Shown here: piece after piece, positions 1 through 64,000 of the stretch
Layout: each line of letters starts with the position of its first letter
Position numbering within the stretch: the stretch's first letter is position 1
Source: Chryseosolibacter histidini
GTDB lineage: Bacteria > Bacteroidota > Bacteroidia > Cytophagales > Cyclobacteriaceae
DNA: 64,000 bases
Assembly (NCBI RefSeq): GCF_018598225.1
Contig: NZ_JAHESF010000007.1
Coordinates: 68,554-132,553 of the forward strand
Direction: 5' to 3'
Program-made: the position numbers and the translations under genes
Notes under the pieces: model-generated
Database searches by the model: none
What the model saw: the letters and a program-made list of their open reading frames with translations, nothing else
Told to the model about the DNA's origin: nothing

Positions 1-3
1 ACC

Positions 4-1905
4 GTGAAGCAGGAAGACAAACCTAAAAAACAATACACCATTGCCCAGTTCATGGACATTGTTCAGCTCAGCGGAGGCGCCTTCTCGCCTGACGATTCGA
101 AGATCCTCGTCAGCACCAAAGAAACCGGTATCTTCAACGCCTTCGAGATCGACCTCAAATCGGGCGAAAAGAAACAGCTCACCACTTCCACTGACGATGC
201 CATTTTCGCCAGATCCTATTTTCCAGGTGATGATCGTGTGATCTATACGAGTGACAAGGGCGGTAATGAGATCACGCATATCTATGTGCGCAACAACAAT
301 GGCTCAACGGTAGACCTCATCCAGGACACCACAGCGAAAGCACAATACTACGGCTGGAGCCATGACAGAAAAAACCTTTATTACCTGTCGAACAGTCGTG
401 ACAAACGTTACTTCGATCTGCTCAGCGTGCGGGTGGAAGGTGCGCCGAAAGAAGGAAACGTGTACCCTTCTACCATGGTTTACCAGAATAACGAAGGGCT
501 CGATGTGGCGGCGATCTCTGACGATGGCCGCTACGTTGCGCTGACCAAAACCATTACCACCAATAACTCAGATATGTACCTGCTCGATACCCAGAGCAAA
601 AAGACAAAACACCTGTCGGCACACACCGGCAACGCGCAGTACGTGCCGCAATACTTCAGCCTGGATGGCAAAACACTCTACTGTCTTACGGATGAAGGCA
701 GCGAGTACATGTATCTGTCGGGTTATGATGTGGCCAGCGGAGAAAAGAAAAAAATAGAAGAAGCGCCGTGGGATCTGATGACTGCCTATCTCTCGCACAA
801 CGGCAAGTATCGCGTGGTGGCCATCAACAACGACGCACGCACCGAGATCAGGATCTATGACGAATCCAACGGCGGCCAGCAGGTGAAAGTGGATGGTTTG
901 CCCGACGGCGACATCACGGGTGTGAACATTTCCGACAGCGAGAAATGGATGTCGTTCTATGTCAGCAGCTCGAAATCGCCGGCCAACCTTTTCGTTTATA
1001 ATTTTGAAACGAAGGAGGTAAAGCAGCTGACCAATACAATGTCGGCCGACATTGACCAGAATGATCTTGTTGCAGGTGAAGTGATCCGTTACAAATCATT
1101 CGACGGCATGGAGATCCCTGCCCTGCTCTACAAGCCCAGGGGACTGAAAGCCGGAGAGAAAGTGCCGGCACTGCTCTTCATTCACGGAGGACCCGGCGGA
1201 CAAACCAGGCTGAACTACTCCCCGGTGATCCAGCACCTGGTGAATCACAACTATGTGATCCTGGCGGTGAATAACCGGGGAAGCTCCGGTTACGGAAAAA
1301 CTTTTTTTGCTGCCGACGATCGCAAGCACGGCGACGCAGACCTGAAGGATTGTGTGGAATCGAAAAAGTTCCTGGCTACACTGGATTACGTAGACATGAG
1401 CAAGGTGGGCATTATGGGCGGCAGCTACGGCGGATACATGGTAATGGCTGCATTGGCTTTTGCGCCTGAAGAATTCAACGTAGGTGTCAACATCTACGGC
1501 GTCACCAACTGGCTGCGCACCTTAAAAAGCATTCCGCCGTGGTGGACCTCATTCCGTGAAGCATTGTATGCCGAGCTTGGCGATCCTGCAAAAGATTCAG
1601 TAGCCCTGTATAACAAATCGCCGCTGTTCCATGCGAAGAAGATCACCAAACCCTTTATTGTGCTGCAGGGAAGCAACGACCCGCGCGTGCTCCAGGTTGA
1701 ATCGGATGAAATAGTAGCGGCAGCCAAAGCCAACGGTGTGCCTGTTGATTATATCGTATTTCCTGATGAGGGCCATGGATTCCTGAAAAAGGAAAACAAC
1801 ATCAAAGCCTCGAAAGCGATATTGAAATTCCTGGATATCCATCTGAAAGGTCTGCCGGAAGATCAGGCCGGAGAAAAACCAGCAACGGCAGCCAATCAGC
1901 CATAG
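4..1905 (+). CDS. S9 family serine peptidase (prolyl oligopeptidase / dipeptidyl-aminopeptidase type), possibly 5'-truncated by window edge
   Basis: 633 aa ORF. Nucleophile elbow GGSYGGYM, His motif PDEGHGF near the C-terminus, and an N-terminal beta-propeller-like region, all typical of the S9 family. The ORF starts at window position 4. Confidence 0.8.
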   Translation: MKQEDKPKKQYTIAQFMDIVQLSGGAFSPDDSKILVSTKETGIFNAFEIDLKSGEKKQLTTSTDDAIFARSYFPGDDRVIYTSDKGGNEITHIYVRNNNGSTVDLIQDTTAKAQYYGWSHDRKNLYYLSNSRDKRYFDLLSVRVEGAPKEGNVYPSTMVYQNNEGLDVAAISDDGRYVALTKTITTNNSDMYLLDTQSKKTKHLSAHTGNAQYVPQYFSLDGKTLYCLTDEGSEYMYLSGYDVASGEKKKIEEAPWDLMTAYLSHNGKYRVVAINNDARTEIRIYDESNGGQQVKVDGLPDGDITGVNISDSEKWMSFYVSSSKSPANLFVYNFETKEVKQLTNTMSADIDQNDLVAGEVIRYKSFDGMEIPALLYKPRGLKAGEKVPALLFIHGGPGGQTRLNYSPVIQHLVNHNYVILAVNNRGSSGYGKTFFAADDRKHGDADLKDCVESKKFLATLDYVDMSKVGIMGGSYGGYMVMAALAFAPEEFNVGVNIYGVTNWLRTLKSIPPWWTSFREALYAELGDPAKDSVALYNKSPLFHAKKITKPFIVLQGSNDPRVLQVESDEIVAAAKANGVPVDYIVFPDEGHGFLKKENNIKASKAILKFLDIHLKGLPEDQAGEKPATAANQP

Positions 1906-1924
1906 ATTTTTTAATCCAATTTAT

Positions 1925-1965
1925 AAGCTGTTTCAAGGTTAGTCCCTGAAACAGCTTTTTTGTTT
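1925..1965. terminator. Rho-independent terminator hairpin (agctgtttca...tgaaacagct) plus T-run between convergent genes
   Basis: 10-bp perfect inverted repeat followed by tttttgtttt. It lies directly after the S9 peptidase stop and before the 3' end of the minus-strand VOC/GNAT gene. Confidence 0.6.
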
Positions 1966-2018
1966 TATACCCGGCTTTGATTGAGGTCATTCCACCCAGG
2001 AGTGTGCGCATTGAATAG

Positions 2019-2852
2019 CTATCTCTTTTCACTGCGGATGATCTCCCGCACCATGCCAAATGCTGGCGTAAATCCAAACTGCTTGTAAAACGGAGCGAGA
2101 CTATCGGGCGTAATAAGCGTCACCAGTGCATTGTCAGGAGCGTTTGCTTCCAGCCAGCGTGTAAGCTCCTTCATTAATCCGGCACCTACCTGTTGATGCT
2201 GCCAGGCGGGATGCACCATAACGTCTTTTACATAGTAGAAGCTGACGTGATCGCCTAACAAGAGAGCACATCCTATTACCTCACCCGTATCCTTGTTCTC
2301 TGCCACCGCAGCGGTCACTACCGGCGCCAGCAGCAACGCAGCTTTTTCTTTGTCGGCATTGGCGATGTGGTACACCGCTGAAGCCAGGTGCCTATATTCA
2401 TTCGGGGTGGGGATCCTGTTAACAATTCTTACAACCTCCGGCAGGCCAGGCGCGCTTCGCTCTCGTTCCGAAACAGGAGCACCGGCGAAATGGACATAAT
2501 AGCCATTAATGTCACGAACGGTATATTGGGCAAGACCCCATGGCTTGTTCTCTAATGGGGCAACGATCTCCGCGCGCTTCTGCTGATGAAGCTTGTAAAG
2601 GTGCTCCACATACCGCACACGGGTAAACACTGAATGTCCTGCTGACACTGAGGCGAGCTCGCTGTTCAACGTGAATTGTACCGACGTTCCGTGCCATGAA
2701 ACACTTCCATGGGTTGGCGGGGTGCCCCAGGTCCATTTTTCAGGAAAACCCAATACCTCATGCCAATATGAAACTGTCTCGACTATATCGCGCACGGCAA
2801 GAACAGGCTCGATCTGCAATACGGAAGGTTGAATGTCATTGCGTTCTATCAT
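2019..2852 (-). CDS. Fusion protein: N-terminal VOC/glyoxalase-bleomycin-resistance fold plus C-terminal GNAT N-acetyltransferase
   Basis: 277 aa. N-terminal half is glyoxalase/VOC-like (VLAVRDIVETVSYWHEVLGF...YYVHFA). C-terminal half has GNAT motifs (VIGCALLLGDHVSFYYVKDVMVHPAWQHQQVGAGLM...FYKQFGF). Confidence 0.7.
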   Translation of the reverse strand: MIERNDIQPSVLQIEPVLAVRDIVETVSYWHEVLGFPEKWTWGTPPTHGSVSWHGTSVQFTLNSELASVSAGHSVFTRVRYVEHLYKLHQQKRAEIVAPLENKPWGLAQYTVRDINGYYVHFAGAPVSERERSAPGLPEVVRIVNRIPTPNEYRHLASAVYHIANADKEKAALLLAPVVTAAVAENKDTGEVIGCALLLGDHVSFYYVKDVMVHPAWQHQQVGAGLMKELTRWLEANAPDNALVTLITPDSLAPFYKQFGFTPAFGMVREIIRSEKR

Positions 2853-2963
2853 AATGAAAGTTTGACATTTTAAGTTTAAAATTAAAGTCGCAACAATTGA
2901 AATTTTGTCAGTCCTGATATTTCTTCGTTACCTGATCCTGCCATTTTTTTCGTTGCTTCTGAC

Positions 2964-3302
2964 ATGGAGTTTCTTTTGATAAGCGATCTCCGAACCCAAC
3001 GGCATATACTTATGAATTCTACTGTAGAGGAAAAGGATCACCTTAACGGTACACTTGAATTGATAGGAAAAAAACTTTTAGACCTTAGAAAAAAGAAGGG
3101 ATATTCGAGCCATGCCGAGTTCGCTTCCGATTTTGGACTGCCCCGCATCCAATACTGGCGAATGGAAAAAGGCAAAGCGAACGTTACGCTGAAATCGCTG
3201 GGCAAGGTGCTTCACATCCATGGGCTTACCCTGGAGGAATTTTTCATGCAGATCAGGAAGGAAAGAAAAAAAGAAACCCGCATGGAACCCGGGCGGAATT
3301 AA
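2964..3302 (+). CDS. XRE-family helix-turn-helix transcriptional regulator (alternative start at 3012)
   Basis: ELIGKKLLDLRKKKGYSSHAEFASDFGLPRIQYWRMEKGKANVTLKSLGKVLHIHGLTLEEFF is a classic Cro/C1-type HTH. Confidence 0.65.
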   Translation: MEFLLISDLRTQRHILMNSTVEEKDHLNGTLELIGKKLLDLRKKKGYSSHAEFASDFGLPRIQYWRMEKGKANVTLKSLGKVLHIHGLTLEEFFMQIRKERKKETRMEPGRN

Positions 3303-3312
3303 ACCCGCGGGA

Positions 3313-4296
3313 TCATTTCACCAGGGCCGGCTGATCTGCGGCACGGAACGTCTCCGGAAGGATCTTGTTGATGATGATGTCCTGGAGAAGCTTCGGCTGT
3401 GAAGAGGGCACCGAGTGCGCGGTATGCTCGAACCAGAACAACTGTTTTTTTGGCGCCGTAAGTTTTGTATAATATTGCTCCGTGATCCCGAAGTTTGTCT
3501 GGTAGTCATCACGGCCCGTGAGCAGGTAAAGGGGGCAGCTCAACGCCGGCGCAACTTCAAGGAGGTTGATGGCAGAGGCTTCATTCCATACCGCCAGCCA
3601 CCGCTCTGCCCACCACAGCACGTAACTTCTCGGCAGTTTTTCATCCACATTCTTAACACCATTGAAATAGTACATGAGCCACCGGCGATGGTAGTAGATC
3701 TCATCACCGTTCTGAAAAGGAATGGTGACCTTCGACAGCTGCGTGATCGCCTCCTCGTTTTTTTCCTTGAGCGCTTTCTCCTTCATTAAGCCGAGCACGA
3801 TACGTTCACTTTCGAGCTGGTTGATCACCGGGCTGATCGCAATACTGGCATACAAAAGATCAGGATAATACCGGGCCATGGAAAAACACAAGACCGTACC
3901 CCATGAATGGCCGGCCAGGTAAAGTTTTGTCTGGCTAAATCTTTTCAACAGCAGCTGCATCAGCTCATACGTATCCTGCTCGAACAACGCCAGTGTCAGT
4001 GGTACCGGTGACGCATTCAATTCAAGTGTTTTTCCCGTTTCGCGCTGATCCCAATGAACCACAACAAAGTGCTCTTCGAGCGCTGCAGAGAATTTATGCG
4101 CATAGGACAATACTGATCCGCCAGGGCCACCGTGCAGGAAGAGCAGCACAGGCTTCGACCGGTCTTTTCCCTTTATGGTGATAAACTGTTTTATTCCACC
4201 AATGGTAACAACTTCAGCCGTGTCCAGCGCTTGCCGGGCAGTAGCCATGGTGAATACGGAAAGAAAAACGAAACAAAATAAACCGGTTCTCATCAT
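3313..4296 (-). CDS. Secreted alpha/beta hydrolase, proline iminopeptidase-like (S33)
   Basis: 327 aa with signal peptide. HGGPGGS oxyanion region and a GHSWG nucleophile elbow. Confidence 0.7.
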   Translation of the reverse strand: MMRTGLFCFVFLSVFTMATARQALDTAEVVTIGGIKQFITIKGKDRSKPVLLFLHGGPGGSVLSYAHKFSAALEEHFVVVHWDQRETGKTLELNASPVPLTLALFEQDTYELMQLLLKRFSQTKLYLAGHSWGTVLCFSMARYYPDLLYASIAISPVINQLESERIVLGLMKEKALKEKNEEAITQLSKVTIPFQNGDEIYYHRRWLMYYFNGVKNVDEKLPRSYVLWWAERWLAVWNEASAINLLEVAPALSCPLYLLTGRDDYQTNFGITEQYYTKLTAPKKQLFWFEHTAHSVPSSQPKLLQDIIINKILPETFRAADQPALVK

Positions 4297-4378
4297 CGGG
4301 GACTTCGGGTGTGTTCAAAGATACCTTAAACTGGCATTTTGTTTGCACTTTTTATGCCAGTATCAAACCTCTCGTTCT

Positions 4379-4654
4379 ATGAAAACATTTTACGCACTGA
4401 TCATGCTTTGTGCATTTTCGTCCTGCCTGCAGGAAGAGCTTTCCCCTGAGAACTATGATTTTCGCGGAAGCTGGGATTCGCGGAAGTATGCCATCCAGAT
4501 CTTTGCCAACGGCTCCGGTATGTGTGACATTAAAAATCGCGGCCGGTGTTCAGGCAACGTAAGGATCAAGGGTAACAAAATGATCTTCACCAGCGAGAAC
4601 GAGAACGATGCCGTGGCCCTCATCCCTGACCCTTCTCCCGGGGGAGAAGGGTAA
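4379..4654 (+). CDS. Small hypothetical lipoprotein
   Basis: MKTFYALIMLCAFSSC lipobox-type signal. 91 aa, no recognisable domain. Confidence 0.4.
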   Translation: MKTFYALIMLCAFSSCLQEELSPENYDFRGSWDSRKYAIQIFANGSGMCDIKNRGRCSGNVRIKGNKMIFTSENENDAVALIPDPSPGGEG

Positions 4655-4672
4655 AAAGCCACATTTTCTTTT

Positions 4673-5440
4673 ATGGAATTTGGGGAGTTTGCTGCATCTT
4701 GTCTTAAATGCCAAGCCATGAAAAACCTATCCCTATCCATCCCCAAACCGTGTTCTGAAAAATGGGAGAACTTTTCTTCCACAACAAACGGTGCGCTTTG
4801 CGGCTCATGCAACAAAGTAGTAGTTGATTTCACCAGCATGAGTGATGAGGCCCTGATCGATTTCTTCAGTAAAACAAAAGGCCACACCTGCGGACGATTC
4901 CGGCCTGATCAGTTAACAACTTACACTCCAAGCGTACGGGTAAAAGTAAATCCTGGGGTAACATTACTCAAGGCCGGCCTTCTCAGCCTGCTGCTGGTGC
5001 TCACCAGCAAACAAGCCTCGGCCCAAAACAAAAAACCCAAATCAACAACGGAAGCTGTTGAAAAACGAGGCCGCCGCGCTGTTCCCGAAAGTACTGCCAT
5101 TCAAACAGAAAAGATCCTCAAAGGTGTTGTGCTGGACGAAGCGAATAAACCGATGCCAGGTGTTAACGTTGTATTGAAAGGTTCTACGACAAGGATATAC
5201 ACGGATGTCGATGGCAGGTTCGAGCTTTCGCAAAAGGTTAAGGAGGGGGATGTCATCTACCTTTATTTTATCGGATATACATCAAAGGAGTACGTGGTGT
5301 CAAAGGAAGCTGGCAGCGACCTGGTGATCCGGATGGCATGCGATATAATGACATTGGGTGAGGTCGCCGTGGATGCAGTTTACGCCCCCGATCAATCCGG
5401 TGCACGCAGATTGTGGTCGAAGGTGAAGAACCTGTTCTGA
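4673..5440 (+). CDS. Hypothetical protein with carboxypeptidase-regulatory-like (CarboxypepD_reg) beta-sandwich domain (alternative start 4718)
   Basis: ILKGVVLDEANKPMPGVNVVLKGSTTRIYTDVDGRFEL matches the CarboxypepD_reg fold seen at N-termini of TonB-dependent receptors. Central hydrophobic segment. Stop overlaps the start of the next gene. Confidence 0.5.
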   Translation: MEFGEFAASCLKCQAMKNLSLSIPKPCSEKWENFSSTTNGALCGSCNKVVVDFTSMSDEALIDFFSKTKGHTCGRFRPDQLTTYTPSVRVKVNPGVTLLKAGLLSLLLVLTSKQASAQNKKPKSTTEAVEKRGRRAVPESTAIQTEKILKGVVLDEANKPMPGVNVVLKGSTTRIYTDVDGRFELSQKVKEGDVIYLYFIGYTSKEYVVSKEAGSDLVIRMACDIMTLGEVAVDAVYAPDQSGARRLWSKVKNLF

Positions 5441-5442
5441 CC

Positions 5443-6471
5443 ATGCGCATCGATCTGATGAGCGCCGCGCTCGCATGCTGCCTCGCATTCTTTTATATCA
5501 CCAATCTCAGGGCACAAACAGCGGATTTTGCCGGCATTGATTTCACAAAAGCCGATAGCATTGCACAGTTGTACCCAGGGCACTCGTTACAGGACCTCAA
5601 TCTGCTTTCAGACAAGTTAACCAGGTCTCTTACTACGGAAGAAGAAAAGTTCAGGGCCATCTATAAATGGGTGTGCCTCAATATTGATAATGACTACCGG
5701 CTTTTTAAGAAGAACCAGCATAAAAGAAAAAAGCTTCGGAACGATCCTGATGAGTTAAGAAAATGGAATCAAAAGGTCAGTGGAGAAGTATTTCGAACGC
5801 TGGTGAGCAAACACAGGACCGTGTGCACCGGGTATGCCTACCTCATTAAAGCGCTGGCTGATTTCGCGGGACTTCCATGTGAAGTTATCCATGGCTACGG
5901 CCGCACTGCCCAGTCAAATATCGGAGGTGAAGGAATTGCCAATCATTCCTGGAACGCCATTCGACTTCATAATAACTGGTACTTATGCGATGCCACCTGG
6001 TCGAGCGGAGCGATAGACACTGAAAAAGGAATGTTTGTCAGAGCTTACAACAACTCCTATTTTTTACCGGATCCGGCATTATTTATCCGCAATCATTATC
6101 CAGCTGACACAGCCTGGACCCTGCTGGCTGTGAAGCCTACACTCGGAGAATTTTTAAATCGCCCACTGATCTACAGCAGCATCTTCCAGTACAAGATCGA
6201 TCAGTTATACCCAGAGACATTTACCATCACCGCCTCCAAAGGCGAAACAGTTTCCTTTCAATTCACAAAGAACAGCACCGATCAGATCCAAAAGGTGCAG
6301 CTGATCATAAACGGATCAGGCCCGTATTCGGTCTATCCACCATTTCAGCAGACAGAAGAAGGGCTTCACCGCATCGATCATGTGTTCACTTCGAAAGGGA
6401 CTTACATCGTGCATATTCTTTTAGACAACAAATACGCGTTTACCTATACAGTGGTGATCAACTCCCCCTAG
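5443..6471 (+). CDS. Transglutaminase-like cysteine protease superfamily protein, secreted
   Basis: Signal peptide. Catalytic-core-like CTGYAYLIKALADFAGLPCEVIHGY ... HSWNAIRLHNNWYLCDATW (Cys-His-Asp arrangement typical of the transglutaminase-like family). Confidence 0.65.
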   Translation: MRIDLMSAALACCLAFFYITNLRAQTADFAGIDFTKADSIAQLYPGHSLQDLNLLSDKLTRSLTTEEEKFRAIYKWVCLNIDNDYRLFKKNQHKRKKLRNDPDELRKWNQKVSGEVFRTLVSKHRTVCTGYAYLIKALADFAGLPCEVIHGYGRTAQSNIGGEGIANHSWNAIRLHNNWYLCDATWSSGAIDTEKGMFVRAYNNSYFLPDPALFIRNHYPADTAWTLLAVKPTLGEFLNRPLIYSSIFQYKIDQLYPETFTITASKGETVSFQFTKNSTDQIQKVQLIINGSGPYSVYPPFQQTEEGLHRIDHVFTSKGTYIVHILLDNKYAFTYTVVINSP

Positions 6472-6498
6472 CCCTCTACTGCGTAGAGTGGGTTGGAA

Positions 6499-6987
6499 TT
6501 ACACAAGGTGTTTCAGCGAAAGAATGCAGCCGCTGTGATAACCGTCATGGTATAACAAGTAATCGATAGCTTCGTCGATGTTGTTAACCTCGAAGCCATA
6601 GACCTTGGGAATCATCAGGGAAGGAGTGTAATTCACGAATATTTGGTTAGCGAGATCTGACTCCAGCTTGTCAAGTGACGTGATCAGCAGCGCTTTGATA
6701 CGCTCGATCTCGGACTGATCGATTGGACGTTCCGGTTTGGTGCCCGGCAGGTAAGGCGACAGGAAATTGTTATCAATGGTGGGAGGCAACCCGGCCCTGA
6801 CATAACACATGGTTTGTTCCGCAGAAAGCATATTTCCGAGATTCCAGATGATGTTATTGTTGAATCCGCTTGGAATGTGGTTGAGCTGTACGGGATCAAG
6901 ATCCTCGATCTGCTTCAGCAGGAAACGCCTGAAGCCCTTCATCTTCCCGATTTTTTTACGCGTCATGTTTATCTCCATTGTTCTCAA
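6499..6987 (-). CDS. DinB/YfiT-like (DinB_2) metal-dependent hydrolase family protein
   Basis: 162 aa with a four-helix-bundle-like sequence and a C-terminal YHDGYHSG His-rich motif characteristic of the DinB_2 family. Confidence 0.55.
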   Translation of the reverse strand: MRTMEINMTRKKIGKMKGFRRFLLKQIEDLDPVQLNHIPSGFNNNIIWNLGNMLSAEQTMCYVRAGLPPTIDNNFLSPYLPGTKPERPIDQSEIERIKALLITSLDKLESDLANQIFVNYTPSLMIPKVYGFEVNNIDEAIDYLLYHDGYHSGCILSLKHLV

Positions 6988-7203
6988 TTTTCCATTTCCG
7001 GTGGAAGTGATACCAGGTACGAATTACGAGGTACGAAGTACGGTCTACCAGGAACGAAAATACGATGTATTTCACGTACCTCGTTCCCGATCGCTATCGG
7101 GATCTGACCTCGTACCTTTTTAACGGTAGTCAACATTTGCCACCCGTCAAACGACACCTTTCCGATCGAAAAATAAGATCATTATTTCATAAATTTATAG
7201 GTC

Positions 7204-8235
7204 ATGAGAATACCGCTTGAGATCCTGTTGCTGACCAGTGGAGCCGGTGCGCTGCAGAGTGCCTTCTTCGGCCTGTATCTTTTTTCCATGCGCAAGGGAA
7301 GGAACCTTGCCAACGTGCTGCTGGCATTGCTGCTGCTTGCTTTTGCTGTGCGGATGATCAAATCCGTGGTCTACTATTTCTCGGCGGGGCACCAGGTCTC
7401 CACCATCCTGATGAATTTAGGTTTCGGTACCAACCTGGCCATTTTTCCGCTGCTGCTGCTCTACCTGAACTCATTCTTTGACAAGAACTATCAGCTCACC
7501 TGGCAACGGGATGCGCTTCACCTGCTACCGGCCATTCTCGTAATCCTGCTGAGCCCCGTGCTTACCTCCTACTTCTGGATGCAACAGCATGGCTATGCGA
7601 TCTCTCTGTGGTCGGCAGCGCTGTACCTGCCATTTTGCCTCCAGGCGATCTTCAAAAATTTCCGGAAGGCCTCCCGCACGCAGCGCGTTTGGGTGCTGAG
7701 CCTTACCGCGGGTGTGACCCTGGTATGGGGTGCCTACATGGCCAATTTTATTTTCGGACTGGTCTCCTACATCGCTGCACCGGTGGCGTTCTCTTTCCTG
7801 ATCTATTTTCTCAGTTACCTGGCCCTGCGGAAGAACGAGATCTTTATGCCACGGGAGCGCTACCAGAACTCGGCTTATAGCGAAGCGCAGGTCAGTCAAT
7901 GTTTTGAAGCACTGCAGGCGCTGCTGCTTTCACGCCAATCCTATAAAGATGCCGGCCTTACCCTGCCCAAGCTGGCCAGCCTGTTGAATGTCTCCCCCAA
8001 CCTGCTTTCCGAAACCATCAACCGGCGCACACAACAAACTTTCCCCGATTACATCAACAGCTTCCGCATCCGGGAGGCGCAGCGGCTGCTGAAAGACCCT
8101 GCCTACAGTCACCAGAAGATCACGGCCATAGCCTTCGAAACAGGGTTTAACAGCGTTTCGGTATTCAACGCCGCCTTCAGAAAGTACACAAACACAACGC
8201 CATCGGCTTACCGGAAACACGCACCGGGTATGTAA
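7204..8235 (+). CDS. AraC-family transcriptional regulator with N-terminal multi-pass membrane domain
   Basis: About 220 aa of hydrophobic helices, followed by an AraC HTH (SFRIREAQRLLKDPAYSHQKITAIAFETGFNSVSVFNAAFRKYTNTTPSAYRK). Confidence 0.75.
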   Translation: MRIPLEILLLTSGAGALQSAFFGLYLFSMRKGRNLANVLLALLLLAFAVRMIKSVVYYFSAGHQVSTILMNLGFGTNLAIFPLLLLYLNSFFDKNYQLTWQRDALHLLPAILVILLSPVLTSYFWMQQHGYAISLWSAALYLPFCLQAIFKNFRKASRTQRVWVLSLTAGVTLVWGAYMANFIFGLVSYIAAPVAFSFLIYFLSYLALRKNEIFMPRERYQNSAYSEAQVSQCFEALQALLLSRQSYKDAGLTLPKLASLLNVSPNLLSETINRRTQQTFPDYINSFRIREAQRLLKDPAYSHQKITAIAFETGFNSVSVFNAAFRKYTNTTPSAYRKHAPGM

Positions 8236-8354
8236 TCGCCATTTTCATTCCCGGTTTTATAAATCCGTCAGACTACACTACACAATGGGTGGCCTGCGCC
8301 CTGCCCGCATGCGTTATTGCCTGAACACAAAAACATTTACCGGCAATACTGATT

Positions 8355-8822
8355 ATGGCAAAATATACCGTCAATGTTAACCGCAGGCGCTACGAGGTTG
8401 AAGCCGAACCCGATGTACCGCTTTTATGGATCCTCCGGGATTACCTGGGATTAAAAGGCACAAAATTCGGCTGTGGCATCGCTGCCTGTGGCGCCTGTAC
8501 CATCCACCTGAACGGAAATCCCGTAAGGTCGTGCCAGCTGCGCATTTCCGCGATCCCGAAAAATTCAGAGATCACCACCATAGAAGGCGTTGGCGCAACG
8601 GTTCTGCATCCTGTTCAACAGGCATGGATCGAGCTGCAGGTGCCTCAATGTGGATATTGCCAGTCGGGGCAGATCATGTCTGCCGTTGCGCTTCTGGAAA
8701 AAACGCCTGATCCCACAGACAAGGATATCGATTCGGCACTGGCGGGCAATCTTTGCCGGTGTGGCACTTATGACAGGATCAGAAAGGCCATCCACCTGGC
8801 GGCCGGTGAACTCAAAAACTAA
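8355..8822 (+). CDS. (2Fe-2S)-binding small subunit of xanthine-dehydrogenase-family molybdenum hydroxylase (IorA/aldehyde oxidoreductase type)
   Basis: [15 protein letters not shown] plant-ferredoxin-type cluster motif plus a second [11 protein letters not shown]...CRCGTYDRI cluster motif. Confidence 0.85.
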
Positions 8823-8826
8823 TCGT

Positions 8827-10998
8827 ATGCATTCAACTGATAACACCTTGTTTAAACCAGGCCGCCGCGATTTCATCAGGAAGTCGGGCCTTGCAACGCT
8901 CGGGCTGGTGATTGGAATCGATTCAACAGCCCGGGCATTCAACATCACCCGGCTCACCGAATCCGTTACACCTTTCGAAGTCAGCCCCTTCATCCTCATC
9001 GACGTTCACAACAACATCACCATCGTTAATCCACGCAATGACATGGGCCAGGGAACCATTCACTCCGTGCCTGCCATGATCGCGGAAGAACTGGAAGTGA
9101 CGCTGGACCAGGTCACCATCATACAAAGCGATGGAAAAGCCAAATATGGGCCACAAACCTCCGGCGGTAGCAGCTCGATCCGCACGTTATGGTTACCCTT
9201 GCGGAAAGCAGGGGCAGCCACCAAAGAAATGCTGATCAACGCCGCCGCGCGCAGGTGGGATGTGCCAGCTCAAGCGTGTTATGCCTCGGGCGGAAAAGTT
9301 TTTAAAAAAGATAGTGACGTCAGCCTCACCTATGGACAACTGGCAGAAGAAGCTTCACGGCTTGAAGTGCCCCGTGAGCCCGCACTGAAGCAGCGGACTG
9401 ATTTCAGGATCATCGGCAAAGACCTCAAAAGGAAAGAGATCCCTGCCCGCGTAACCGGCAAGGCTGTTTATGGTATCGATGTTGAAGTGCCGGGTATGGT
9501 TTACGCCGCCATCCTTCACAGCCCGATGATCTTTGGCAAGGTTGTTACCATCGATGACAGCGACACGTTGAAAATTCCCGGCGTGTTACGGGTGATCCGC
9601 AGTGAGCGCAAGATGATCCACTGTGACACCGACTCGGTAGCGGTGATCGCTTCCAACTGGTGGGCGGCCAGCAAAGGCAAAAATGCGCTCAAGGTTCAGT
9701 GGGATCATGCGGGGCTGGCAGAGAAACTGCACACCGATACATATTTCGAACAGTGCCATGCACAAGTGAAGACGGAAGGCATCAACCATCATGAGACGGG
9801 TGACTTCAAACGAAAGTTTGACTCGGCAACATCGAGGCTGGACGTCACGTATGAGACGCCGTTCCTGGCGCATGTTCCGCTCGAGCCTGAAAACACAACA
9901 GCACACGTACGGCAGGATGGCTCGGTTGAGATCTGGGCGCCGATCCAGGGTCCCGGAGAAACACTGCCTGACGTTGCCCGTTACCTGAACATCGCACCTG
10001 AAAAGATCAAGATCCATCCGGTGCTCATGGGCGGATCTTACGGAAGAAAAGCTTATATCGATTTTGTAAAAGAAGCGTGTTTTCTTTCCAGCAAACTGAA
10101 CGTGCCTGTAAAAGTGCTCTGGACTCGCGAAGATGATATCACCCAGGGGCCTTACCGCCCTGGCATGTTAAGCCACATGCAGGGATTTATCGAAGATGGC
10201 AAGATCACAGGATTTCATCATCACATCATCGGTGAATCCATTCTCCGGCAGGTTTTCAAAGGATTGGCCGACAACGAAGCAGACCCCTGGATGGGTGAGG
10301 CATTGGGCGAAGGCAATAATAAATACCGCTTCAAAGCCGACAAGGTGAGCTGGACAAATGTAAAAACCGAGATCCCCATTATGTGGTGGCGGGCGGTAAA
10401 TGCTTCAAACCTTGGCTGGGGACAGGAATGTTTCATGGATGAGCTCGCGCACCTGGCAGGAAAAGACCCGCTGACGGCACGACTCGAGCTGCTCGAAGAT
10501 GAGCGGTACATCAAAGTGCTGAAGACCCTCGCAGAAAAATCGGATTACTACACGCCATCGCGGCAAGGTACCGGAAAGGGAATTGCCATCTTCAGGTCGT
10601 TCGGAACCATCTGCGCGTGCTGCATCACGGTTTCCGTACGTGACAAAGCGATCACCATCGACAAGGCTGTGTCTGTGGTAGACTGCGGCATATATGTGAG
10701 CGGCGACACCGTAAAAGCGCAAACAGAAGGCAACATTGTGATGGGATTATCCGCAGCCATCAAAGGCGGTATTGTTTTCAAGAATGGTATTTGCCAACAG
10801 TCCAACTATCACAACTATCACATTATGCGCATGCCTGAAATGCCGGCGGTCAGCGTTTATGTTATGGAAAACGATGAAGCGCCCGGCGGTGTTGGCGAAC
10901 CGGGTTTGCCGCCTGTTGCACCCGCGCTCGGCAATGCCATTTTTGCCGCAACGGGAATCCGGATCAGAAAACTTCCCCTTGATCTCACCATGCCATAA
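8827..10998 (+). CDS. Molybdopterin-binding large subunit of xanthine-dehydrogenase-family oxidoreductase (IorB/aldehyde oxidase type), Tat-secreted
   Basis: Twin-arginine signal RRDFIRKSGLATLGL after the start at 8827. Long aldehyde-oxidase/xanthine-DH a/b hammerhead and Moco-binding domains. Placed immediately after the 2Fe-2S subunit. Confidence 0.85.
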   Translation: MHSTDNTLFKPGRRDFIRKSGLATLGLVIGIDSTARAFNITRLTESVTPFEVSPFILIDVHNNITIVNPRNDMGQGTIHSVPAMIAEELEVTLDQVTIIQSDGKAKYGPQTSGGSSSIRTLWLPLRKAGAATKEMLINAAARRWDVPAQACYASGGKVFKKDSDVSLTYGQLAEEASRLEVPREPALKQRTDFRIIGKDLKRKEIPARVTGKAVYGIDVEVPGMVYAAILHSPMIFGKVVTIDDSDTLKIPGVLRVIRSERKMIHCDTDSVAVIASNWWAASKGKNALKVQWDHAGLAEKLHTDTYFEQCHAQVKTEGINHHETGDFKRKFDSATSRLDVTYETPFLAHVPLEPENTTAHVRQDGSVEIWAPIQGPGETLPDVARYLNIAPEKIKIHPVLMGGSYGRKAYIDFVKEACFLSSKLNVPVKVLWTREDDITQGPYRPGMLSHMQGFIEDGKITGFHHHIIGESILRQVFKGLADNEADPWMGEALGEGNNKYRFKADKVSWTNVKTEIPIMWWRAVNASNLGWGQECFMDELAHLAGKDPLTARLELLEDERYIKVLKTLAEKSDYYTPSRQGTGKGIAIFRSFGTICACCITVSVRDKAITIDKAVSVVDCGIYVSGDTVKAQTEGNIVMGLSAAIKGGIVFKNGICQQSNYHNYHIMRMPEMPAVSVYVMENDEAPGGVGEPGLPPVAPALGNAIFAATGIRIRKLPLDLTMP

Positions 10999-11223
10999 GC
11001 AGAGAATTTAAAAAAGTTCCGCCAATAGCAGAAATCAGATCCACTTTCTGCAATCATTCTCATCAACCAATGCGTTAATGACCGATAGCCCTAGTCGACA
11101 AATAAAATTTTTGTTGATAACTTATTCTCTTGATTTCTATACATTTATAATAATCCGAAATATGCAACGGGTTCAATCAACTTTTTTAGGTGTATTATTG
11201 ATGTATAATTTTTCGAACCAGGG

Positions 11224-11562
11224 ATGCAGAACGTCAATACGGCACAAAATGAAACGAATCTCTCCATCGAGAAGATCATCGACCTGATCAGAAATTTCAG
11301 AAATGACCTTGTAAAGGATCTCTTAAAGGCAGATTCGTTTGAAAAATACTTTACGGAGAATTTAAACAAGGAGCTCAGCCCCGTGAAAAAACAATTTATT
11401 CGCAAAGAGCTGAAGGAGCTGCTCATACTTCCCGTAGACCTGGTGCACTATGCCAAGCTGATCACCCACTTGCGCGCCATCAACTCAGCCTCGATCACGG
11501 ACGAGAACAAAAAGTTCTTTTATGACGAGGTAGAGACGATCTTTAAAAAATACGATTTTTAA
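11224..11562 (+). CDS. Hypothetical protein in AT-rich region
   Basis: 112 aa ORF, lysine-rich, no recognisable motif. Surrounding DNA is markedly AT-rich. Confidence 0.35.
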   Translation: MQNVNTAQNETNLSIEKIIDLIRNFRNDLVKDLLKADSFEKYFTENLNKELSPVKKQFIRKELKELLILPVDLVHYAKLITHLRAINSASITDENKKFFYDEVETIFKKYDF

Positions 11563-11716
11563 ACTACCTCCGAAGGGATAGTTGCCAGTTACCGGTTGCC
11601 GGATAGCCGGTTTAGGGACCGACGCGCTATTACTAGCTATGTATCGCCTTTGAACCGGAGCTAAGGGATTCAGCGCTGCCAACTGTAACCGGCAAGTAGC
11701 AAACTTTCTTTGTATC

Positions 11717-13210
11717 TTGGATGCACTATGTCACGCCATGCTCATCCGAAAGAACACCAAAGCATATAAAACGATCGTTGCGATCGTCACCGATTGCCAG
11801 AACAGGGCTGACAGGGAAAGGCTCATCCGGCTGTACATCACCAAGGCAGGCCACTCGATCAATGACCGGATCAGTGTTGAAGGGATCCAGGGCGAAGCGG
11901 GCCTTTTTTATGAGATGAACTACCAGGCGGTTTTGAACAATCTCAAATCGTCTAACCACCAGCTGCACCAAAGCGACGAAATTGCCGGCCTCTACTTTTT
12001 TCACAGCACCCCGAACAAAGCCTGGGATGAAACACCTTTCGAGTTTGACGAAGCCGTGAGAGATGAATTTGCCTCGCTGCCCGAGCTTCCGCTGGTGAGA
12101 AAAAAAGAGAAAGCACAAAAGTTCGTGTTGCCGGCCCCGAAAATAAAATCAGAGTCGAAAGCCGAACCGAAGACTGCCAAAAAAGAAGCGACAAAAAAGA
12201 CGGACAAGGCTCCGGTCGTTCAGCGCGAAGACTCGAAACAACCAAATTACAAGCTCAGGCATAATATCCATTTTACAGGCCTCGACAAAATTGTTTTCAG
12301 GCAGCCACACCTCACGCGGAAAGATGTGCTGGATTACTACAACAAAATAGCGGAGCACTTGTTGCCTTATCTGAAAGATCGTCCGCAGTTGATCCGCCTT
12401 CAGGGCGATAGTGCGGGAAATCCCGGATATGCTGATGCGGAGGGACTGGCGCAGGATGGCAAGCTCGAGTTGCCGGACTGGCTCCAGACCGCCACCGTCA
12501 CCGAAGGCAGAACACTAAAACACCCGCTGCTCTGCAACGACAAGGAGCATTTGTTATTTTATGCCGGAATTGGTTGCGTTGGGTTCAACCCACACCATGC
12601 GCGGGCAAAGTCACCGGACTCGCCTGACTACCTTGTGATCGTGATCGATTCACCGGAAGCTTCCTTCAGCAAGGCCATCGATGTGGCGCTCACAGCCAGG
12701 GAGATCTTAACAGGTCTTCAGTTGCCGTCGCTGGTAAAGACCGATGGCATGTCAGGGCTGCACCTTTACGTTCCCCTCGATGCCAAAAGTGATTTTGAAG
12801 CGGCCAGGAATGCCGGCGAATATATCTGCAGGCTCATCCGCCTGAAGATCCCCGACCTCGTGACGGTCTCCGGTTTTGACGCGTATAGTTATGGCAAAGT
12901 GTCTTTAGACTACCAGGTGAACGAAGCAGGAAAAAGTGTGATCGCTCCGTATTCGCTCGTACCTGGCACAGCGGCAACCGTTGCAACGCCATTGCTATGG
13001 GAAGAAGTGAAGGAAGGCCTGCGGGCGGAGGATCACAACCATACAACAATTTTCCAGCGCCTGAAGGAAGAAGGCGATCCGTTTGCTGCGCTTTCCAAGA
13101 AAAAGGTGAATGCTGCCGACCTCTTCGAAAGACTGGAAGGGAACTACGGGTTTCTGCTCACACCTCATCCTGACCTTCTCCTGGGAGGAGAAGGGAGAAT
13201 GCAGAAGTAG
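11717..13210 (+). CDS. Stand-alone NHEJ LigD polymerase (primase-polymerase) domain protein with ~190 aa N-terminal extension
   Basis: C-terminal 300 aa match the LigD Pol domain: HFTGLDKIVFRQPHLTRKDVLDYYNKIAEHLLPYLKDRPQLIRL ... VIVIDSPEASFSKAIDVALTAREILTGLQLPSLVKTDGMSGLHLYVPL. No ligase or nuclease domain is present in the ORF. Confidence 0.7.
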   Translation: MDALCHAMLIRKNTKAYKTIVAIVTDCQNRADRERLIRLYITKAGHSINDRISVEGIQGEAGLFYEMNYQAVLNNLKSSNHQLHQSDEIAGLYFFHSTPNKAWDETPFEFDEAVRDEFASLPELPLVRKKEKAQKFVLPAPKIKSESKAEPKTAKKEATKKTDKAPVVQREDSKQPNYKLRHNIHFTGLDKIVFRQPHLTRKDVLDYYNKIAEHLLPYLKDRPQLIRLQGDSAGNPGYADAEGLAQDGKLELPDWLQTATVTEGRTLKHPLLCNDKEHLLFYAGIGCVGFNPHHARAKSPDSPDYLVIVIDSPEASFSKAIDVALTAREILTGLQLPSLVKTDGMSGLHLYVPLDAKSDFEAARNAGEYICRLIRLKIPDLVTVSGFDAYSYGKVSLDYQVNEAGKSVIAPYSLVPGTAATVATPLLWEEVKEGLRAEDHNHTTIFQRLKEEGDPFAALSKKKVNAADLFERLEGNYGFLLTPHPDLLLGGEGRMQK

Positions 13211-13463
13211 GGAAATGATTCTGCGTAACGAATATTCCACACGTGTCGCTTTGCGCCACTAACTTGCTTTCCTAGCATCTTGTCGACAAATATTTGATTG
13301 CGTGCAGACGCCCGGCTGAAGCATTGACCTTATACGGTGAGCGGGTATCATTTTTTAAAGCTGGATAATGCCTTGTTTCAAACGCCGGATACAGAGCACC
13401 GTGTTGCTGCGTGGCGGCTTTAGTAAGGCTGGTTGAGGATCGAAGCGCGAAAGAAAAACAAGC

Positions 13464-14711
13464 ATGGGGATGTTGGCTGAACACCGGATCTTTGTCGACA
13501 GAAGGGATGCCGGCTTTGAAGTAGGAAAACTGCTTGAAGATCGATACAAAGGAAAGAATGCTTTGGTGGTCGGTATTCCGAGAGGCGGCGTTGTGATCGC
13601 TTACGAGATCGCCAACCTGCTGGAGGGAGAGCTCTCGGCCATCATCACAAAAAAGCTTCCGCATCCACAGCAAAAGGAATTTGCCATCGGATCTGTAGCA
13701 GAAGACGGTTCCGTTTATCTGACGTCTGCAGCAAGAGAGGTAAGCAGCGAAACCATCAGGGCAACCGTGAGGGCACAGGAAAAAGAGATCCAGAGCCGCA
13801 TTCAACGATTCAGGAAAGGAAAACCGTTGCCCAACCTGGAGGGCAGAATTGTGATCATTGCAGACGACGGGATCGCCACAGGCTCAACCATTGTTCCGGC
13901 CATCACTTTGTGCAAACGCCGCAAGGCTGCCAGGGTGATCATTGCAGCGCCCGTGTCGGGCAAAAGATTCGTATCCGAGATCCATGACCTGGCCGATGAG
14001 ATCGTCATCGTTGAACAACCCGCAGACTTTTATGCGGTGGGGCAGGTATACAATGACTTCCATCATTTGTCAGATGAAGAAGTAGTTGCCTTTATCAATG
14101 ATTTCGAACGAAGGCGAAACGACAAAATAAAAAGTGAGACGATTCACAATAGAAACTTACAATCAAACAAAAATCAGATTATGGCAATTCAAGCAAATGA
14201 AGCAGTGGCAAAAGACTCCAAACTGAAAGAGTTCTTTGTCGATCAGCTCCAGGATATTCTCTGGGCTGAAAAAAAGCTGGTGAAAACATTACCGAAACTT
14301 CAGGAAGCCGCTACCACAACGGAGCTGAGAGATGCGTTCTCTAAACACCTGGAGCAGACCCGTACACATGTTGACAGGCTGTATGAAGTATTCAACATGA
14401 TCGGAGAAGACGCCGACACACAAAAATGTCCTGCCATGGCGGGCATTGTAGATGAAGGTGAAGAGATCATCGACGAAACCGAAGAGGGCACTTCCCAACG
14501 TGATGTGGGATTGATCTTTGCGGCACAGAAAGCAGAGCACTACGAGATCGCCACCTACGGCGGCCTTGTAACGCTTGCGCACACCATTGGCTACGACGAT
14601 GCCGCACAAGTGCTCAGCCAGACACTGGCCGAAGAAAAAGAGACCGATGTGCTGCTCACCCAGATAGCCGAACGAAATGTGAACTACCAGGCAAGCCTGG
14701 AGCCGAAGTAA
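13464..14711 (+). CDS. Fusion: phosphoribosyltransferase-like domain plus YciE/DUF892 ferritin-like domain
   Basis: N-terminal PRTase fold (ALVVGIPRGGVVIAYEIANLL ... IVIIADDGIATGSTI). C-terminal ferritin-like DUF892 (FFVDQLQDILWAEKKLVKTLPKL...EHYEIATYGGLVTLA). Confidence 0.7.
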   Translation: MGMLAEHRIFVDRRDAGFEVGKLLEDRYKGKNALVVGIPRGGVVIAYEIANLLEGELSAIITKKLPHPQQKEFAIGSVAEDGSVYLTSAAREVSSETIRATVRAQEKEIQSRIQRFRKGKPLPNLEGRIVIIADDGIATGSTIVPAITLCKRRKAARVIIAAPVSGKRFVSEIHDLADEIVIVEQPADFYAVGQVYNDFHHLSDEEVVAFINDFERRRNDKIKSETIHNRNLQSNKNQIMAIQANEAVAKDSKLKEFFVDQLQDILWAEKKLVKTLPKLQEAATTTELRDAFSKHLEQTRTHVDRLYEVFNMIGEDADTQKCPAMAGIVDEGEEIIDETEEGTSQRDVGLIFAAQKAEHYEIATYGGLVTLAHTIGYDDAAQVLSQTLAEEKETDVLLTQIAERNVNYQASLEPK

Positions 14712-14878
14712 CATCTGTTCCGGAATTTAATACCCATCGCTTGGTAATCAAAAGGCGGTTCGGTATATTCGTTCAGGAGCCCATCCGTGGTCTGTGAACA
14801 ACAGTGCGGATGGGCTTTTGCTTTACAGGCGGTTTTCCCGGCCGCCGACTGAATTTTCTATACCCTAAACCCTGCCCT

Positions 14879-16504
14879 ATGTTTGTTGACTTTCACTGTC
14901 ATCCTGTGCTCCATTCGTACAACTCGGATAGCGACATCTGGAAATCAGACCCACCTACCACGCGTGAGCGCTCTGCCATGATCAACACGGCCAACCTGCG
15001 CACACCATTCTCTGCCAAGTTCTCGCAGATCGACTTTTCCTCGGCCTGCTCGGGTTCGGTAAGGCTGATCTTCCTCTCGCTCTACCCCATCGAACAGGGC
15101 TTTCTTACCGGTATCCTGACTACCGACGTGCTCAACCCTCATCGTGGAAAGCTCCGGCAATTTCTGAACGTTCCCTTCCGCTCATTCCTGAAACATGTGC
15201 TGCGAAGTGTCACGTTCGGCGAATATGAAAAAGTGACCGCCAAGGTCATGCTCAACATGAAAGGCGCACGTTACGAAGCGATGTCGAGCCCCGATCACGA
15301 ATACATGGACGACCTCCGCGGCGAATACCAGTATTTTATGAATGCCCCGAAGAGCAAAAAGATCGGTGGCATAGAGTATAAGATCGTGATCTTCGGATCA
15401 TTCCGCGAGATGAAGGTACGGCTGCAGCTGAACGAAAGGTTCGAGCCTCAAACACAAGAAAATATCATCGGTGTGCTCTTCAGCGTGGAAGGTGCGCATG
15501 CCTTCGGTTCCGGCCAGCTTAATACCATCCCTGCCGATCACCAGGCCGAGCTTGAACAGCTCAACAACCTGGCCCATCCGAACACAAAGGCGATACTCGA
15601 CAAGATGCTTGACAACATCCGTGAAACGAAGGCATTGGGCAATGGAAATCACAGTCCTTTCTTTGTCACTTTCTCGCACCACTTCTGGAACCAGCTCTGC
15701 GGCCACGCCATGAGTTTGGCAGGTATCATGCACGTTGTGTTCAACCAGGAGCGCGGCATGAGCTCAGGCATGACGGAGCTCGGAAAAAAAGTGCTGGAGG
15801 CATTGCTTTCACGCGAGAACGGTCGCCGCATCCTCATCGACGTAAAACACATGAGCATGGAAGGCCGGCTCTGGTATTACAACTACCTGGAAGAAAATCA
15901 CTGGAAGAAAGGCGACATGGTTCCCATCCTGGCGAGCCACATGGGTGTTACCGGCGAGGCGACAAAAGAAAACGAAAGCACCGACCACTTTCTCATGGAC
16001 GATGTCTATAACGATTCTGGATGGTTCAACCCATGGGATATCAATCTCTCCAACGAGGAGATCCTCACTATCCACAGATCGAGAGGGCTGATCGGTCTCA
16101 ACATGGATCAGCGTATCCTCAGTGGCTCGAAGATCATCGACTCCATGACCCGCGTCTCGAAAGGCATCGATGATATCGGCACCTCGGTGCTCTATAAATC
16201 GATCTGGGCAGAGCCGATCCTCGCCAACATCCTGCACATCGTAAAAACGGTGATGCGCTCAGATGTGGAAGATAAAAACTATGTCTGGCAGATGATCGTG
16301 ATCGGCTCCGATATGGATGGCATGATCAACGCCCTGGATGCCTACTGCCATGCGGGCGATTATAGAGTGATGCGGGAGATCCTGTTGCAGAAAATGATCC
16401 TGCGCACGCAGGTTGACCCGCTGCTTTATTCGGTGAACCTGTCAGAGGTGCTTGACGGGATCTTTTACAAGAATGCGTTGCTTTTCCTAAGTCGAAATTT
16501 CTAA
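14879..16504 (+). CDS. Divergent membrane-dipeptidase (peptidase M19)-like TIM-barrel metallohydrolase (upstream in-frame alternative start at 14804)
   Basis: N-terminal FVDFHCHP metal-binding HxH. LFSVEGAHAF resembles M19 xGVEGGH. C-terminal VIGSDMDGM resembles M19 GIGSDFDG. Overall length 541 aa. Confidence 0.4.
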   Translation: MFVDFHCHPVLHSYNSDSDIWKSDPPTTRERSAMINTANLRTPFSAKFSQIDFSSACSGSVRLIFLSLYPIEQGFLTGILTTDVLNPHRGKLRQFLNVPFRSFLKHVLRSVTFGEYEKVTAKVMLNMKGARYEAMSSPDHEYMDDLRGEYQYFMNAPKSKKIGGIEYKIVIFGSFREMKVRLQLNERFEPQTQENIIGVLFSVEGAHAFGSGQLNTIPADHQAELEQLNNLAHPNTKAILDKMLDNIRETKALGNGNHSPFFVTFSHHFWNQLCGHAMSLAGIMHVVFNQERGMSSGMTELGKKVLEALLSRENGRRILIDVKHMSMEGRLWYYNYLEENHWKKGDMVPILASHMGVTGEATKENESTDHFLMDDVYNDSGWFNPWDINLSNEEILTIHRSRGLIGLNMDQRILSGSKIIDSMTRVSKGIDDIGTSVLYKSIWAEPILANILHIVKTVMRSDVEDKNYVWQMIVIGSDMDGMINALDAYCHAGDYRVMREILLQKMILRTQVDPLLYSVNLSEVLDGIFYKNALLFLSRNF

Positions 16505-16514
16505 ACTCCATCAT

Positions 16515-17390
16515 ATGCTTTTCATTTACCAGATCTCCGGACTCGTCATTGTGTTCTTCGCCTTCTGGGCAATCCGCAAGGCGCTTGCCCCGAACAACTC
16601 GTTCAAAGAATTTTTCAAAGGTGAAGACGGCAAATACAGCCTGTCGCGTTTGCAGGCCACGGCCTGGGCTTACGTGATCATTGCCTACCAGGTCTCTACC
16701 TTCATCGCGGTAGCCGCCATCAATCGCATTCATGAATTTTCGCTGGTGTTCTCGGAAGAGGCCATCTGGCTGCTCGGACTTAGTCTTGGTAGCTACGTGA
16801 CCGTAAAAGGTATCACCATCACACAACAAACACAGACACCACCTCCCGCCGTGGTCAATGCGCTGAAACGCGACACCCAGGCATCGCTCAGGGATTTTGT
16901 ATGCAGTGATGAAGGACTTGACCTGAGCCGGTTCCAGATGCTGATCTGGACGCTGTTTGCCATCATCACTTTTACCGTGAGCTATTTCAATTATATCGAC
17001 AAGATCGTCGAGGCGGCTGCTTCTCCATCCATCGCAAATTTCTTTCCCCCCTTCTCAGACCAGGACGACAAAACTGGCAACACGATCCTGCCGACAGTGG
17101 ACATGAGCTTCATTATACTCATGGGCCTCAGCCACGGTGCTTATATTGGCCGCAAGCTGGTGCCCTCGTACAAAGTTGAAAGCTTTACGCGTGAGTACAT
17201 CGCCGATATGAAGCTGCGTAAGGATACCATGCAAACGGGCCTCAAGTTCAAAGAGATCGAGCTTCAGCTGATCAAAGATTCGCCGCAGGTATCTACGGAT
17301 AAGAAAATTGAAATGGAAAATGAAGTGCTCCGCATCCGAAGCCAGATGGACAAGCTTCAGCAGGAGATCGTGGCGTATGAAGTTGGTTAG
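16515..17390 (+). CDS. Hypothetical membrane protein with C-terminal coiled coil
   Basis: Several hydrophobic helices. C-terminus is rich in heptad-like charged residues (KLRKDTMQTGLKFKEIELQLIKD...MDKLQQEIVAYEVG). It starts 10 bp after the previous CDS. Confidence 0.5.
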   Translation: MLFIYQISGLVIVFFAFWAIRKALAPNNSFKEFFKGEDGKYSLSRLQATAWAYVIIAYQVSTFIAVAAINRIHEFSLVFSEEAIWLLGLSLGSYVTVKGITITQQTQTPPPAVVNALKRDTQASLRDFVCSDEGLDLSRFQMLIWTLFAIITFTVSYFNYIDKIVEAAASPSIANFFPPFSDQDDKTGNTILPTVDMSFIILMGLSHGAYIGRKLVPSYKVESFTREYIADMKLRKDTMQTGLKFKEIELQLIKDSPQVSTDKKIEMENEVLRIRSQMDKLQQEIVAYEVG

Positions 17391-17392
17391 AA

Positions 17393-17457
17393 GTTTCAGG
17401 TTTCAAGTTTCAGGTTTCAAGTTTGAAGTTTAAAGTTTGAAGTTTGAAGTTTAAGGT
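17393..17457. repeat. About 9-10 tandem copies of heptamer GTTTCAR/GTTTGAA/GTTTAAA directly after a stop codon
   Basis: Direct reading: gtttcag gtttcaa gtttcag gtttcaa gtttgaa gtttaaa gtttgaa gtttgaa gtttaag. Confidence 0.85.
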
Positions 17458-17633
17458 TGTTTCACGGCTTCGATACAGTCCATAGCCGATGGTCCATGGT
17501 CCATGCTGGGAGCGTTGGTTTCTTCTTTTGTGCTACGAAGCAATATACGGGACGCTTTAACTACCCCTAACTATGGACTATGGACTATGGTCTATGGACC
17601 ATGGACCACGGACTTCTACTTGCTTGTGAAACA
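17458..17633. repeat. Long imperfect inverted repeat built from heptamer repeats (GTCCATR / YATGGAC), potentially forming a ~170-nt hairpin
   Basis: Left arm tgtttcac...ggtccatggtccat (17491-17504). Right arm atggaccatggacc (17594-17607)...gtgaaaca. A 14-bp perfect inverted repeat plus flanking GTTTCAC/GTGAAAC complementarity. Right arm carries 6 tandem ATGGACY heptamers. Confidence 0.75.
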
Positions 17634-17818
17634 TAAACACATCCTGCGTTCCACGATAAAAATTTTTCAGCACTGCTAACCCGCCGTGTGCCTTTACGTT
17701 TATATCAGTAGATGAGATCAAAATGAAAAATGACAACTAACTAAAAGTTTCACTGACCTCGTTTCCTCTTTCGCGCCGTTCTGCGTTCTCTCATTTTCTT
17801 CCTTTTTCTTCTGATAAA

Positions 17819-18364
17819 ATGACTGTGCTGACCCGATCAGTACACGATGGAAAAAGTATGTACAATAACGACTATAAAATGAATGACCACGAACTACATT
17901 ACTGGAACACCATCCAGGAGTTTGAGCTCGATGATGATGAAGCGATGCTCATGTTCAGCGACAGGCTGGCAAAAGAAAACGGATGGTCCAAGATCTTTGC
18001 GATCAGGGCCATCGAGGAATACAAAAAATTCATGTTCCTCATATGCATCAGTCAGCAACCACTGACGCCTTCAGAAGAAGTAGACCAGGTATGGCACTTG
18101 CACCTGCTCTACACACGATCGTACTGGAAGGAATTCTGCACTGAGGTGTTGAAACGTGAAGTGCATCACGGTCCTACCAGGGGCGGCCCGGAGGAAAGCG
18201 ACAAGTTCAACGACTGGTATGCACAAACCCTCCTCCTCTACAAGCAGAAATTCCAACACGACCCACCGCCTGACCTCTGGCCGCCTCCTCATCTCCGATT
18301 CCGCTACACCAACTTCTGCCGCATAGACCTCCGCCGATACTGGATTGTTAAAAAACCAATATAA
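17819..18364 (+). CDS. Hypothetical protein, DUF1399/GRDP-like (tentative)
   Basis: 181 aa with motif VDQVWHLHLLYTRSYWKEFC. It resembles the conserved W-H-x-H-L core I associate with DUF1399. No other recognisable domain. Confidence 0.4.
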   Translation: MTVLTRSVHDGKSMYNNDYKMNDHELHYWNTIQEFELDDDEAMLMFSDRLAKENGWSKIFAIRAIEEYKKFMFLICISQQPLTPSEEVDQVWHLHLLYTRSYWKEFCTEVLKREVHHGPTRGGPEESDKFNDWYAQTLLLYKQKFQHDPPPDLWPPPHLRFRYTNFCRIDLRRYWIVKKPI

Positions 18365-18367
18365 AAT

Positions 18368-19153
18368 ATGTTATTATCAAAACTAACACCAGCAGAAACA
18401 CTGCTGATCAGAGACGGAAGCCAGGCTCCCGTCAGAGAATTACTGAAATTCACATTCATGGACCTGCTGCTGAAACAGGTGCTGCGTGCTGAAGATGTGG
18501 AACGGCAGCTCAACCTGCGGGATCCCGTGCGGACCTATAAATATGTATCGAGGGGTGAAAATTTCCCGGAACATAACATCCTGGCCCATGAGCTGACTTT
18601 TCTGTTGCCTTACCGGAAAAACGAGGATACCAGGATGTTGTTCAGGAACTGTATCCAGGTAGGTTATGAAAACGCCCGGTCTAAAAGAGCACTGCATAAA
18701 ACGATCAGGTTGTCGCCGGAGCTTCAGAATGCTTTCACAGCATCGCTGATACAAAAGGTCTTTGGTGAATATGAACATACCGCCCATGGACTGTTGCTCA
18801 AACAACAGGTAGAAAGTGAAATACGGCAACTGGAACGGGAGCTGCCGCCGCTGATCGCCACTGACAGGGAAAAAGCAATGGAGAAGCTGAAGATCATCGG
18901 CGGAAATGTATTCCTGTTGCAGGGTCTCAACTTCGCGGTGTTGAAGGTGATCGATGAAGCCTTTGCAGAAACGTTCATACCTGAGAGCACCAGTAGTTGC
19001 GGCGGAAGCTGGACAACCTTCAACACTTACAGCGATGACTTCGATAGCGCCAGCGATTCTAACGGCAACGGATGCAGCTCCGGTGACAGCAGTGGATGCG
19101 GCTCCGGCGACAGCGGTTGTGGCGGTGGATGCGGTGGCTGTGGTGGAGACTAG
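18368..19153 (+). CDS. Hypothetical protein with C-terminal Cys/Gly/Ser-rich low-complexity tail (TIGR04222-like architecture, tentative)
   Basis: 261 aa ending ...SCGGSWTTFNTYSDDFDSASDSNGNGCSSGDSSGCGSGDSGCGGGCGGCGGD. Starts 4 bp after the previous CDS. Confidence 0.45.
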   Translation: MLLSKLTPAETLLIRDGSQAPVRELLKFTFMDLLLKQVLRAEDVERQLNLRDPVRTYKYVSRGENFPEHNILAHELTFLLPYRKNEDTRMLFRNCIQVGYENARSKRALHKTIRLSPELQNAFTASLIQKVFGEYEHTAHGLLLKQQVESEIRQLERELPPLIATDREKAMEKLKIIGGNVFLLQGLNFAVLKVIDEAFAETFIPESTSSCGGSWTTFNTYSDDFDSASDSNGNGCSSGDSSGCGSGDSGCGGGCGGCGGD

Positions 19154-19166
19154 TTATCTTTGTATC

Positions 19167-19451
19167 ATGAAACCAGTGATCAATATTGAATATTGTCCCA
19201 AGTGCGGCTGGATGCTGCGCGCTGCCTACTTCGCCCAGGAGATCCTTACCACCTTTACGGAAGATGTTCATGGGGTGATGCTCCAACCCAGTGAGGTGAA
19301 CGGGCGTTTTGTGGTGCGGATCGATGGAAATGAGATATTTGACAGGAAACAATCAGGGCGATTTCCTGAGACCAAAGAGCTCAAACAACTGATCCGCGAC
19401 GTGATCAATCCGGAGAAAGACCTGGGGCATTCCGATAAGAAGAATGGATAG
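19167..19451 (+). CDS. Rdx-family (SelW/SelT-like) thioredoxin-fold redox protein, Cys-containing CxxC variant
   Basis: 94 aa beginning MKPVINIEYCPKCGWMLRAAYFAQEIL. A CxxC in the position of the selenoprotein W CxxU motif, followed by beta-alpha-beta topology-compatible sequence. Confidence 0.6.
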   Translation: MKPVINIEYCPKCGWMLRAAYFAQEILTTFTEDVHGVMLQPSEVNGRFVVRIDGNEIFDRKQSGRFPETKELKQLIRDVINPEKDLGHSDKKNG

Positions 19452-19501
19452 TTGCCTACCTTGACTATCTTTGGCAGGATGTTGTGAATTATTTTTAAGT
19501 C

Positions 19502-20521
19502 ATGCCCATGCCATTAAGAATATCTCTTTTCTCTCTTTTATTTATCAGCGCTTCTGTTGTTGCACAAGACGTCAGGAACCTCGTACTGGAAGGGGCCGGT
19601 GTAAGGGGCGTTGCTTACGTTGGCGCCATCAAATACCTCGAAGAAAAGGGAATGATAAAAGACCTTCACAAGGTAGCCGGAACTTCAGCGGGAGCGATCG
19701 CGGCGCTGGCAGTATCCCTGGGATATAACAGCCAGGAAATCGAGGACCTGATCTACAAAACCAAACTTCAGAAATTCAATGATGGGAGGTTCTTTTTCAT
19801 CGGCGGTTTTACACGATTGAATCGCAACTACGGCTGGTATCGCGGCAGCGCTTTTACACATTGGCTGGAAAAGATCATTGAAGACAAGACCGGTAATAAA
19901 GACATCACGTTCCAGGAATTGCATGCGCGGAAATTCAAAGATCTTTATGTGACGGGCACAAGCCTCAACCACCAAAAGCTGATCGTGTTCTCTTATCAAT
20001 CGTATCCAAACATGAAAGTGAAGGATGCCGTCAGGATCAGCATGTCCATACCCCTGTACTTTGAAGCGGTGATCATCGATTCTTCAGGGCATGTGCTGAA
20101 CCGGAAACAAGCAAATGCGTATCATGACCTCGTTGTAGACGGCGGGCTTACGGGCAATTTCCCTATCACCGTCTTCGACAGCGTGAGCACCGACCATGGC
20201 GTTGTAAAACGGAGCGCCAATCCTGCCACCATCGGAATCCGGATAGACACACCGGAGCAGATCAGGTACGACTCCCTGGGAAAGGGACTGGCACCGATCC
20301 CCATCCAACGCTTCAGAAACTACATGGCTGCCTTCTATAGCTACGCGATCGAGAACCTCAACCGCGTGCCACTCATCAGCCAGGATTGGCAGAGAACGGT
20401 ATCGATAAGCTCGGGAGATATCGGTCCGAAGATCAGGAAGCTCTCCGTTGAAGAAAAGGATCTCCTTATCGGTAACGGCTATGCTGCCATGGAAAGGTTC
20501 TGCAACACACGAAAGCAGTAG
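19502..20521 (+). CDS. Patatin-like phospholipase, secreted
   Basis: Signal peptide. Oxyanion region LEGAGVRGVAYVGAIKYLEE, GTSAG nucleophile (GxSxG), and DGG catalytic Asp motif (VVDGGLTGNFP). Confidence 0.85.
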   Translation: MPMPLRISLFSLLFISASVVAQDVRNLVLEGAGVRGVAYVGAIKYLEEKGMIKDLHKVAGTSAGAIAALAVSLGYNSQEIEDLIYKTKLQKFNDGRFFFIGGFTRLNRNYGWYRGSAFTHWLEKIIEDKTGNKDITFQELHARKFKDLYVTGTSLNHQKLIVFSYQSYPNMKVKDAVRISMSIPLYFEAVIIDSSGHVLNRKQANAYHDLVVDGGLTGNFPITVFDSVSTDHGVVKRSANPATIGIRIDTPEQIRYDSLGKGLAPIPIQRFRNYMAAFYSYAIENLNRVPLISQDWQRTVSISSGDIGPKIRKLSVEEKDLLIGNGYAAMERFCNTRKQ

Positions 20522-20535
20522 CCCCTTACTTTCTT

Positions 20536-21444
20536 TTAAAAATTCTCAAACACAATTTCTTTGTTCACGATGGCACCCGTGGTTGTTCCCATACCAACCG
20601 CATTCGCTACAGTTCGCATACGGGTGGTGTTGTCGCCACAGGCAAAAACCCCTTCTACTGTGGTCTTGTGAAATGCATCGATCTTAATATATCCATCATC
20701 CGAAAGATCGCAACCCAACGCTTGTGGGATCATGCAATGCTGCTCGAAGGCACAACGCGCATACACGGCCTCAACGGAAAACGCCGTGCCATCCTGGAAG
20801 CGGACCCGTTCAACATGGCCGCTGCGATGCTCCAGTTTCTCAATCGCTGTTTCAATCACTTTTATATTGTGCTTACCGAGCCTGGCACGTTGTTCGGCAG
20901 TAAGCGTAGACGGTCCGTTGGTCAGCAGCGTGAGGTTATCAGTCCAGTTTGAGATCAGCGTACCGAACTCAAAGGCATACTCACCGTTGCCCAGGATGGC
21001 CGTCTTTTTATGGCGCACTTCGTACCCGTGACAATACGGGCAGTGAAGTACCGAGATGCCCCAACATTCGGCAAAACCATCCAGGTCGGGCATGATATCC
21101 CTGACACCGGTGGCAAAGATCAGCTTCTTCGCAGAAAATGTTTGGCCTGATGCCGTGCTGATCTCGAAGCCCTTCGCCGTTTTGACACCCTGGGTAGCAA
21201 CGTCTGCGATAAGCTTCACGGTATCATACCTTTCCACCTGCTGCCTTGCCAGCGCTGCAATTTCTGCGGGAGCCTTTCCATCGTGTGTCAGAAAGTTATG
21301 CGAGTGAGGGGTTTGCCTGTTGCACGGTTTTCCGCTATCGATGATCAAAACCTTTCGCAATGCCCGGCCCAAAGCCATACCGGCGGCAAGTCCTGAATAG
21401 CTGCCACCAACAATGATCACATCAAAGCGCGTATCATCAAACAT
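20536..21444 (-). CDS. NAD(P)/FAD-dependent oxidoreductase, thioredoxin-reductase-like
   Basis: N-terminal dinucleotide-binding FDVIIVGGSYSGLAAGMALGR. A second Rossmann segment. CPYCHGYE redox-active-like Cys pair. Confidence 0.75.
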   Translation of the reverse strand: MFDDTRFDVIIVGGSYSGLAAGMALGRALRKVLIIDSGKPCNRQTPHSHNFLTHDGKAPAEIAALARQQVERYDTVKLIADVATQGVKTAKGFEISTASGQTFSAKKLIFATGVRDIMPDLDGFAECWGISVLHCPYCHGYEVRHKKTAILGNGEYAFEFGTLISNWTDNLTLLTNGPSTLTAEQRARLGKHNIKVIETAIEKLEHRSGHVERVRFQDGTAFSVEAVYARCAFEQHCMIPQALGCDLSDDGYIKIDAFHKTTVEGVFACGDNTTRMRTVANAVGMGTTTGAIVNKEIVFENF

Positions 21445-21480
21445 TTGTTCTTGTTTTAAGGGTTGTTACTGAAGAGGCAA

Positions 21481-21720
21481 CTATTTCCGCTCACTCATTT
21501 TCATGCCGTTTCCGGGTGACAGCAGGCGGATCACCCGGTCGACAAAAGGAACGCCCACAAAAATCATCCATGGAACCAATAAAAAAGTTAACACGAATGT
21601 GCGCTGATATAAGGGCAAAACAGACAACGCTTCACCGAAAGCATAAAGAAACAATGTAATGGACGGATAGATCACCACCCAGATCTTCAGGGCGGCAAAC
21701 AGCTTCATTTTTGGGCTCAT
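21481..21720 (-). CDS. Small hypothetical membrane protein (two predicted TM helices)
   Basis: 79 aa, hydrophobic (IWVVIYPSITLFLYAF...LTFLLVPWMIFVGVPFV). Confidence 0.35.
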   Translation of the reverse strand: MSPKMKLFAALKIWVVIYPSITLFLYAFGEALSVLPLYQRTFVLTFLLVPWMIFVGVPFVDRVIRLLSPGNGMKMSERK

Positions 21721-21809
21721 CAGAAAAATACTTTTACGATCTTATTCTATGGCAAAAATATGGTTGACGAAGGCACCCGGAACAGGACAAAATTGAAATT
21801 GCGTGGTAC

Positions 21810-22670
21810 TTATCTGAAATTATGCCGGAAGGTTTCCGGTGAGTACCCCGTTTGTTTTTTAAAGAACCTGGTGAAATAGGAAGCATCGTCGTAGCCCAGG
21901 TCACAGGCGATCTGGTTTACCTGGCTGGTGGTTCCCAGCAGGAATCGTTTTGCCTCCAGCACCACCTGGTCGTTGATCAGCTCCGAGCAGGTTTTACCAA
22001 GGGTTGTTTTGGTGATCGCGTTCAGCTGGTACGGCGAAAGATTCAGCATGTCCGCGTATTGAGACACTTGCTTGTGGTCAATGATATGCGTTTCCAAAAG
22101 CTCCAGAAGCTCTTCCAGGCGCTCCTGCGCATACGTGTTGACGTCGCCGGCATCAGTGGCATTCTTCTTTTGCCTGAGAAGCTCGATGAAAAAAATGCTC
22201 AGGTTCGCCTTGATGATCTGCTGATATCCGTCGCCCTGTGTTGCGTACTCCCGGAAGATGTAACTGAGTACAGCTCCTAACTTTTCGAAATCTCCTGCAT
22301 CAGGCTGGTACACGTTCTGATGGCTTGCCTGGCGCAGCAGTTTCCGCGAGGGCTTATCGTCAGGATAATAGAAGCCTGAATCAAATTGCATGAGATATCC
22401 GGTGCTTCCGGCCTTCAGGGTGAGCTGGTGCGCCTGTCCCGGCCGCAGAAAGAACACGGAACGGTCGTTCACCGGAAAGGACTGAAAATCTATTTTATGA
22501 TCACCCGCGCCTTTTTCGAGCGCCAGCATAAAAAAGAAGTTATGCCTGTGGGGCTCGCCTGCAATGTCTTTGCCGGCGAGCAGGTCGCGGACGTCGCGTA
22601 TCACGAAGCCTGTGGTGGCATGCGACTTACATTGAACCGATGGGAAGTGCCTGACGGGGATGGTTTCCAT
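21810..22670 (-). CDS. AraC-family transcriptional regulator (cupin N-domain plus HTH)
   Basis: C-terminal AraC HTH (YADMLNLSPYQLNAITKTTLGKTCSELINDQVVLEAKRFLLGTTSQVNQIACDLGYDDASYFTRFFKKQTGYSPETFR). Confidence 0.85.
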   Translation of the reverse strand: METIPVRHFPSVQCKSHATTGFVIRDVRDLLAGKDIAGEPHRHNFFFMLALEKGAGDHKIDFQSFPVNDRSVFFLRPGQAHQLTLKAGSTGYLMQFDSGFYYPDDKPSRKLLRQASHQNVYQPDAGDFEKLGAVLSYIFREYATQGDGYQQIIKANLSIFFIELLRQKKNATDAGDVNTYAQERLEELLELLETHIIDHKQVSQYADMLNLSPYQLNAITKTTLGKTCSELINDQVVLEAKRFLLGTTSQVNQIACDLGYDDASYFTRFFKKQTGYSPETFRHNFR

Positions 22671-22715
22671 GGCTGGGTAACCAATTTAGCGGCCGGTTTG
22701 GTTCAAAGGCACACA

Positions 22716-22758
22716 AAAAAAGCCCCCAGTTAGCTGGAGGCTTCGATTTTTTACCTGT
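22716..22758 (-). terminator. Probable intrinsic terminator for the RRM-protein gene
   Basis: On the minus strand the sequence reads agcctccagctaactgggggcttttttt, a stem (with G-U) followed by a T-run. It lies immediately 3' of the CDS ending at 22767. Confidence 0.45.
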
Positions 22759-22766
22759 TGGAGCGA

Positions 22767-23102
22767 TTACCATTTCTTGTTGTAACCACCGCGGTCGCCA
22801 CCGCCGTAGCCACCACTTCTGCCGCTGTTGCCATATCCACCACCACCGCGTGGCGCATCTGTTTTCGGGCGGGCTTCGTTCACGACCAATTCCTTGCCTT
22901 GAAAATTATATCCATTCAATTCACTGATGGCTTGTTTTGCAGAAGCACTATCTGCCATTTCTACGAAACCGAAACCACGGCTACGGTTTGTCAATTTGTC
23001 CATGATGATCTTGGCTGAAGTAACCTCACCATGCTGCTCGAATAATTCCTTTAACTCATCATCCGATGCTTTAAAAGAAATGTTTGCTACGTAAATGTTC
23101 AT
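22767..23102 (-). CDS. Glycine-rich RNA-binding protein with single RRM
   Basis: RNP-2 IYVANI and RNP-1 RGFGFVEM motifs. C-terminal GGGGYGNSGRSGGYGGGDRGG tail. Confidence 0.9.
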   Translation of the reverse strand: MNIYVANISFKASDDELKELFEQHGEVTSAKIIMDKLTNRSRGFGFVEMADSASAKQAISELNGYNFQGKELVVNEARPKTDAPRGGGGYGNSGRSGGYGGGDRGGYNKKW

Positions 23103-23176
23103 TGTTGAAAAATTAAAAGTGTAAATAGTTAAGATCAGTTCTGTGTAAGTACCTCGTGTTTGAAGGTGTCAATTTG

Positions 23177-23446
23177 CTATTCCATTTCATAATAGTGCTT
23201 CCATAATTCATAAAGCTTCGGTTCCAGCAATGGATTCAAAGGAACCAGACTTTCCGGGACAAATACTTTATTCTCCAGCAAATGCAATTCTCCGTTGCCG
23301 TCTTCCCACCTGACGTCGCATGAAACTTCCGCGCCAAAGCTCTTCATAGGAACTACCAACGTCCGCTCAGCGGGAACCTGATAATGCGTTTCATAACGTT
23401 TGATCCTTTCGCGGACAATTTTATATGGTTTTGCAAGTTTGATCAT
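23177..23446 (-). CDS. Hypothetical small protein
   Basis: 89 aa ORF between the desaturase and the RRM gene on the same strand. No recognisable motif. Confidence 0.35.
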   Translation of the reverse strand: MIKLAKPYKIVRERIKRYETHYQVPAERTLVVPMKSFGAEVSCDVRWEDGNGELHLLENKVFVPESLVPLNPLLEPKLYELWKHYYEME

Positions 23447-23456
23447 ATTGGATTCA

Positions 23457-24569
23457 TTAAGCGCACACGGTTGCCAAAGTGGTTTTTTTACCCAGTTGTT
23501 TCAGGAGTCGCGCATGTCCTGCCAAAGCGGAAAGAAACGTTCTGGATGTTTTGTAAGGCAAGCCAAATTCAAACGCGGTCGACTTTACAATGGAGGCTAT
23601 TTTCCGATAATGCACATGACAGACATTCGGAAACAAATGATGCTCGATCTGAAAATTCAATCCACCCACATACCACGAAAACCATTTGCTGTTATTTCCA
23701 AAGTTTGTTGTAGTGAGCAGCTGATGTACGGCCCAGCTGTTCTCGAGGGTTCCGCTTTCATCCGGTAACGGAAATTCAGTTCCTTCGATCACGTGCGCTG
23801 GCTGGAAGATGATGGCCAGGATAAATCCGGAGACATAGTGCATGATCATAATTCCCAGCAACACCTGCCACCATAGCAGCGATGTCAGCACGAATGGAAT
23901 AACAAAAGTATAACCGATGTATACAATTTTGGTCAAAATGAGGATTGCCCACTCCGTCGCTACATTTGCCTCCTGGCTTTTAGCGAGTCCGTTGTGCTGA
24001 TACCGGTAGAGTCTTGAAAAGTCCTTATAAAAGATCCAAACAACGGTCATCAGGCCGTACAGGAACCAAGCATATATGAACTGGTATTTATGGATCTTCT
24101 TCCAGCGGGAATGAGGCGTGAGGCGGAGCGCGCCCCTGGGACTGATGTCTTCATCTTCTTCGTGAACATTTGTATAGGAGTGATGAAGAACATTGTGCTG
24201 CATCTTCCAGTTGAAAGCTGAAACGCCCAACAGGTTGATGGAATGCCCGAAGAATTTGTTCACCCATTTCTTTTTGGAGTATGCGCCATGGTTCGCGTCA
24301 TGCATCACTGACAAGCCGATGCCCGCCAATCCAATGCCCAACACCACGGTGAGCAGCAGCAACGCCCACGGGTTAGTCACCAAACCTGACACGATCAGAA
24401 AATAAGGTACGAGGTAGAGTGTGAACATCAGGATGCTCTTCACAAGCATCTCGGCATTTCCCTGCCTGGCGATATTATTGGTCTTAAAATATTCGTTAAC
24501 CCGCTTATTCAATGTTGTTACGAAATCCCGCTGACCACCGGAGAATTTAATTGTGATTGATCTACTCAT
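23457..24569 (-). CDS. Membrane fatty-acid desaturase (three His-box family)
   Basis: His boxes HDANHGAY, HNVLHHSYTNV and HHLFPNVCHVHY. Multiple TM helices. Confidence 0.85.
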   Translation of the reverse strand: MSRSITIKFSGGQRDFVTTLNKRVNEYFKTNNIARQGNAEMLVKSILMFTLYLVPYFLIVSGLVTNPWALLLLTVVLGIGLAGIGLSVMHDANHGAYSKKKWVNKFFGHSINLLGVSAFNWKMQHNVLHHSYTNVHEEDEDISPRGALRLTPHSRWKKIHKYQFIYAWFLYGLMTVVWIFYKDFSRLYRYQHNGLAKSQEANVATEWAILILTKIVYIGYTFVIPFVLTSLLWWQVLLGIMIMHYVSGFILAIIFQPAHVIEGTEFPLPDESGTLENSWAVHQLLTTTNFGNNSKWFSWYVGGLNFQIEHHLFPNVCHVHYRKIASIVKSTAFEFGLPYKTSRTFLSALAGHARLLKQLGKKTTLATVCA

Positions 24570-24981
24570 CGGGGCAATTTTTTAATTCAAGGAATGCGTT
24601 GATGGCAGCCAGCCGATCGAAAATACCAGGCAACAGACCTCTGCTATTGCTCAACAAATCGTAGGTATACTGCCTATTAACTGAGGAGATTTAAGAAACT
24701 ACTGTGGGCAGAACCAGGTGCAGTGAATTAACTTTTCCGCAATTGACCTTGTAAAGGTAGCACATTTAGCGATAATTCCTACCCTAATCCATCCACCAGT
24801 ATCACAAGCGGCTGTAACGCGATCCATGTTCATGGTAGCGAATCCCACAAAAAAAGCTACCTTTGTCCACTTATTAATCTATTCACCCGCTCAAAGATTC
24901 TTATCTGCTCATCCCCACACTTCAAGATAAGCTATTTGAAGAACACTTTAGTAAGGCATCGCTATAAATGCTTGTAAAGCG

Positions 24982-25380
24982 ATGAATGGAGGTTCTCCGG
25001 TATACGGCGGTGTGAAAAATTTGAACAACCAGTCAAAAACAAAACTTATGACAGGAAAAATCTATACTCCGGTATGGAGCAAGTACAGGCCCGCGATCTT
25101 AAAGATGATGATTGATTCAGCGAACGAACCACAATCTTATCAGCTTTCAAATCACGAATTCAAGGCATTGAATCCGAAGCAAAAAGGTGGATATACGTTC
25201 GCCTTGCAGGTATCATCAGGAAAGGCACTCAGCGGCCTTAAAGACTCCGCCATTGCCCACGATCTTTGGGAGATCCTGCAGCTTTCCGGAAAAGCGAGTG
25301 AATTGATCTCCAACGCCACGTACGAGTTCTCGATGGACAAACAATTTGTTCTGCGTGTGAACAAAATCAGTAGTAATTAA
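24982..25380 (+). CDS. Hypothetical protein
   Basis: 132 aa ORF with no recognisable motif. Located between the desaturase promoter region and the CSD gene. Confidence 0.35.
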   Translation: MNGGSPVYGGVKNLNNQSKTKLMTGKIYTPVWSKYRPAILKMMIDSANEPQSYQLSNHEFKALNPKQKGGYTFALQVSSGKALSGLKDSAIAHDLWEILQLSGKASELISNATYEFSMDKQFVLRVNKISSN

Positions 25381-25398
25381 GCAACCCAGACCAACCAT

Positions 25399-25839
25399 AT
25401 GGCAGATACCTTCAACAAGAAAGAAGTACAAAAGAGAAAACAGCAAAAAAAGAAAGACAAGGAACAGCGGAAAGCTGAACGGAAAGCCAATGCCAAAGCG
25501 GGCCAATCGCTTGAAGACATGATGGCCTACATCGACGAAAACGGCAATATTTCTTCAACACCACCGGACCCTTCTAAAAAGAAGGTCATCAATAACAGTG
25601 AAATAGTGATCGGCTCAAGAAACACGGGAGAGGTTGTCACCGATCTCACCAGAAAGGGCCGCGTCATGTTCTTCAACGAATCCAAGGGTTATGGATTCAT
25701 CAAGGATACCAAAACAGCGGAAAGCATATTCGTACATGCCAACGCACTGACCATTGCTATCAAAGAGAACGACATGGTCTCTTTTGAGACAGAAAGAACG
25801 GTCAAGGGCTTACAGGCCATCAGGATAAAAAAGGTCTGA
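25399..25839 (+). CDS. Cold-shock-domain protein with N-terminal Lys/Glu-rich extension
   Basis: C-terminal CSD core GRVMFFNESKGYGFIKDTKTAESIFVHANAL. N-terminal KKEVQKRKQQKKKDKEQRKAERKANAKAG low-complexity region. Confidence 0.8.
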   Translation: MADTFNKKEVQKRKQQKKKDKEQRKAERKANAKAGQSLEDMMAYIDENGNISSTPPDPSKKKVINNSEIVIGSRNTGEVVTDLTRKGRVMFFNESKGYGFIKDTKTAESIFVHANALTIAIKENDMVSFETERTVKGLQAIRIKKV

Positions 25840-25950
25840 GCAGCCGTATAGCAAAACGTGTATCTGTCGCGTTACTGCTTCGGTTCGAACCATTCCACAA
25901 AATTTCCGGAAGGGATCAACGGGCAGGATCTGGGCACCACAGGGCCGGTC

Positions 25951-26883
25951 TCAATACGAAGTGATCTCTGACGAGCGGATGATGGGTTTGTTCTTCACGG
26001 CCTCGTACGGAATGATGGTGATATCATTCTCTTTCGGGCGAAGCGTCAGCTTTACAAGGATACCACGATGCGTGATCGTCCTCGGGTTATCGAAGATAAG
26101 GTTGCCAAGGCTGTAGAACACCGGCTTGCCATTGATGCGCTCATACGTTTGAACAACATGCGGATGGTGCCCGATGATCAGGTCCGTTCCCACCATTACC
26201 AACGCTTTTGCCTGCTCACGCTGCGTTGCCGTAGGCGTTGATTGATATTCCACACCCCAGTGCAGGGTAACAACAATAAAGGATGCGGGATGCGCCGCCC
26301 GGTACGCCGACACCGACTGAACCAGATCATCGATACTCGCCTGGCACATTCCCGGGCTGTCATCCAGGTACATCCAGCCCTCCAGTGGAAGTGTAACGCT
26401 CGAAAAGATGGCCACTTCCATTCCATTCTTCAAAAGCACTACGGGTGCACAGGCAGCTGTTTGCGTCTGACCAAATCCGATGGGGGTGATGCCCGAAAGC
26501 GCCATGTTCCTGGCTGTTGAGACCAGGCCATCCCGGCCCTGATCATAGCTGTGGTTGTTGGCCAGTATGCCGTGCGTGATACCGGCCTTGCGCAGGTCTG
26601 CAAGCCACGCCGGTTCTGCCCTGAATACATATTTTTTCGTCAGCGGCGCAACGATGTCTGTTGCAGGGCACTCGAGGTTGATGATCGTATAATCTGCCTT
26701 GCTGATCTCGGGTATAAGATCGTCTGTAAAATATCCCATACCCTGGCGGCTGATCTGCACACGAATGCCACGGTCGAGCATCACATCGCCACCGAAGATC
26801 ACCGAAAGCTCCTGCGCCGGCTTGTGCCCGCACGCCATCAGCAGCAAGATGAACCACCAATTCGCGCGCAACGATCTCAGCAT
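25951..26883 (-). CDS. CapA-family (poly-gamma-glutamate synthesis-type) metallophosphatase lipoprotein
   Basis: IFGGDVMLDRGI N-terminal motif. GHHPHV, HWGVEY and NLIFDN motifs typical of CapA/calcineurin-like metallophosphoesterases. Start chosen at MLRSLRANWWFILLLMACG. Confidence 0.75.
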   Translation of the reverse strand: MLRSLRANWWFILLLMACGHKPAQELSVIFGGDVMLDRGIRVQISRQGMGYFTDDLIPEISKADYTIINLECPATDIVAPLTKKYVFRAEPAWLADLRKAGITHGILANNHSYDQGRDGLVSTARNMALSGITPIGFGQTQTAACAPVVLLKNGMEVAIFSSVTLPLEGWMYLDDSPGMCQASIDDLVQSVSAYRAAHPASFIVVTLHWGVEYQSTPTATQREQAKALVMVGTDLIIGHHPHVVQTYERINGKPVFYSLGNLIFDNPRTITHRGILVKLTLRPKENDITIIPYEAVKNKPIIRSSEITSY

Positions 26884-29363
26884 CCTGAACTGTAAAGATA
26901 TTCCTTTACCTGGGGCGTGAGCGTTCCATCGAGCTTGATGATGACGTCTTCCATCCAGGGCTGAAGGGGAAAAGCCTTCCCGTTTTTGAGCATCTCCTGC
27001 CATTCTTCATCCGTCAGCCGGTTGTTAAGCGGAACAGGAAACTCGTAGTAGCTGAACGTGGAGCCTTTTGTCACATACAGGTAACCTTCGATCTCCACCA
27101 CAACATAAAGGTCGTTGCCATATCCTACGGCAGCATGAAGAATACCGGGCTTGTTCGGTTGGTTGTTGGTATAAATATCTGCCACCACCGCGATCTCTCT
27201 ATCAGGACCGGAAATGTAATCCCAGCTCCAGGTGTCCATGATCGACAAGGTGATATTCTCCACAGTTGTTCCAATGATCTCGATGGTCCTGTATTCCTGT
27301 TCCAGCAATTTTTCACCCCGCAGCTCCTTTTCACTTATGCTCAGGAGGAACGCGCACAGGTCACGGAGCTGTGACTGGCGTCCATTGATCCGGTTATCGA
27401 GCAAGCCATGTTTTTCAAGCAGCTGGCTGGTGAGGGTCAGCAGCTCCATCGCGCTTTTCCAATAATTGGTATTGGGTTCCACATATCCCAGCACATAGGG
27501 CTCGGGTGGTGGCGAGCACTCTTCACCTCCACCACATTCAGCGGCCATCGGTTGCTCCGTATAAAGGATGGCATCGTGCTTCAGCTCTGCCCACGAGGCC
27601 AGCGCCGTGTTGAGATTTTTCTTTTTCCATGAAGGAAGCTGCATGAACGAAGGGTACCGTTTATCGGGCACCAGCAACTTGTTCAAACCATCGATCCATT
27701 TGGCATACACCGACTCATCCCAGCCCTCGTAGTTCTTGTATTTGGTTTTCATCTTCTCCAGCTGGGGAAGAAATTTATTCCACGACTTATCTTCCTTCAG
27801 GTCATTGACCAGTATCTCTTCCGAAGCCTGGCTCCCGAATGAGGCCAGCACATCAAGCCCTCTTGGGTAAGGGCGGGCATCGAGGTCGGTCATCTCCTGC
27901 AGGATCTCGCTGTCGAGCACAAACCGCGCCGGCATAAAATTGATCTTTTCCCGGCAGGTGTTTTCAATTTTGGGTTTGATCACGTTCTTCGATGCCGATA
28001 ATTCTGTTAAGGCAGTTCGCATGCTGGTAATGCTCTCAGGTTTAAGAAGGTCAGCGAGGGTGGTGATATTCCTGTCGCGCAACAGCGTGCAAAGATCCAG
28101 CAACGAAAGGTTATCAGGCTTGCCGATGAGGAAAGTAGTGGGCTCCAGAATGGCACTGTATAAATCGACAAGTGGCCTGCCTGTTCTCGACTTTCCCGTC
28201 TTCAGCACGAAGGCAGCAGTCAATGCGCGGCGAAGGTCTGCATCGTCTTCCATACAATACGCGCCGAGCTGTAGCCACTGCATAGAGCGGAAGTAACGTT
28301 TCAGGGTATCGGTGCGCGTATAATGCCCCCGCGGCTTGAACATATCATACGGAAATTCTGCTGTTGCATACGCTGCCAGCAAACCCGATGTGGCAGATTG
28401 TTCTTTTTCGATCCTATCGAGCTCGCCTTCAACTTTACTACTGTAGGGCGCAGTGATGGTCGGCTCTCCACCGAGTAACGCCAGGGGAACCGCATAAAAA
28501 GCCTGGGTATATTCCAGGTCTGCTTTTCGGCTTGCACTACTTTCATCATGTGCCAGCCGCTTGGTTACATCTTCTATCCCGTACAACAGCTCTCCAAGTA
28601 TGGGCACAAAACTGTTCTCTTCCAGTCCGCGCAGCATAAACGAAAAGTGCATGTGAAAGAGCTGAAGATAGAGGTCTGTGGAAACAAAGTTCTGCGTCTG
28701 GCTGTAATCATTCTGCTCATACGTATGAAAGAGCTGAACGTGTTGCGCCGGCACAATGGCAAACCCATTGCGGTCGAGTCCATTGAGCAATGGTGCGGGT
28801 AACCCTCCGAATTGCCAGGCATTGACGATGTTGCTGACGTTGGCATATTTCATTCCGTTGCGCACAATGTAATTCTGTGCACGTTTCTGCGCCTCCAGCT
28901 TGCTGATCTTCTCCATAAAGGCAGTTTCCTCCTGCGTGTAGGCGATGGGCGGTGCCTGCTTCAATCCACTGTACTCGCAGTCGCCATACCAACGGGCTTC
29001 CATCAATCTTCTGTACCAGGGCGTGCTATAAAAGTAGTAACGCAGATCAGCGTTCATAAAGAGGTAGCCCTTGCGTGCGGGAATGGTGTTCCGCAGGATG
29101 CGCAGCTCCTCAAGCGATTTTGTTGAGAGATCCTGGTTGAGGTCGAATGCAGGAAGCTGGCTCACCAGCGTTTCATAGGCAACAGTATCCCATGTGCGGT
29201 ATTCGTCATCCACAACAAAAGTTTCCTGACCGTCATTCGGGGCAGCTCCGGTAGTGCTGGCCTCCACGGACTTCTTTTCATCCGTTGAAGCTTTTGAACA
29301 GGCCATGAACAGGATCAGCGTTACCACAACGAAACGTGCAAAGAGGGATTGGAATGATGACAT
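26877..29363 (-). CDS. Large hypothetical lipoprotein (about 830 aa; possibly DUF3160-like)
   Basis: Lipobox (FMACSKAST), long ORF. Its stop overlaps the start of the CapA gene by 7 bp, suggesting an operon. I do not recognise a catalytic motif. Confidence 0.55.
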   Translation of the reverse strand: MSSFQSLFARFVVVTLILFMACSKASTDEKKSVEASTTGAAPNDGQETFVVDDEYRTWDTVAYETLVSQLPAFDLNQDLSTKSLEELRILRNTIPARKGYLFMNADLRYYFYSTPWYRRLMEARWYGDCEYSGLKQAPPIAYTQEETAFMEKISKLEAQKRAQNYIVRNGMKYANVSNIVNAWQFGGLPAPLLNGLDRNGFAIVPAQHVQLFHTYEQNDYSQTQNFVSTDLYLQLFHMHFSFMLRGLEENSFVPILGELLYGIEDVTKRLAHDESSASRKADLEYTQAFYAVPLALLGGEPTITAPYSSKVEGELDRIEKEQSATSGLLAAYATAEFPYDMFKPRGHYTRTDTLKRYFRSMQWLQLGAYCMEDDADLRRALTAAFVLKTGKSRTGRPLVDLYSAILEPTTFLIGKPDNLSLLDLCTLLRDRNITTLADLLKPESITSMRTALTELSASKNVIKPKIENTCREKINFMPARFVLDSEILQEMTDLDARPYPRGLDVLASFGSQASEEILVNDLKEDKSWNKFLPQLEKMKTKYKNYEGWDESVYAKWIDGLNKLLVPDKRYPSFMQLPSWKKKNLNTALASWAELKHDAILYTEQPMAAECGGGEECSPPPEPYVLGYVEPNTNYWKSAMELLTLTSQLLEKHGLLDNRINGRQSQLRDLCAFLLSISEKELRGEKLLEQEYRTIEIIGTTVENITLSIMDTWSWDYISGPDREIAVVADIYTNNQPNKPGILHAAVGYGNDLYVVVEIEGYLYVTKGSTFSYYEFPVPLNNRLTDEEWQEMLKNGKAFPLQPWMEDVIIKLDGTLTPQVKEYLYSSGC

Positions 29364-29401
29364 GCGTAAGCGGGGTTTATACAAAGGAAGCAAAGTGCGC
29401 G

Positions 29402-29941
29402 CTATTGATCAAGTAGGCTCCGCGCTTTATCCAGTGACAGCTCGCGGTGGAGATACTTCCGGAATGAAAGACCAAACCCGAACCACTCATACTCTGCGAT
29501 CAGGTAACGTTCACTCTTTTCCACCTCGATAGACCTCACCACATACCGTGAGCCACTTTTATAAAGCGAAAAGTCTTCCATCGGGTGACTGAGGGAAGAG
29601 CCCAGCCAAAGCGGAATGACAGACCGGTTGCGCACCTGAAATAAAAAAAGGCGTTTCCTGGCAACCGGGTCCCGTCGCGTGGGTTTGATCACACCCACAG
29701 CCAGGTCTTCTGTGCCATCGTTGTTCACATCACCTTTCACCATCTTAAAAACGGGATAACGCAACGGCCACGTGCTTGTGAGGCTGTCGTTAACGTAGCA
29801 TTGAAGGTAATTGACAGTGCCTTCGGAATGCAACGAGATCTTCATCGGTCCTTGTGGTGATTCGATGACGATGTCTTCAGTAGAATCTGGTCCACAGGCG
29901 AGCACCAAGGTTATAAACAGTATAATAACGGAGACACGCAT
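29402..29941 (-). CDS. Hypothetical lipoprotein
   Basis: Lipobox-like LVLACGP. 179 aa. Confidence 0.45.
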   Translation of the reverse strand: MRVSVIILFITLVLACGPDSTEDIVIESPQGPMKISLHSEGTVNYLQCYVNDSLTSTWPLRYPVFKMVKGDVNNDGTEDLAVGVIKPTRRDPVARKRLFLFQVRNRSVIPLWLGSSLSHPMEDFSLYKSGSRYVVRSIEVEKSERYLIAEYEWFGFGLSFRKYLHRELSLDKARSLLDQ

Positions 29942-29949
29942 GAAGTAAA

Positions 29950-30687
29950 TTACGCCATCGCAGAACGGAACTCAGTTCGCTCTGCCCAGGCTAGTTTGTC
30001 TGGCATTTCTTGCGAATTGAATTCCAGGTGGATCACGCGCCTGTGTTTCAGGCTTGTTGCTTTTGACGACGCATGAAGAAGCAGTGGCTTCATGATCTGG
30101 ATGCCACACGCCGGAACTTCACAGACATAAGGGATACTGTTTTGCGTGATGAGGGCAATCTCATCATCCGACAACTTTTTATTGTGCGAGCCAGGGATCA
30201 CTTTCAGGGCACCATTCGTCTCATCGGTATCGTCAAGGTGAATTCTCACGGTAACAGTATTTTTCAGGTATTCATCGGGAGGCACTACGCCATGCACACC
30301 GAACTTCTTCGTCCATCCCGTAAAACCGTTGATTTCAATTTTTTCGTTCACATTGATCACAATGTCCTGGTGCCAGGTAACATACCAGTTCGACTCCTGT
30401 GTTTTATCGAAGTAAATGGCTTTTGTAAGGAACAGGGCCGGATCGATGGTGTCCAGGATCTTCAGCAGATTGGAATTGAGGGCCAACGACTTCAATCCTG
30501 GTATTTCCTGCAAAAGGTTTCTGATGGCATAAGTGTCCTCCGATTTGGCTTCACAGTACGCCTGCAGCATGGACTTCATCTGGTCCAACTCATTCTGTGT
30601 AAAGATATGATGAAGGATGCAAAAACCCTTATCGGTCAAGTGTTGAATATTACTAAGGAGTGCAGTATTGTCCCTGTTAACAGTCAT
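29950..30687 (-). CDS. Phytanoyl-CoA dioxygenase (PhyH)-family Fe(II)/2-oxoglutarate oxygenase
   Basis: WHQDIV...IHLDDTDETNGALKVIPGSH facial-triad motif arrangement typical of PhyH. Confidence 0.7.
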   Translation of the reverse strand: MTVNRDNTALLSNIQHLTDKGFCILHHIFTQNELDQMKSMLQAYCEAKSEDTYAIRNLLQEIPGLKSLALNSNLLKILDTIDPALFLTKAIYFDKTQESNWYVTWHQDIVINVNEKIEINGFTGWTKKFGVHGVVPPDEYLKNTVTVRIHLDDTDETNGALKVIPGSHNKKLSDDEIALITQNSIPYVCEVPACGIQIMKPLLLHASSKATSLKHRRVIHLEFNSQEMPDKLAWAERTEFRSAMA

Positions 30688-30973
30688 GGAGAAAAATTTC
30701 TTAAAAAAACGTAAAAAAATTCACTACGCAAAAAGGCTGCGCAGTGAACCGGCAATTTTGAGGCGTGATTTATATGGAACTGATAAACAACGATTTTAAT
30801 AAGATATCATTCGCCAGTTGGCGGATCAAAGATCTTCCCTTACGACTATGTCGGAAAGGAAGCGCGGAAAAGACAACAAGCAAAGACCTGATGAGCGTTT
30901 CTGTATGGCGCCATAGTGTTGTATTGCAATGCGGTGCAACATGCTGCTTGGTTTGATGTTGTTTTCCATTAAT

Positions 30974-31118
30974 CTGCGGGTCGAAGGTTCGATTCCTTCC
31001 CGGTCGAGGCCGGTAGCTCAGTTTGGAAGAGCAGCAGGATGGGTCACGGGTTCGAATCCCGTTCACACTTCAAATGTGATAGCTCAGTTTGGTAGAGCAC
31101 ATGGCTTTTAACCATGAG
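30974..31118 (+). other. Mosaic of tRNA-derived fragments with no intact tRNA: a tRNA 3' piece, a chimeric tRNA-like module with acceptor end, D-arm and T-arm but no anticodon arm, and a 5' two-thirds of tRNA-Lys(TTT) lacking a T-arm
   Basis: 30974-31007 reads GGGTCGAAGGTTCGATTCCTTCCCGGTCGA (T-arm plus 3' acceptor). 31008-31070 reads GGCCGGTAGCTCAGTTTGGAAGAGC...ACGGGTTCGAATCCCGTTCACACTT (D-arm and T-arm only). 31073-31118 reads AATGTGATAGCTCAGTTTGGTAGAGCACATGGCTTTTAACCATGAG (D-arm plus anticodon arm with TTT anticodon, then no T-arm). Confidence 0.6.
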
Positions 31119-31450
31119 AATGAAGCTGACCGCTTCTAAAAAAGGTTACCTCTCGAAAGCAGTTCGGGGGCGCATCGGGCCTGCATGTGAAACATTCCTC
31201 GGGATGTTAGCCTGAAGGCCAGTTTGCTGAAAACCAGTATGTGTAAGGATACCGGATAGCAAGTCGGTTTGCTTTTCTGCATGCCAGCCTGTCTTCTTAA
31301 GGAGACCCTCTCCCCAGACAAGACAGGATAAGCGCAGAAAACCAAACTAAATGCAGCTGTCCTCAATTACACTTCCGTTTTCGGGAGATGATGTGTTTGT
31401 GAACTGCTTTCTTTTAAAATGACTTTATTAACGATTAATTTTTTTTTACA

Positions 31451-32551
31451 ATGAAAAGGATCAGGATCAACACCGGAAAAATTGGCTTGGTGTTCAGGAA
31501 TGGTAACTACAAGAACATGGTTACAGAAGGTGCGTATTGGTTATTCCCGAATGAGGATTCATTCGAGTACGATATGACAAAACCGTTCCATCCTTCCGTT
31601 GACCTGAACATCCTGTTGCGCGATGAGCAGCTGGCAAATATGCTGACGATCGTAGAAGTACGGGATAACGAAATTGTGCTGCAGTACGAAAACGGAAACT
31701 TTAAAACCGTACTGGCACCGGGAAGATACGCTTACTGGAAAGGCGTGACCGATTACACTTTCATCAAAGCAGACCTGAGCAAGATCGAGGTTACTGAAAA
31801 CATCGACAAGTATACGATCATGCGAAAAGAGGTATTGCCTTACGTCAGGGTGTTTACGGTGGAGTCTTTCGAAAAAGGTATCCTGCTGATCGATGGTAAA
31901 TTCTCCAAAGTGCTCGACACAGGCGTGTACTACTTCTGGAAAAACCCTGTCGTTGTCTCTGTGCTGAAAGCAGACCTGAGGCAACTGCAGCTCGAGGTTT
32001 CCGGACAGGAGATCCTGACGAAAGACAAAGCTGCCCTGCGGATCAACTTCTTCACCCAATACAAAGTGGTTGACATTATCAAAGCTTTGATCGACAACAA
32101 GGACTACGATAAACAACTGTATATCCTGATGCAGCTGGCGCTGCGGGAGTTCATCGGCACACTGTCGCTGGATGAATTGCTGGAGAAAAAAGAATCCATT
32201 TCCGCCTATGTGCTGGCCACGCTGAAAGATAAAGCTTACAACCTGGGTGTGGAGATCCGGGACTGCGGCGTCAGGGACATCATCCTGCCGGGTGAAGTGA
32301 AAGAGATCATGAACCAGGTGCTGGTGGCCCAGAAAAAAGCTGAAGCCAACGTGATCATGAGGCGTGAAGAAACGGCTTCCACCAGGAGCCTGCTGAACAC
32401 TGCCAAACTGATGGAAGAAAACTCCATGCTCTTCAAATTGAAAGAAATGGAGTACGTGGAGAAGATCGCCGACAAGATCAACAGTATCTCGTTATCAGGA
32501 GGTAACCAGGTTATTGATCAGCTGAAGGAGATCTTTGTTCCTAAAAAATGA
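31451..32551 (+). CDS. Cytoplasmic SPFH/band-7 (stomatin/slipin-like) protein with duplicated N-terminal beta-rich module
   Basis: C-terminal SPFH core LALREFIGTLSLDELLEKKESISAYVLATLKDKAYNLGVEIRDCGVRDIILPGEVKEIMNQVLVAQKKAEANVIMRRE. No TM helix. N-terminal region has two similar segments (GKIGLVFRNGNYKNMVTEGAYW / GILLIDGKFSKVLDTGVYYFW). Confidence 0.75.
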   Translation: MKRIRINTGKIGLVFRNGNYKNMVTEGAYWLFPNEDSFEYDMTKPFHPSVDLNILLRDEQLANMLTIVEVRDNEIVLQYENGNFKTVLAPGRYAYWKGVTDYTFIKADLSKIEVTENIDKYTIMRKEVLPYVRVFTVESFEKGILLIDGKFSKVLDTGVYYFWKNPVVVSVLKADLRQLQLEVSGQEILTKDKAALRINFFTQYKVVDIIKALIDNKDYDKQLYILMQLALREFIGTLSLDELLEKKESISAYVLATLKDKAYNLGVEIRDCGVRDIILPGEVKEIMNQVLVAQKKAEANVIMRREETASTRSLLNTAKLMEENSMLFKLKEMEYVEKIADKINSISLSGGNQVIDQLKEIFVPKK

Positions 32552-32812
32552 GCCACCCTCCTTCGCTACCCTCGCGTTGATGCCATCACAAGCTTCGGCG
32601 GGCAAGGGAGCCAGGAGGAGCACGTCCTGGGCATTTCCAGACGGTTCTTCGAGGCCTGGTTCTTTTGCCACACTAAGGGCACGAAAAAGACACAAAGGGA
32701 TTTCTCTTTGTGGTGCTTTTGTGGTCTTGGTGCCTTCGTGGCTTTAAAATTGTGTGCAAACAAGACAGTACACATATTGTTATAATTTGTGTTATTATAA
32801 AGAACAATTGAA

Positions 32813-34219
32813 ATGAACTTAACAGGTAACGATCTTAAAAATATAGGATTTGCGGAAGGTAAGGCGTTGGGATTGGCGCTTCAGATCATGGAGCAGCAAT
32901 ATCAGACGATGAGCACCGGGGATAAGCTGGTGCTGCTGAAAGGAGTTTTTGAAGATCCATCTGCTTATGTCAACGATGTAAAGCTTTCGGCATTGGCGCA
33001 TGAGTTGCTTAAACCGGGAGACGATACCATTCCATTGAATGTGGCTGGTAAACCTTATCAGATCTATGGCGCAGATGCCATTGAACAGGGTGCGTTGAGC
33101 CAGATGGAAACGGCCATGAAGCTGCCCGTGACGGTAGCCGGCGCTTTGATGCCGGACGCGCACCAGGGTTACGGCCTTCCTATCGGCGGGGTGCTTGCCA
33201 CACAAAATGCAGTGATCCCATATGGTGTCGGTGTCGATATCGGATGCCGGATGTGCATGACGGTATATAACCTGCCGGTGACAGCGCTCACTGAAAAGAA
33301 AGAGGAGTTTAAAAAGCTGCTCGTCAACAACACCAGGTTCGGTATGGCTACTTTCAACAAACCAAAAGATCACGAGATCTTTGAAAGAAAAGCGTTCAGC
33401 GAGCTTGGCATTGCCCGTGAAATGAAAGACCGCGCATGGCAGCAGATCGGATCATCAGGCGGTGGCAATCACTTTGTAGAGTTCGGTATTGTTGAGATCC
33501 TCGATCCGGTGAACGAATTTAACCTGGCGCCTGGACGTTACGTAGCGCTGCTCTCGCATTCAGGCTCCCGTGGACTGGGTGCCAACATTGCCCGTCATTA
33601 TACGAAGATCGCTATGGACACCTGCAAACTTCCGCAAGAAGCAAAACACCTTGCGTGGCTTGACCTCGATACCGAAGCGGGACAGGAGTACTGGCTTGCC
33701 ATGAACCTTGCCGGCGATTATGCCTCGGCCTGTCATCACCAGATCCATGAGCGGATGGCCATCGGGTTGCGTGAGACACCCCTCGCCATGATCGAGAACC
33801 ACCATAACTTTGCATGGAAGGAGAAAGATGCCGCAGGAAACGAGCTGATCGTTCACCGCAAAGGTGCAACACCCGCGGGAAAAGGTGTGCTCGGAATTAT
33901 TCCGGGATCGATGGCCACACCCGGCTTTATTGTCCGTGGCAAAGGACTTGCCGAGTCGATCAATTCTGCATCGCACGGCGCGGGCAGAACCATGTCGCGA
34001 ACGAAGGCCAAACAAACCATCCTGCAAGGTCATGTGAACAAGTTCCTGAAAGAAGCCGGAGTCGAGCTGATCGGCTCGGGTCTCGACGAAGCGCCCATGG
34101 CATACAAGGACATTCACCAGGTGATGGGTTACCAGCAATCACTCGTTGGAGTGCTCGGCTCGTTCATGCCAAAAATTGTGAGAATGTGTGGTGATGCGAA
34201 GTTCCAAGAGGTGGACTAA
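32813..34219 (+). CDS. rtcB: RtcB-family RNA 3'-phosphate/2',3'-cyclic-phosphate ligase (archaeo-eukaryotic type), paralog 1, with ~90 aa N-terminal extension
   Basis: MPDAHQGYGLPIGGV, GVDIGCRM, GGGNHFVEFG, NHHNFAWKE and HRKGATPA motifs. The metal-binding and GMP-His architecture is diagnostic of RtcB. Confidence 0.9.
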   Translation: MNLTGNDLKNIGFAEGKALGLALQIMEQQYQTMSTGDKLVLLKGVFEDPSAYVNDVKLSALAHELLKPGDDTIPLNVAGKPYQIYGADAIEQGALSQMETAMKLPVTVAGALMPDAHQGYGLPIGGVLATQNAVIPYGVGVDIGCRMCMTVYNLPVTALTEKKEEFKKLLVNNTRFGMATFNKPKDHEIFERKAFSELGIAREMKDRAWQQIGSSGGGNHFVEFGIVEILDPVNEFNLAPGRYVALLSHSGSRGLGANIARHYTKIAMDTCKLPQEAKHLAWLDLDTEAGQEYWLAMNLAGDYASACHHQIHERMAIGLRETPLAMIENHHNFAWKEKDAAGNELIVHRKGATPAGKGVLGIIPGSMATPGFIVRGKGLAESINSASHGAGRTMSRTKAKQTILQGHVNKFLKEAGVELIGSGLDEAPMAYKDIHQVMGYQQSLVGVLGSFMPKIVRMCGDAKFQEVD

Positions 34220-34248
34220 TGTCCAGGATTTTCAGGATGAAAGGATTT

Positions 34249-35463
34249 TCAGGATTTCCGGCTTTTTACCAGCATCCAAAAGAAAAATGAGAGCAAGATA
34301 AAAGCCGAAACGCTGTAGATACGAAAACGTACAAATGAAACCTCTGCGCCACGTGTTTTCATACCACTGTGACTCCATGCAATAAAGGCATCGGCCAGGG
34401 GTATCACGCCGAAGAAGTATTTTTTCGTATCTGCAGTTTGCCACGGAAAGGCCATGGCTTCAACAGTACCCCGTATGCTGGCACTCAGATCCTGCTCGCC
34501 ATACAATGATAAGGTCTGCATGCCTACAATGGTTGCGGCGCCACCAAAGCCAAAGATCACAGGACCGGAATCTATATCACCCATCCCTGATACACCTTTG
34601 GGGTACTCTCTAACGCCCGTAAGACCCAACCAGCTATCGATGAACTTCTCTTTAAAAAGTGCGAACTGCTCCCGGGCGAGTGGCGCATCGATCTCACGCA
34701 AAAAGATCAGCATCAGCGCCAGCGATGATCCTCTTGCAGGCTCGCGCGCGCGGCCATCGGCGGGAAGTACCGCGTGCGGGATCATTCCATCTGCGTCGAC
34801 ATGTTTTCTTACTTCCGTCACCCAATGATCAATCACGTCTTTGTATTGCGGCGTGAAAAGCTTATCGTGTAACGAAAGTGATGCAACGCACACCATAACA
34901 TCTGCAGGCCATGCGCTTCCATAATAGCTTACCGGATAAGTTCTTTGTTGAATCGCTTTCGCGATCGCAGCACATTGCTGTTTGAACTGATCCATTTCTT
35001 TTTTATCCCTGATGTCAGCATCTTCAATTTTCAGCTTTGAACCCAGCACATACGAGCTCCAGCCGTTGTAGAAAGATCCGTAGGGCAAAGAAAGTTCATC
35101 GTTGAAGGGCGCTCTGCCTGTTGGCGAATTAATTTTCAACAACGCTTTGTGCATCTCGGCCCGGCCTTCGCTCACGAAGCTGTTGTTAGCACGATGCTCT
35201 AAAAATGAAGACCATGTCAGGGCATATATGGCGTTAAAAAATACATACCCTTCCGGGAAAATATGTTGCATGTCAGTATCCGCGTGCTGATCTAATGCTT
35301 TCTTCAGTCCCCGTAATTCTTTGACAAGCGTTTGATCAACTTTATCATCACCACTTATTATTGATTCAGAAGTGTTGTTGATGTTCACATTCATTGTCAC
35401 CACTAGCGCCATGAGGACCATCAGCGGCAAAGCGATCATCAGTTTAAAAATTCCCTTCAGCAT
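34249..35463 (-). CDS. Hypothetical membrane-anchored protein (N-terminal signal anchor and C-terminal TM helix), opposite strand between the two rtcB genes
   Basis: 404 aa with hydrophobic N-terminus MIALPLMVLMALVVT and C-terminal AFILLSFFFWMLV. No recognisable catalytic motif. Confidence 0.5.
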   Translation of the reverse strand: MLKGIFKLMIALPLMVLMALVVTMNVNINNTSESIISGDDKVDQTLVKELRGLKKALDQHADTDMQHIFPEGYVFFNAIYALTWSSFLEHRANNSFVSEGRAEMHKALLKINSPTGRAPFNDELSLPYGSFYNGWSSYVLGSKLKIEDADIRDKKEMDQFKQQCAAIAKAIQQRTYPVSYYGSAWPADVMVCVASLSLHDKLFTPQYKDVIDHWVTEVRKHVDADGMIPHAVLPADGRAREPARGSSLALMLIFLREIDAPLAREQFALFKEKFIDSWLGLTGVREYPKGVSGMGDIDSGPVIFGFGGAATIVGMQTLSLYGEQDLSASIRGTVEAMAFPWQTADTKKYFFGVIPLADAFIAWSHSGMKTRGAEVSFVRFRIYSVSAFILLSFFFWMLVKSRKS

Positions 35464-35801
35464 GATCGTGGAAGATAATACTATTTAGAAAAATTCTAAC
35501 TTTTACAATTTTACTTCCTGGCGCATTGTGAATTGAATGCACCGACTTACTTTTGCATAAGCATTTCACCTCCTTGTCTTACTTAAACAGAGGAAGCAAT
35601 GTTGGTCCTGAGTTCACATATCACCCTTAAGCAGCGCTGGTAACAATACCAGATCCGATACTGCTTTATCCTTTTTCTAAAATTATTTACGAACAACCAA
35701 GCCACGCACAGGCTTCGGAATGATCATATGCTTCGCGATCCGGCGTTTGTCATGAGCATTCCTCAACGCAGCTTCTGATCGAAGCATGAGGTGCATGAAC
35801 T

Positions 35802-37208
35802 ATGGGCAAACATAAACTCAATATTAAAGACCTCTCTCCTATCAGCTTTCCCTCTGAGGTGGCCAAAAGCCTGGCATTGAACCTTATGAACAGGCATTTC
35901 AAACACACACCCAATGATGAGAAGCTGGCGTTGATCACAAAAGTGCTCGCAGACCCTGATGCATACATCACTCATGATACACTGAGTTTGCTGGCACATA
36001 AGCTTATTTCCAAATCTGTTCTTGAAACTTTTAAAACGTATGAACTCGACGATGAACCCAAACACTTTGACATTTTCGGCAGCAAGCACATTGAAGTAAA
36101 TGCCGTCCAACAAATGGAACTAGCCATGCGACTTCCCATTGCCGTAAAAGGTGCGCTCATGCCCGATGCACATCAGGGTTACGGACTGCCTATCGGCGGC
36201 GTGCTGGCCACAAAGAATGCCGTGATCCCTTACGGTGTCGGGATGGACATTGGATGCAGGATGGCCCTCAGCATACTCGATGTTCCCGCCAGTTACGTGG
36301 AGCATCATGCCTATGAGATCAAACAGGCGCTGGGGGATCATACACATTTTGGCAATGACGGTGGCCTCGATACCAGGCAGGAGCATCCGGTGCTCGATCA
36401 TCCGGATTTTCAGCAAACTGATCTTCTCAGAAGATTGCATGGAAAAGCTGCAAGACAGCTCGGCAGCTCGGGCTCGGGAAATCACTTTGTTGAGCTCGGC
36501 ATCATCGAGGTTGGTGACGACAATACACTGGGAATTGAATCCGGCGCGTATGCTGCCATACTATCGCATTCCGGCTCCCGAAGCCTGGGTGCCAACATCG
36601 CTCAGCATTATACGGATATTGCGATGAACAAATGCAGACTTCCGCGGGAGGCAAAACACCTCGCATGGTTAACGCTGGATACTGAAGAGGGCCAGGCTTA
36701 CTGGTTATCCATGAATCTTGCGGGCGAATATGCAAAGGCCTGCCATGACCAGATCCATAAAAACCTTTGCAACGCCCTGGGCGCTGGCATCGTGAAGCGT
36801 GTTGAGAACCATCACAACTTCGCCTGGAAGGAAACATTAGCGGACGGGAATGAATACATCGTCCACCGGAAGGGTGCTACGCCGGCCGCGAAAGGTGTGT
36901 TTGGCATAATCCCCGGAAGCATGACAGCGCCCGGATATGTGGTAAGCGGGTTGGGAAACGAATTGTCACTGAACTCTGCTGCCCATGGCGCGGGAAGAAA
37001 AATGTCGAGGTTCAAAGCTAAAAATTCCATCACGATGAGCAGCCTGAAAAAGTTGCTGCAAAGCGAGAAGGTAACACTGATCGGCGGTAGTACAGAAGAG
37101 GCGCCAGCGGCTTACAAGGATATCGAGCTGATCATGCACAACCAGACAACGCTGGTAAATATTGAAGGCAAATTCCATCCCCGCATTGTGAGGATGGCTA
37201 AAGATTAA
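35802..37208 (+). CDS. rtcB: RtcB-family RNA ligase, paralog 2 (about 60% identical to paralog 1, with the same N-terminal extension)
   Basis: MPDAHQGYGLPIGGV, GMDIGCRM, GSGNHFVELG, NHHNFAWKE and HRKGATPAAKGV motifs. N-terminal extension LALITKVLADPDAYITHDTLSLLAHKLI parallels LVLLKGVFEDPSAYVNDVKLSALAHELL of paralog 1. Confidence 0.9.
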   Translation: MGKHKLNIKDLSPISFPSEVAKSLALNLMNRHFKHTPNDEKLALITKVLADPDAYITHDTLSLLAHKLISKSVLETFKTYELDDEPKHFDIFGSKHIEVNAVQQMELAMRLPIAVKGALMPDAHQGYGLPIGGVLATKNAVIPYGVGMDIGCRMALSILDVPASYVEHHAYEIKQALGDHTHFGNDGGLDTRQEHPVLDHPDFQQTDLLRRLHGKAARQLGSSGSGNHFVELGIIEVGDDNTLGIESGAYAAILSHSGSRSLGANIAQHYTDIAMNKCRLPREAKHLAWLTLDTEEGQAYWLSMNLAGEYAKACHDQIHKNLCNALGAGIVKRVENHHNFAWKETLADGNEYIVHRKGATPAAKGVFGIIPGSMTAPGYVVSGLGNELSLNSAAHGAGRKMSRFKAKNSITMSSLKKLLQSEKVTLIGGSTEEAPAAYKDIELIMHNQTTLVNIEGKFHPRIVRMAKD

Positions 37209-37214
37209 AAAACT

Positions 37215-39296
37215 ATGGAAACGAATATTTCACATTCAGAACTTATTCTCAGGAAGCAGAAGCTGGAGCAGGTAAAGTCGGAGCTCAAGGCGAAGTTTCT
37301 TGGCCTTGACGGGATCATCGACGAAGTGACCTCATTGATCATGCCATGGTATCTTTTTCCGGAAGCACAGCTGAGACCCACCATCATCAATCTGTGGGGT
37401 CTGACCGGGTCGGGTAAAACTGCACTGGTGCAGGCTTTCGTAGAACAGCTGGAGTACAGGAAGTTTTACAGTCACATCGATATGGGTGAGTTTGAATCCG
37501 ACTCGGCTACGTGGATCAAAAACATTCTGACAGACGACCTGGATTTCTTCCATGAAAAACCGGCGCTGATCTGCCTGGACGAATTTCAATTCGCCAGAAC
37601 CCTGGATGGCAATAACAACGAGCTTGGAAAAGATAAATTGAGGGTGATCTGGGACCTGCTTGACTCCGGGAAGATCGAGTATATTCCGGGACAAGGCACC
37701 TACTACCTTTTCAGGGCCGAGAACTGCCTGCGAAGAATCGATAAGGCGATCAAGGAAGGTGTAACGCTGGCCAATGGACGGATAGAATATGGCCTCGACC
37801 GTTTCTCAACCATCTTCAGTGGTTTCTTCTTCGACTATAACGACAGGAGCCATGCAACCCAGGATGAGAACTACTTTATGTCCGACGATTTTGTGAACGG
37901 CATGTTCTACCTGTTTGATGATGACGAGTGTTCAAGGGATCATATCAAGGAAATGGTGAAGGCGTCAACGCTTGATGCGCTCAAAATACTCATAACAAAA
38001 GGAATGCATACGAGGCCAGCCACCAAAACGCTGGACCTTTCTCACTGCCTGATCTTCGTATTGGGAAACCTGGATGAGGCTTATACCATGAGCCACAACA
38101 TGAATCCTGATATCAGCGCGGATGAGTTTCACGAACAGACCTCGAAGATCACCATCGCGGACATCAAGCGGGCACTGCGCAAGCGATTCAGACCTGAGCA
38201 GATCGCGCGGTTGGGAAACAACCACGTTATCTATAAGTCGTTCAACAATGCACAGTTCAGGTTACTGATCAGGCAGGAGCTGCAGCGGATCGCTGACTTT
38301 GTTCTTCAGCAGTTTCGCTGGAAAGTCTCTTTCGACGAATCGGTGGTGAATATCGTTTATGCCGAAGGTGTATTTCCAGCGCAAGGCACGAGGCCTGTGT
38401 TGACAACGGTGAAAAACCTCATCGAGTCAAGGATCAGCAGCGTGGTGGTCTCCATTCTCGAGTATCAGCTGAAGATCGACGAGATCGAATGGCGGTTCGA
38501 CAACGGTAACTTCGAATATACACTGAAAGATGCAAACGGTGTTGCCGTTCTGACAGTGTCTGACCCGGGCAGGCTGAAGCTCGAGGACCTCCGGAAAAGC
38601 ATCGATCCGGAAATTCAGGCGCACACTGCCGTGCACGAAGCGGGCCACGCTGTGCTGGCAGCCCTTACGTTAAGGATCGTGCCGACAGTTGTTGTGTCGC
38701 GGACCGCCTCCGATATGGAAGGTTTTTGCCTGGTGAATTTTCCCAAAGGTCCTATGACAAGGCAATCTTTGAAGAAAGACATCGTGATCACACTTGGCGG
38801 ACTTGTAGCTGAAAGAATGATCTTCGGCGAAGACATGACATCCTCGGGCGTATGCAGTGATATCGAAGAAGCTTCGAGGTTGGCCAACAAAGCTATCAGG
38901 GAGTATGGTATGGGGTCAGACCCGCTTCGGCTGGCGTTGCAGGCACAAAATGATGATGCCTTCCTGGTTACTGATAAGTACACAACAGAAGCCATCAGGA
39001 TCATTAAGGAATGCGAAGCCGAGGCTGAAAGGATCCTGACCAATAACAAGCTCCTGTTGCTGAAAATGTCTGAATACCTGACAACACATTCAAGAATGGA
39101 AGAGCCGATGATCGAGACGTATGTAAAAAGATACGGACAGGAAGAATGGATCCAGACCCAAGGGCTGATCAAAAATGACCAGTACTATAAATTCAACACA
39201 ATATTGCAGGGTCAGATCAAGGATCTGCAAAACGAATCTGTAGATTCGGAGATCGAGCGGATCATTTCCACGGTCAGAGAAGAGAGCACTGTTTAA
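37215..39296 (+). CDS. Soluble AAA+/Clp-like P-loop ATPase fused to FtsH-type M41 zinc-metalloprotease domain
   Basis: Walker A GLTGSGKT and Walker B LICLDEF. Sensor-2/lid-like RPEQIARLGNNHVIYKSF. C-terminal HEAGHAV zinc motif followed by LGGLVAERMIFGED, which matches FtsH HEAGHA...LGGRAAEE. No TM helices. The start is 7 bp after rtcB paralog 2. Confidence 0.7.
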   Translation: METNISHSELILRKQKLEQVKSELKAKFLGLDGIIDEVTSLIMPWYLFPEAQLRPTIINLWGLTGSGKTALVQAFVEQLEYRKFYSHIDMGEFESDSATWIKNILTDDLDFFHEKPALICLDEFQFARTLDGNNNELGKDKLRVIWDLLDSGKIEYIPGQGTYYLFRAENCLRRIDKAIKEGVTLANGRIEYGLDRFSTIFSGFFFDYNDRSHATQDENYFMSDDFVNGMFYLFDDDECSRDHIKEMVKASTLDALKILITKGMHTRPATKTLDLSHCLIFVLGNLDEAYTMSHNMNPDISADEFHEQTSKITIADIKRALRKRFRPEQIARLGNNHVIYKSFNNAQFRLLIRQELQRIADFVLQQFRWKVSFDESVVNIVYAEGVFPAQGTRPVLTTVKNLIESRISSVVVSILEYQLKIDEIEWRFDNGNFEYTLKDANGVAVLTVSDPGRLKLEDLRKSIDPEIQAHTAVHEAGHAVLAALTLRIVPTVVVSRTASDMEGFCLVNFPKGPMTRQSLKKDIVITLGGLVAERMIFGEDMTSSGVCSDIEEASRLANKAIREYGMGSDPLRLALQAQNDDAFLVTDKYTTEAIRIIKECEAEAERILTNNKLLLLKMSEYLTTHSRMEEPMIETYVKRYGQEEWIQTQGLIKNDQYYKFNTILQGQIKDLQNESVDSEIERIISTVREESTV

Positions 39297-39356
39297 AAAA
39301 TAAGCGGGGAGCCCGATGATAATATTGGGTGCCCCCTGCATAAAACATCACAAAAA

Positions 39357-39908
39357 ATGATCAACGAAAAAGAAAATAAACGGATCAGCAAGTTCCTGAG
39401 TCTCGTGCTGCGACACAAGCCGGAGACGGTCCATATCGAACTGGACGGAAACGGCTGGACGGATGTGGATGTCCTGATCGAACGTATGCGCGAACATCAG
39501 TTTAACATCAGCCGGGAGATCCTGGCGCACGTTGTGAGCACGAATGACAAAAGCCGGTTTGCCTTCAGTGACGATCTCACCCGGATCCGGGCGAGCCAGG
39601 GTCATTCTGTTGACATCGACCTGGGCTACGAAGCACAACAGCCACCACCTGTTCTGTATCATGGCACAACGGAGAATGCCCTTGCTTCGATCCTGAAAAC
39701 GGGATTGGAAAAACGGGACAGGCACCATGTTCATCTCAGCACGGAGATCAAAACCGCCACTGCCGTGGGCCAGCGATACGGGAAGCCAACCATCCTTCAG
39801 GTGGCAGCCGGTGAAATGTTCCAGGATGGTTACCGGTTTTACCGAACGGATAACAACGTGTGGCTCACAGATCACGTACCGGTGAAGTACTTTACGGTTA
39901 TTGAATAG
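39357..39908 (+). CDS. kptA: RNA 2'-phosphotransferase Tpt1/KptA
   Basis: KFLSLVLRHKPE, LYHGTTENALASILKTGL and RHHVHLS motifs with catalytic Arg/His residues, typical of Tpt1/KptA. 183 aa. Confidence 0.85.
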   Translation: MINEKENKRISKFLSLVLRHKPETVHIELDGNGWTDVDVLIERMREHQFNISREILAHVVSTNDKSRFAFSDDLTRIRASQGHSVDIDLGYEAQQPPPVLYHGTTENALASILKTGLEKRDRHHVHLSTEIKTATAVGQRYGKPTILQVAAGEMFQDGYRFYRTDNNVWLTDHVPVKYFTVIE

Positions 39909-40197
39909 TTGCCACGGTTGGCTTCGAAGGAAGCACTGGTGACCAAACGGTGACGTCAGCATCATCCACCATATACTTTTCAAGCGATGCCTCTTCTTAT
40001 CTAACGCACAGCACTGACCGATCCGTCAGCCATCATCACGCACGTCGATTTTTTTATCACGCACAGCCGGTACAGGCAACCCTTTGCTCAAAATTGTTGT
40101 ACAGGTTTTTGCAACGGTACTCATGTTTATGCGAAGCGTTGCGGCCTGTAAAATTATTAGTGACAGGATTCATTTGTTTATCAGATAAAAAACCAAA

Positions 40198-41037
40198 GTG
40201 TGTATGAAAACTTTGCTCAAATCAGTATTGATCACTTTGCTCAGCGCGGCGGTCATTTTTCTCTCGGGTTGTGATGATGATGAGAGCCCGAAACTTACCG
40301 GTGACAACAAAGTATATGAGCTGGGGGCTGTCGGCAACGCTACCGCCAGCGGAACCGTTACTTTTGCCAAGAGGGACGACGGCAAAACACTGATCACCAT
40401 TCAGCTTTCCGGCACGCAGGGCAGCGCGATTCATCCCGCACACATCCATGCGAACACGGCTGCCGAAGGTGGTGCCATTGTGGTGAGCCTGCAAAATGTT
40501 TCGGGGTCTTCAGGAAAAAGCGAGACCGTAGTGTCAGCAATGGACGACGGCACCATGCTCAGCTATGATGAGTTGATCGCTTTCGATGGTTATGTCAATG
40601 TGCATGCCAGCGAAGCAGATCTCGCCACGCTTGTAGCACAGGGTGACATCGGGCAGAATGCATTGACAGGCGACTCGAAAACCTACAATATGGGTCCCGT
40701 CTCAAATCCTGCCATCAGCGGTACCGTAAGGTTCCAAAAAAGAACGAACAACGAAACGCTGGTGACCCTCTCACTCACGGGAACAACGGCAGGTGGAGAT
40801 CACCCTGCGCATATTCACAATAATTCAGTGGCCACGGGCGGGAGTATTGCGCTGGACCTGACCAACGTCAATGGAACCACCGGAAAAAGTGTTACCAATG
40901 TTACAAAATTGAGGAGCGGCGCGGCCATCACTTATGACCAACTGATCACGTTCAACGGTTATGCACAAGTTCACCTCAGCGCAGCTAACCTGGCAACCAT
41001 CCTCGCAAACGGAAATATCGGATCCAATGCGCCTTAA
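40198..41037 (+). CDS. Lipoprotein with two CHRD domains
   Basis: Lipobox LSGCDDD. Two repeats each containing HPAHIH(A/N)N...GG(A/S)I (the CHRD signature). Confidence 0.75.
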   Translation: MCMKTLLKSVLITLLSAAVIFLSGCDDDESPKLTGDNKVYELGAVGNATASGTVTFAKRDDGKTLITIQLSGTQGSAIHPAHIHANTAAEGGAIVVSLQNVSGSSGKSETVVSAMDDGTMLSYDELIAFDGYVNVHASEADLATLVAQGDIGQNALTGDSKTYNMGPVSNPAISGTVRFQKRTNNETLVTLSLTGTTAGGDHPAHIHNNSVATGGSIALDLTNVNGTTGKSVTNVTKLRSGAAITYDQLITFNGYAQVHLSAANLATILANGNIGSNAP

Positions 41038-41872
41038 AAATCTGCTATCAAAAAGGAACCGGGGAAACTCTCTCCGGTTCTGCCTGAACCATCGATCTTT
41101 CGTAAATTTTCTTTTCCTGGTGTTACTCACAGGCGTATCATGTGTTTCCCACACGTTACCCGGACCTGCCGACTGCCATGCAAACCCCATTGTGGTAGAA
41201 CTGGTATCGGTTCAGGATACGGATTGTGGTCTGAGCGAGGGCATGATCGAAGTGGTTGCCACGGGCGGCTCCGGCATCTACAACTATAACCTCAACGAAG
41301 GTGAAGATCAGCCAGGGGCCGTTTTCTCAACGCTGGCGGCCGGCGTTTACAACGTGACGGCTAGGGATGTGTTAGGTTGCAGCGCCGCGATAGAAGTGAC
41401 CGTAAAAAATAAAACCGGACTGAACCTCGCCTTTGAAACCAGCGATGCCGGTTGTAAGTCTGCCGGCGGAGCCATCCATGTCATTCCTAGCGATGGTGTA
41501 CCACCTTATCTTTTCAGGATGAGCAACGGAAACACCCAGACCAGTGACACCTTTGCAGGACTTGTGCAAGGGCAATACAACATTACTGTCAGCGACGCCA
41601 CCGGATGCGAAGTGAGTCAGGCCATCAGGGTATCTTCAGGAGTCCGTTTTTCAACAGAAGTTTCTCCTATCATCGCGACAAGCTGTGCCATTACCGGCTG
41701 CCATAACGGAGCGCAGTTTCCGGATCTCAGGGTGTTCAGCAATATCCGCGCGAATGCGGCCATGATCAAAAAACTTACGGGTGACCGCACCATGCCTGAG
41801 AATGGAACGCTAACGCAGGCACAGATCAATGCGATTGCCTGCTGGGTGGATGACGGGGCGGTGGAGAACTAA
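41027..41872 (+). CDS. Secreted protein with two SprB-like repeats and a C-terminal Cys-His domain (possible c-type-cytochrome-like)
   Basis: Repeats ...GGSGIYNYNL...AGVYNVTARDVLGCSA and ...GVPPYLFRMS...GQYNITVSDATGCEV. C-terminus SCAITGCHNG...GDRTMPENG...NAIACWV. The upstream in-frame start at 40961 overlaps the CHRD gene. Confidence 0.5.
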   Translation: MRLKNLLSKRNRGNSLRFCLNHRSFVNFLFLVLLTGVSCVSHTLPGPADCHANPIVVELVSVQDTDCGLSEGMIEVVATGGSGIYNYNLNEGEDQPGAVFSTLAAGVYNVTARDVLGCSAAIEVTVKNKTGLNLAFETSDAGCKSAGGAIHVIPSDGVPPYLFRMSNGNTQTSDTFAGLVQGQYNITVSDATGCEVSQAIRVSSGVRFSTEVSPIIATSCAITGCHNGAQFPDLRVFSNIRANAAMIKKLTGDRTMPENGTLTQAQINAIACWVDDGAVEN

Positions 41873-42008
41873 CTCACCCTCGGTTCCTCTCTTTGGGAAG
41901 AGAGGGATGACTGACTCTACTGAGTTTTCAGTCGTGGTTGATAATTTTGTGCATATCAATAAAAACGGCGAGCGAAGAATCGCCCGCCGTTGAAAAAAAA
42001 AACTGATA

Positions 42009-42515
42009 TCATTTTACGGCAAACTCAATCACTGAGTCGGCCCAGGCCAGTTGTACATTGCCTTTGGGGGTTACCGTGTAGGTGAGCTTTTCTGCAAAAG
42101 CTTTCGACTTCTTCAAAGGTGCTGTTACCCGCAGCACATCTTCGTCTTGCTTGTAGCTGAATGCACCCCACTTGATGGTCTTATTAAAAATGATAGTGGC
42201 GTCTTTTTCATTGGGGATAACAAAGAACGCATACTTACCTGCCGGCAGATTTTTGCCTTCTACTGTGGCATCTGCAGAAACTGTAAAGGCTGTGGTCTCG
42301 TTGGCACCGGCGCGCCATACCTGGCCGTAGGGTACAAGCTCGCCCCAAACCTTGCGGCCTTTAACAGATGGCTGGCTGTAATCGATGGTGATGGTTTTTC
42401 CGTTGACCTTGCCGGTTGCCTGTGCGGGAGGGCTGGGCCTGGCGGCTTTGTCGTCTTGTGCAAACAAAATCACACTGGCCATTAAAAAGCTGAATAGAAA
42501 AGCTGATTTTTTCAT
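42009..42515 (-). CDS. DUF2911-family secreted protein
   Basis: Signal peptide. VWRAGANETTAFTVSADATVEGKNLPAGKYAFFVIP is characteristic of Bacteroidota DUF2911 proteins. Confidence 0.6.
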   Translation of the reverse strand: MKKSAFLFSFLMASVILFAQDDKAARPSPPAQATGKVNGKTITIDYSQPSVKGRKVWGELVPYGQVWRAGANETTAFTVSADATVEGKNLPAGKYAFFVIPNEKDATIIFNKTIKWGAFSYKQDEDVLRVTAPLKKSKAFAEKLTYTVTPKGNVQLAWADSVIEFAVK

Positions 42516-42583
42516 AATGGTAAAAAGTTTAAATGATGTGCTAAGATGACAGACAGATACGTACTGCAGGGATGCAGGTTCTT

Positions 42584-42634
42584 TTCAAGGCTGTTCAAGC
42601 CATGTTCAAGGCCGTTCAAGCCTGTTCAAGGCCT
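42584..42634. repeat. About 5 tandem copies of an 11-mer (GTTCAAGSCNN) immediately 3' of the minus-strand AraC gene
   Basis: ttcaaggctg ttcaagccatg ttcaaggccg ttcaagcctg ttcaaggcct read directly. Confidence 0.8.
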
Positions 42635-42681
42635 AACACGCCCAAGGTACGAGGTACGTGCCTTCGATCAAGGGGCTACTT

Positions 42682-43572
42682 TCAATTCAAGCTCAGGCGC
42701 TTGAATTCGTTGGGGGTCATACCGGTTTCTTTTTTGAATAAACGGGAAAAATAGGGTGGATTTTCAAAACCCAGGCCGTAAGCGATCTGGGAAACATTCT
42801 GGTTGGCGGTGGTCAGCAGGTTCTTTGCTTCCGAGATCAGGAAGAGATGGATCAGGTCAATCGCCGTTTTTCCGGTCTCCTGTTTCAGGAGGTCGCTTAA
42901 ATAACGGGACGACAGGTTCAGCTGCGAGGCGATGAAGTTCACCGTAGGCAAGCCGTTGTCTTTCACCAGTCCTTTTTCAAAGTATGAGGTGAGGATCTCA
43001 TTGACCTTGGTAACGGTAGCGCCGGCAATGACCGTTCTGTCCATGAACTGCCGTTTATAAAAGCGCTGTGCGTACTTCAATATAGAGTCCAGGTGCGATA
43101 ACATGATGTCGCGGCTGTACTCGTCGGTGTTGTTACGGTATTCGGTTTCGATCTTCCGGTACAGCTCCCAGATCACCTGCTCTTCTTTGGGCGAAAGGTG
43201 CAACGCCTCATTGACTTCATAATCAAAGAAGCTATACTTCCTGATCTCGTGATGCAACGGATGCCCGTTCAGGAAGTCTTCGTGGAAATAAATGGCAAAA
43301 CCGCTTTCTTCCAGCGCCATGTTCCTGATGCCCACTACCTGCCGCGGTTTCACAAACGACATCGAGCCGTGGTCGTGGTCATACTTTGTTTTGCCGTATA
43401 ACATTTCGCCAGACCGAAATTTCTTGAACCCGATCATAAAAAAATCACTGGTATGTTCGATGCCTGCGGTGCCACAGGTTCCTTCGCATGTGTTGAGGCT
43501 TATCAAAGGGTGCTCCGGAGGACGGAAGCCCAAAGCGTTGTGGAGGTCGTTCAGCTTTTTGAAGTGGATCAT
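42682..43572 (-). CDS. AraC-family transcriptional regulator
   Basis: C-terminal AraC HTH (FIASQLNLSSRYLSDLLKQETGKTAIDLIHLFLISEAKNLLTTANQNVSQIAYGLGFENPPYFSRLFKKETGMTPNEFKR). Confidence 0.85.
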   Translation of the reverse strand: MIHFKKLNDLHNALGFRPPEHPLISLNTCEGTCGTAGIEHTSDFFMIGFKKFRSGEMLYGKTKYDHDHGSMSFVKPRQVVGIRNMALEESGFAIYFHEDFLNGHPLHHEIRKYSFFDYEVNEALHLSPKEEQVIWELYRKIETEYRNNTDEYSRDIMLSHLDSILKYAQRFYKRQFMDRTVIAGATVTKVNEILTSYFEKGLVKDNGLPTVNFIASQLNLSSRYLSDLLKQETGKTAIDLIHLFLISEAKNLLTTANQNVSQIAYGLGFENPPYFSRLFKKETGMTPNEFKRLSLN

Positions 43573-43645
43573 ACGTCTAAAAATTGATTTTCAGGATCCA
43601 TGTGTGAGAACATGGATCCTGCAGTAATCGTTTCAAACCGGCCAT

Positions 43646-44464
43646 TTATTTTCCGTGCGCTGCGGCAGCAACTTCATTCCATTGCTCCCAGGTAGCGAGG
43701 CGGTCCTGATAGATCTGTTTCGCCCATGGCAACGCTACTTTGCCCAAGAACAGGCGGAGCGGCGGATTCGGAGCATCCACAAGTTTTACGATGGCGTCAA
43801 CAGTTGCTTCGGGCACACCGAAAATATCATCGGTAAGGCCTGCCTTGAAAGATTCCCTGACGGGCTCATACTCCTTCATCGGCTGGCTGTGAATGGCTGA
43901 TGCGCCAGACCACTCTGTAGCGAATCCATTCGGCTCAACCAGGGTAACGTTGATGCCAAAATCTTTCACTTCGGCAGCCAGCGTTTCACTCAATCCTTCC
44001 ACGGCAAACTTGGAGGCATTGTAAAGTCCGAGGATAGGCAGTGTAACCAGGCCCAGCACGCTTGACACCTGGATGATATGTCCTTTCTTTTGTTTGCGCA
44101 TCACGGGCAACACCGCCTGGGTCACCCACAACAGTCCAAACACATTGGTTTCGATCTGGTCTCTTGCCTCCGACTCTGTTGTCTCTTCAATGGTTCCAAA
44201 CAGTCCGTAGCCCGCGTTGTTGATCAGCACATCGATGCTGCCAAAGTGGTTGGCGGCTTTTTTTACGGCTGCAAAAGCTGCTTCGCGATCGGTTACATCC
44301 AATGCAATGGGTAACACGGCGTTGCCATACCGCTTCACGAGGTCGCTCAATGCATCTATGTTCCTTGCGGTAGCGGCTACTTGATGGCCATTTTTGAGAA
44401 ATGCTTCGGCCCAGATCTTTCCAAATCCCCTGGAAGCTCCGGTGATGAAAATTGTTTTTGTCAT
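43646..44464 (-). CDS. SDR-family oxidoreductase
   Basis: TGASRGFG cofactor motif. NNAG and YxxxK catalytic motif (YNASKFAVEG). Confidence 0.85.
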   Translation of the reverse strand: MTKTIFITGASRGFGKIWAEAFLKNGHQVAATARNIDALSDLVKRYGNAVLPIALDVTDREAAFAAVKKAANHFGSIDVLINNAGYGLFGTIEETTESEARDQIETNVFGLLWVTQAVLPVMRKQKKGHIIQVSSVLGLVTLPILGLYNASKFAVEGLSETLAAEVKDFGINVTLVEPNGFATEWSGASAIHSQPMKEYEPVRESFKAGLTDDIFGVPEATVDAIVKLVDAPNPPLRLFLGKVALPWAKQIYQDRLATWEQWNEVAAAAHGK

Positions 44465-44606
44465 TATCAAAGAGGTTAAATAATGACACAAAACTACTGG
44501 CACTGATGCCCGCCTGAATTATACAAAAATCCGTATTCCAGATACTTTTTTACAAGAACCGTTCACTTAATACTGAAACTCAGTTCATTTAACCCAACAC
44601 CCGAAC

Positions 44607-44642
44607 CTCCTGACTCCTTACTTCTGGCTCCTGACTTCTTTT
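44607..44642. repeat. Short oligonucleotide repeat (CTCCTGACTCCTTACTTCTGGCTCCTGACTTCTT) immediately 3' of the ABC permease gene
   Basis: Read on the minus strand it is aagaagtcaggagccagaagtaaggagtcaggag, near-identical in composition to the repeat at 57746-57812. Confidence 0.75.
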
Positions 44643-47012
44643 CTACTCATCCTTCAACGCCCTCGCGGGATTCGCCAACGCCGCCTTCGTGGTAACATAC
44701 CCCACTGTGGTCAGCACGATCAGCGCGATCACCACCAGCTCGGCTGCAAAGGTCCACACTGTGATGCCCGCATGGTATTCATAAAGCTCCAGCCACTTCG
44801 ACATGAGGAACCATCCTGCAGGCGCCGCCAGCGCGAACGCAACAAGGATGAGGTGGTAGAACTCCTTACCAAAAAGCCAGAGGATGTGCGCCACGCTTCC
44901 ACCCAACACCTTGCGGATGCCGATCTCCTTCGTTCTTCGCACCGACATGAATGACACCAGGCCGTAAAGTCCCATGCAGCCAATGAACAACGCGATGCCG
45001 GAGAACACGCGGATCATCGTGAGCATCAGCTGCTCTGTTTCATAGAACTGCGCAGTCTCGTTGTCGAGAAAAGCATACTCATAGATGCGCTCGGGATAGG
45101 TGGCAGACCATAATTTTTCCAACGCCGGCAACACGGTGGCGGCCTGCGACATATTGATCTTTACCGCATAAGAATTGTAGTGCCGCATTGATGTTGTAAT
45201 GAACAGCGGATTGATCTGCGAGCGGAGAGGCTGGTCATGAAAATCTCTCACCACACCCACAATATGTCCTTTAAATTCATCTCCATTGAAGGAAAGGTGT
45301 CTGCCCAGCATCTCTTCAGGCGCGATGCCAAGCCTGCTGGCCATGGTCTCGTTTACCAGGAACTCGCGCACGGAATCAGAAGGTACGAGGTTTCTGCCTG
45401 CCACCAGGTCGATACCGAACGTGGAAAGATAGTCTGCATCGGCGCCCTTGAATTGACCAGAAAAAACTTCGGACTCTGTACGGTTATCAAATTTGAACGA
45501 TGTACTCCAGTTGTTCCTGGAAGCCGGTGCCCCGAAGCAAACAGAAACCTTCTCTACACCAGGCGTACGCAGGAATTGCTCTTTCAACGTTTTCATCTTC
45601 GCGTCGTTTGAAGCGGTGGGAATCATCACCACAGCTTCTTCATCGAAACCGAGGTCGGCCTGCCTGATGTACTTCATCTGGTTGCTGATGACAATGAGCC
45701 CGATCAAAAGCACTTGCGATATTATCAACTGGGCTATGATCAGCGACCTTCTCAGGTTTAGTGACCTCGACGCCAGGTCTTGCAATTTTCCTTTCAGCGC
45801 AGATACGGGTCTAAATCCAGAGAGCACCATGCCTGGATATGCTCCCGCGAGGAAGGTTACGACAACCATTGTTACGATAGAGAAGATCCAAAGCGATGGA
45901 TCTGACAACTGAAGCGTGACCTGGGTACTGAACAGCTCATTGATATAAGGCAATACGCCTGTAGCGATACCGAAGGCGACCAGGAAAGCAAGCATCACGA
46001 TGGAAAATGTCTCTGTTGTGAACTGCCAGAAGAGCTGTGGCCGTGTGCTTCCCATCACCTTGCGAACGCCCACTTCACGGGTGCGACCCATAGCCTGGGC
46101 CGTGGCAAGGTTGATGAAGTTCAGACAGGCCGTGAAGACCAGGAAGAAGCCTACCACAGCCAGGATCCAGACACCACTTTCAGGTATACGTCCGCCGTAG
46201 CGTGGATCGAAGTGTAGATCCGCCAAAGGTTGAAGCTTGTAGTGATGCACATTTTTGCTTTGGTCGCGATATTTTTTTACATACGCCGGCAATACCGCCT
46301 CTACGTCAGCAGGGTGTACGCCATCACGCAGACGCGCATAGGTTTGTATAGACTCTGTAATACCGCCCCACGCATCATCCCTGCCATACCATTCGTTATA
46401 CTGTCCCACGCTCGTGTAAGAAAGGAAGATAGAGCCTCCTACATCGGTACGGATGGGAAAGTCGCGCAGCACCCCCGTGATCTCAAAATCGATTTCGTTT
46501 TGGAAACGGAAAGTTTTCCCTACTGCCGGATCGTTGCCAAAATATTTTCTGGCGGCAGCTTCTGTGATCAATGCCTTGTTGGCCTGGTGCAGATGGTTTG
46601 CTCCAGAAACCAATGGAAAATTAAAGATGTCGAAGAATTCAGGTTCCGCAAAGCGGGCATCGACCTTGAACTTTTTCTGTTCGCCGTTACTTTCAAAGCT
46701 GATGATCGCCTCCTCGGCCACACAGATGCGCGCCACTTTCTCGCCGAAGGGATAATCGTCGCGAAATGTTTTTCCAAACGCAGGCGGCACGGCACTCGCA
46801 TAATTCACGGCATCGCGGTGCTCCTCGGTAACAAACCGGTAGACGCGGTCTGAATGGTGATGAAAGTTGTCGAAGCCCAGGTGATAGCTGATAAGCGAGA
46901 AAATGAGGATGGCACAGGCAATGCCGAGCCCAAGCCCGGAAACGTTGATGAGCGCATAGGATGCCGAGCGCCTGATGACACGGATCGCTATTTTGAAGTA
47001 GTTGTTAAGCAT
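44643..47012 (-). CDS. ABC transporter permease, FtsX/MacB-like with two FtsX domains
   Basis: 789 aa. Two four-helix FtsX-type TM bundles separated by large periplasmic MacB_PCD-like domains. Confidence 0.8.
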   Translation of the reverse strand: MLNNYFKIAIRVIRRSASYALINVSGLGLGIACAILIFSLISYHLGFDNFHHHSDRVYRFVTEEHRDAVNYASAVPPAFGKTFRDDYPFGEKVARICVAEEAIISFESNGEQKKFKVDARFAEPEFFDIFNFPLVSGANHLHQANKALITEAAARKYFGNDPAVGKTFRFQNEIDFEITGVLRDFPIRTDVGGSIFLSYTSVGQYNEWYGRDDAWGGITESIQTYARLRDGVHPADVEAVLPAYVKKYRDQSKNVHHYKLQPLADLHFDPRYGGRIPESGVWILAVVGFFLVFTACLNFINLATAQAMGRTREVGVRKVMGSTRPQLFWQFTTETFSIVMLAFLVAFGIATGVLPYINELFSTQVTLQLSDPSLWIFSIVTMVVVTFLAGAYPGMVLSGFRPVSALKGKLQDLASRSLNLRRSLIIAQLIISQVLLIGLIVISNQMKYIRQADLGFDEEAVVMIPTASNDAKMKTLKEQFLRTPGVEKVSVCFGAPASRNNWSTSFKFDNRTESEVFSGQFKGADADYLSTFGIDLVAGRNLVPSDSVREFLVNETMASRLGIAPEEMLGRHLSFNGDEFKGHIVGVVRDFHDQPLRSQINPLFITTSMRHYNSYAVKINMSQAATVLPALEKLWSATYPERIYEYAFLDNETAQFYETEQLMLTMIRVFSGIALFIGCMGLYGLVSFMSVRRTKEIGIRKVLGGSVAHILWLFGKEFYHLILVAFALAAPAGWFLMSKWLELYEYHAGITVWTFAAELVVIALIVLTTVGYVTTKAALANPARALKDE

Positions 47013-47247
47013 AGGAAAAGCGGCTTAGATCTCCTATAATATAAGTACAAATCGTGCCAGGCAGGTTGTTTGGATTTCGATACCGGAAAGGGCTTTAAAA
47101 GGGAAGTCCTGTTCGGTTTGGTGACAGCCATGTTCGATTATGGGAAGCGAAGAACAGCATCTTGTATATCACCAGCTGCGTGTGGTCAATTATTTTTCAT
47201 TCTTTAGGGCGATTGGCCTATCTTCGGTAGAACTGACCTTCGATCCC

Positions 47248-47973
47248 ATGAAAACAATCTTTTCACTTATCGGTGCGTTTATTCTGAGCATCGCCACACA
47301 AGCGCAATCACCCCTTACAGAAAAATACCACGGGTATTCAGAAAACACATTTCGATCCATGCCATACGGTTTCTTCAAGCCCGTAGCATACGATCCCAAA
47401 AGATCATATCCATTGATCGTATACCTGCATGGCAGCAACGACCTCGTTTCGCGCGACCTCCTGTGGTATCAGGAAAACATTCAAAAGCAGTATCCCTGCT
47501 TTGTGCTCACGTCCAAGTGCAAAGAGTCGAACCAGGGTTGGGGCAATACGTGGAGCGAGAAGCATACCGATGCCACGGCTAAAACACTGGCCCTGCTTGA
47601 CTCGCTCGTGAAGCAATACAACATTGACACCAACCGCTTGTACCTGTACGGCATATCGATGGGTGGCTTTGGTGTTTTTTCGATCCTCTCAAAGAACCCG
47701 GGAAAATTCGCCGCTGCTTACGCGATCTGTGGTGGCAGCAACGCACAGGCTGCCAGAAACCTGCTGCAAACGCCCCTGTGGATCTTTCACGGCACCGACG
47801 ATGACATTGTGCCGGTGTATCTCTCGCGCGATGTGTATCATGAGATCGTCAGGCTCGGTGGCAAAAAAGTAAAATACACCGAGTACCCTGGCGTAAAACA
47901 CAACAGCTGGGAAAATGTTGGAAAGGAACAGTCGCTGCCTGCTTGGCTGTTCTCACAACGAAAAGGATTATAG
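47248..47973 (+). CDS. Secreted alpha/beta hydrolase (esterase/PHB-depolymerase-like)
   Basis: Signal peptide. YLHGSND motif, GISMGGFG nucleophile elbow, and a C-terminal His motif region. Confidence 0.7.
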   Translation: MKTIFSLIGAFILSIATQAQSPLTEKYHGYSENTFRSMPYGFFKPVAYDPKRSYPLIVYLHGSNDLVSRDLLWYQENIQKQYPCFVLTSKCKESNQGWGNTWSEKHTDATAKTLALLDSLVKQYNIDTNRLYLYGISMGGFGVFSILSKNPGKFAAAYAICGGSNAQAARNLLQTPLWIFHGTDDDIVPVYLSRDVYHEIVRLGGKKVKYTEYPGVKHNSWENVGKEQSLPAWLFSQRKGL

Positions 47974-48096
47974 CAAACACACAGCCCTTCTACTGCCTGG
48001 AAATCCTTCCCTGTTAAAAATCCACAAAAACATTTGTGTAACCTGTAGATTACACATAAATTTGTAACCTGTAAGTTACATAAACCAGTAAACGCC

Positions 48097-48552
48097 ATGA
48101 AACGAAGCATTAAACTCAAGTGGTTCTACCCATATCCTGTAGAAACCTTATGGGAGTGCCTTACCGACCCGGAGAAGCTGAAAGAATGGAATAACCTTAA
48201 AAGGTCAGGCTTTAAAGCAGAGGTCGGGTTCCGGTGGATGGAGGAACAAAAACCCCGCAAGGGCTGGGATGGCAAAATGTATTTTGAAGTACTGGAAGTG
48301 GTACCGCTTAAAAAATTATCGTATTCATTCAAGGGCGGCCCCAACCCGCAGACCATGACACTCGATACTGTGGTGACATGGACCCTGACTCCAAAGAATG
48401 GCGGCACCGAGCTTCACCTCGAGCACACCGGCTTCGAAGGGCTGAAGGGACTTGTTACAAGCCTCATCATGGAAAAAGGCTGGAACAAACACTTTGCGAA
48501 AAAGTTGATGAATTACCTCAAAGAACTGAACAATGAACATATCCAACTATGA
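48097..48552 (+). CDS. SRPBCC (AHSA1/polyketide-cyclase-like) domain protein
   Basis: 151 aa. Sequence is typical of Aha1-like SRPBCC ligand-binding domain proteins that partner with ArsR regulators. Confidence 0.65.
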   Translation: MKRSIKLKWFYPYPVETLWECLTDPEKLKEWNNLKRSGFKAEVGFRWMEEQKPRKGWDGKMYFEVLEVVPLKKLSYSFKGGPNPQTMTLDTVVTWTLTPKNGGTELHLEHTGFEGLKGLVTSLIMEKGWNKHFAKKLMNYLKELNNEHIQL

Positions 48553-48871
48553 CAGCTTTATCGCCATTGCTGATCCTCACCGGCGCCAGATCCTGAGGAT
48601 GCTCAGCAGCAAGGAGCAATCCATCAACACCATTGCCGAAAATTTTGACATCAGCAGGCCTGCGGTTTCAAAACATATCAAAGTGTTGGAGTCAACCGGA
48701 TTTATCACGATTGAAGACAGGGGCAGAGAGCGGTACTGTGTACTGGACCAGCGGGGATTTACCGAGATTCAGGAGTGGATGAACTACTTCGAAAATTACT
48801 GGCTCACCAAGTTGAAGAGTCTCGATGCATACCTGAAAAAAAGTAATTCACCGAAAAAGCGTAAACGATGA
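48533..48871 (+). CDS. ArsR/SmtB-family transcriptional regulator
   Basis: LADPHRRQILRMLSSKEQSINTIAENFDISRPAVSKHIKVLESTGFI winged-HTH. Overlaps the preceding SRPBCC gene by 20 bp. Confidence 0.85.
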   Translation: MNISNYDSFIAIADPHRRQILRMLSSKEQSINTIAENFDISRPAVSKHIKVLESTGFITIEDRGRERYCVLDQRGFTEIQEWMNYFENYWLTKLKSLDAYLKKSNSPKKRKR

Positions 48872-49368
48872 TAAAATTAAATAAAGGATCAGCGAAAGCA
48901 GTGCTGATACTGCATTTCTGTACCCTGACGTTGTGGCTCGGAGGTGCTATCAGCTGTTTACCATTGTTGTATCAGGCAGACCTGTCGCGTTATGACGAGA
49001 TGTATTCCACTTATCTTCACATGCGGGCCATTGCCTGGAACGTGATCGGCTGGGGTGGCATCGGTAGTTTTTTCACGGGGCTTGTGCTTGCCATATTCAC
49101 CGAGTGGGGGCTATTCAAACACAAATGGGTGATGGCAAAATTATTCCTGGTGATCGCGCTGATCATGTTCGGCATGTTCTTCAATGAGCACAGGATGCTG
49201 GAGAACATCGAACTCCTGGAGGTTCAGGGCGTGAACAGCATTACCAATGCAGTGTTCCTGCAAAATCATTCAACGCTGAAGGGTGGGATGCTGGCGAGCA
49301 CATCGGGATTTATACTGCTGATCGCGATCGCGGTGTATAAACCCTGGATGAAAAAAAAGCACGTGTAG
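48868..49368 (+). CDS. Hypothetical integral membrane protein (4 TM helices)
   Basis: Hydrophobicity pattern only. Its start overlaps the arsR stop. Confidence 0.5.
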   Translation: MIKLNKGSAKAVLILHFCTLTLWLGGAISCLPLLYQADLSRYDEMYSTYLHMRAIAWNVIGWGGIGSFFTGLVLAIFTEWGLFKHKWVMAKLFLVIALIMFGMFFNEHRMLENIELLEVQGVNSITNAVFLQNHSTLKGGMLASTSGFILLIAIAVYKPWMKKKHV

Positions 49369-49370
49369 GA

Positions 49371-49874
49371 TTACTGCGGATCGAGCGGAGACTTATATTC
49401 TTTTGCCAACTTTCCCTCGTTTACCAGTTTTCTGAGCGAATCCAGCTGCTGTTGTGCGGCGGAATCATCTGCATTCTTGGGCGCGATTGATCCTTCCAGT
49501 TCTTTCAGCTTACTGTCAATGGCTGCAAATTTACGCAGTACATCAATTGAAACCCGGTAGGAATGGATCATACCTTTAATTTCCCATTCCTGCAGCCGGG
49601 TGGTGTCCCTGAACTGGTATGATGTGCTCAGAAACTTTTTCATGTGCACAGAGGCGCTGTCACCCGCCCGAATATTCTCGTTAAGCACTCTTTGAAGCGC
49701 TGTGTCGGAATTAAAATAGGCGCGCATCAGCTCGTAATCTTCTTCCGTGTAGGCAACGGTATCGAACATTTGGCGGGCTATCCTGGCTTTATAAGTTGTT
49801 GAAACAAAGTAAATGATAACAGACACTACGATCAGCGCAAAAACGATGAGGATCATCACGCGGGGCTTCGACAT
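49371..49874 (-). CDS. Hypothetical single-pass membrane protein
   Basis: N-terminal TM helix MILIVFALIVVSVIIYFV, then a soluble domain without a recognisable motif. Confidence 0.45.
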   Translation of the reverse strand: MSKPRVMILIVFALIVVSVIIYFVSTTYKARIARQMFDTVAYTEEDYELMRAYFNSDTALQRVLNENIRAGDSASVHMKKFLSTSYQFRDTTRLQEWEIKGMIHSYRVSIDVLRKFAAIDSKLKELEGSIAPKNADDSAAQQQLDSLRKLVNEGKLAKEYKSPLDPQ

Positions 49875-50436
49875 ATTTGATCTTGTTTTTTGGGGACCAA
49901 TGTCATGTAAGATAACGAACAAATTGATTATTTGTAGTTTGAGCCCTGAAGGGGCTGAATATCAATAGCGTCGGGTGTCGGCCCGACGCTATTGTGCATT
50001 TGTATTTCCACGTGTCATAGGTAGTATGGATCGAGGTACGCTTTTTCTGGCACGTAATGCGCACGCCAGATCTGGGCATCGCGATCGATGCGCCATGAAC
50101 AGACAACGCCATGATTACAACCGCACGTGGCGCACTTTCCCGTCGCGATGAATAACCCGCGGCTGCACCGCGGGCTATTCATATTGCGCCCTCTTGGGGC
50201 TTGAAATACAATAGTCGCACTAGAATCTTGCTTCTTAACTTAATGACATTTCTCTGACAGGTCTATAAAATCGGGACATCATCACCTGGTCAATTCAACT
50301 CAATCATCACTATAAATGTCACTGGGTCACTCCACAAGAGGATGACATTCTCAACAAAGTGAACTTGAAATTCTGAACAAAGTCCTGCAATGCGGTTCCC
50401 GCTAAGTTTGTGTCAACAAAAGCAAAAACACAACAT

Positions 50437-51462
50437 ATGAAAACAGTATTGGAAATCGACAATTACAATGGGAAACTGCAAAAACCTGTAGGTTCGGGAT
50501 TTAATGCGTCCTCCACGGCAAGTGATGTGATCAAAGGAATTGACCTCACCAGGAAGGTCGCCATCGTCACGGGTGGCAATGCGGGGATCGGCCTGGAAAC
50601 AACCCGCGTGCTTGCGGCGGCGGGTGCGAGGGTGATCGTGCCGGCGCGGGACATCGAAAAAGCAAAGAAAAATCTGCAAGGTATCGCCAATGTGGAGCTG
50701 GCAGCATTGGACCTCATCGATCCAAGATCCATCGACGCGTTTGCCGAAACTTTTTTAGCTTCCGGCAGACCGCTTCACCTGCTCATCAACAATGCGGGCA
50801 TTATGTGGGTACCCTTGCGCAGAGACTCCCGCGGCTTCGAGTCTCAGCTTGCCACCAATTACCTTGGACAGTTTCACCTCACGGCAAGGTTATGGCCCGC
50901 GCTGAAAAAAGCGAATGGCGCAAGGGTGGTGAACCTGTCATCTTTCGGGCACCAGGTCTCACCCTTTAACTTCGATGATCCCAATTTTCATCACCGCGCC
51001 TATGAAACGTTGCAGGGCTACGGACAATCAAAAACAGCCACGAACCTGTTCTCCGTTGAGCTCGACAACCGGGGCCGCGCATTCAATGTAAGAGCCTTCT
51101 CAGTACACCCTGGCTCTGTCAACGGTACGGAATTAGGTCGCGAAGCACCGATCGAATTATTTCAACAAATGGGTCTGTGCGATGCGCAGGGCAATGTGCT
51201 TCCGGAGGTATCGGCAAGACTGAAAACAGTTCCACAGGGTGCATCCACTACCGTGTGGTGTGCTACGAGCCCCATGCTGAACAACATCGGAGGCGTGTAT
51301 TGTGAAGATACGGATGTTGCCGAGCTGGACCGTGGAACGATCGAGCGCAAATATGATCAGCCCTCAACGTTGCGGGGTGTACAACCTTATTCCCTGGACG
51401 AAGGCAACGCCAAACGACTATGGAGGCTGAGCGAAGAAATGACGGGTGTCACATTCCGGTAA
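50437..51462 (+). CDS. SDR-family oxidoreductase (retinol-dehydrogenase-like subgroup)
   Basis: VAIVTGGNAGIGLETTRVLAAAGARVIVPARD cofactor motif. NNAG and YGQSK catalytic motif. Confidence 0.85.
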   Translation: MKTVLEIDNYNGKLQKPVGSGFNASSTASDVIKGIDLTRKVAIVTGGNAGIGLETTRVLAAAGARVIVPARDIEKAKKNLQGIANVELAALDLIDPRSIDAFAETFLASGRPLHLLINNAGIMWVPLRRDSRGFESQLATNYLGQFHLTARLWPALKKANGARVVNLSSFGHQVSPFNFDDPNFHHRAYETLQGYGQSKTATNLFSVELDNRGRAFNVRAFSVHPGSVNGTELGREAPIELFQQMGLCDAQGNVLPEVSARLKTVPQGASTTVWCATSPMLNNIGGVYCEDTDVAELDRGTIERKYDQPSTLRGVQPYSLDEGNAKRLWRLSEEMTGVTFR

Positions 51463-51512
51463 GCCAACCTTGGGGTTGCCGTTGTGGTAACCCCTACCAA
51501 GTTGTAAATTGT

Positions 51513-52337
51513 ATGCCGTTGCAAGACATGGAATTCAAAACAAACTATATCAATCCCGACATCAAACTTTCGGTTTTCGAAGACGAACTGTTTAAAACGG
51601 AAGCCCTGTTTGAGCATCACCTGCTTGTTTGGTTCATCTCGGGCGAGACCAAGATCATCCAGGCCGGAGCTTCTTATGTATTCAATGCCGGAGACATCTT
51701 CCTGATTCCCCGTAACCAGGTGGCCACGGTGATCAACTATCCCAAGGATGGGCTTCCACACAAGGCCGTAGCGATGCACCTGACGGTGGAACGACTCAGG
51801 GATTTTTATTCCGGCATCGAAGTACAATCCATAACCGACATCAATGACAAGATCTACGCTTTTAAAAACCATCCGCTGCTCCAGAGCTGCTTTTCGTCAT
51901 TGCTTCCTTACTTCGACTTGCAGGAAAAATTTCCGGAAGCGCTTGCTGCACTGAAGATCAAAGAGGCGATCACGATCTTAAGGACGATCGACAAAAATGT
52001 AGACGGGATCCTGGCCAACTTTGAAACACCGGGAAAGGTAGACCTGGTCAAATTCATGGAGAGCCATTTCATGTTCAACCTGCCCCTGGAAAAATTCGGA
52101 TACCTTACAGGGCGCAGCCTTTCAACTTTTAACCGCGACTTCAGAAAGACCTTTCAGGCAACGCCTCAAAAGTGGCTGACGCGAAAAAGACTCGAGCTGG
52201 CACATTATCAGCTCACCGCGTATGCCAAGAAGCCTGTGGATGTTTACCTCGAAGTGGGCTTTGAAGACCTCTCACATTTTTCGTTCGCCTTCAAAAAACA
52301 TTTCGGTTATATACCCACCGCCATTTCCCGGAGATAA
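51513..52337 (+). CDS. AraC-family transcriptional regulator
   Basis: C-terminal HTH (FGYLTGRSLSTFNRDFRKTFQATPQKWLTRKRLELAHYQL...DLSHFSFAFKKHFGYIP). Confidence 0.8.
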   Translation: MPLQDMEFKTNYINPDIKLSVFEDELFKTEALFEHHLLVWFISGETKIIQAGASYVFNAGDIFLIPRNQVATVINYPKDGLPHKAVAMHLTVERLRDFYSGIEVQSITDINDKIYAFKNHPLLQSCFSSLLPYFDLQEKFPEALAALKIKEAITILRTIDKNVDGILANFETPGKVDLVKFMESHFMFNLPLEKFGYLTGRSLSTFNRDFRKTFQATPQKWLTRKRLELAHYQLTAYAKKPVDVYLEVGFEDLSHFSFAFKKHFGYIPTAISRR

Positions 52338-52656
52338 TTTTTCTTAACCGCTCAAAATTCACACGCATCGTACACGCACAACACTGCGTGTACGCGTGTG
52401 TACCACGCCAGCCACATAAATTAATACAATCATAATAATCGTCATCGATTGCCGCCGCTGCAACGAAAAATTCTTTACTCCCATCCGGGAATTCAATAAC
52501 TATAACATAATGTATAGAGGGAAATTTTAATAAAAGCATAATTCCCTTCTTCCGCGCACGTATCAGCCGATTTTCACCTTTGCGGCTGAAAGCCATCCAT
52601 CACGCTATGCGCGTGCATGGAGCAGTAAATCTTCTTAACAACCTTAAACAACTATT

Positions 52657-55600
52657 ATGACCAAACCTTTACGGAGAAGATCGGTTTTACACCGATTGTA
52701 CCCTCATTGCGTTGCCGCGCTGCTATTGTGGCAACTGCCGGCCGCCCCGTTGCTGCACGCCAAGCCCGTTGCAGAAAATGAAATCGCAGAAATCAAATTG
52801 CTTGCAGACAAACCTGTGAAGGGAAAAGTGACAGATCCTTCCGGTGAAGCGCTTCCCGGCGTGAACGTGATCGTCAAAGGAACCACTAACGGTACCACTA
52901 CCGACACCAATGGCAATTTCGCCCTGGAAGTTCCGGAAAACGCCACGCTGCAGTTCAGCTACATCGGATTCCAAACAATTGAAGTTGAGGTCGGTGACCG
53001 TACCGTGATCGACATCGCCATGGAAGTGGATTCCAAATCGCTGGAAGAAGTGGTTGTGGTGGCATACGGCACGCAAAAGAAAGTGAACATGACGGGTGCT
53101 GTAGACCAGGTATCGGCCAAGGTGCTGAACAACCGGCCCATCACCAACCTGAGCCAGGGTTTGGTGGGTGTGATCCCCAACCTGAACATCAACCTCGAAG
53201 ATGGCAAGCCGATCCAATCGCCCGCTTATAATGTAAGGGGTGTGACGTCAGTGGGTCAGGGTGGCAATGCTTTGATCCTGATCGATGGCGTTGAAGGAGA
53301 CCCGCGCATGATCAACCCTCGTGATGTGGCCAGCGTAACCGTTCTGAAAGATGCCGCCTCCGCATCGATCTACGGTGCACGCGGCGCCTTCGGTGTGGTG
53401 CTGATCACAACAAAAATACCTGAACACGGACGGGTGAGTGTTGACTACTACGCCAACTACTCCATTAAAAAACCTACTACTGTTCCGGAGCTTGTAACGG
53501 ATGGCTACCGGTCGGCCATGCTTTTTAATGAAGCATGGACCGCCTGGAATGATTATTCACAAACGCCACAGAACGTTAACAAGACGTTGAAGTTCTCGCC
53601 CGAATACCTGGCGGAGCTCAAAAGACGATCGGAAGATCCTTCGCTTCCTAAAGTGGATGTGCTGCCCAATGGCGAGTACGTTTACTACGAAAACATGGAT
53701 TGGTATAAAGAACTGTACAAAAATAACCTCAGCGCAAACGAACATAATCTTACCGTTTCAGGCGCCACTGAAAAAGCTACTTACCAGATCACAGGCCGTT
53801 ACCAGGGCCAGGAAGGATTGTTCCGTTACAATTCAGACGACTACAAGATGTACAACTTCAGGGCAAGGGGCACCGTGCAGCTTGCGCCGTGGCTGAAGGT
53901 TGACAACAACACACAATTCTCCAACATGCTCTACCACAACCCGCTCAACGTGGGCGAAGGCGGAAGCATCTGGAGAAACATCGCAGACGAAGGCCATACC
54001 ATGTCGCCCATGTTCAATCCCGATGGCACGTTGACCTACTCTGCCGCCTATACCGTGGGTGATTTCTGGTATGGAAAGAACGGGTATGATATGAACGAGC
54101 GTGTGATGCGCAACACCACGGCCTTCGATGCCAATTTCTTCGACAAAAAAGTAAGCGTTAAAGGAAACTTCACTTTCCAGAATACCGATAGCGACTGGAC
54201 TGTGATCCGTGTACCCGTCCCTTACAGCAGAAGGCCCGGCGTGATCGAGTATGTGGGGGCCAACACCAACGACATCTCTGAAATGCGGAATGAAACACAA
54301 TACATGGCCACCAACCTTTACGCCGAGTACGAGAACACCTTCTCCGCCCGCCATCATATCAAGGGACTGATCGGTTATAACTATGAGCAGTCTACCTTCG
54401 AAGGCCTCAGGGCACAACGCAACGGCCTGATCTACGAAAATGCTACCGACATCAACCTTGCGCTTGGCCAGGCCATTTCCACCTCGGGTGGATGGGACAA
54501 GTGGAATGTGCTGGGAGGTTTCTTCCGTCTCAACTATATCTTCGATGAAAGATATTTGCTCGAAGTAAATGGCCGTTATGATGGTTCTTCCAAATTCCCG
54601 GCCAACGAACGGTACGCTTTCTTCCCGTCAGTGTCAGCAGGATGGCGCGTATCGAAAGAACATTTCTGGAACGTTTCTGAGAATTTCATCTCTGAGCTGA
54701 AATTCCGCGGCTCCTATGGATCGCTTGGTAACGGAAGCATTGGCTCTTATGCCTTCCAGGAAAAATTCAATGTACAGCAATCGGGACTTGTCCTGAATGG
54801 CGTGCGGCCACAGCTTACAAGCCAGCCGGGTGTGCTGCCGGCAGGGCTCACGTGGGAGACCGCCACGGTTCAGAACCTGGGCGTTGACCTTTCCATGCTC
54901 AACGGAAGATTGTTGCTCAATGCAGATGCGTACGTTCGCAAGACCACTGATATGTTCACACCTGGCATGACGCTTCCGGCCGTGTTCGGAACAGCGGTTC
55001 CCTATGGCAACTACGCTGATCTGAAAACCACCGGATGGGAGATCGTGCTCGACTGGCAGGATGAGCGTTCGCTGGGTGCCAAACCGTTCAGTTACTCGGT
55101 GAGGCTCACACTGGCCGATGCGCAGGCAGAGATCCTGAAGTTCAACAACCCTGATAAACGCCTCACTGACTACTATGCTGGTCAGAAATACGGAGAGATC
55201 TGGGGATTCGAGACGGAAGGGTTCTTCACTTCCGTGGATGACATTGCCAACCACGCCAACCAGAGTGCCATCGCAGCCTCCGCCACCGGAAAGCTGCTGC
55301 CTGGTGACATCAAGTTCAGAGACCTGAATGGCGACAACTTTATCAATGTTGGTGAGAACACCGTCAATAAACCTGGCGATATGAGGGTGATCGGCAACTC
55401 AACACCACGGTATGTCTATGGTGCCATGTTTGGTGTGAACTGGAGCAACTTCGGCTTCGGTGCTTTCTTCCAGGGCGTTGGCAAGCAGGACTGGTGGCCC
55501 GGTGCGGAAGCGGATCTCTTCTGGGGGCCTTACAACAGGCCTTACAACACTGCGCTGGAATCGATGGCGAGCAAGATCTGGTCTGAAGAAAATCCCAACA

Positions 55601-55947
55601 CCTACTTCCCCAGGCTTCGCGGCTATTCGGCACAGTCCACGAACCGTGAATTGTTCGTAAAACAAACCCGCTATCTGCAAAACGTAGCGTATATCCGCCT
55701 GAAGAATATCCAGGTCAGCTACACCATTCCCACCGCGCTTCTTGAAAAGCTGAAGCTGAACAGTGCCCGCGTATTTTTGTCGGGCGAGAACCTGTGGTCA
55801 TGGTCACCGCTGTACAAAGTCACCCGCGATCTCGACGTGGGAAGCATCGGCCCCTCAGACAAGATCCTCACTTCGGGCACTTCGGGCAACGGCTTCAACT
55901 ACCCGGTGCTCAAGAGCTATACTGTTGGATTATCAGTTAACCTTTAA
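52657..55947 (+). CDS. SusC/RagA-family TonB-dependent outer-membrane receptor
   Basis: N-terminal CarboxypepD_reg (KGKVTDPSGEALPGVNVIVKGTTNGTTTDTNGNFAL), TonB plug, and 1096 aa beta-barrel ending in an aromatic residue. Followed immediately by a susD-like gene. Confidence 0.9.
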   Translation: MTKPLRRRSVLHRLYPHCVAALLLWQLPAAPLLHAKPVAENEIAEIKLLADKPVKGKVTDPSGEALPGVNVIVKGTTNGTTTDTNGNFALEVPENATLQFSYIGFQTIEVEVGDRTVIDIAMEVDSKSLEEVVVVAYGTQKKVNMTGAVDQVSAKVLNNRPITNLSQGLVGVIPNLNINLEDGKPIQSPAYNVRGVTSVGQGGNALILIDGVEGDPRMINPRDVASVTVLKDAASASIYGARGAFGVVLITTKIPEHGRVSVDYYANYSIKKPTTVPELVTDGYRSAMLFNEAWTAWNDYSQTPQNVNKTLKFSPEYLAELKRRSEDPSLPKVDVLPNGEYVYYENMDWYKELYKNNLSANEHNLTVSGATEKATYQITGRYQGQEGLFRYNSDDYKMYNFRARGTVQLAPWLKVDNNTQFSNMLYHNPLNVGEGGSIWRNIADEGHTMSPMFNPDGTLTYSAAYTVGDFWYGKNGYDMNERVMRNTTAFDANFFDKKVSVKGNFTFQNTDSDWTVIRVPVPYSRRPGVIEYVGANTNDISEMRNETQYMATNLYAEYENTFSARHHIKGLIGYNYEQSTFEGLRAQRNGLIYENATDINLALGQAISTSGGWDKWNVLGGFFRLNYIFDERYLLEVNGRYDGSSKFPANERYAFFPSVSAGWRVSKEHFWNVSENFISELKFRGSYGSLGNGSIGSYAFQEKFNVQQSGLVLNGVRPQLTSQPGVLPAGLTWETATVQNLGVDLSMLNGRLLLNADAYVRKTTDMFTPGMTLPAVFGTAVPYGNYADLKTTGWEIVLDWQDERSLGAKPFSYSVRLTLADAQAEILKFNNPDKRLTDYYAGQKYGEIWGFETEGFFTSVDDIANHANQSAIAASATGKLLPGDIKFRDLNGDNFINVGENTVNKPGDMRVIGNSTPRYVYGAMFGVNWSNFGFGAFFQGVGKQDWWPGAEADLFWGPYNRPYNTALESMASKIWSEENPNTYFPRLRGYSAQSTNRELFVKQTRYLQNVAYIRLKNIQVSYTIPTALLEKLKLNSARVFLSGENLWSWSPLYKVTRDLDVGSIGPSDKILTSGTSGNGFNYPVLKSYTVGLSVNL

Positions 55948-55958
55948 AAGAAACGACA

Positions 55959-57728
55959 ATGAAAAATATATTCGGATGGCTGGCGCTGCTCATGCTGATG
56001 ATGACCGCCTGCGACCTCGAACAACTGCCTGAAGCCACTACCTCGAAGGTGGCGGTGTTCAGCACTGAAAAAGGGCTGGAGCTTTATGCCAACTCTTTCT
56101 ACAACATTCTTCCTACCGCCAACACGGTGATCAGGTCTGATGAGATGAGCGACTATGCAGCGCGCACACAAGTACCCGACCTGTTGCGCGAATCCGGTTT
56201 TGGCGCCCAGCAAAGCTCCGGGTGGGACTGGGGTGCGCTGCGCAACATCAACTACTTTATTGCCAACTGTAATCACCCGGCCGTGAGCCCTGAAGCCAGA
56301 CGTCACTACATCGGGCTCGCGAAATTTTTCAGGGCATGGTTCTACTTCGATAAAGTGAAACGTTTCGGAGATGTACCGTGGATCGGCAAACCAATGGAAG
56401 TTAACGATCCTGATCTGTACAAAGCCCGCGATCCCCGTGCGCTGGTTATGGATTCTGTGTTGAATGATCTGAACTACGCCACGGCTAACATCCGCACGGT
56501 GACCGATAACTCACGGAGCCTGGTCACAAAATATGTGGCCTACGGATTGAAGTCACGCATCTGCCTGTTTGAGGCAAGCTATCGCAAATATCACAATGAG
56601 CTTGGGCTTCAAAGCACCGCCAATCAATGGTTCACCGAAGCGGCCAGTGCTGCCAATACCGTGATCACTGAAGGTGGCCTCAGCCTGAGCGAAACAGGTG
56701 GCACCGGCAAATCGTACCGCCAGCTTTTTATCAACAAAACGCCAGTTACTTCAGAGATCATGCTCGCGGCCGTCTGCGATGCCACGCTTGCCGTGTACAA
56801 TGACGCCAACTGGTGGTGGACCAGCGCAACGTATGGTCCACGCGTAAGCTTTACCCGTACGTTCATCAATACCTACCTCAATATCGACGGCTCACCGTTT
56901 ACCAACACGGCAGGTTATGAGACCATGACCTTCGCGCAGGAAGTAAAAGGAAGGGACACACGGCTCCAGCAAAGCATCCGCATGGGCTCGTACACCCGCG
57001 TTAATGCCGGAGCAACCGAAGCAGCGCCTCCGGTATTCTCGTATACCTATACCGGGTACCAACCCATCAAGTGGTGCCTCGATGACACCTACTACGATGG
57101 TGGCAGCAGGAACGACAACTCTATTTCTATCATGCGGTATGCGGAGATACTGCTGAACTATGCCGAAGCGAAAGCCGAGCTGGGCACGCTTACCGATGCC
57201 GACTGGGCCAAGACGGCAGGCGCCCTGCGCAAAAGAGCGGGCATCACCAATGGCCTGTCAGCGAAACCCACCGTGGCAGATCCCTACCTGCGCGACAATT
57301 ATTTTCCAGAGATCTCCGATGCGGTGATACTGGAGCTGCGGAGAGAAAGAGCCATCGAGCTGGCCCTGGAAGGTTTCCGGTTCTATGACCTCGTTCGCTG
57401 GAAGCATGGCGAGCTGCTGACAAAAACCTGGAATGGTTTCTATGTGCCCGCGCTCAATGTGCCCATGGACCTGAATGAAGATGGAAAGATGGATGTTCTC
57501 TTCTACAAAGGCACGGCTCCCGCGCCCATCGCCGGTGTTACGTTTGTCAATGTATCGGAGACGATCAGCGGCGGCACCAACCCGCAACGTTTGTCGAATG
57601 ATACATCGGGCGAGATCACATGGCTGAAAAATATCAACCGTAAATGGGAAGACAAAAAATACCTCTTCCCTATCCCGGAAAACGACAGGCTTATTAACCC
57701 GAACCTGGGGCAAAATCCTGACTGGTAA
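55959..57728 (+). CDS. RagB/SusD-family nutrient-binding outer-membrane lipoprotein
   Basis: Lipobox LMMTACD. 589 aa with SusD-like TPR-rich sequence. Partner of the upstream SusC. Confidence 0.9.
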   Translation: MKNIFGWLALLMLMMTACDLEQLPEATTSKVAVFSTEKGLELYANSFYNILPTANTVIRSDEMSDYAARTQVPDLLRESGFGAQQSSGWDWGALRNINYFIANCNHPAVSPEARRHYIGLAKFFRAWFYFDKVKRFGDVPWIGKPMEVNDPDLYKARDPRALVMDSVLNDLNYATANIRTVTDNSRSLVTKYVAYGLKSRICLFEASYRKYHNELGLQSTANQWFTEAASAANTVITEGGLSLSETGGTGKSYRQLFINKTPVTSEIMLAAVCDATLAVYNDANWWWTSATYGPRVSFTRTFINTYLNIDGSPFTNTAGYETMTFAQEVKGRDTRLQQSIRMGSYTRVNAGATEAAPPVFSYTYTGYQPIKWCLDDTYYDGGSRNDNSISIMRYAEILLNYAEAKAELGTLTDADWAKTAGALRKRAGITNGLSAKPTVADPYLRDNYFPEISDAVILELRRERAIELALEGFRFYDLVRWKHGELLTKTWNGFYVPALNVPMDLNEDGKMDVLFYKGTAPAPIAGVTFVNVSETISGGTNPQRLSNDTSGEITWLKNINRKWEDKKYLFPIPENDRLINPNLGQNPDW

Positions 57729-57745
57729 AAATGATCTCTAAAAAA

Positions 57746-57812
57746 AGAAGCCAGGAGTCAGAAGTCAGAAGCCAGAAGGAGGAGTAAGAATTAAGGAGTA
57801 AGGAATAAGAAG
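57746..57812. repeat. Oligonucleotide tandem repeats (AGAAGYCAG / AAGGAGTAAG units) immediately 3' of susD
   Basis: agaagccaggagtcagaagtcagaagccagaaggaggagtaagaattaaggagtaaggaataagaag read directly. Confidence 0.8.
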
Positions 57813-57931
57813 AAAGCGGCTCTGAAATGAATGGAGAGGCCTGGCCGAGGAAAATATTTTTATTAAATACATTTTTGAATTAAATGATAGTACACCAAAA
57901 TTACGCCGTAACATTAACAGCTATAGATAAC

Positions 57932-58771
57932 ATGATGCCTAAAAGAATACACATCCTACTCATATTTCTGGTGCTGGCAGGGCCGGGTTATTCACAAGTG
58001 TTGAGGATCGCTACGTACAATATGCGGTACGATAACGCGGGCGATAGTCTCAATCCTTGGAAGGATCGTTTGCCGGTGATCACGCAGATGATCCGTTTTC
58101 ATGACTTCGACATCTTCGGCGGTCAGGAGCTGTTGCATCACCAGGTTGAAGGCCTTGCAAAAAATCTCACGGAGTATGGTTACAACGGCGTTGGCAGAGA
58201 CGATGGTGCCACCAAAGGAGAGTATTCACCCGTATTCTATAAAAAAGACAAGTTCAAAGTTTTGTCTCAGGGCACGTTCTGGTTGTCAGAGACACCTGAC
58301 AAACCTGGCAAAGGATGGGATGCTTCGCTTCCGCGGATCTGCTCGTGGGTTCAGCTGCAGGAACGTGCCAGCGGGAAAAAACTCTTTTTCTTCAACACAC
58401 ACTTCGATCACCGTGGACAGCAGGCACGCAAAGAGAGCGCACGCCTGATCGTGGAATCAGTGGGAAAAATTGCCGGGAGGTGGCCGGCCATTCTTACCGG
58501 AGATTTCAACTTCGACCAGATGCATGAAAACTATACGCTCATCAACACCTCGAGTACATTGCGCGATTGTTTCGATCTGTCGCCGATCAAGATGACCCAC
58601 AACGGCACCTTCAATAGCTTCAACATTTCCAGCACCACAGACCGCCGCATCGATCACATCTTTGTTACCCAGAACGTTGATGTGAAACGATACGGAATTC
58701 TGACCGACAGCTACAACGGAAAATTTCCTTCAGATCACTTCCCGGTAATGGTGGTGGTTGAGGTGAAGTAA
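57932..58771 (+). CDS. Endonuclease/exonuclease/phosphatase (EEP)-family secreted protein (upstream in-frame alternative start at 57884)
   Basis: Signal peptide. IATYNMRYDN, GGQEL, and C-terminal SDHFPV motifs typical of EEP enzymes. Confidence 0.8.
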   Translation: MMPKRIHILLIFLVLAGPGYSQVLRIATYNMRYDNAGDSLNPWKDRLPVITQMIRFHDFDIFGGQELLHHQVEGLAKNLTEYGYNGVGRDDGATKGEYSPVFYKKDKFKVLSQGTFWLSETPDKPGKGWDASLPRICSWVQLQERASGKKLFFFNTHFDHRGQQARKESARLIVESVGKIAGRWPAILTGDFNFDQMHENYTLINTSSTLRDCFDLSPIKMTHNGTFNSFNISSTTDRRIDHIFVTQNVDVKRYGILTDSYNGKFPSDHFPVMVVVEVK

Positions 58772-58797
58772 ATATTTTCAGTGTAGTATCAAATAAA

Positions 58798-58838
58798 GGA
58801 GGCTGCCTCAACGAAAAAGAGGCAGCCTCTTTTGTTTT
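58798..58838. terminator. Intrinsic terminator (ggaggctgcctc ... gaggcagcctc plus T-run) between convergent genes
   Basis: 11-bp inverted repeat followed by ttttgtttt. Confidence 0.7.
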
Positions 58839-58847
58839 CAGCGGCCG

Positions 58848-59942
58848 CTAAAAAGAAAGGCCAAGATTCAAAAACAGACCCTTTCGATTCCCCGGCGGAG
58901 TCAATTCAGCAATTATAAATGTCGACCCTGCTTTTATTTTTACACCTGCGCCCAGGTTCAATGCCGGAAAAAAGCCCATCTCTTGCTCGTTGCCCATGTC
59001 CTGATAGTTCACTACGTGATAATTGGTTTCTATCGCCAACCCCAGTCCTATTCCTCCATAGGCATAGAATCTGACGGGACTGGTATCGGTTTGCATATAA
59101 AGTCCAACAGGAATTGCTGATAAAAATTGTTGTCTGAAATTATCACTGTTGTTTCTTATGTAACGTCGAGGCTCTGAAAGGGACGAATATCTGTACGAGA
59201 CACCACGTATCAGTGCCATTTTCCTGGACAACTCTGGAAAAGTCCTACCTCCATAGAATGCCATCCTGAAGTCGGTGCCAACCCCGTTATATAATGAAAA
59301 ACCTGCAGTGATGTCGTAGAAAAATGCAGGCTGAGGACGATAGCGATATACCGGGAAGTCATTTGCATATTGTTGATTGTATGCCAAAATATCTTTTCGG
59401 ATAGACTTCTCATGATAGGAGACGTTGCTTGATGTGTAATTTGTCTGAACACCTTTGGCAAGGTTTAACAATCCGAGGTATTCAAAAGACTGACCCGCTC
59501 GTGATTTTCCATTTTGATCGATCTTCAGCTTTTTCGGAGGTGTCAGGTGAAACGTGCGGCCTGAGGAATTATTTGTTAAAAGAATTTCCGGCCGATTTTC
59601 TTCCGGCCTGGCATACGTAAACATGCTGACCTTACCCTCCACATCTCTCTTTGCAAATATGTACACGGAATCGTTCTGGGTGGCAAATGAAAAGCTTCTG
59701 AAAATCCGTCCATTGTTGAATCCAAAACTCACCAAATCCTTAGGCAGGTATTTAACTTCTCCTTTATCTCCGTCCAGTTTCTTAAAAGTAATTCCCGGGC
59801 TCAATTCAGCATCTGTTCCATCGACAATAAATCCCCTAATCGTATCTCCTTTCGAGGTTACTACAAAACCTGGGCTTAAATTCTGAGCAAGCAACGCATG
59901 GCACAGACCGAGCGCCAGAAATGTGAATAAAAAAAATTTCAT
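58848..59942 (-). CDS. Hypothetical secreted/outer-membrane protein
   Basis: Signal peptide. 364 aa rich in beta-strand-like alternating residues, with a C-terminal aromatic residue. Confidence 0.5.
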   Translation of the reverse strand: MKFFLFTFLALGLCHALLAQNLSPGFVVTSKGDTIRGFIVDGTDAELSPGITFKKLDGDKGEVKYLPKDLVSFGFNNGRIFRSFSFATQNDSVYIFAKRDVEGKVSMFTYARPEENRPEILLTNNSSGRTFHLTPPKKLKIDQNGKSRAGQSFEYLGLLNLAKGVQTNYTSSNVSYHEKSIRKDILAYNQQYANDFPVYRYRPQPAFFYDITAGFSLYNGVGTDFRMAFYGGRTFPELSRKMALIRGVSYRYSSLSEPRRYIRNNSDNFRQQFLSAIPVGLYMQTDTSPVRFYAYGGIGLGLAIETNYHVVNYQDMGNEQEMGFFPALNLGAGVKIKAGSTFIIAELTPPGNRKGLFLNLGLSF

Positions 59943-60138
59943 TGATAAATAAATTGATAAGGGGTGCGCTAATGTTGAGTGGGCGCAAATTTAAAAAAAA
60001 TATCGCGAACGCACGTTCCGCAATAATCGATGAACAGTTATCACCTGATCACAAACCAGATAATACCTAGTTATTGGTATTGAAACATGCATGCCTTGTG
60101 CCGTTTCTTTATAAAATAAAAACTAACTGAAAAACCCC

Positions 60139-60891
60139 ATGAGAAAGATCGTTTCTAGTCTTACTTTGCTGGCGATGATGTTGTTCTTCAACAGCTGTCT
60201 TGATTTCGGAACTTCCGAAGACGAAGAAGAGACTCCCGAGATAGAAGGCAAGGTGTGGGTGCGCATTATTGGCGCCAGCGGCGACAAAACAGAGCTAGCC
60301 ATTGGTGGTATCGACGGCGAACCAGCCAACCGGGTGTATATGTGCGAGCTGAAAGGTTCTACTGTGGCCGGTCTTTACAAAGGCATTCTTACTTCCGATA
60401 ACATGATCGATTGGGACGATAACATTCCCAACACCTACCTTCGAATCAAAGGCTCTGAGCTTGAATTTGACTACAGATGCTGCGGCGCGCTGCCAACGTA
60501 TTACAAACAGGGTGTATGGACAGGAGAATGCGGCCCGTTGAAGAACACTACGATACAATTGGCAGTAGGCCTTAACAACAGCGAGATGGGCAATGTCACC
60601 ATTAAGAACGTAAGTGTTGATGGAAAGCCTGTTCCGCTCACACTATTGAATTCCGTCACCACCGCTCCTGATTGTTCTTCCAATTCATTTCTCACATTAC
60701 CCAAGCCCACCAAGAGCAACCAGAACGGCGGATACTACACGGTATCGGTTACCTATTCTGCAGTAGGCATCAGTGGCCCTTACACCGCTACGGATTCTGA
60801 AACGTGGTATGAATATTACTTCAAGACTGGATGCAATAAATACAAAGTAGGGATCAATGGCATGAATAAGTTCGGGCTGGTACCGCTATAA
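60139..60891 (+). CDS. Hypothetical lipoprotein
   Basis: Lipobox FFNSCLD. 250 aa. Confidence 0.5.
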   Translation: MRKIVSSLTLLAMMLFFNSCLDFGTSEDEEETPEIEGKVWVRIIGASGDKTELAIGGIDGEPANRVYMCELKGSTVAGLYKGILTSDNMIDWDDNIPNTYLRIKGSELEFDYRCCGALPTYYKQGVWTGECGPLKNTTIQLAVGLNNSEMGNVTIKNVSVDGKPVPLTLLNSVTTAPDCSSNSFLTLPKPTKSNQNGGYYTVSVTYSAVGISGPYTATDSETWYEYYFKTGCNKYKVGINGMNKFGLVPL

Positions 60892-60993
60892 ACTGGGATT
60901 AGATGATTTATAGGATTACATGATTAGAGGACTAAGCAGATGAGGATTCTGAAATTGTATCGCTGTTAATCTGACTCACCATTCAATACAAAT

Positions 60994-61030
60994 AAAAAAA
61001 GCCCGCAGTTAAACGGGCTTTTTTTATTCT
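60994..61030. terminator. Bidirectional intrinsic terminator (A-run, gcccg...cgggc, T-run)
   Basis: aaaaaaagcccgcagttaaacgggcttttttt between convergent CDS. Confidence 0.75.
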
Positions 61031-61047
61031 TAGCATTTTCCATTACT

Positions 61048-64000
61048 TCATTGCTTCACAAGCTTCATGTAGGATGTTCCTTTTTCAAGGACCACCTGAA
61101 TAAGGTACATCCCTTTAGGGTAATCGGCCAGCGATTGTTCAACCAGGCCACCTGCCTGAAGCTGATGCGTGCCCAGCTTTTTTCCTTGCAGATCAATGAT
61201 ATTCAATAATGCACTGCTGGCATTGTCTCCTTTTATATAGACTACGTCCATAGCAGGATTGGGATAAACGGTAATATCGCTATATGTTTCTTCGAGTCCG
61301 GTCACGACGACGTAAAACTCGTCGCTGTAATTGCTCATGCATCCATCTATAGTAACCTGCACCTTGTAAGTGTCATTTTCACTGGGTTGAAAAGTTTTCT
61401 GTGTTGCACCGTTCACAACCTCTGCTTGCCTGAACCATTGATTTCCAGCCTCTGCGCTTGAGGTGAGAACTGGATCCCCGGAAGGGTCAGACAACAAAGT
61501 AACTACTGGCTTGACAGGCGAAATACAAAAGATCTGGCTTACCGGCGGCGCGGGATCAAACAAGGCATCACCGGATTGTTGTACTGTGACTTTCACTGTA
61601 CCAGGCTTCACGATGGTGGCGGTAGCACCAGCCAAGCTCAGCTCTTCTTCACTGGTAATGGTAACGGGGAGTCCGGAAGATGCAGTGGCTTCAATCACGA
61701 ATGGAGCACTGCCCATTACTTTGTTGTCGATCGGCGTCAATGCTATTTGCTGCGCCTCCCTGGTGAACGGCACTTTAAAGAGCTCACCTCCATAGTCAGG
61801 GTGGTTTGCCGTGAAGTAGATCCAATTATTGAAGTACACAATTTCCATGGGATCGAGATCAGCCACCTTTACCGTGCCCGGTGTTGTTCCATTCGTTCGC
61901 CAAAGCGCACCCTGTGATTTGAAATACACCAGCTCTTTGATTGGCGTTAGCAGGAACGGATTGGAACTTGCGGGACCGGGTATACGATCAATGACCTGTG
62001 TGCCCTGCGCCGTGCCATCGCTTACCCACAGCTCCTTGCCATAAGCAACATCGGTTGCAATGAAATAAAGCTTGTTACCGGAAGCGGTGAAGCTACCGGG
62101 GCCGTTATTTTTTTCGTTGCCTGATTCAATATCCTTCACGAAAAGTGTCCCTTCAGTTGTTCCATCCGTCTTCCACAGACACCATCCCTTTTCTGCATCG
62201 TACGCTATGAACAACAACCGGTCACCCACAATCGTAAAGCCTCTCGCATCTGAACCCACGGTACCCGGCACAATATCCGCCAGCAAAACAGTGCCTTCAG
62301 CGGTGCCATCGGTTACCCAAACCTCGTTTCCGTGAGCGCTTTCGGCGGCAGTGAAAACCACTTTATCTTTGAATAGTGTAAAATTCAATGGTTGTGACGA
62401 TGCGGTGCCCGGATTAATATCCTTCAGAAGCGTTGTTCCTGCTTCCGTACCATCGGTTGACCATAGCTCAGATCCTTCGGTGGGCGCCGATCCGTCAAAA
62501 ATTAATTTTGAATCCAGAACAGCTCCATCACCCGAGGTACCGTTGCCACCTGCAGGATTGATATCTTTTAGTATATGAGTACCAGCCTCCGTACCATCTG
62601 TTACCCAATACTCTTTACCCAAAGCGGTACCGTTCCTGAAAGAAATTGCCATGGCAAAAATCAACTTATTCCCCAGCGTATAGTAAGTTTTTCTTGCAGA
62701 GGACCAGCTGCTGAGTTGAGTGCCAAAATCCTTAAAAAGTGTGACACTCTGGGTCGATCCATTTGTCTTATAGAACTTCCAATTGCTGTAGTAGACAAGA
62801 TCAGCTCCTGTTCTGCCGTACATCACCGGAAACCCCACGCCGAAATCAAATTTAAAGGTTGTACCCGCATCTGTTCCGTCACTTGAAAAAAGATCAGGGC
62901 TTGTCCACTGTGAGCCCGGAGAGGCGGCATTGAGCAGAAGCTTGCCTTCACTGATATTAATTGCTGACAAAACTCCAAAAGCGCTCGCAGTTCCTGTTGC
63001 CACGTTCTTCAGCAAAGAAGTTCCTCCTGCTGTGCCATCGGTGGACCATATTTCCTGTCCGTTAACACCGTCATCTGCATAGAAATAGGCACGGTTTTTA
63101 AACACCGCCCAACCCCTTGGCTCTGAATTTTCTACGCCGGGTTTGATATCTTTTAACAGAGAAAAGCTCTGATGCGCATCATCGCTTGCACTGAGCTCTC
63201 TGCCTGTAGCCGGATCGTAATGTTGCAGGATCAGCTTATTGTTTACAAAAGGAAGATTGCGATTCATGGATACTTCAGCTGGATCATCATCCAGGTAAGT
63301 TACCTCGACCGTTGTTCCGTCTGTTTTAAAAACACTGAGCGAAGCTGCCGGGGCGTTATATCCAAAACCATAAAAATAGTTACCAACAGCAACGCCGGCT
63401 TCGGCATTTCCAGCCGTCAGGTAAACTGTTCCGGCTTCCGTGCCATCTGAAATCCATGTGGCGCCGGAAACAGAGAATATTAATCTGTTATTAAATCGAA
63501 AAAAAGCAGTGATAAAAGACGTCCCGAATTGCCTGACTTTGACAGTGCCATCCAATGTACCATCGCTTGACCACAACGAATACTTTTCAACAGGATCGTT
63601 GACTGAGAACATAATTTTGCTCCCAAACGACTGGTACTCACTTACGGTCTTGCCTTCCAAAAGCTTTTGGAGATTACCCGTAAGGCCATTCACCGCAAAA
63701 AAATCCTGTTTGCCAGTGGTTGAGTTAACAGCCTTGAAAAATACGTGGGTATCGGAAGACGTTGCCTTAAAAATACCGGAATAACCTCCAAAAATCGTAA
63801 CCATGATTGTATTGGCCTCGGTGCCATCACTTTTCCAGATTTCCTTTTCGCCGTTCATGTCATGGTCGGCCAGAAAAAAAATGATGTTACCCACAACACC
63901 TATAAGGGAAATTCCACCGGCGCCGGGCGTGACGTCTTTCACTAACCTGGTGCCATTGGCGGTACCATCCGAGACATATAACTCATTTCCGTGCAGTCCA
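61048..64000 (-). CDS. ELWxxDGT-repeat beta-propeller protein with T9SS (Por) C-terminal sorting domain; N-terminus beyond window
   Basis: Many repeats of ELW(K/S/V)(S/T)DGT(E/A)AGT. C-terminal about 80 aa (ITVYPNPAMDVVYIKG...YLIQVVLEKGTSYMKLVKQ) matches the T9SS type-A CTD. The ORF runs off the window end. Confidence 0.85.
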   Translation of the reverse strand, partial: GLHGNELYVSDGTANGTRLVKDVTPGAGGISLIGVVGNIIFFLADHDMNGEKEIWKSDGTEANTIMVTIFGGYSGIFKATSSDTHVFFKAVNSTTGKQDFFAVNGLTGNLQKLLEGKTVSEYQSFGSKIMFSVNDPVEKYSLWSSDGTLDGTVKVRQFGTSFITAFFRFNNRLIFSVSGATWISDGTEAGTVYLTAGNAEAGVAVGNYFYGFGYNAPAASLSVFKTDGTTVEVTYLDDDPAEVSMNRNLPFVNNKLILQHYDPATGRELSASDDAHQSFSLLKDIKPGVENSEPRGWAVFKNRAYFYADDGVNGQEIWSTDGTAGGTSLLKNVATGTASAFGVLSAINISEGKLLLNAASPGSQWTSPDLFSSDGTDAGTTFKFDFGVGFPVMYGRTGADLVYYSNWKFYKTNGSTQSVTLFKDFGTQLSSWSSARKTYYTLGNKLIFAMAISFRNGTALGKEYWVTDGTEAGTHILKDINPAGGNGTSGDGAVLDSKLIFDGSAPTEGSELWSTDGTEAGTTLLKDINPGTASSQPLNFTLFKDKVVFTAAESAHGNEVWVTDGTAEGTVLLADIVPGTVGSDARGFTIVGDRLLFIAYDAEKGWCLWKTDGTTEGTLFVKDIESGNEKNNGPGSFTASGNKLYFIATDVAYGKELWVSDGTAQGTQVIDRIPGPASSNPFLLTPIKELVYFKSQGALWRTNGTTPGTVKVADLDPMEIVYFNNWIYFTANHPDYGGELFKVPFTREAQQIALTPIDNKVMGSAPFVIEATASSGLPVTITSEEELSLAGATATIVKPGTVKVTVQQSGDALFDPAPPVSQIFCISPVKPVVTLLSDPSGDPVLTSSAEAGNQWFRQAEVVNGATQKTFQPSENDTYKVQVTIDGCMSNYSDEFYVVVTGLEETYSDITVYPNPAMDVVYIKGDNASSALLNIIDLQGKKLGTHQLQAGGLVEQSLADYPKGMYLIQVVLEKGTSYMKLVKQ

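Follow-up and report, generated by a model that had tools for sequence, protein, structure and literature searches.

A system in which RtcB adjoins a Band-7 protein and a predicted tRNA-like RNA (b7a-tRNA) was predicted by Burroughs & Aravind (2016) and, according to the 2018 summary through which it is known here (10.1101/312249), had never been tested experimentally. A related layout is found in the Rsr–YrlA/YrlB–RtcB(A) operon of Salmonella and other bacteria (RF02553), where the RNA lies between rsr and rtcB and carries a T-arm, an acceptor-like stem-loop and a D-arm, in that order, with invariant tRNA nucleotides. The RtcB2–PrfH ribosome rescue-and-repair operon of E. coli ATCC25922 has been characterized experimentally (PMC9304027; also PMC9223846 and PMC12829566), and in eukaryotic ribosome quality control a link between Vms1 and Cdc48 has been described (PMC6514570).

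The 64,000-nt stretch of Chryseosolibacter histidini DNA analyzed here (the window) contains an island that is coherent and real (Table 1), and which we regard as probably a composite RNA-damage response locus made of two mobile modules in a soil Bacteroidota genome. Module A (30973-34219) comprises a non-coding RNA (ncRNA), a soluble SPFH/Band-7 protein and RtcB1; Module B (about 35526-39908) comprises RtcB2, a soluble AAA+/M41 protease and, here, KptA. The initial annotation had placed seven elements in a single module. These elements and their open reading frames lie at exactly the coordinates it gave, but they do not make up one operon and resolve into two separable modules, with a membrane gene that is on the opposite strand and not conserved and a KptA gene that is loosely linked.

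Table 1. Features of the island and its left flank (window coordinates).
Feature	Position	Strand	Evidence
PhyH-domain (2OG-Fe(II) oxygenase-like) protein, 245 aa, divergent from ncRNA	29950-30687	-	Pfam PhyH E 2.3e-12
ncRNA module 1, circularly permuted tRNA-like domain	30973-31038	+	Rfam YrlA 46.8 bits, model positions 23-85
Module 1 closing stem	30973-30977/31034-31038	+	Covariation
Module 1 T-arm	30983-30999	+	Covariation
Module 1 acceptor-like hairpin	31000-31013	+	Covariation
Module 1 D-arm	31016-31032	+	Covariation
ncRNA module 2	31046-31116	+	Rfam YrlA 38.5 bits (model 27-81), tRNA 33.5 bits; helices covary
Module 2 T-arm	31046-31062	+	
Module 2 acceptor-like hairpin	31063-31079	+	
Module 2 D-arm	31082-31098	+	
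Module 2 anticodon-like arm, loop CUUUUAA	31100-31116	+	
Terminal hairpin GAAGC-UGACC-GCUUC	31122-31136	+	Hairpin covariation
H-type pseudoknot: A-rich tract, then GGUUA (31144-31148) pairing with the hairpin loop	31122-31148	+	
Structured leader closed by long-range helix	31155-31411	+	Helix test, conserved blocks (alignments A2, A4)
Conserved terminator-like hairpin and U-rich tail inside leader	31251-31268	+	
Soluble SPFH/Band-7 (stomatin-like) protein, 366 aa	31451-32551	+	Pfam Band_7 E 4.8e-34
RtcB1, predicted 3'-phosphate RNA ligase, scaffold-linked (Band-7/TROVE) clade	32813-34219	+	Pfam RtcB E 1.4e-82; neighbor-joining (NJ) clade i
Membrane or secreted protein	34249-35463	-	N- and C-terminal hydrophobic segments
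Bacteroidetes promoter consensus TTG-N19-TAnnTTTG, exact match, upstream of rtcB2	35526-35555	+	
RtcB2, predicted RNA ligase, PrfH/AAA-M41-linked clade	35802-37208	+	Pfam RtcB E 1.3e-77
Soluble AAA+ ATPase fused to M41 zinc metalloprotease domain, 693 aa	37215-39296	+	Pfam/PDB/NCBIfam
KptA/Tpt1 RNA 2'-phosphotransferase, facultative member	39357-39908	+	Pfam E 9.6e-49

Module A is the Band-7/tRNA-like-RNA/RtcB system predicted in 2016, as far as its summary describes that system, and it parallels the Ro60(Rsr)–Y RNA–RtcB arrangement, with Band-7 in the place of Ro60. As in the Rsr operon, the RNA is encoded beside RtcB and shows the same order of arms and invariant nucleotides, and the same divergent WYL-type gene accompanies the TROVE versions. 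Unlike YrlA, the RNA in the window consists of two tandem tRNA-like domains with an anticodon-like arm and a 3' pseudoknot, lacks a match to the Ro-binding stem (model positions 1-22 and 86-114), scores below the gathering threshold of 69 bits in both domains and lies 5' of the scaffold gene rather than between rsr and rtcB; no TROVE/Ro gene was found in the window by tblastn. It likewise departs from the plain tRNA look-alike of the 2016 system, as summarized, in being a double permuted mimic that also has an anticodon-like hairpin and a pseudoknot and sits in a leader of ~450 nt.

The left edge of the island had been read initially as a mosaic of tRNA fragments scarred by site-specific integration. 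The tRNA-like pieces at 30975-31137 are real (both YrlA matches and the tRNA match in Table 1), but together they form a conserved structured RNA of ~180 nt, not an integration scar. This RNA is built of two circularly permuted YrlA-type tRNA-like domains, the anticodon-like hairpin and the 3' pseudoknot, and is found upstream of the Band-7 gene in 61 of 62 loci, its median distance to the ATG being 290 nt. All four helices of module 1 covary. In a MAFFT alignment (A3), 94.3% of cells were paired and 35 of 43 pairs showed compensatory changes, with a covariation score of 0.578 versus 0.217 for shuffled alignments (0/500) and at most 0.144 when pairing partners were slid; a model-fitted alignment of 43 sequences gave 96.2% paired and compensatory changes in 38 of 43 pairs. 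The pseudoknot helix occurs in at least nine different sequences and pairs better within each locus's own sequence than across loci (4.8 versus 3.5 bp; permutation 0/2000), a scored set that left out the window, whose own pairing was read by eye.

That these pieces are decayed tRNA genes at an integration site, or a degraded array, and the island a recently integrated mobile element is extremely improbable. True tRNA arrays do lie near many related islands, the pieces stand in non-tRNA order with no tRNA gene detected by ARAGORN anywhere in the window, and tandem tRNAs can imitate YrlA matches, which calls for caution (PMC4201824). Against this, >60 loci share the permuted order, every helix shows compensatory changes, and conservation extends beyond near-identical genomes, to Band-7 identities as low as 61%. 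Nor is the RNA a tRNA dimer, because each acceptor-like stem is closed into a hairpin and the first D-arm and second T-arm have no anticodon arm between them. Furthermore, no att-like or direct repeat of the tRNA-like segment was found at the right edge of the island, GC content is unremarkable and relatives show synteny at the left flank (PhyH), PhyH-like genes lying divergently upstream in 34 loci. The PhyH protein of the window corresponds to only the C-terminal domain of a 575-aa WYL-WCX-PhyH fusion that relatives carry at this position: the L017 homologue has all three domains, and a tblastn search with the fusion matched the window via residues 343-575 only.

Downstream of the ncRNA, the leader is closed by a long-range helix in which GAAAGCAGUUCG (31155-31166) pairs with UGAACUGCUUUC (31400-31411). 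This pairing is stronger within loci than across them (11.3 versus 8.6 bp; permutation 0/1000), its extensions covary and it is followed on the 3' side by a U-tract, which in the window lies about 40 nt 5' of the Band-7 start codon; the distance from U-tract to ATG is about 40-55 nt in the window and many other loci and up to about 130 nt in some. In the anticodon-like loop, Y32, U33, R37 and A38 are kept, and positions 34-36 take 16 different triplets over 31 loci. The ncRNA also occurs directly 5' of the AAA-M41 gene in two loci (L006 and L015), with no Band-7 gene found within 10 kb upstream or in the first ~5 kb downstream.

These features raise the possibility, toward which we lean less than toward a trans-acting cofactor, that the leader works chiefly in cis, as a sensor or riboregulator: an anticodon nuclease or tRNA-binding factor acting on the mimic would change the long-range helix and the U-tract, turning on Band-7–RtcB expression. 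The fixed position of the ncRNA 5' of Band-7, continuous with a conserved leader, would suit such a role, as would the covarying helix followed by a U-tract, the internal terminator-like hairpin, a loop that preserves the tRNA signature but lets the 'anticodon' vary freely, and placement directly before AAA-M41, which fits a general regulatory head. There is also a precedent, since damaged tRNA induces rtc operons via RtcR (PMC7790460). However, in RNAalifold the downstream leader yielded no consensus structure, and the sensor reading is itself compatible with the cofactor model. Moreover, the nearest known relative of the RNA, YrlA, acts in trans as a stable component of an RNP.

The remaining members of Module A are a soluble scaffold protein and a ligase. 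As initially annotated, the SPFH/Band-7 protein matches Pfam Band_7 and has no detectable transmembrane-like segment; its N-terminal ~135 aa have no family assignment. Its closest solved proteins in a PDB search were stomatins (E ~2e-19), with several of the stomatin entries among the matches listed being 16 chains of one sequence, and its 80 homologues (61-92% identity) are nearly all of equal length. The gap between Band-7 and rtcB1 is 261 nt and holds a terminator-like hairpin (32691-32712). Their adjacency is conserved, with an RtcB1-type gene 3' of Band-7 in most loci with downstream DNA. Given this hairpin and others inside the leader, the number of transcription units is uncertain.

RtcB1 and RtcB2 share 52% identity over their full length, including a common N-terminal extension of ~95 aa. 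Both are RtcB by Pfam, retain the GMP-histidine motif SHGAGR and, when aligned to P. horikoshii RtcB, also show PDAHQGYG and GSSGGGNHF; the label 'archaeo-eukaryotic-type' given to them earlier is not established, the best solved relatives being Pyrococcus, Thermus and human RtcB (about 1e-31 to 1e-22). Neither reaches the cut-off of any curated NCBIfam RtcB subfamily, RtcB2 scoring 140 bits against a cut-off of 272 for 'release_rtcB'. An NJ tree of RtcBs splits a scaffold-linked clade from a PrfH/protease-linked clade, and within the latter RtcB2 groups with RtcBs directly 5' of RF-1-domain (PrfH-like) genes in related Bacteroidota (L069 and L098-L100). Because of the sub-threshold scores, orthology of RtcB2 to the E. 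coli protein is suggested by gene context and this simple tree. The exact promoter match upstream of rtcB2 is the only zero-mismatch match in the window, where overall match counts are at chance level, and is to be read as a consensus match only.

The third partner is a protease, initially annotated as a transmembrane-free, FtsH-like enzyme with a HEAGH M41 domain. No N-terminal hydrophobic or transmembrane segment was found, the HEAGH motif aligns to Yme1/FtsH, and the M41 half is indeed FtsH-like (PF01434, E 4e-19, 69.7 bits versus a cut-off of 29.9; E 1.8e-15 to Yme1 and 4e-17 to the FtsH M41 domain). The ATPase half, by contrast, resembles the D2 region of ClpB, ClpV and ClpA (residues 262-413, E 7e-11 to 1e-7), with Walker A GLTGSGKT, Walker B LDEF and an insert of ~160 aa between Walker B and sensor 1. 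Of the profiles checked, RtcB, Tpt1, M41 and Band_7 were confirmed by Pfam, but AAA (PF00004) stayed below its cut-off on this protein (17.9 versus 21.2 bits); the FtsH model TIGR01241 gave 62 bits against 600 and covered the M41 part alone. An AF2 model of moderate confidence (pLDDT 69.8) had its best Foldseek matches in FtsH/FtsHi and ClpB NBD2. The protein thus shares with FtsH/Yme1 the HEXXH zinc site and the ATPase-then-M41 order, and differs in lacking a membrane anchor, in its ClpB-like ATPase and in a context of RNA repair rather than membrane quality control. A search with only the ATPase domain retrieved at least 800 representatives (E ≤ 1e-30), almost all of them 660-720 aa long, and the protein defines a family that spans Bacteroidota and related phyla and counts at least 800 sequence clusters.

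It is improbable that the SPFH protein and this protease form an obligate HflK/C–FtsH-like cage-and-protease complex around which the island is built, the RNA enzymes being accessory. HflK/C and FtsH are known to form a complex (named in PDB 7vhp/7wi3), SPFH and M41 genes share an island in the window and in L016, L033, L069, L103 and L104, and the Band-7 protein is weakly similar to HflK (PDB 7vhp), yet its TIGR01933 score of 72 bits is far under the cut-off of 159 and both proteins lack membrane anchors. Within the sequence available, AAA-M41 occurs in only 2 of 80 Band-7 loci, most AAA-M41 loci have no Band-7 within 10 kb and only a minority of loci have the two no more than 10 kb apart; since each gene is usually without the other inside that distance, an obligate pairing is not supported. 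Some islands carry TROVE in place of Band-7, and the constant partners are the ncRNA and RtcB for Band-7 and RtcB or PrfH for the protease.

Module B is linked by gene context to ribosome rescue. The rtcB2 and AAA-M41 genes are adjacent in 11 of 16 genome loci (11 of the 14 with upstream DNA), and 8 of 9 more distant loci carry an RtcB–PrfH (RF-1)–AAA-M41 triad, with PrfH lying between orthologous RtcB and AAA-M41 genes in L069 and L098-L104. Because the distant Bacteroidota read RtcB–PrfH–AAA-M41, Module B probably derives from an RtcB2–PrfH rescue/repair operon whose PrfH gene was lost in the lineage of the window, where tblastn detected none. It differs from the E. coli operon in this loss and, in Bacteroidota, in a third gene, for the AAA-M41 protease, 3' of PrfH. 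The initial annotation had suggested an undescribed system. RtcB with Band-7 and a tRNA-like ncRNA was already predicted in 2016 and RtcB–PrfH has been characterized, but for the protease partner we found no description in the accessible literature, including the PrfH papers searched, and the accessory-gene list of PMC6514570 does not contain it. PADLOC defense-system models gave no match for seven proteins.

KptA passes the NCBIfam equivalog cut-off (NF002014, 255.1 versus 239 bits) with a full-length PTS_2-RNA domain, in agreement with its initial assignment. It starts 60 nt after the protease gene, as first reported, and the rtcB2 stop and protease start are 6 nt apart rather than 7, a spacing compatible with co-transcription. 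KptA also lies within a few kilobases of AAA-M41 in L015, L002 and L101, in the last of which it belongs to an NAD-salvage/ADP-ribose cluster adjoining an RtcB–RF-1–AAA-M41 triad. RtcB ligation itself leaves no 2'-phosphate. The gene between the two ligases is on the opposite strand and encodes hydrophobic segments, as initially noted; its product matches no Pfam or NCBIfam family, a gene in a comparable position was seen only in L003, and it is probably outside the system.

The two modules occur together often, but not always. Locus L104 has almost the same island (WYL, ncRNA, Band_7, RtcB, RtcB, RF-1 (PrfH), AAA-M41), and L099 (WYL, TROVE, YrlA and four tRNAs, RtcB, RlaP, RlaP, RtcB, RF-1, AAA-M41) follows the same plan with Ro replacing Band-7; Ro/YrlA (L099, L102) and Band-7/tRNA-like RNA (L103, L104 and the window) are thus interchangeable. 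Other island neighbors are RNA-repair genes, namely RlaP, RNA_ligase with HD-kinase, and Thg1. A chance juxtaposition of independent housekeeping genes is very improbable: although the modules occur apart in many genomes and the membrane and flanking genes differ among relatives, neighborhood comparison showed that the RNA-repair setting recurs across genomes. Co-location was seen in the six Band-7 islands named above and in the TROVE versions L099 and L102, in A-B or B-A order and in taxa with AAA-M41 identities of only 53-60%, and RNA-repair families are enriched among the genes around the islands. Because it lacks the PrfH, WYL domain, RlaP and tRNA arrays of richer islands, the window island may be a reduced or partly decayed version of them.

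Ribotoxins leave 2',3'-cyclic-phosphate/3'-phosphate and 5'-OH ends. The analysis shows domain identities, RNA structure, conservation and gene linkage; the biochemical roles, the interactions and co-transcription are inferred. In the model we favor, an SPFH oligomer and the tRNA-shaped RNA, as scaffold, cofactor or sensor, would bring RtcB1 to broken tRNA-like substrates with such ends. Module B would form a separate transcription unit for RtcB2, KptA and a soluble AAA+/M41 protease of the hexamer type. By analogy to the E. coli RtcB2–PrfH pair, RtcB2 may reseal rRNA cut in the decoding center. The protease may dispose of proteins that stand in the way of rescue or are produced by it, such as nascent chains released without a tag, ribosomal proteins that are damaged, or the toxin, and KptA may remove 2'-phosphates or otherwise remodel RNA ends via NAD+.

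A bolder combination, which we put forward as a conjecture more apt to fail than to hold, is that the tRNA-mimic leader serves as a bait or sensor and that the AAA+/M41 protein is an unrecognized third component of RtcB–PrfH rescue. Attack on, or binding of, the anticodon-like loop during ribotoxin stress would then control or arm the SPFH–RtcB module. The pairing of PrfH with AAA-M41 in L098-L104 resembles Vms1 and Cdc48 in coupling a release-factor-like peptidyl-tRNA hydrolase genetically to an AAA+ machine, although the bacterial protein has its own protease domain and the likeness is an analogy that implies no homology. If the conjecture is true, the AAA+/M41 protein would degrade what PrfH releases or strip proteins off cut ribosomes, making it a bacterial functional counterpart of Vms1–Cdc48.

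Every open reading frame named in the initial annotation was found where it had been placed and agrees with profile searches, confirming the observation. By hydrophobicity of their sequences, neither the SPFH (Band-7 family) protein nor the protease has a transmembrane segment; the opposite-strand protein is hydrophobic at its N- and C-termini. Among the listed PDB entries, the nearest relatives of the SPFH protein are stomatins, deposited in several of these entries as 16 same-sequence chains. RtcB1 and RtcB2 are 52% identical end to end, have in common an N-terminal extension of ~95 residues and keep the catalytic motifs. PADLOC matched none of the island proteins to a defence system. Rather than a single operon, the genes form two modules split by the opposite-strand membrane gene: module A, with a tRNA-like RNA, a structured leader, the SPFH protein and RtcB1, and module B, with RtcB2, a soluble AAA+ ATPase fused to an M41 protease (AAA-M41) and KptA. 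Behind the island stand two already known kinds of system, the Band-7/tRNA-like RNA/RtcB system and the operon of RtcB and the RF-1-domain rescue factor PrfH (or RFH), of which it is a variant.

Positions of island genes, RNA elements and flanking features in the window
Feature	Position	Strand	Basis or remark
PhyH gene, 245 aa	29950-30687	minus	
Terminator-like hairpin before PhyH gene	30750-30718	minus	strong
Conserved block 5' of tRNA-like domain	30815-30965		
YrlA internal part, two matches	30975-31036; 31042-31098		Rfam
tRNA match	31079-31137		Rfam
Long-range helix	31155-31166 with 31400-31411		covariation
Band_7 (SPFH) protein	31451-32551		profile search
Band-7/rtcB1 spacer	32552-32812		
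Hairpin in spacer	32691-32712		terminator-like on both strands
RtcB1	32813-34219		profile search
17-nt tandem duplication	34225-34258		
Opposite-strand protein	34249-35463	opposite	no family match
RtcB2	35802-37208		profile search
P-loop ATPase fused to Peptidase_M41	37215-39296		profile search
Tpt1/KptA	39357-39908		above NCBIfam equivalog cut-off

The tRNA pieces at the left edge had been read as scars of site-specific integration. ARAGORN found no tRNA gene over the whole window, GC content is flat and the tRNA-like segment has no direct repeat at the right edge of the island. We rejected this reading; the segment is instead a conserved, covarying structured RNA. Its matches to the internal part of YrlA, a tRNA-like Y RNA, follow the permuted order T-arm, stem-loop, D-arm. 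Among SPFH loci, compared using 80 metagenomic loci with SPFH homologues of 61–92% identity, a T-arm/D-arm/T-arm/(D-arm) pattern recurs upstream of the SPFH gene at a near-constant distance. Single-sequence folding was uninformative (z-score −1.0), so the structure was settled by comparative analysis. When 31 diverse copies were aligned with MAFFT, blind to structure, nine specified helices (a closing stem; two sets of T-arm, acceptor-like hairpin and D-arm; an anticodon-like arm; and a terminal hairpin) paired in 94.3% of cells, with compensatory double changes in 35 of 43 pairs and a covariation score of 0.578, compared with 0.217 when shuffled (0/500) and at most 0.144 with slid partners. 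A model-fitted alignment of 43 sequences gave 96.2% pairing and 38/43 covarying pairs. Of the 62 loci whose upstream DNA reaches 520 nt or more, 61 have the element 5' of Band-7 according to the covariance model built from the 31-copy alignment; the median distance to the ATG is 290 nt. The anticodon-like loop carries a tRNA signature (Y32 in 28, U33 in 29, R37 in 31 and A38 in 29 of the 31 copies), with 16 triplets at positions 34–36. The element is modular, the number of domains and hairpins varying between copies, with one tRNA-like domain in the closest relatives and two in the window and in most of the distant loci. Some copies have two successive anticodon-like hairpins (L036 9640–9680 and L044 4470–4510, of the CUACG...CGUAG and AUGGA...UCCAU types; L-numbers, L002–L104, denote homologous loci from other genomes or metagenomes).

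Further structure leads towards the Band-7 start codon. The terminal-hairpin loop pairs with a segment 3' of the A-rich tract in an H-type pseudoknot, each loop pairing better with its own tail than across loci (4.8 bp versus 3.5 bp; permutation 0/2,000; at least nine helix sequences); Rfam returned no preQ1 match for it. Directly after the pseudoknot begins the 5' strand of a long-range helix, whose 3' strand is followed by a U-tract, leaving ~40 nt to the Band-7 AUG. This helix, first spotted by eye and afterwards subjected to a permutation test, covaries (11.3 bp own versus 8.6 bp across loci; 0/1,000). RNAalifold gave no consensus structure for the 240–470-nt downstream leader, and the rest of the island has no further Rfam family at E ≤ 0.5. 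In module A, an oligomeric SPFH scaffold and the tRNA-shaped RNA would help or control the resealing of tRNA-type breaks by RtcB1. The main rival of this cofactor view, and one compatible with it, is that the leader acts in cis as a sensor or bait, a role consistent with its architecture and with the variability of the 'anticodon'.

Directly 5' of the tRNA-like domain lie ~150 nt that are near-invariant among close relatives and include GACCTGATGAGCGTTTCTGTATGGCGCC; this block, which has no Rfam match, may be the promoter of the RNA or its 5' extension, and a "CUGAUGA" block 5' of the RNA gave no hammerhead match. Close relatives such as L017 (4100–4330) have, at about −780 to −600 from Band-7, another conserved block, with a T-arm-like hairpin at ~630 nt upstream; the window lacks it. 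In L019 (9232–9317), L030 and L031, a tRNA-Tyr called by ARAGORN lies farther upstream of Band-7. Sigma-70 promoter and terminator scans of the window stayed at chance level. The Band-7/rtcB1 spacer, 261 nt with a hairpin in the window, is occupied at other loci by tRNA genes or a small ORF (105–118 aa). Where rtcB1 and the membrane gene converge, there is a tandem duplication (AGGATTTTCAGGATGAA / AGGATTTTCAGGATTTC) between their ends.

The order Band-7 then RtcB is kept in most SPFH loci having downstream sequence. As recounted by Wang et al. (bioRxiv 10.1101/312249), Burroughs & Aravind (2016) predicted that RtcB is encoded beside a Band-7 protein together with a tRNA-like ncRNA ('b7a-tRNA'). 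They viewed this set as functionally parallel to Ro60/Y RNA, with YrlA and b7a-tRNA occasionally trading scaffolds; the system was a prediction not yet validated by experiment. Our loci show the Ro–Band-7 parallel directly: L099 and L102 are Ro60/Y RNA-type islands, with TROVE (the Ro60 domain), a full-length YrlA match and tRNA genes where Band-7 would be, whereas L103 and L104 have the Band-7 version with the ncRNA. The window's RNA is no strict Y RNA, since it does not match the Ro-binding stem of YrlA and no TROVE gene occurs in the window.

Same-strand arrays of 3–12 tRNA genes lie within the repair islands of 22 of the 104 loci (145 tRNAs), including L056, L060, L070, L074, L084 and L099–L103 (for example, L084 7000–8000, L102 13526–15011 and L103 12288–13135), and are absent from the window. 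They make up a skewed set, dominated by Phe-GAA, His-GUG, Gln-UUG, Pro-UGG, Ile-UAU, Lys-UUU, Arg-ACG, Glu-UUC, Asn and Tyr, with hardly any Gly, Ala, Val, Ser, Thr or Cys, and only nine of the tRNAs encode CCA. Since anticodon nucleases classically target many of these tRNAs, the arrays may provide spare or decoy tRNAs.

As for module B, an RtcB2 orthologue lies directly upstream of the protease in 11 of 16 genome loci with a protease homologue; these loci usually lack Band-7, RtcB1 and KptA in the vicinity. Among nine distant Bacteroidota loci, sampled with a 53%-identical protease homologue as seed, all except L097 have the order RtcB, RF-1-domain (PrfH-like), AAA-M41 (8/9; L069, L098–L104), with genes often overlapping or almost abutting. 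A neighbour-joining tree sets scaffold-linked RtcBs, including RtcB1 of the window, apart from PrfH/protease-linked RtcBs, including RtcB2. In E. coli, it is experimentally established that RtcB2–PrfH rescues and then repairs colicin-E3-damaged ribosomes (PMC9304027, PMC9223846). On the basis of the conserved gene order, the tree and this precedent, module B is best read as a derivative of an RtcB2–PrfH operon that lost PrfH, which tblastn did not find in the window, and retained the third gene. An exact match to the Bacteroidetes-type promoter consensus upstream of rtcB2 and the convergent/divergent membrane gene between the modules are sequence patterns that suggest that module B is its own transcription unit.

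The source of the window is Fulvivirgaceae bacterium PWU4 (Bacteroidota), and its 693-aa AAA-M41 protein is 100% identical to NCBI protein KK083_09140. This protein aligns with Yme1/FtsH over its M41 half, HEAGH included. The ATPase half has Walker A/B plus other invariant motifs and scores below the Pfam AAA threshold; an insert of ~160 residues separates Walker B from the presumed sensor 1, and residues 262–413 match the D2 ring of ClpB/ClpV/ClpA in its C-terminal part. An AlphaFold model of moderate quality (pLDDT 69.8) gave structural matches to FtsH/FtsHi chains and ClpB NBD2. A search with the ATPase half (E ≤ 1e-30) returned 800 representatives of 50%-identity clusters, almost all of 660–720 residues, from which AAA-M41 is, judged by sequence, a large family of uniform architecture. 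Members are called 'hypothetical protein' or 'cell division protease FtsH', and their named sources are Bacteroidota and Candidatus Kapaibacterium. The RFH–RtcB accessory genes given by Burroughs & Aravind (2019; PMC6514570) encode a TPR protein, a Pol-beta nucleotidyltransferase, Zn-ribbon/charged proteins and a further charged protein without detectable homologues, with no protease among them. PrfH papers and full-text literature searches, a scope outside which the 2016 Burroughs & Aravind paper falls, yielded no link of PrfH/RtcB to an M41/FtsH-like protein.

In the window, L016, L033, L069, L103 and L104, the modules are no more than about 10 kb apart, with either one first, and they are likewise close together in the TROVE versions L099 and L102; many loci have only one. 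Their association is thus recurrent but facultative, as is typical of shuffling repair/'conflict' islands, which argues against an obligate HflKC–FtsH-like pairing. The ncRNA is directly 5' of AAA-M41 in L006 and L015, and in Ohtaekwangia loci WYL-PhyH and then the ncRNA occur at the locus end, just downstream of module B. Recurrent RNA-repair neighbours include paired RlaP nucleotidyltransferases, RNA_ligase with HD-kinase and Thg1 with RNA_ligase, joined by an AAA ATPase with an RNaseH-like protein, TPR proteins and a divergent WYL-WCX(-PhyH) gene. The last, a 575-aa WYL-WCX-PhyH fusion in relatives (L017 2193–3920, minus strand) and WYL-WCX alone elsewhere, looks like the island regulator; only its PhyH part remains in the window. 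A classical AAA ATPase (~358 aa) and RNaseH_like PF04308 (~161 aa) stand on the same strand upstream of ncRNA–Band-7 in L063, L077, L078, L081, L082 and L084. The protease has KptA nearby in the window, L002, L015 and L101; downstream of RtcB–PrfH–AAA-M41 in L101 (11149–17134), KptA is part of an NAD+ salvage/ADP-ribose set with NUDIX/NrtR, PRPP synthetase, NADAR, metallophosphatase, DUF4291, a nucleoside deoxyribosyltransferase-like gene and NAMPT.

The island is a real and coherent feature, and the central idea of the initial annotation, RNA repair coupled to proteolysis, holds. In module B, RtcB2 would reseal rRNA, the ATP-dependent protease would remove released nascent chains, damaged ribosomal proteins or a toxin, and KptA would remodel RNA ends. 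Experiments would be worthwhile on two elements: the leader, with its double permuted tRNA mimic, and the soluble AAA+/M41 protease, a conserved RtcB–PrfH partner. Bacterial RNA repair still consists mostly of gene-neighbourhood predictions, and this locus bears on the open question of how Ro/Y RNA, Band-7 and tRNA-like RNAs serve RtcB. The window and its relatives offer a strongly covarying RNA with helix-level coordinates, natural one- and two-module variants and a mutable anticodon-like loop, and the existence of Band-7 and TROVE versions of one island provides clean genetic contrasts. The large, uniform and unstudied soluble AAA+/M41 family is a new ribosome-rescue candidate; its constant partners, RtcB and the rescue factor PrfH, suggest that proteolysis is part of the rescue of ribotoxin-damaged ribosomes, an idea directly testable in existing colicin E3/PrfH in vitro systems.

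Follow-up and report, generated by a model that had tools for sequence, protein, structure and literature searches.

In the genome of Chryseosolibacter histidini, recognizable T-arms, D-arms and an anticodon arm lie in a short stretch of DNA ahead of a gene for the RNA ligase RtcB, raising the question of whether they are remnants of tRNA genes or parts of an RNA with a role of its own. We have addressed this question in a window of 64,000 nt (contig NZ_JAHESF010000007.1, positions 68,554-132,553), from whose start all coordinates below are counted, and in related loci of other Bacteroidota. Comparison of these sequences indicates that the supposed fragments are two tandem, circularly permuted tRNA mimics related to YrlA and not a mosaic of scars, and that the tandem mimics are the core of a conserved, multi-domain structured leader RNA of ~600 nt, encoded on the plus strand and found in many Bacteroidota. 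The leader ends 40 nt before the ATG of a slipin gene, which is followed by genes for RtcB, RtcB again, an FtsH-like protease and KptA (Table 1). That the region specifies a tRNA-mimic RNA under selection appears very probable. To our knowledge, work on tRNA-like Y RNAs encoded beside RtcB has been confined to Ro60-containing Proteobacteria, Deinococcus and mycobacteria.

Two tandem permuted modules

ARAGORN reports no tRNA in the entire 64 kb, and Rfam gives a single match at the gathering level, to part of a tRNA (33.5 bits over model positions 7-64, at 31079-31137) and without an acceptor stem; the complete cloverleaf of a canonical tRNA gene is absent from the window, and by eye the initial annotation had assembled none in this region. 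The T-arms, D-arms and anticodon arm that it named are all present where it had placed them. Its division of the region into three pieces does not hold: they result from slicing two regular permuted units in the cloverleaf frame. Each unit is made of a T-arm, a closed acceptor hairpin and a D-arm, and every 3' acceptor strand is paired to the 5' one that follows it (CCGG/CCGG at 31000-31013, TCACA/TGTGA at 31063-31079). The second piece, taken for a tRNA-like unit lacking an anticodon arm, is not itself a module, the real ones lying at 30974-31037 and 31041-31116. The third, read as tRNA-Lys without a T-arm, was correctly assigned its acceptor, D- and anticodon parts, but a T-arm-sized hairpin does follow (31122-31136), as stem 1 of a pseudoknot. 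Parsed in the permuted frame, positions 30974-31148 comprise four parts, namely module 1, module 2, the anticodon arm and the pseudoknot.

Table 1. Features of the leader RNA and of the genes downstream, in window coordinates
Feature	Coordinates	Strand	Sequence or remark	Basis
Leader hairpin	30834-30862	+	CTTCC...GGAAG, inner GAC-TAT-GTC hairpin	RNAalifold
5' domain	30866-30967	+	multi-helix junction	RNAalifold
5' domain closing helix	30866-30875 with 30956-30967	+	GGAAAAGACA/ATGTTGTTTTCC	RNAalifold
tRNA-like module 1	30974-31037	+	YrlA type	Rfam YrlA, R1, covariation
Module 1 closing stem	30974-30977 with 31034-31037	+	CUGC/GCAG, 4 bp, in place of anticodon stem	
Module 1 variable-loop-like segment	30978-30982	+	GGGUC	module parse
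T-arm 1	30983-30999	+	GAAGG-TTCGATT-CCTTC	module parse
Module 1 closed acceptor hairpin	31000-31013	+	CCGG-UCGAGG-CCGG	module parse
Module 1 dinucleotide	31014-31015	+	UA	module parse
D-arm 1	31016-31032	+	followed by A at 31033	
tRNA-like module 2	31041-31099	+	31041-31116 with anticodon arm	Rfam YrlA, R1
Module 2 first segment	31041-31045	+	GGGUC	module parse
T-arm 2	31046-31062	+	ACGGG-UUCGAAU-CCCGU	module parse
Module 2 closed acceptor hairpin	31063-31079	+	UCACA-CUUCAAA-UGUGA	module parse
Module 2 dinucleotide	31080-31081	+	UA	module parse
D-arm 2	31082-31098	+	followed by A26 at 31099	
Anticodon stem-loop	31100-31116	+	CAUGG-CUUUUAA-CCAUG, anticodon UUU; attached to D-arm 2 just as in a genuine tRNA	
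H-type pseudoknot	31122-31148	+		loop/tail covariation
Pseudoknot stem 1	31122-31125 with 31133-31136	+	GAAG/CUUC	pseudoknot parse
Pseudoknot loop	31126-31132	+	CUGACCG	pseudoknot parse
Pseudoknot A-rich linker	31137-31143	+	UAAAAAA	pseudoknot parse
Pseudoknot stem 2	31127-31131 with 31144-31148	+	UGACC/GGUUA, loop with tail	
3' domain	31155-31411	+		inverted repeat I3, RNAalifold
3' domain closing helix	31155-31165 with 31401-31411	+	GAAAGCAGUUC/GAACUGCUUUC, perfect 11 bp, long-range	I3
Slipin (SPFH/Band-7)	31451-32551	+	366 aa	Pfam Band_7, E 4.8e-34
RtcB RNA ligase, copy 1	32813-34219	+		Pfam RtcB, E 1.4e-82
RtcB, copy 2	35802-37208	+		Pfam/NCBIfam
FtsH-like AAA+/M41 protease	37215-39296	+		Pfam/NCBIfam
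RNA 2'-phosphotransferase KptA/Tpt1	39357-39908	+		Pfam/NCBIfam

Searching 901 nt with the Rfam YrlA model, a check that the initial annotation had proposed, matched both modules, in the tRNA-like core only and below the curated gathering score of 69 bits: module 1 at model positions 23-85 with 46.8 bits (E = 3.7e-9) and module 2 at positions 27-81 with 38.5 bits (E = 9.5e-7). Matches to the model occur at the equivalent place in the related loci L003-L010, and relatives score 31-45 bits. A single-sequence minimum free energy fold of 30968-31150 gave a non-tRNA structure (z = -0.98), was uninformative either way and was dropped as evidence; because it misses the tRNA-like fold, the structural support for that fold is wholly comparative.

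Conservation and covariation of the permuted fold

A covariance model, R1, whose seed is module 1 from ten loci, found permuted modules in 76 of 79 related Bacteroidota loci with enough upstream DNA, every time on the slipin strand and ~350-500 nt upstream of the slipin gene. In the window itself the modules stand ~350-480 nt ahead of slipin. Inspection of orthologous loci, also suggested at the outset as a way of finding intact tRNAs, turned up the same permuted structure there. Within the window, module 1 scores 75.7 bits against R1, and module 2, though outside the seed, scores 52.2 bits.

All four helices of the permuted fold covary in a set of 61 sequences (the window and 60 other genomes), with 98% of cells paired as opposed to 77% in shuffled and 43-56% in slid controls, and with double-sided changes in 15 of the 19 pairs (262 cells). 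Compensatory changes are seen even between sequences that are 94% identical, the closing stem of module 1 being UUGC/GCAA in the relative L083 in place of the CUGC/GCAG of the window. Module 1, which carries no anticodon loop, is the best-conserved part. Two inverted-repeat pairings in the leader, I2 (31054-31067 with 31398-31411) and I5 (30937-30948 with 31030-31041), are not kept in relatives and were rejected as chance.

The anticodon arm and the pseudoknot

A 25-sequence MAFFT alignment running from module 2 to the pseudoknot (A9) was so uneven across the acceptor loop, the D-loop and the tail that no column-wise structure could be drawn from it, and this part was instead parsed by rules and tested by permutation in Python. 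Of 52 parsed loci, 41 have a second module. Across loci the anticodon-arm position is occupied by a stem of 5 bp and a loop of 7 nt; among 74 loci, U33 is found in 59 and a purine at position 37 in 63, while the arm itself varies widely, with 36 different 'anticodons' and at least 20 stem sequences, a variety with which neutral drift would be equally compatible. The type of D-arm agrees with the anticodon, Leu-type D-arms accompanying Leu anticodons, and many loci carry extra free-standing anticodon stem-loop hairpins (AUGGA-CUNNNAA-UCCAU).

When module 2 was re-joined in silico, ARAGORN recognized a tRNA in 37 of 38 loci, compared with none of the 38 in native order. The re-joined module and anticodon arm of the window give a tRNA-Lys(UUU) cloverleaf, confirming the early observation that the 3' portion of this tRNA lies upstream of its 5' portion. 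Continuing into a full anticodon arm, module 2 is a complete tRNA body, open only at the position of the variable loop and not at the acceptor end. Throughout the same 38 loci the acceptor stems, of 4-7 bp, are capped by loops of 1-13 nt (median 4), often GAAA or other GNRA tetraloops in relatives, and no discriminator and CCA are found at the acceptor end. Because short loops seal the acceptor ends, the RNA presumably cannot be charged with an amino acid and would offer only tRNA-shaped surfaces together with an anticodon loop. The module 2 acceptor sequence in the window reads AAUGUGA...UCACACU.

The pseudoknot that follows is supported by complementarity between its loop and tail: in 52 curated loci (42 unique loops) the mean longest complement is 5.14 nt, versus 3.49 +/- 0.13 nt with permuted tails, the observed mean being reached in 0 of 5000 permutations. 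Its layout resembles that of preQ1-I and SAM-II riboswitches and luteoviral frameshift pseudoknots (a 4-5 bp stem, a 7-nt loop and an A-rich linker), a resemblance of layout only. In the window family about five loop nucleotides pair with the tail after an A-rich linker of 5-7 nt, leaving 0-2 loop nucleotides unpaired and, unlike the riboswitch pseudoknots, no obvious ligand pocket. Rfam riboswitch families gave no match even at E <= 10, and identity with preQ1-I was rejected on this ground and on that of a loop too short. The Rfam tRNA model had aligned stem 1 of the pseudoknot as a 'T-arm'.

Flanking domains of the leader

The modules are embedded in further conserved structure. Ahead of the 5' domain, the leader hairpin pairs in alignment columns 60-67/82-89 with compensatory changes (RNAalifold, 11 related leaders), and in the same 11 leaders the 5' domain has 45 predicted pairs, 17 of them with compensatory changes. 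This domain is nearly 100% identical between the window and the loci L001 and L003, and contains the near-invariant stretches AAGACCUGAUGAGCGUUUC, GCGCCAUAGUG and AUGCUGCUU. A hammerhead reading of CUGAUGAG at ~30883 was rejected, there being neither a GAAA/stem III arrangement nor an Rfam match. The 3' domain has 73 pairs, with compensatory changes in 29 (RNAalifold, 10 leaders), including changes relative to L001 (GUAG/CUAC) and L083 (UCCGC/GCGGA). Rfam 15 captures neither the modules nor the flanking domains, and a scan of viral contigs with the 5'-domain motif gave no match.

A sigma-70 scan of the leader region revealed no convincing promoter, the sigma-70 consensus not being applicable to Bacteroidota, and no terminator lies between the leader RNA and the slipin gene. 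Because of these two results, the RNA may act only in cis, as a leader.

Gene context

Relatives of the slipin number 7964, some of them named 'slipin family protein' at source. The exact slipin of the window is not on record, and it is a 99% relative, P0001, that leads to locus L083. Of 72 loci with enough sequence, 49 have an RtcB gene downstream of slipin on the same strand. When eight proteins of the locus were scanned with PADLOC, none matched a defence system.

Upstream, tRNA genes or arrays occur on the same strand in many relatives, and in several a tRNA-Tyr-like gene stands directly 5' of the 5' domain. The three loci of the 79 that lack modules have a conserved tRNA-Tyr-like gene ~30 nt upstream of slipin instead; since it takes their place there, the permuted modules and the tRNA-Tyr-like gene may be interchangeable RNA partners, as the arrangement suggests. 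The tRNA-Tyr-like gene of the relatives has no nhmmer match in the window.

Comparison with known tRNA-like RNAs

Circularly permuted tRNA genes, which Soma et al. are said to have reported in 2007, reportedly occur in Cyanidioschyzon merolae, other algae and Thermofilum. Like module 2, they place the 3' half first, have a loop-closed acceptor stem and yield a cloverleaf upon re-permutation; they need an RtcB-type ligase, and RtcB genes are present at the window locus. The element described here differs from them in being bacterial, in being broken at the variable loop without a bulge-helix-bulge (BHB) motif, and in having tiny acceptor loops with no discriminator or CCA. An L-shaped tRNA fold put to a non-decoding use is also shared with tmRNA (including its two-piece permuted genes), the 3' tRNA-like structure (TLS) of TYMV and mascRNA, and the TYMV TLS and tmRNA likewise combine tRNA-like parts with pseudoknots. 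Those RNAs leave the CCA end free and undergo aminoacylation or RNase P cleavage, whereas the window element has a sealed acceptor end and an exposed anticodon loop.

Burroughs and Aravind reportedly described, in 2016, a tRNA associated with band-7 (b7a-tRNA) and bearing a strong likeness to authentic tRNA. It shares with the window element the SPFH/Band-7 and RtcB gene context and the proposed logic of a tRNA-like RNA partnering a scaffold protein in RNA repair. The description fits the cloverleaf tRNA-Tyr(GUA)-like gene of the relatives, while the window has permuted modules only. Wang et al. (2018, 10.1101/312249) attribute the prediction of a Band-7-associated tRNA to Burroughs and Aravind 2016, and they report that YrlA is occasionally found beside Band-7, a remark that probably covers the present family. 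With a Band-7-associated tRNA-like RNA already predicted in 2016, the present element would be a tandem permuted form of it, with an anticodon arm, a pseudoknot and flanking domains, and with a presumed function. Literature searches on b7a-tRNA, on slipin with RtcB and on bacterial permuted tRNA yielded no papers other than Wang 2018, Chen 2014, Hughes 2020 and the Anabaena TrcR paper.

The closest relative is YrlA (RF02553; Chen et al. 2014, Wang et al. 2018), which has a tRNA-like fold and looks like a tRNA in permuted form (Wang et al. 2018, 10.1101/312249). The permuted order is the same, T-arm, loop-closed acceptor stem and D-arm with a closing helix, T-loop and D-arm sequences are common to both, and YrlA is likewise adjacent to rtcB and likewise sometimes present in several copies side by side. 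YrlA's long terminal stem, which carries the Ro60-binding site, has no counterpart here, model positions 1-22 and 86-114 being unmatched; the window family has only a 4-bp closing helix, with other domains flanking it. Unlike YrlA, moreover, the second module has a complete anticodon stem-loop, and the modules are internal to a structured RNA of ~600 nt in which a conserved pseudoknot follows them. YrlA lies within a few kb of rsr, while no rsr/TROVE gene was found near the window locus among the ORFs scanned in the 64 kb (all those of at least 400 aa, together with the larger ORFs between ~16.5 and 48.5 kb), in agreement with the initial annotation, which had seen no Ro60/TROVE gene.

Proposed function and alternative explanations

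The initial annotation had offered, as one of two readings, a functional Y-RNA-like mimic beside rtcB. The mimic is upheld by the YrlA matches, the covariation in 60 genomes and the fixed position, and the unit chosen for it is replaced by the modules above. Taken as a whole, the locus would be best explained by a Ro-independent, non-chargeable tRNA mimic serving a Band-7/RtcB repair system, a reading whose chances we consider evenly balanced. The RNA would be made with the operon transcript or just ahead of it and would serve the Band-7/RtcB system as its RNA partner, in parallel with Y RNA and Ro60 and with the role proposed for the band-7-associated tRNA. Its tRNA-shaped handle or bait would gather anticodon-loop-directed enzymes (RtcB, KptA), titrate tRNA-cutting toxins, or both; YrlA's tRNA-like domain has been suggested to inhibit an anticodon nuclease (Hughes et al. 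2020). This specific mode of action, argued by analogy, we put forward tentatively, with slightly less than even confidence.

Alternatively, the leader could be a cis-acting damage sensor, in which a tRNA-shaped bait is cut by anticodon nucleases at 31105-31111, severing the upstream domains from the slipin-rtcB mRNA and altering its stability or translation, with resealing by RtcB as feedback. Such a sensor, unlikely in our estimation, would fit modules lying within a continuous conserved leader so close to the slipin start with no intervening terminator, an anticodon loop that keeps its U-turn signature while the triplet differs by lineage, the extra free-standing hairpins of many loci, and the switching on of RtcB operons elsewhere by cleaved tRNAs (Hughes 2020). 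It fits poorly with a leader in which no expression platform was identified, a large 3' domain resembling a static closed structure, an anticodon that differs even among close relatives and has no known matching toxin, and the absence of an anticodon loop from the best-conserved module. A broader and quite unlikely proposal is that the whole ~600-nt RNA belongs to a class of large bacterial RNA not described before and serves as a sentinel of tRNA damage. Invading anticodon nucleases would cut its exposed anticodon loop, which differs by lineage, and the cut and its resealing by RtcB would control or organise slipin/RtcB/KptA repair with no role for Ro60.

It seems improbable that the structure is only a processing or stability element, serving as RNase P/Z punctuation or as an exonuclease block in a polycistronic tRNA array-leader-slipin transcript with no function in trans. 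The same-strand tRNA genes just upstream in many relatives, the tRNA-Tyr-like gene abutting the 5' domain in several of them, and a pseudoknot and A-rich linker that could plausibly stop an exonuclease agree with it, as does the use of tRNA-like structures as RNase P-dependent processing signals; but closed acceptor stems are poor RNase P substrates (Wang 2018, 10.1101/312249, for both points), and processing needs neither two modules nor a canonical anticodon loop nor ~350 nt of further covarying structure.

Another notion is that of a silent permuted tRNA gene, as in Cyanidioschyzon, from which module 2 would be excised and circularised by RtcB, and RNase P/Z would open its acceptor loop to furnish a spare functional tRNA. 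The success of re-permutation in all but one of the 38 loci, the match of D-arm type to anticodon, the adjacent RNA ligase gene and the cleavage of M. smegmatis YrlA by RNase P speak for this possibility, which was raised by Wang et al. (2018, 10.1101/312249), yet we find it highly improbable given acceptor ends with minute loops, neither discriminator nor CCA and stems often of 4-6 bp, Leu-type modules without a long variable arm, no known bulge-helix-bulge motif or bacterial splicing endonuclease, and a module 1 that can never become a tRNA.

There is very little likelihood that the element is a canonical YrlA that depends on Ro60 and has its rsr gene at some other place in the genome, beyond the 64-kb window. 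YrlA is the only matching Rfam family, the partial tRNA match aside, and one relative (L009) gives a full-length model alignment, albeit of only 45 bits; the unmatched Ro60-binding stem, scores well under the gathering threshold, the lack of TROVE among the window ORFs scanned, and an element that tracks slipin and not rsr in 76 loci all oppose it. That the region is non-functional debris, whether nested attachment-site scars marking an island, as the other initial reading had it, or a tandem array of tRNAs that has decayed at the edge of an island, is almost certainly wrong, for although real tRNA arrays lie near related loci and a permuted unit is derivable from tandem duplication of one tRNA (our own reasoning; Wang 2018, 10.1101/312249), the reading is contradicted by the covariation of the permuted-frame helices, with compensatory substitutions in every one of them across 60 genomes and between near-identical relatives, and the arrangement is syntenic, fixed in position and under structural selection throughout the phylum, with no integrase or transposase among the neighbouring ORFs scanned (~16.5-48.5 kb), flat GC and no composition shift in the window, and no other copy of the tRNA-like fragments there.

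In this family a YrlA-type mimic persists, with strong selection on its structure, across dozens of Bacteroidota genomes; it is without the Ro60-binding stem, is tied to an SPFH/Band-7 gene and, in one form, exposes a full anticodon loop while its acceptor end is sealed. The tRNA-mimic function would thereby be separated from the Ro-tethering function, the absence of rsr referring to the scanned ORFs of one 64-kb window, and the loci would offer concrete candidates for distinguishing decoy, sensor and scaffold roles of such RNAs in tRNA repair. Current annotation leaves such loci as empty intergenic DNA and occasionally marks a partial tRNA. Cultured carriers among them include Chryseolinea serpens DSM 24574, Roseivirga seohaensis SW-152, Fulvivirga marina, Aquimarina mytili and a Runella sp.

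Two tandem permuted tRNA-like modules upstream of slipin

Comparative sequence evidence identifies the region 30974-31148 as a structured tRNA-mimic RNA under selection, of the YrlA (Y RNA-like RNA) kind and coupled to slipin across the Bacteroidota. ARAGORN found 0 tRNAs in the 64-kb window, in agreement with the initial annotation, which saw no intact tRNA here, and the T-arms, D-arms and anticodon arm that it described within 30974-31118 are all present. Its division into three pieces did not hold, the pieces being cloverleaf-frame slices of regular permuted units. Module 1 runs CUGC, GGGUC, T-arm, acceptor hairpin, UA, D-arm, A, GCAG; after a 3-nt linker, module 2 runs GGGUC, T-arm, acceptor hairpin, UA, D-arm, A, with the anticodon arm joined directly to its 3' side in the fashion of a real tRNA.

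Features of the leader RNA and its surroundings (window coordinates unless a related locus, L, is named)
Feature	Position	Strand	Remark
PhyH-family gene, 245 aa	29950-30687	-	divergent, upstream of leader
Upstream hairpin	about 30834-30862	+	conserved
5' domain, 100 nt, closed by GGAAAAGACA/AUGUUGUUUUCC	30866-30967	+	conserved
Module 1 closing strands CUGC, GCAG	30974-77, 31034-37	+	permuted-frame parsing
T-arms	30983-30999, 31046-31062	+	sequence
Module 1 acceptor hairpin CCGG-UCGAGG-CCGG	31000-13	+	permuted-frame parsing
D-arms	31016-31032, 31082-31098	+	sequence
Module 2 acceptor hairpin UCACA-CUUCAAA-UGUGA	31063-79	+	permuted-frame parsing
Anticodon arm, loop CUUUUAA	31100-31116	+	sequence
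Pseudoknot hairpin GAAG-CUGACCG-CUUC	31122-36	+	sequence
Pseudoknot tail GGUUA	31144-48	+	complement of hairpin loop, after A-rich linker
3' domain, 257 nt	31155-65 with 31401-11	+	perfect 11-bp long-range closing helix
Slipin/SPFH/Band-7	31451-32551	+	
RtcB	32813-34219	+	
404-aa ORF	34249-35463	-	between the two RtcB genes
Second RtcB	35802-37208	+	
FtsH-like AAA+/M41 protein	37215-39296	+	
RNA 2'-phosphotransferase KptA/Tpt1	39357-39908	+	
tRNA-Tyr(GUA)-like gene	L001 3232-3317; L003 2259-2344; L013 2887-2971; L011 2884-2966		20+ other loci

Slipin has thousands of close relatives, the named ones belonging to Cyclobacteriaceae or Chryseolinea. A related-locus scan with one genome per species gave 80 Bacteroidota loci, including Chryseosolibacter, Ohtaekwangia, Chryseolinea, Roseivirga, Fulvivirga, Chitinophagaceae, Aquimarina, Carboxylicivirga and others. 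The covariance model R1, seeded with module 1 from ten loci, found a full-length match in 76 of the 79 sources with sufficient upstream DNA, always on the slipin strand and ~350-500 nt upstream of the slipin start, and most sources have a second, adjacent and weaker match that corresponds to module 2. Standard pairs fill 98.0% of the pair cells in the 61 best matches, compared with 77% after shuffling and 43-56% with a slid partner; both sides change in 15 of 19 pairs, and covariation backs each of the four helices, among them the 4-bp closing stem, whose first pair is CG in 35, UA in 18, GC in 4 and AU in 2. The near-identical relative L083, alike in synteny and architecture and with a leader 94% identical to that of the window, has UUGC/GCAA for CUGC/GCAG in this stem, a compensatory pair.

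Extra R1 matches of 37-44 bits lie downstream of slipin/RtcB in two Chitinophagaceae-type loci (L061 6290-6353 and 6724-6789; L064 6690-6771), and may be more YrlA-like modules or tRNA-tRNA junctions.

A larger leader RNA

Compensatory changes extend to both sides of the modules, with 17 compensatory pairs in the upstream hairpin and 5' domain and 29 among the 73 predicted pairs of the 3' domain; Rfam 15 at E <= 10 gave no family for either domain. The element found in the window is unannotated, widespread and known from sequence alone. We propose that its tRNA-mimic RNA would act as a handle or bait, the RNA partner of the Band-7/RtcB/KptA repair system. The slipin ATG lies 40 nt past the end of the 3' domain, and no plus-strand terminator was found between leader RNA and slipin, an arrangement in which a cis-acting damage sensor is conceivable, if on balance improbable. 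A processing element is decidedly doubtful.

At 31251-31280 in the 3' domain, the hairpin ACCGG-AUAGCAAG-UCGGU is followed by the U-rich UUUGCUUUUCUGC, which also pairs with GCAGAAAACCAAAC (31334-47), a pairing compensated in L083; the arrangement resembles a terminator/anti-terminator pair and may be a regulatory switch. On the minus strand, a strong terminator-like hairpin (30718-30750; 14 pairs, then a U-run) lies between the PhyH gene start (30687) and the leader, is kept in L083 and the related locus L001, and may serve as an insulator or attenuate the PhyH gene.

Module 2 as a permuted tRNA body

Module 2 is present in 41 of 52 parsed loci, the remaining 11 passing from module 1 directly to a conserved hairpin, AUGGA-CUNNNAA-UCCAU. 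Re-joined by a cut in the acceptor-hairpin loop and fusion of the anticodon arm 3' end to the 5 nt preceding the T-stem, module 2 was called as a tRNA by ARAGORN in 37 of 38 loci, and in native order in none of the 38; between-locus chimeras were called in 45-58%. The re-joined module of the window was called as a clean 76-nt tRNA-Lys(UUU) with one A.C acceptor-stem mismatch. Module 2 has the predicted architecture of a full permuted tRNA body with its anticodon loop exposed. Re-joined identities are varied (Lys, Leu, Ile, Asn, Met, Thr, His, Arg, Tyr, Phe, Asp, Gln and others) and Leu-type D-arms accompany Leu anticodons, which suggests that module 2 5' halves have been swapped with, or modelled on, real tRNAs. 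The acceptor-sealing loops are short, 1-13 nt with a median of 4 and GAAA as a frequent sequence, and no module 2 acceptor stem has a discriminator plus CCA, which argues for a stable, non-chargeable mimic and against a precursor from which a working tRNA would mature. A silent permuted tRNA gene, which the re-joined folds might bring to mind, is unlikely.

The anticodon stem-loop (5-bp stem, 7-nt loop) has U at loop position 2 in 59 of 74 cases, a purine at position 6 in 63 and A at position 7 in 51, with 36 different 'anticodon' triplets and at least 20 different complementary stem sequences among loci. In the pseudoknot, the longest loop-tail complement has a mean of 5.14 nt for the 42 distinct loops; tails permuted among loci gave 3.49 +/- 0.13, and the observed value was reached in 0 of 5000 permutations.

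Two consecutive anticodon-type hairpins, that of module 2 and a free-standing AUGGA-CUNNNAA-UCCAU, precede the pseudoknot in L014, L016, L026, L027, L035, L054, L062, L069 and L078, and in L035 an anticodon stem-loop-like hairpin sits inside the acceptor loop. This doubling and insertion suggest that the anticodon stem-loop may be a functional unit by itself.

Relationship to YrlA

At the Rfam gathering level the window has a single match, to tRNA. It is partial (31079-31137, 33.5 bits, model positions 7-64), made up of the second D-arm, the anticodon arm and the next hairpin taken as 'T-arm', without an acceptor stem. With relaxed thresholds, the best matches in 30600-31500 are two to YrlA (RF02553), one per module, at 30975-31036 (46.8 bits, E 3.7e-9, model positions 23-85) and 31042-31098 (38.5 bits, E 9.5e-7, model positions 27-81). 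Neither reaches the gathering score of 69 bits, and both cover the tRNA-like core only, leaving the terminal Ro60-binding stem of the model uncovered. The related loci L003-L010 all have YrlA matches, of 31-45 bits, at the equivalent position.

The effector domain of YrlA has a tRNA-like fold in which the acceptor stem is closed and the anticodon loop is missing, and YrlA genes, of which there may be several copies, adjoin rsr and rtcB (Chen et al. 2014; Wang et al. 2018). YrlA has been likened to circularly permuted tRNAs, with dimeric pre-tRNAs as a possible origin (Wang et al. 2018), which agrees with our reading that an out-of-frame unit of a one-tRNA tandem repeat would give exactly the module-type fold. 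Hughes et al. (2020) proposed that the tRNA-like domain might inhibit an anticodon nuclease. The Y-RNA-like tRNA mimic that the initial annotation gave as its second, speculative reading is supported, but its second piece is not the unit. The window element is a tRNA mimic of the same kind as YrlA, but is without the features that mark YrlA as Ro60-dependent; this Band-7-linked element would separate tRNA mimicry from Ro60 binding. That it is a Ro-dependent YrlA served by an rsr gene elsewhere in the genome is, for all the similarity of the cores, very unlikely; as previously noted, no Ro60/TROVE gene is visible, either among window ORFs of at least 400 aa or among the scanned neighbouring ORFs.

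Gene neighborhood and associated tRNA genes

The window ORFs of at least 400 aa and the scanned neighbouring ORFs contain no integrase or transposase domain, and GC is flat (0.45-0.53) across 18-50 kb. The earlier reading of the fragments as attachment-site scars of an island is contradicted by covariation in the helices and finds no island signature, and debris of any sort can be practically dismissed. PADLOC models had no match to the RNA-repair cluster. For the 404-aa ORF, Pfam, NCBIfam and PADLOC gave no match, and the 3-kb flanks of the 81 related loci contain no homologue.

Of 81 loci, 12 have PhyH upstream. The divergent upstream gene of L001 encodes a 575-aa WYL + WCX + PhyH fusion (1368-3095, minus strand), possibly a ligand-sensing regulator; the window and L083 have only a 245-aa PhyH protein and a 179-aa ORF without a family match. 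In the 262-nt slipin-RtcB gap (32552-32812) there are a terminator-like hairpin at 32691-32712 and, at 32769-32798, a site resembling a promoter, so slipin and RtcB may not always share one transcript; the matching gap in L001 holds a 97-aa ORF.

The association of Band-7 with tRNA-like RNA was itself already predicted in 2016: Wang et al. (2018) relay the prediction by Burroughs and Aravind (2016) of a b7a-tRNA (band-7-associated tRNA) beside Band-7 and RtcB, and describe YrlA as occasionally adjoining Band-7, the link being a prediction only. On the slipin strand, 27-29 of the 81 related loci have a conserved tRNA-Tyr(GUA)-like gene of class II, whose D-arm (UGCGCCAAnGUUGGAGAGUUGGG) is unusual and whose 3' end is CCCCAC; it is probably this b7a-tRNA. 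In most carriers it lies upstream of the leader, abutting the 5' domain in several; in L011, L013 and L015, where the YrlA-like leader is absent, it lies ~30 nt upstream of slipin. It has no match in the window, L005, L006, L008 or L009.

Ordinary-looking tRNA genes are also common on the same strand, lying 600-1500 nt upstream of slipin in many loci. The largest arrays, of 18-19 genes around slipin, are in L032 (1396-5664) and L038 (1280-5635), with array types including Gln, Asp, Asn, Lys, Phe, Glu, Ile(UAU), Leu(UAG) and Tyr. Such arrays resemble stress-induced tRNA operons like the 26-tRNA trn operon of Anabaena, which translational stress derepresses jointly with a slipin gene and rtcB (PMC10272220).

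Follow-up and report, generated by a model that had tools for sequence, protein, structure and literature searches.

In Salmonella, Rsr (Ro60), YrlA and RtcBA are encoded in a single operon, and a protease is not part of that operon as described. Modules made up of SPFH/Band-7 proteins and tRNA-like RNAs were reportedly proposed by Burroughs and Aravind in 2016. The rescue and repair module RtcB2-PrfH of E. coli and Capnocytophaga consists of two genes (PMC9304027, PMC12829566, PMC6514570), and in E. coli these function as a two-gene system (PMC9304027). The accessory genes listed for RtcB-PrfH encode a TPR protein, a Pol-beta NTase, a ZnR protein and a charged helical protein, and there is no protease among them (PMC9304027, PMC12829566, PMC6514570). 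Current descriptions of the Rtc and RtcB2-PrfH systems cover RNA enzymes and a release factor, and do not address the fate of protein debris or of the attacking toxin.

The 64,000-nucleotide stretch of the Chryseosolibacter histidini genome that was analyzed (the window) encodes a protease among RNA-repair genes (Table 1). As an earlier note on this DNA proposed, the gene is located between RtcB and KptA: RtcB ends 6 nt 5' of its start and KptA begins 60 nt 3' of its end. Compared with the RtcB2-PrfH module, the window has RtcB directly 5' of the protease and two RtcB genes, but lacks PrfH. The likeness to Rsr-YrlA-RtcBA and to the SPFH modules lies in Y-RNA-like elements 5' of SPFH and RtcB, both in the window and at related loci. 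In contrast to the Salmonella operon, the window contains no Rsr, the annotated neighbors of the protease include no RtcR, and the RNA matches score below the Rfam gathering score. A WYL regulator was likewise not found within the window, and neither the protease nor KptA nor the two RtcB proteins matched any model of PADLOC-DB 2.0. Promoter and terminator scans gave matches no commoner than in shuffled sequence, with models that do not cover Bacteroidota promoters. The Tpt1 cluster of Runella slithyformis (PMC6097658) was considered as an instance of the same system and rejected, as it differs in composition (HD-Pnk, ligase, Tpt1, and methyltransferase).

Table 1. Features of the protease gene and its cluster (positions are those of the window; residues are those of the protease).
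Feature	Coordinates	Strand	Basis
Tandem pair of YrlA-like modules (Y-RNA-like, permuted tRNA-like) and a third tRNA-like module	30975..31137	+	
SPFH/Band-7 protein, no TM segment; opens the cluster	31451..32551	+	Pfam Band_7 118 bits; hydropathy
RtcB paralogue 1 (52% identity with paralogue 2)	32813..34219	+	
RtcB RNA ligase paralogue 2, same operon as the protease	35802..37208	+	Pfam RtcB 262 bits
Soluble Clp-D2-type AAA+ ATPase plus M41 zinc peptidase, 693 aa	37215..39296	+	ORF, translation, Pfam, PDB profiles, AlphaFold2, Foldseek
Walker A GLTGSGKT, residues 62-69, K68 invariant	37398..37421	+	Motif position, family conservation
Short, poorly conserved segment from beta2 (IDMGEF) to Walker B, site of the Clp D2 GYVG pore loop	37479..37565	+	
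Walker B LICLDEF, residues 118-124; D122 fully, E123 fully or almost fully conserved	37566..37586	+	Motif position, conservation
Family-specific helical insert, ~110 residues (about 157-268), from LLDSGK strand to sensor-1 strand	37683..38018	+	
Sensor-1 asparagine N285, in LIFVLGNLDEAY, invariant	38067..38069	+	Conservation, profile alignment
Arginine-finger motif FRPEQIARLGN, residues 325-335	38187..38219	+	Aligned to ClpC FRPEFLNRVD; conservation
Sensor-2 QGTRP, residues 390-394, R393 invariant	38382..38396	+	Aligned to ClpC/Hsp104 GARP
M41 peptidase domain, residues about 463-640	38601..39134	+	Pfam; aligned with PDB chains of Yme1 and E. coli FtsH
Zinc-binding HEAGH: H474, E475, H478 invariant	38634..38648	+	Motif position, conservation
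D549, invariant	38859..38861	+	Aligned to Asp of E. coli FtsH 'GASND' and Yme1 'GSD'
KptA/Tpt1 RNA 2'-phosphotransferase	39357..39908	+	Pfam 166 bits; NCBIfam equivalog 255 bits vs cut-off 239

The protease is a chimera in which a Clp/Hsp100 D2-type AAA+ module is joined to an M41 peptidase. In PDB profile searches the C-terminal half matches the protease domains of FtsH and Yme1 (E=1.7e-27), and the ATPase half matches the D2 modules of ClpC, Hsp104, ClpE, and ClpB (about E=1e-15 to 1e-17). The two sets of matches are confined to their own parts of the chain: family profiles over residues 1-455 match Clp/Hsp100 D2 only, and FtsH chains match residues 449-654 only. Pfam assigns residues 463-628 to Peptidase_M41 (69.7 bits, with the gathering cut-off at 29.9). 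The M41 domain and zinc site suspected earlier are genuine. The AlphaFold2 monomer model (pLDDT 85.8, pTM 0.73) is matched best over its full length by FtsH and Yme1 in Foldseek, and its ATPase part matches ClpB NBD2 (target-normalized TM 0.71-0.72). Profiles, model, and Foldseek thus bear out the AAA+ and M41 folds that the earlier note expected.

On sequence grounds, the sole significant relatives of the ATPase half are the D2 modules of ClpB, ClpC, ClpE, ClpA, and Hsp104. The shared features comprise the N-terminal helix, Walker A, an IDMSEY-like beta2, an LLDDG-like strand, the sensor-1 strand, the FRPE arginine-finger motif, the GARP sensor-2, and the small domain. NCBIfam models of the ClpB, ClpV, and ClpA C-termini match residues 262-425, and some homologues carry PF07724 or PF10431. 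However, the protein is not a Clp ATPase in the usual sense, as it scores 41 bits against the 1232-bit cut-off of the NCBIfam ClpB equivalog and 30 bits against 993 for ClpA. It has one ATPase module, whereas ClpB, ClpC, and ClpA have two rings and an N-domain (and M-domain). Unlike Clp/Hsp104 proteins, the protease is single-ring and lacks the N-domain, D1, M-domain, and GYVG loop, has an insert at the pre-sensor-1 hairpin, and is covalently fused to its peptidase, with no ClpP docking or disaggregase role.

With FtsH, Yme1, and AFG3L2 the protein shares a homologous M41 domain, with HExxH and an Asp third ligand, and the order of ATPase then peptidase on one chain. It differs from them in lacking TM helices, a periplasmic domain, and an FtsH-type pore loop, in having a Clp D2-type rather than a classical-clade AAA ATPase, and in ~110 extra residues. 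Consistent with this, classical AAA (PF00004) reaches 17.9 bits, under its cut-off of 21.2, and the NCBIfam FtsH model (TIGR01241) reaches 62.2 bits against a cut-off of 600, with the M41 part alone aligning. The description "FtsH-like protease" therefore holds for the M41 part (FtsH/Yme1), whereas the notion of an FtsH stripped of its TM helices fails, since the ATPase is Clp D2-type. The lack of a membrane anchor itself was correctly noted: no TM segment was found by hydropathy across the 693 aa, the N-terminal part has no TM-grade window, and the top 19-residue window (1.74) falls on the HEAGH helix within the M41 domain. Family members share length and start, and because the start is 6 nt after RtcB there is no room for a missed N-terminal extension. 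In outline a parallel may be drawn with LonA, a soluble single-chain protease with an HCLR-clade AAA+ module and a C-terminal peptidase that acts in quality control and stress responses. The Lon peptidase, however, is Ser-Lys (S16) whereas the one here is zinc M41, and Lon families are absent among the Pfam and NCBIfam matches.

The open reading frame and the motifs first reported for it are located as described (GLTGSGKT from residue 62, LICLDEF from 118, RPEQIARLGNNHVIYKSF from 326, HEAGHAV from 474, and LGGLVAERMIFGED from 527), but one had been misassigned. The proposed sensor-2 (RPEQIARLGNN) aligns with FRPEFLNRVD of Clp D2, which is the arginine-finger motif of ClpB/Hsp104, and the sensor-2 is instead QGTRP, with R393, which aligns with Clp GARP. 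It is followed by a ClpB_D2-small-like domain that extends to about residue 455. Profile alignments to ClpC, Hsp104, and ClpE recover Walker A and B, sensor-1, the FRPE arginine-finger motif, the GARP-type sensor-2, and the D2-small domain. Across 40 family members sharing 28-70% identity with the query, K68, D122, N285, E328, R332, R393, H474, E475, H478, and D549 are invariant, and conservation reaches at least 90% at E123 and R326 (for R326 it is complete in A2 and 90% or more in A1). D549 aligns with the Asp of FtsH 'GASND' and Yme1 'GSD', which in published FtsH structures is the third zinc ligand of M41 peptidases. Thus, both catalytic sites are conserved, and the protein is probably a cytoplasmic, ATP-dependent, ring-forming zinc metalloprotease. 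Because R326 is invariant to nearly invariant and an M41 domain is present, assembly into a ring is likely, presumably a hexamer in which the arginine finger would act in trans and which would enclose a central proteolytic chamber.

Two segments set the ATPase apart. No conserved aromatic-hydrophobic-Gly motif occurs in the spacer between beta2 and Walker B in the 40 members, where it measures 27-35 residues (compared with the spacer length of Clp sequences). Clp D2 profile alignments end at residue 96-97, and the isolated Walker A to Walker B segment has no significant alignment to Clp structures. Judging from spacer length, non-conservation, and non-alignment, a canonical GYVG-type pore loop 1 appears to be missing. 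The second segment is the ~110-residue helical insert, which sits at the position of the Clp D2 pre-sensor-1 hairpin. A Clp-like ATPase with inserted segments, as noted earlier, is thereby supported. Both the insert and the entire protease are acidic, and no RNA-binding domain was recognized in the protein.

The family comprises 799 clusters (at 50% identity, E<1e-30), nearly all of 660-720 aa and with a fixed architecture. It is found in at least 535 species genomes, almost all of them Bacteroidota, where its distribution is sporadic and patchy, with variable accessory contexts. Some homologues are named 'cell division protease FtsH' in databases, a label that misleads for a Clp-D2/M41 family. 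We found no description of the family in the literature, although Burroughs and Aravind (2016) might mention it. Homologues also occur on phage-like metagenomic (IMG/VR) contigs, adjoining tRNA arrays, tmRNA, and Hsp70, and near a kinase-phosphatase-Rnl1 RNA ligase fusion. The family is thus apparently also present in large uncultivated phages; however, three different queries recovered no full-length homologue from GenBank phages, so GenBank phages lend no support to a viral origin of these IMG/VR contigs.

The search for homologues and their contexts that had been suggested was carried out on 81 non-redundant loci, and the linkage to RNA repair recurs. RtcB is present in 29 loci, 25 of which carry it immediately 5' of the protease and in the same orientation. 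An RtcB-PrfH pair lies directly 5' of the protease in 15-16 of the 81, with PrfH between RtcB and the protease, and this order is found in two clades that are ~33% identical to each other. Where PrfH or RtcB precedes the protease, most gaps measure 1-33 nt (for RtcB 3-85 nt, mostly 3-33). KptA is downstream of the protease in 5/81 loci, from two distant clades; RNA ligase with HD-Pnk occurs in 5/81, and Rsr also in 5/81. Non-homologous repair enzymes can take the place of RtcB, as in Chryseolinea (Thg1 and a kinase) and on phage-like contigs (the kinase-phosphatase-Rnl1 fusion), and the linked ligases are themselves non-homologous (RtcB, Rnl1-type, and PF09414-type). The protease is the last or middle gene of these repair operons, and Y-RNA-like RNAs and tRNA genes recur at homologous loci. 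A WYL regulator (with WCX, sometimes with PhyH) is adjacent in 28/81 loci, often forming a two- or three-gene unit with DUF2779, and is the sole partner at many of them. Where at least 5 kb was available on both sides, a repair gene or WYL regulator was present in 38 of 48 loci and neither in the other 10; one clade has no recognizable partner gene. Distant members of the family thus repeatedly show the linkage to RNA repair, which is not a local accident. A reverse test set its limits: among about 20 PrfH-anchored metagenome loci with RtcB, the protease was found in one only. The majority of RtcB-PrfH operons thus do without the protease, which is dispensable for RtcB-PrfH function and an accessory rather than a core part; this ruled out a role as the core third gene of RtcB-PrfH.

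The genomic linkage suggests that the family provides a protein-degrading arm of the RNA-damage response, for which we infer the substrate. Our preferred explanation, to which we give somewhat better than even credence, is that the protease is an optional proteolytic accessory of this response, acting on the protein by-products of RNA-toxin attack. Ribonuclease toxins would cut tRNA or rRNA; RtcB, KptA, and other heal-and-seal enzymes would mend the cut RNA; and PrfH (tmRNA in a phage) would free the stalled ribosomes. The protease, presumably expressed upon damage, would then remove by-products, most likely unfinished polypeptides that leave the stalled ribosomes in an unfolded state. Powered by ATP, which the intact Walker A/B, sensor-1, arginine finger, and sensor-2 would bind and hydrolyze, the enzyme would feed the substrate into the M41 chamber, and the family-specific helical insert may recognize the substrate or a partner. 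Without the canonical GYVG pore loop, it probably has little unfoldase power and is suited to chains that are unfolded from the outset.

Alternatively, the protease could destroy the attacking ribonuclease, whether a colicin-like rRNase or tRNase, an anticodon nuclease, or the toxin of a toxin-antitoxin pair, with the phage version serving as counter-defense against host anticodon nucleases during tRNA repair by the ligase. T4 counters the PrrC anticodon nuclease with a kinase-phosphatase-Rnl1 type of enzyme, and the fusions on the phage-like contigs would fit such a role, as would the sporadic accessory distribution typical of conflict genes and the frequency of WYL regulators, which often control defense genes. 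The genomic linkage serves this reading as it does the preferred one. We nevertheless consider it rather unlikely: folded nucleases need a competent unfoldase but the canonical pore loop is not conserved, the neighboring PrfH, tmRNA, and Hsp70 genes suggest that translation products are what is handled, and neither a toxin or immunity gene beside the protease nor a PADLOC match was recognized. Tight operonic coupling with RtcB and PrfH could also reflect remodeling of ribonucleoproteins, in which the AAA+ ring would extract or degrade ribosomal or RNA-bound proteins and so expose broken ends to RtcB and KptA, or would dismantle irreparable ribosomes. Scaffold-type components (SPFH, Rsr, and Y-RNA-like RNAs) co-occur, and the atypical pore and large insert could form a docking surface. 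This is unlikely, however, given the acidic insert and protein with no recognizable RNA-binding domain and the many loci that pair the protease with a WYL regulator only; moreover, the full conservation of both catalytic sites argues for a true protease rather than a remodeler.

The WYL adjacency, often with DUF2779 units, raises a further alternative, that the enzyme degrades a repressor or anti-activator (e.g., a WYL partner) or is a WYL-switched effector of abortive infection. We regard this as improbable, as there was no PADLOC match, the last or middle operon position fits an effector of a repair program better than a switch, and the phage-like genomes with adjoining tRNAs argue against abortive infection there. 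Finally, the database names and the full-length structural matches to FtsH/Yme1 might be taken to indicate a housekeeping FtsH that has diverged and whose membrane association is cryptic. This explanation is extremely improbable and was rejected: there is no TM segment, the ATPase is of the wrong clade and matches Clp D2 only, the NCBIfam score is 62 against 600 bits, and the distribution is patchy with variable accessory contexts.

The family offers a testable candidate for the step that deals with protein debris or the attacking toxin, in bacteria and in phage-like genomes. More broadly, and tentatively, Bacteroidota and some of their large phages might possess a dedicated, unrecognized proteolytic arm in which a soluble Clp-D2/M41 chimera with a non-canonical pore, together with PrfH, tmRNA, and RNA ligases, destroys nascent chains released from broken ribosomes or the toxin. 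Eukaryotic ribosome quality control would then have a bacterial counterpart, one that combines peptide release, an AAA+ protein, and proteolysis. In the eukaryotic pathway the release-factor homologue Vms1 acts with the AAA+ protein Cdc48 (PMC6514570). The analogy with Vms1, Cdc48, and the proteasome is functional only (a release-factor-like hydrolase, an AAA+ protein, and proteolysis of nascent chains), as the AAA+ protein and protease are non-homologous, there is no ubiquitin, and the bacterial coupling is read from gene order alone. Irrespective of its substrate, the protein is a natural experiment in AAA+ protease design, with an HCLR-clade motor, an M41 chamber, no canonical pore loop, and a new insert.

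The second RtcB, the SPFH gene, and the Y-RNA-like elements, unmentioned in the earlier note, belong to the same cluster as the protease. A 404-aa gene on the opposite strand (34249-35463) was rejected as a conserved partner; it encodes a membrane protein common only to the closest locus. We also rejected SPFH as a tether substituting for the FtsH anchor, by analogy with HflK/C, because this protein lacks a TM segment and is confined to 5/81 loci. It has a weak match to PADLOC PDC-S64 (E=0.0012). The YrlA-like elements lie about 310-480 nt 5' of the SPFH gene and score 46.8 and 38.5 bits with Rfam YrlA (E=3.5e-9 and 9e-7), under the gathering score of 69 and over the tRNA-like core only. The tRNA model gives 33.5 bits, the third tRNA-like module is without an acceptor stem, and the region has no thermodynamic support (z = -0.16). 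At the five loci where SPFH is next to RtcB, a YrlA-like element is found upstream of SPFH in four.

The gene directly downstream of the second RtcB gene encodes a protein that an earlier note had described, from its sequence, as a membrane-less FtsH-like protease placed between RtcB and KptA. Translation and motif search confirmed the open reading frame and all of the motifs quoted there, and the placement also held (see table). A hypothetical protein of Fulvivirgaceae bacterium PWU4 matches this protein with 100% identity, which places the window in a Cytophagales bacterium. Its M41 domain is genuine, with Pfam Peptidase_M41 covering residues 463-628 at 69.7 bits (gathering score 29.9); every generic AAA model in the Pfam scan stayed under its threshold. 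A Kyte-Doolittle scan found no segment of transmembrane grade, the top window (1.74) being the HEAGH helix within the M41 domain, and the protein is indeed membrane-less. The gene starts 6 nt past the upstream RtcB, so an N-terminal anchor was not overlooked.

Features of the RtcB-protease-KptA cluster (window positions) and aligned blocks of the protease (residues)
Feature	Position	Strand	Remark
PhyH-type dioxygenase	29950-30687	-	stand-alone
Two tandem YrlA-like modules and a third, tRNA-like module	30975-31137	+	Rfam, tRNA model
SPFH	31451-32551	+	
RtcB1	32813-34219	+	
404-aa membrane protein	34249-35463	-	unrelated; between the two RtcB genes
RtcB2	35802-37208	+	
Protease	37215-39296	+	693 residues; ORF and translation
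KptA	39357-39908	+	
Alignment block 1	residues 13-97		pre-D2 helix, Walker A, beta2 (IDMGEF vs Clp IDMSEY); residue-level profile alignment
Alignment block 2	residues 253-437		sensor-1 strand, FRPEQIARLG vs Clp FRPEFLNRVD, QGTRP vs Clp GARP, D2-small domain

Profile comparison and structure prediction supported an M41 fold and a Clp D2-like AAA+ fold, but not the FtsH label for the whole protein. When a family profile of 40 diverse members was compared with solved structures, residues ~461-654 matched FtsH/Yme1 protease domains (E=1.7e-27) and the N-terminal 455 residues matched only the D2 ring of ClpC, ClpE, ClpB, Hsp104 and ClpA (E ~1e-15 to 1e-17); the AAA module of FtsH itself was never among the matches. 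In NCBIfam, the FtsH equivalog reaches 62 bits where 600 are required, and the ClpB/ClpV/ClpA models align with residues 262-425 only. AlphaFold2, run on the family alignment, gave a confident model (pLDDT 85.8, pTM 0.73); Foldseek retrieves FtsH/Yme1-type proteases with its full length and ClpB NBD2 or ClpC D2 with its ATPase part (target-normalised TM 0.71-0.72). Thus, the protein is chimeric, with an HCLR-clade (Clp D2) motor joined to an M41 peptidase. An FtsH stripped of its membrane anchor is ruled out by the type of the ATPase and by the FtsH score. The motif previously read as sensor-2 also needs another name: in ClpB/Hsp104 FRPE is the arginine-finger motif and GARP is sensor-2, so the earlier label was misplaced and the true sensor-2 arginine is R393.

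Both active sites are under selection, as seen in the alignment of the 40 members (28-70% identical to the query), in which K68, D122, N285, E328, R332, R393, H474, E475, H478 and D549 are invariant and E123 and R326 are conserved in at least 90%. The counterpart of D549 is the Asp in 'GASND' of E. coli FtsH and in 'GSD' of Yme1, which published FtsH structures show to be the third zinc ligand. The motor itself is peculiar. The segment from beta2 to Walker B, which in Clp D2 comprises ~43 residues and holds the GYVG pore loop, spans just 27-35 residues family-wide and has no conserved aromatic-hydrophobic-Gly motif. The absence of a canonical pore loop is therefore well supported by sequence but not proven, because the Walker A-Walker B segment, aligned alone to solved structures, gave no significant match. 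Conversely, 120-148 residues separate G152 (LLDSGK, like Clp LLDDG) from sensor-1 N285, compared with ~22 in Clp D2, indicating an insert of ~110 residues at the pre-sensor-1 hairpin.

When only the ATPase half was used as query, a set of 1.84 billion cluster representatives yielded 1358 matches with E<1e-3, 799 of them with E<1e-30. Proteins of 660-720 aa make up nearly all of the matches, so the two-module architecture is fixed. With one genome scanned per species, at least 535 genomes encode a relative; the great majority belong to Bacteroidota (Cytophagales, Chitinophagales, Bacteroidales, Flavobacteriales), joined by Ignavibacteria/Kapabacteria.

To describe gene neighbourhoods, ORFs were called at 81 non-redundant loci and clustered label-free, and recurrent clusters were annotated by Pfam. 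RtcB is present at 29 loci, always within 5 kb and in 25 directly upstream on the same strand; a PrfH-type release factor (~209 aa, RF-1 domain, GGQ) lies between RtcB and the protease at 15-16 loci, and an HTH-WYL-WCX regulator, often directly upstream, occurs at 28. Less frequent are DUF2779 (seven loci, mostly downstream), RNA ligase (PF09414) with HD-Pnk (five, mostly downstream), KptA (five, all within 5 kb on the same strand, four downstream), Rsr/Ro60 (five, nearby) and SPFH (five, adjoining RtcB). When only the 48 loci flanked by 5 kb or more on each side are counted, an RNA-repair gene occurs at 24, a WYL regulator at 20 and one or the other at 38. The gap from the upstream PrfH or RtcB to the protease is mostly 1-33 nt; by rough estimate, chance adjacency to RtcB (within 5 kb, given a few RtcB genes per ~5-Mb genome) would be well under 1%. 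In a neighbour-joining tree, the RtcB-PrfH(-KptA) order occurs in two clades ~33% identical to each other, with WYL(-DUF2779) clades between them and one clade having no recognisable partner. RNA-repair neighbours recur across deep branches of the family. We consider a functional link to RNA repair and ribosome rescue secure. The linkage is tight, operonic, spread over these branches and formed with non-homologous repair enzymes.

In the reverse direction, starting from PrfH genes of the same type in metagenome contigs, only one of ~20 loci with upstream RtcB encodes the protease; seven others lacking it have >2 kb of downstream sequence. Only some RtcB-PrfH operons thus include the protease, as an accessory and not a core component, in agreement with E. 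coli RtcB2-PrfH, which functions with two genes (PMC9304027), and with the accessory genes listed for RFH-RtcB, namely a TPR protein, Pol-beta NTase, ZnR protein and charged helical protein (PMC6514570). Neither the main text of the latter nor the two experimental PrfH papers (PMC9304027, PMC12829566) mention a protease, and a literature search, its coverage not extending to Burroughs and Aravind 2016, found no paper with both 'M41' and 'RtcB'.

IMG/VR contigs hold 167 relatives. The 80 fetched loci (44 groups at 85% identity) encode proteins of ~580-780 aa with HExxH in 80/80 and Walker A in 79/80; these are at most ~40% identical to the bacterial members compared, and their flanking ORFs are short (median mostly 100-200 aa vs 275 aa in bacterial loci). 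GenBank phage records yielded no full-length homologue with three different queries, so the phage assignment rests on uncultivated contigs. tRNA genes, including arrays with suppressor tRNAs, lie within 6 kb in 10 groups and an RNA-repair gene in nine (either in 17). For example, on the 150-kb contig L207 (2593-5092 and 5989-12996) a tmRNA and eight tRNAs end ~900 nt upstream of the homologue, and downstream of it come DUF1848, an HNH homing endonuclease and Hsp70 at full length. In a group of 19 near-identical contigs, a 721-aa protein that joins polynucleotide kinase (AAA_33), metallophosphatase and Rnl1-type RNA ligase (phrog_8238) in one chain (L184 1106-3271, -) is encoded next to the homologue and divergent from it; TelA and a DHH-family protein lie downstream. 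The L207 tRNAs include a TTA suppressor, and its tmRNA tag is GETTYALAA. CTA suppressor tRNAs on contigs L164-L167 and L175 suggest stop-codon recoding.

That the protein is a soluble ATP-dependent zinc protease with a new combination of modules we regard as secure. RNA damage would stall ribosomes, PrfH (or tmRNA in phage) would free them with release of incomplete, unfolded polypeptides, and the protease would clear these. Alternatively, it may degrade an attacking nuclease, remodel damaged ribonucleoproteins or have a regulatory role. We favour incomplete chains from freed ribosomes as the probable substrate because at many loci the gene comes directly after PrfH, because tmRNA and Hsp70 are encoded close to it on a phage-like contig, and because the motor seems to lack the loop used by strong unfoldases. 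The earlier finding is real and richer in genomic context, under a corrected label, and concerns an uncharacterised AAA+ protease variant whose role is plausibly important.

PrfH, Rsr and WYL genes are all absent from the window itself. KptA is puzzling in an RtcB operon, since ligation by RtcB produces no 2'-phosphate that it could remove; its presence may mean that KptA has another activity here or that ligation takes a second route. RtcB1 and RtcB2 are 52% identical, each with a ~95-residue N-terminal extension ahead of the Pfam RtcB domain, and both fall under the NCBIfam 'release_rtcB' cut-off. The 404-aa protein, hydrophobic at both termini, has no Pfam or NCBIfam match and recurs only at L006, the closest locus.

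Elsewhere, HTH-WYL-WCX is joined to a C-terminal PhyH-type 2OG-Fe(II) dioxygenase in regulators 574-617 aa long (L009 6568-8292, -; L013 17649-19382, -), which run divergent from YrlA-like RNAs or Rsr. Their PhyH domain is homologous to the window's stand-alone PhyH gene, which holds the equivalent position; the layout of a regulator divergent from a Y-RNA-like RNA is therefore partly preserved. The tandem YrlA matches (46.8 and 38.5 bits, below the gathering score of 69) cover only the T-arm/D-arm tRNA-like core; the third module scores 33.5 bits with the tRNA model and has a CUUUUAA anticodon-like loop without acceptor stem. ARAGORN called no tRNA in this region, and its fold stability does not exceed that of shuffles (z = -0.16). 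In four of the five SPFH loci, the same permuted tRNA-like element precedes SPFH by 350-450 nt.

The Dawidia locus has no repair gene among its neighbours. Chryseolinea neighbours include a PNK-like kinase, Thg1, 2OG oxygenase, Band_7 and ADP-ribosylglycohydrolase; in Chryseolinea soli (L001 2461-9602) they are co-oriented ahead of the protease homologue, with one unknown gene before Band_7, one after it and an unknown 529-aa protein last, and look like a further candidate RNA-repair or de-ADP-ribosylation cluster. Bacterial clusters also contain tRNA genes: tRNA-Arg(ACG) between a YrlA-like element and the protease gene (L009 9023-9095, L010 2858-2933, L014 8966-9038, L029 8961-9033), an Arg-Tyr-Lys-Phe-Pro array preceded by two YrlA matches that are full-length but sub-threshold (L019 1494-1903) and Pro-Arg-Leu genes (L006 2034-2302). 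These could be spare copies of anticodon-nuclease targets.
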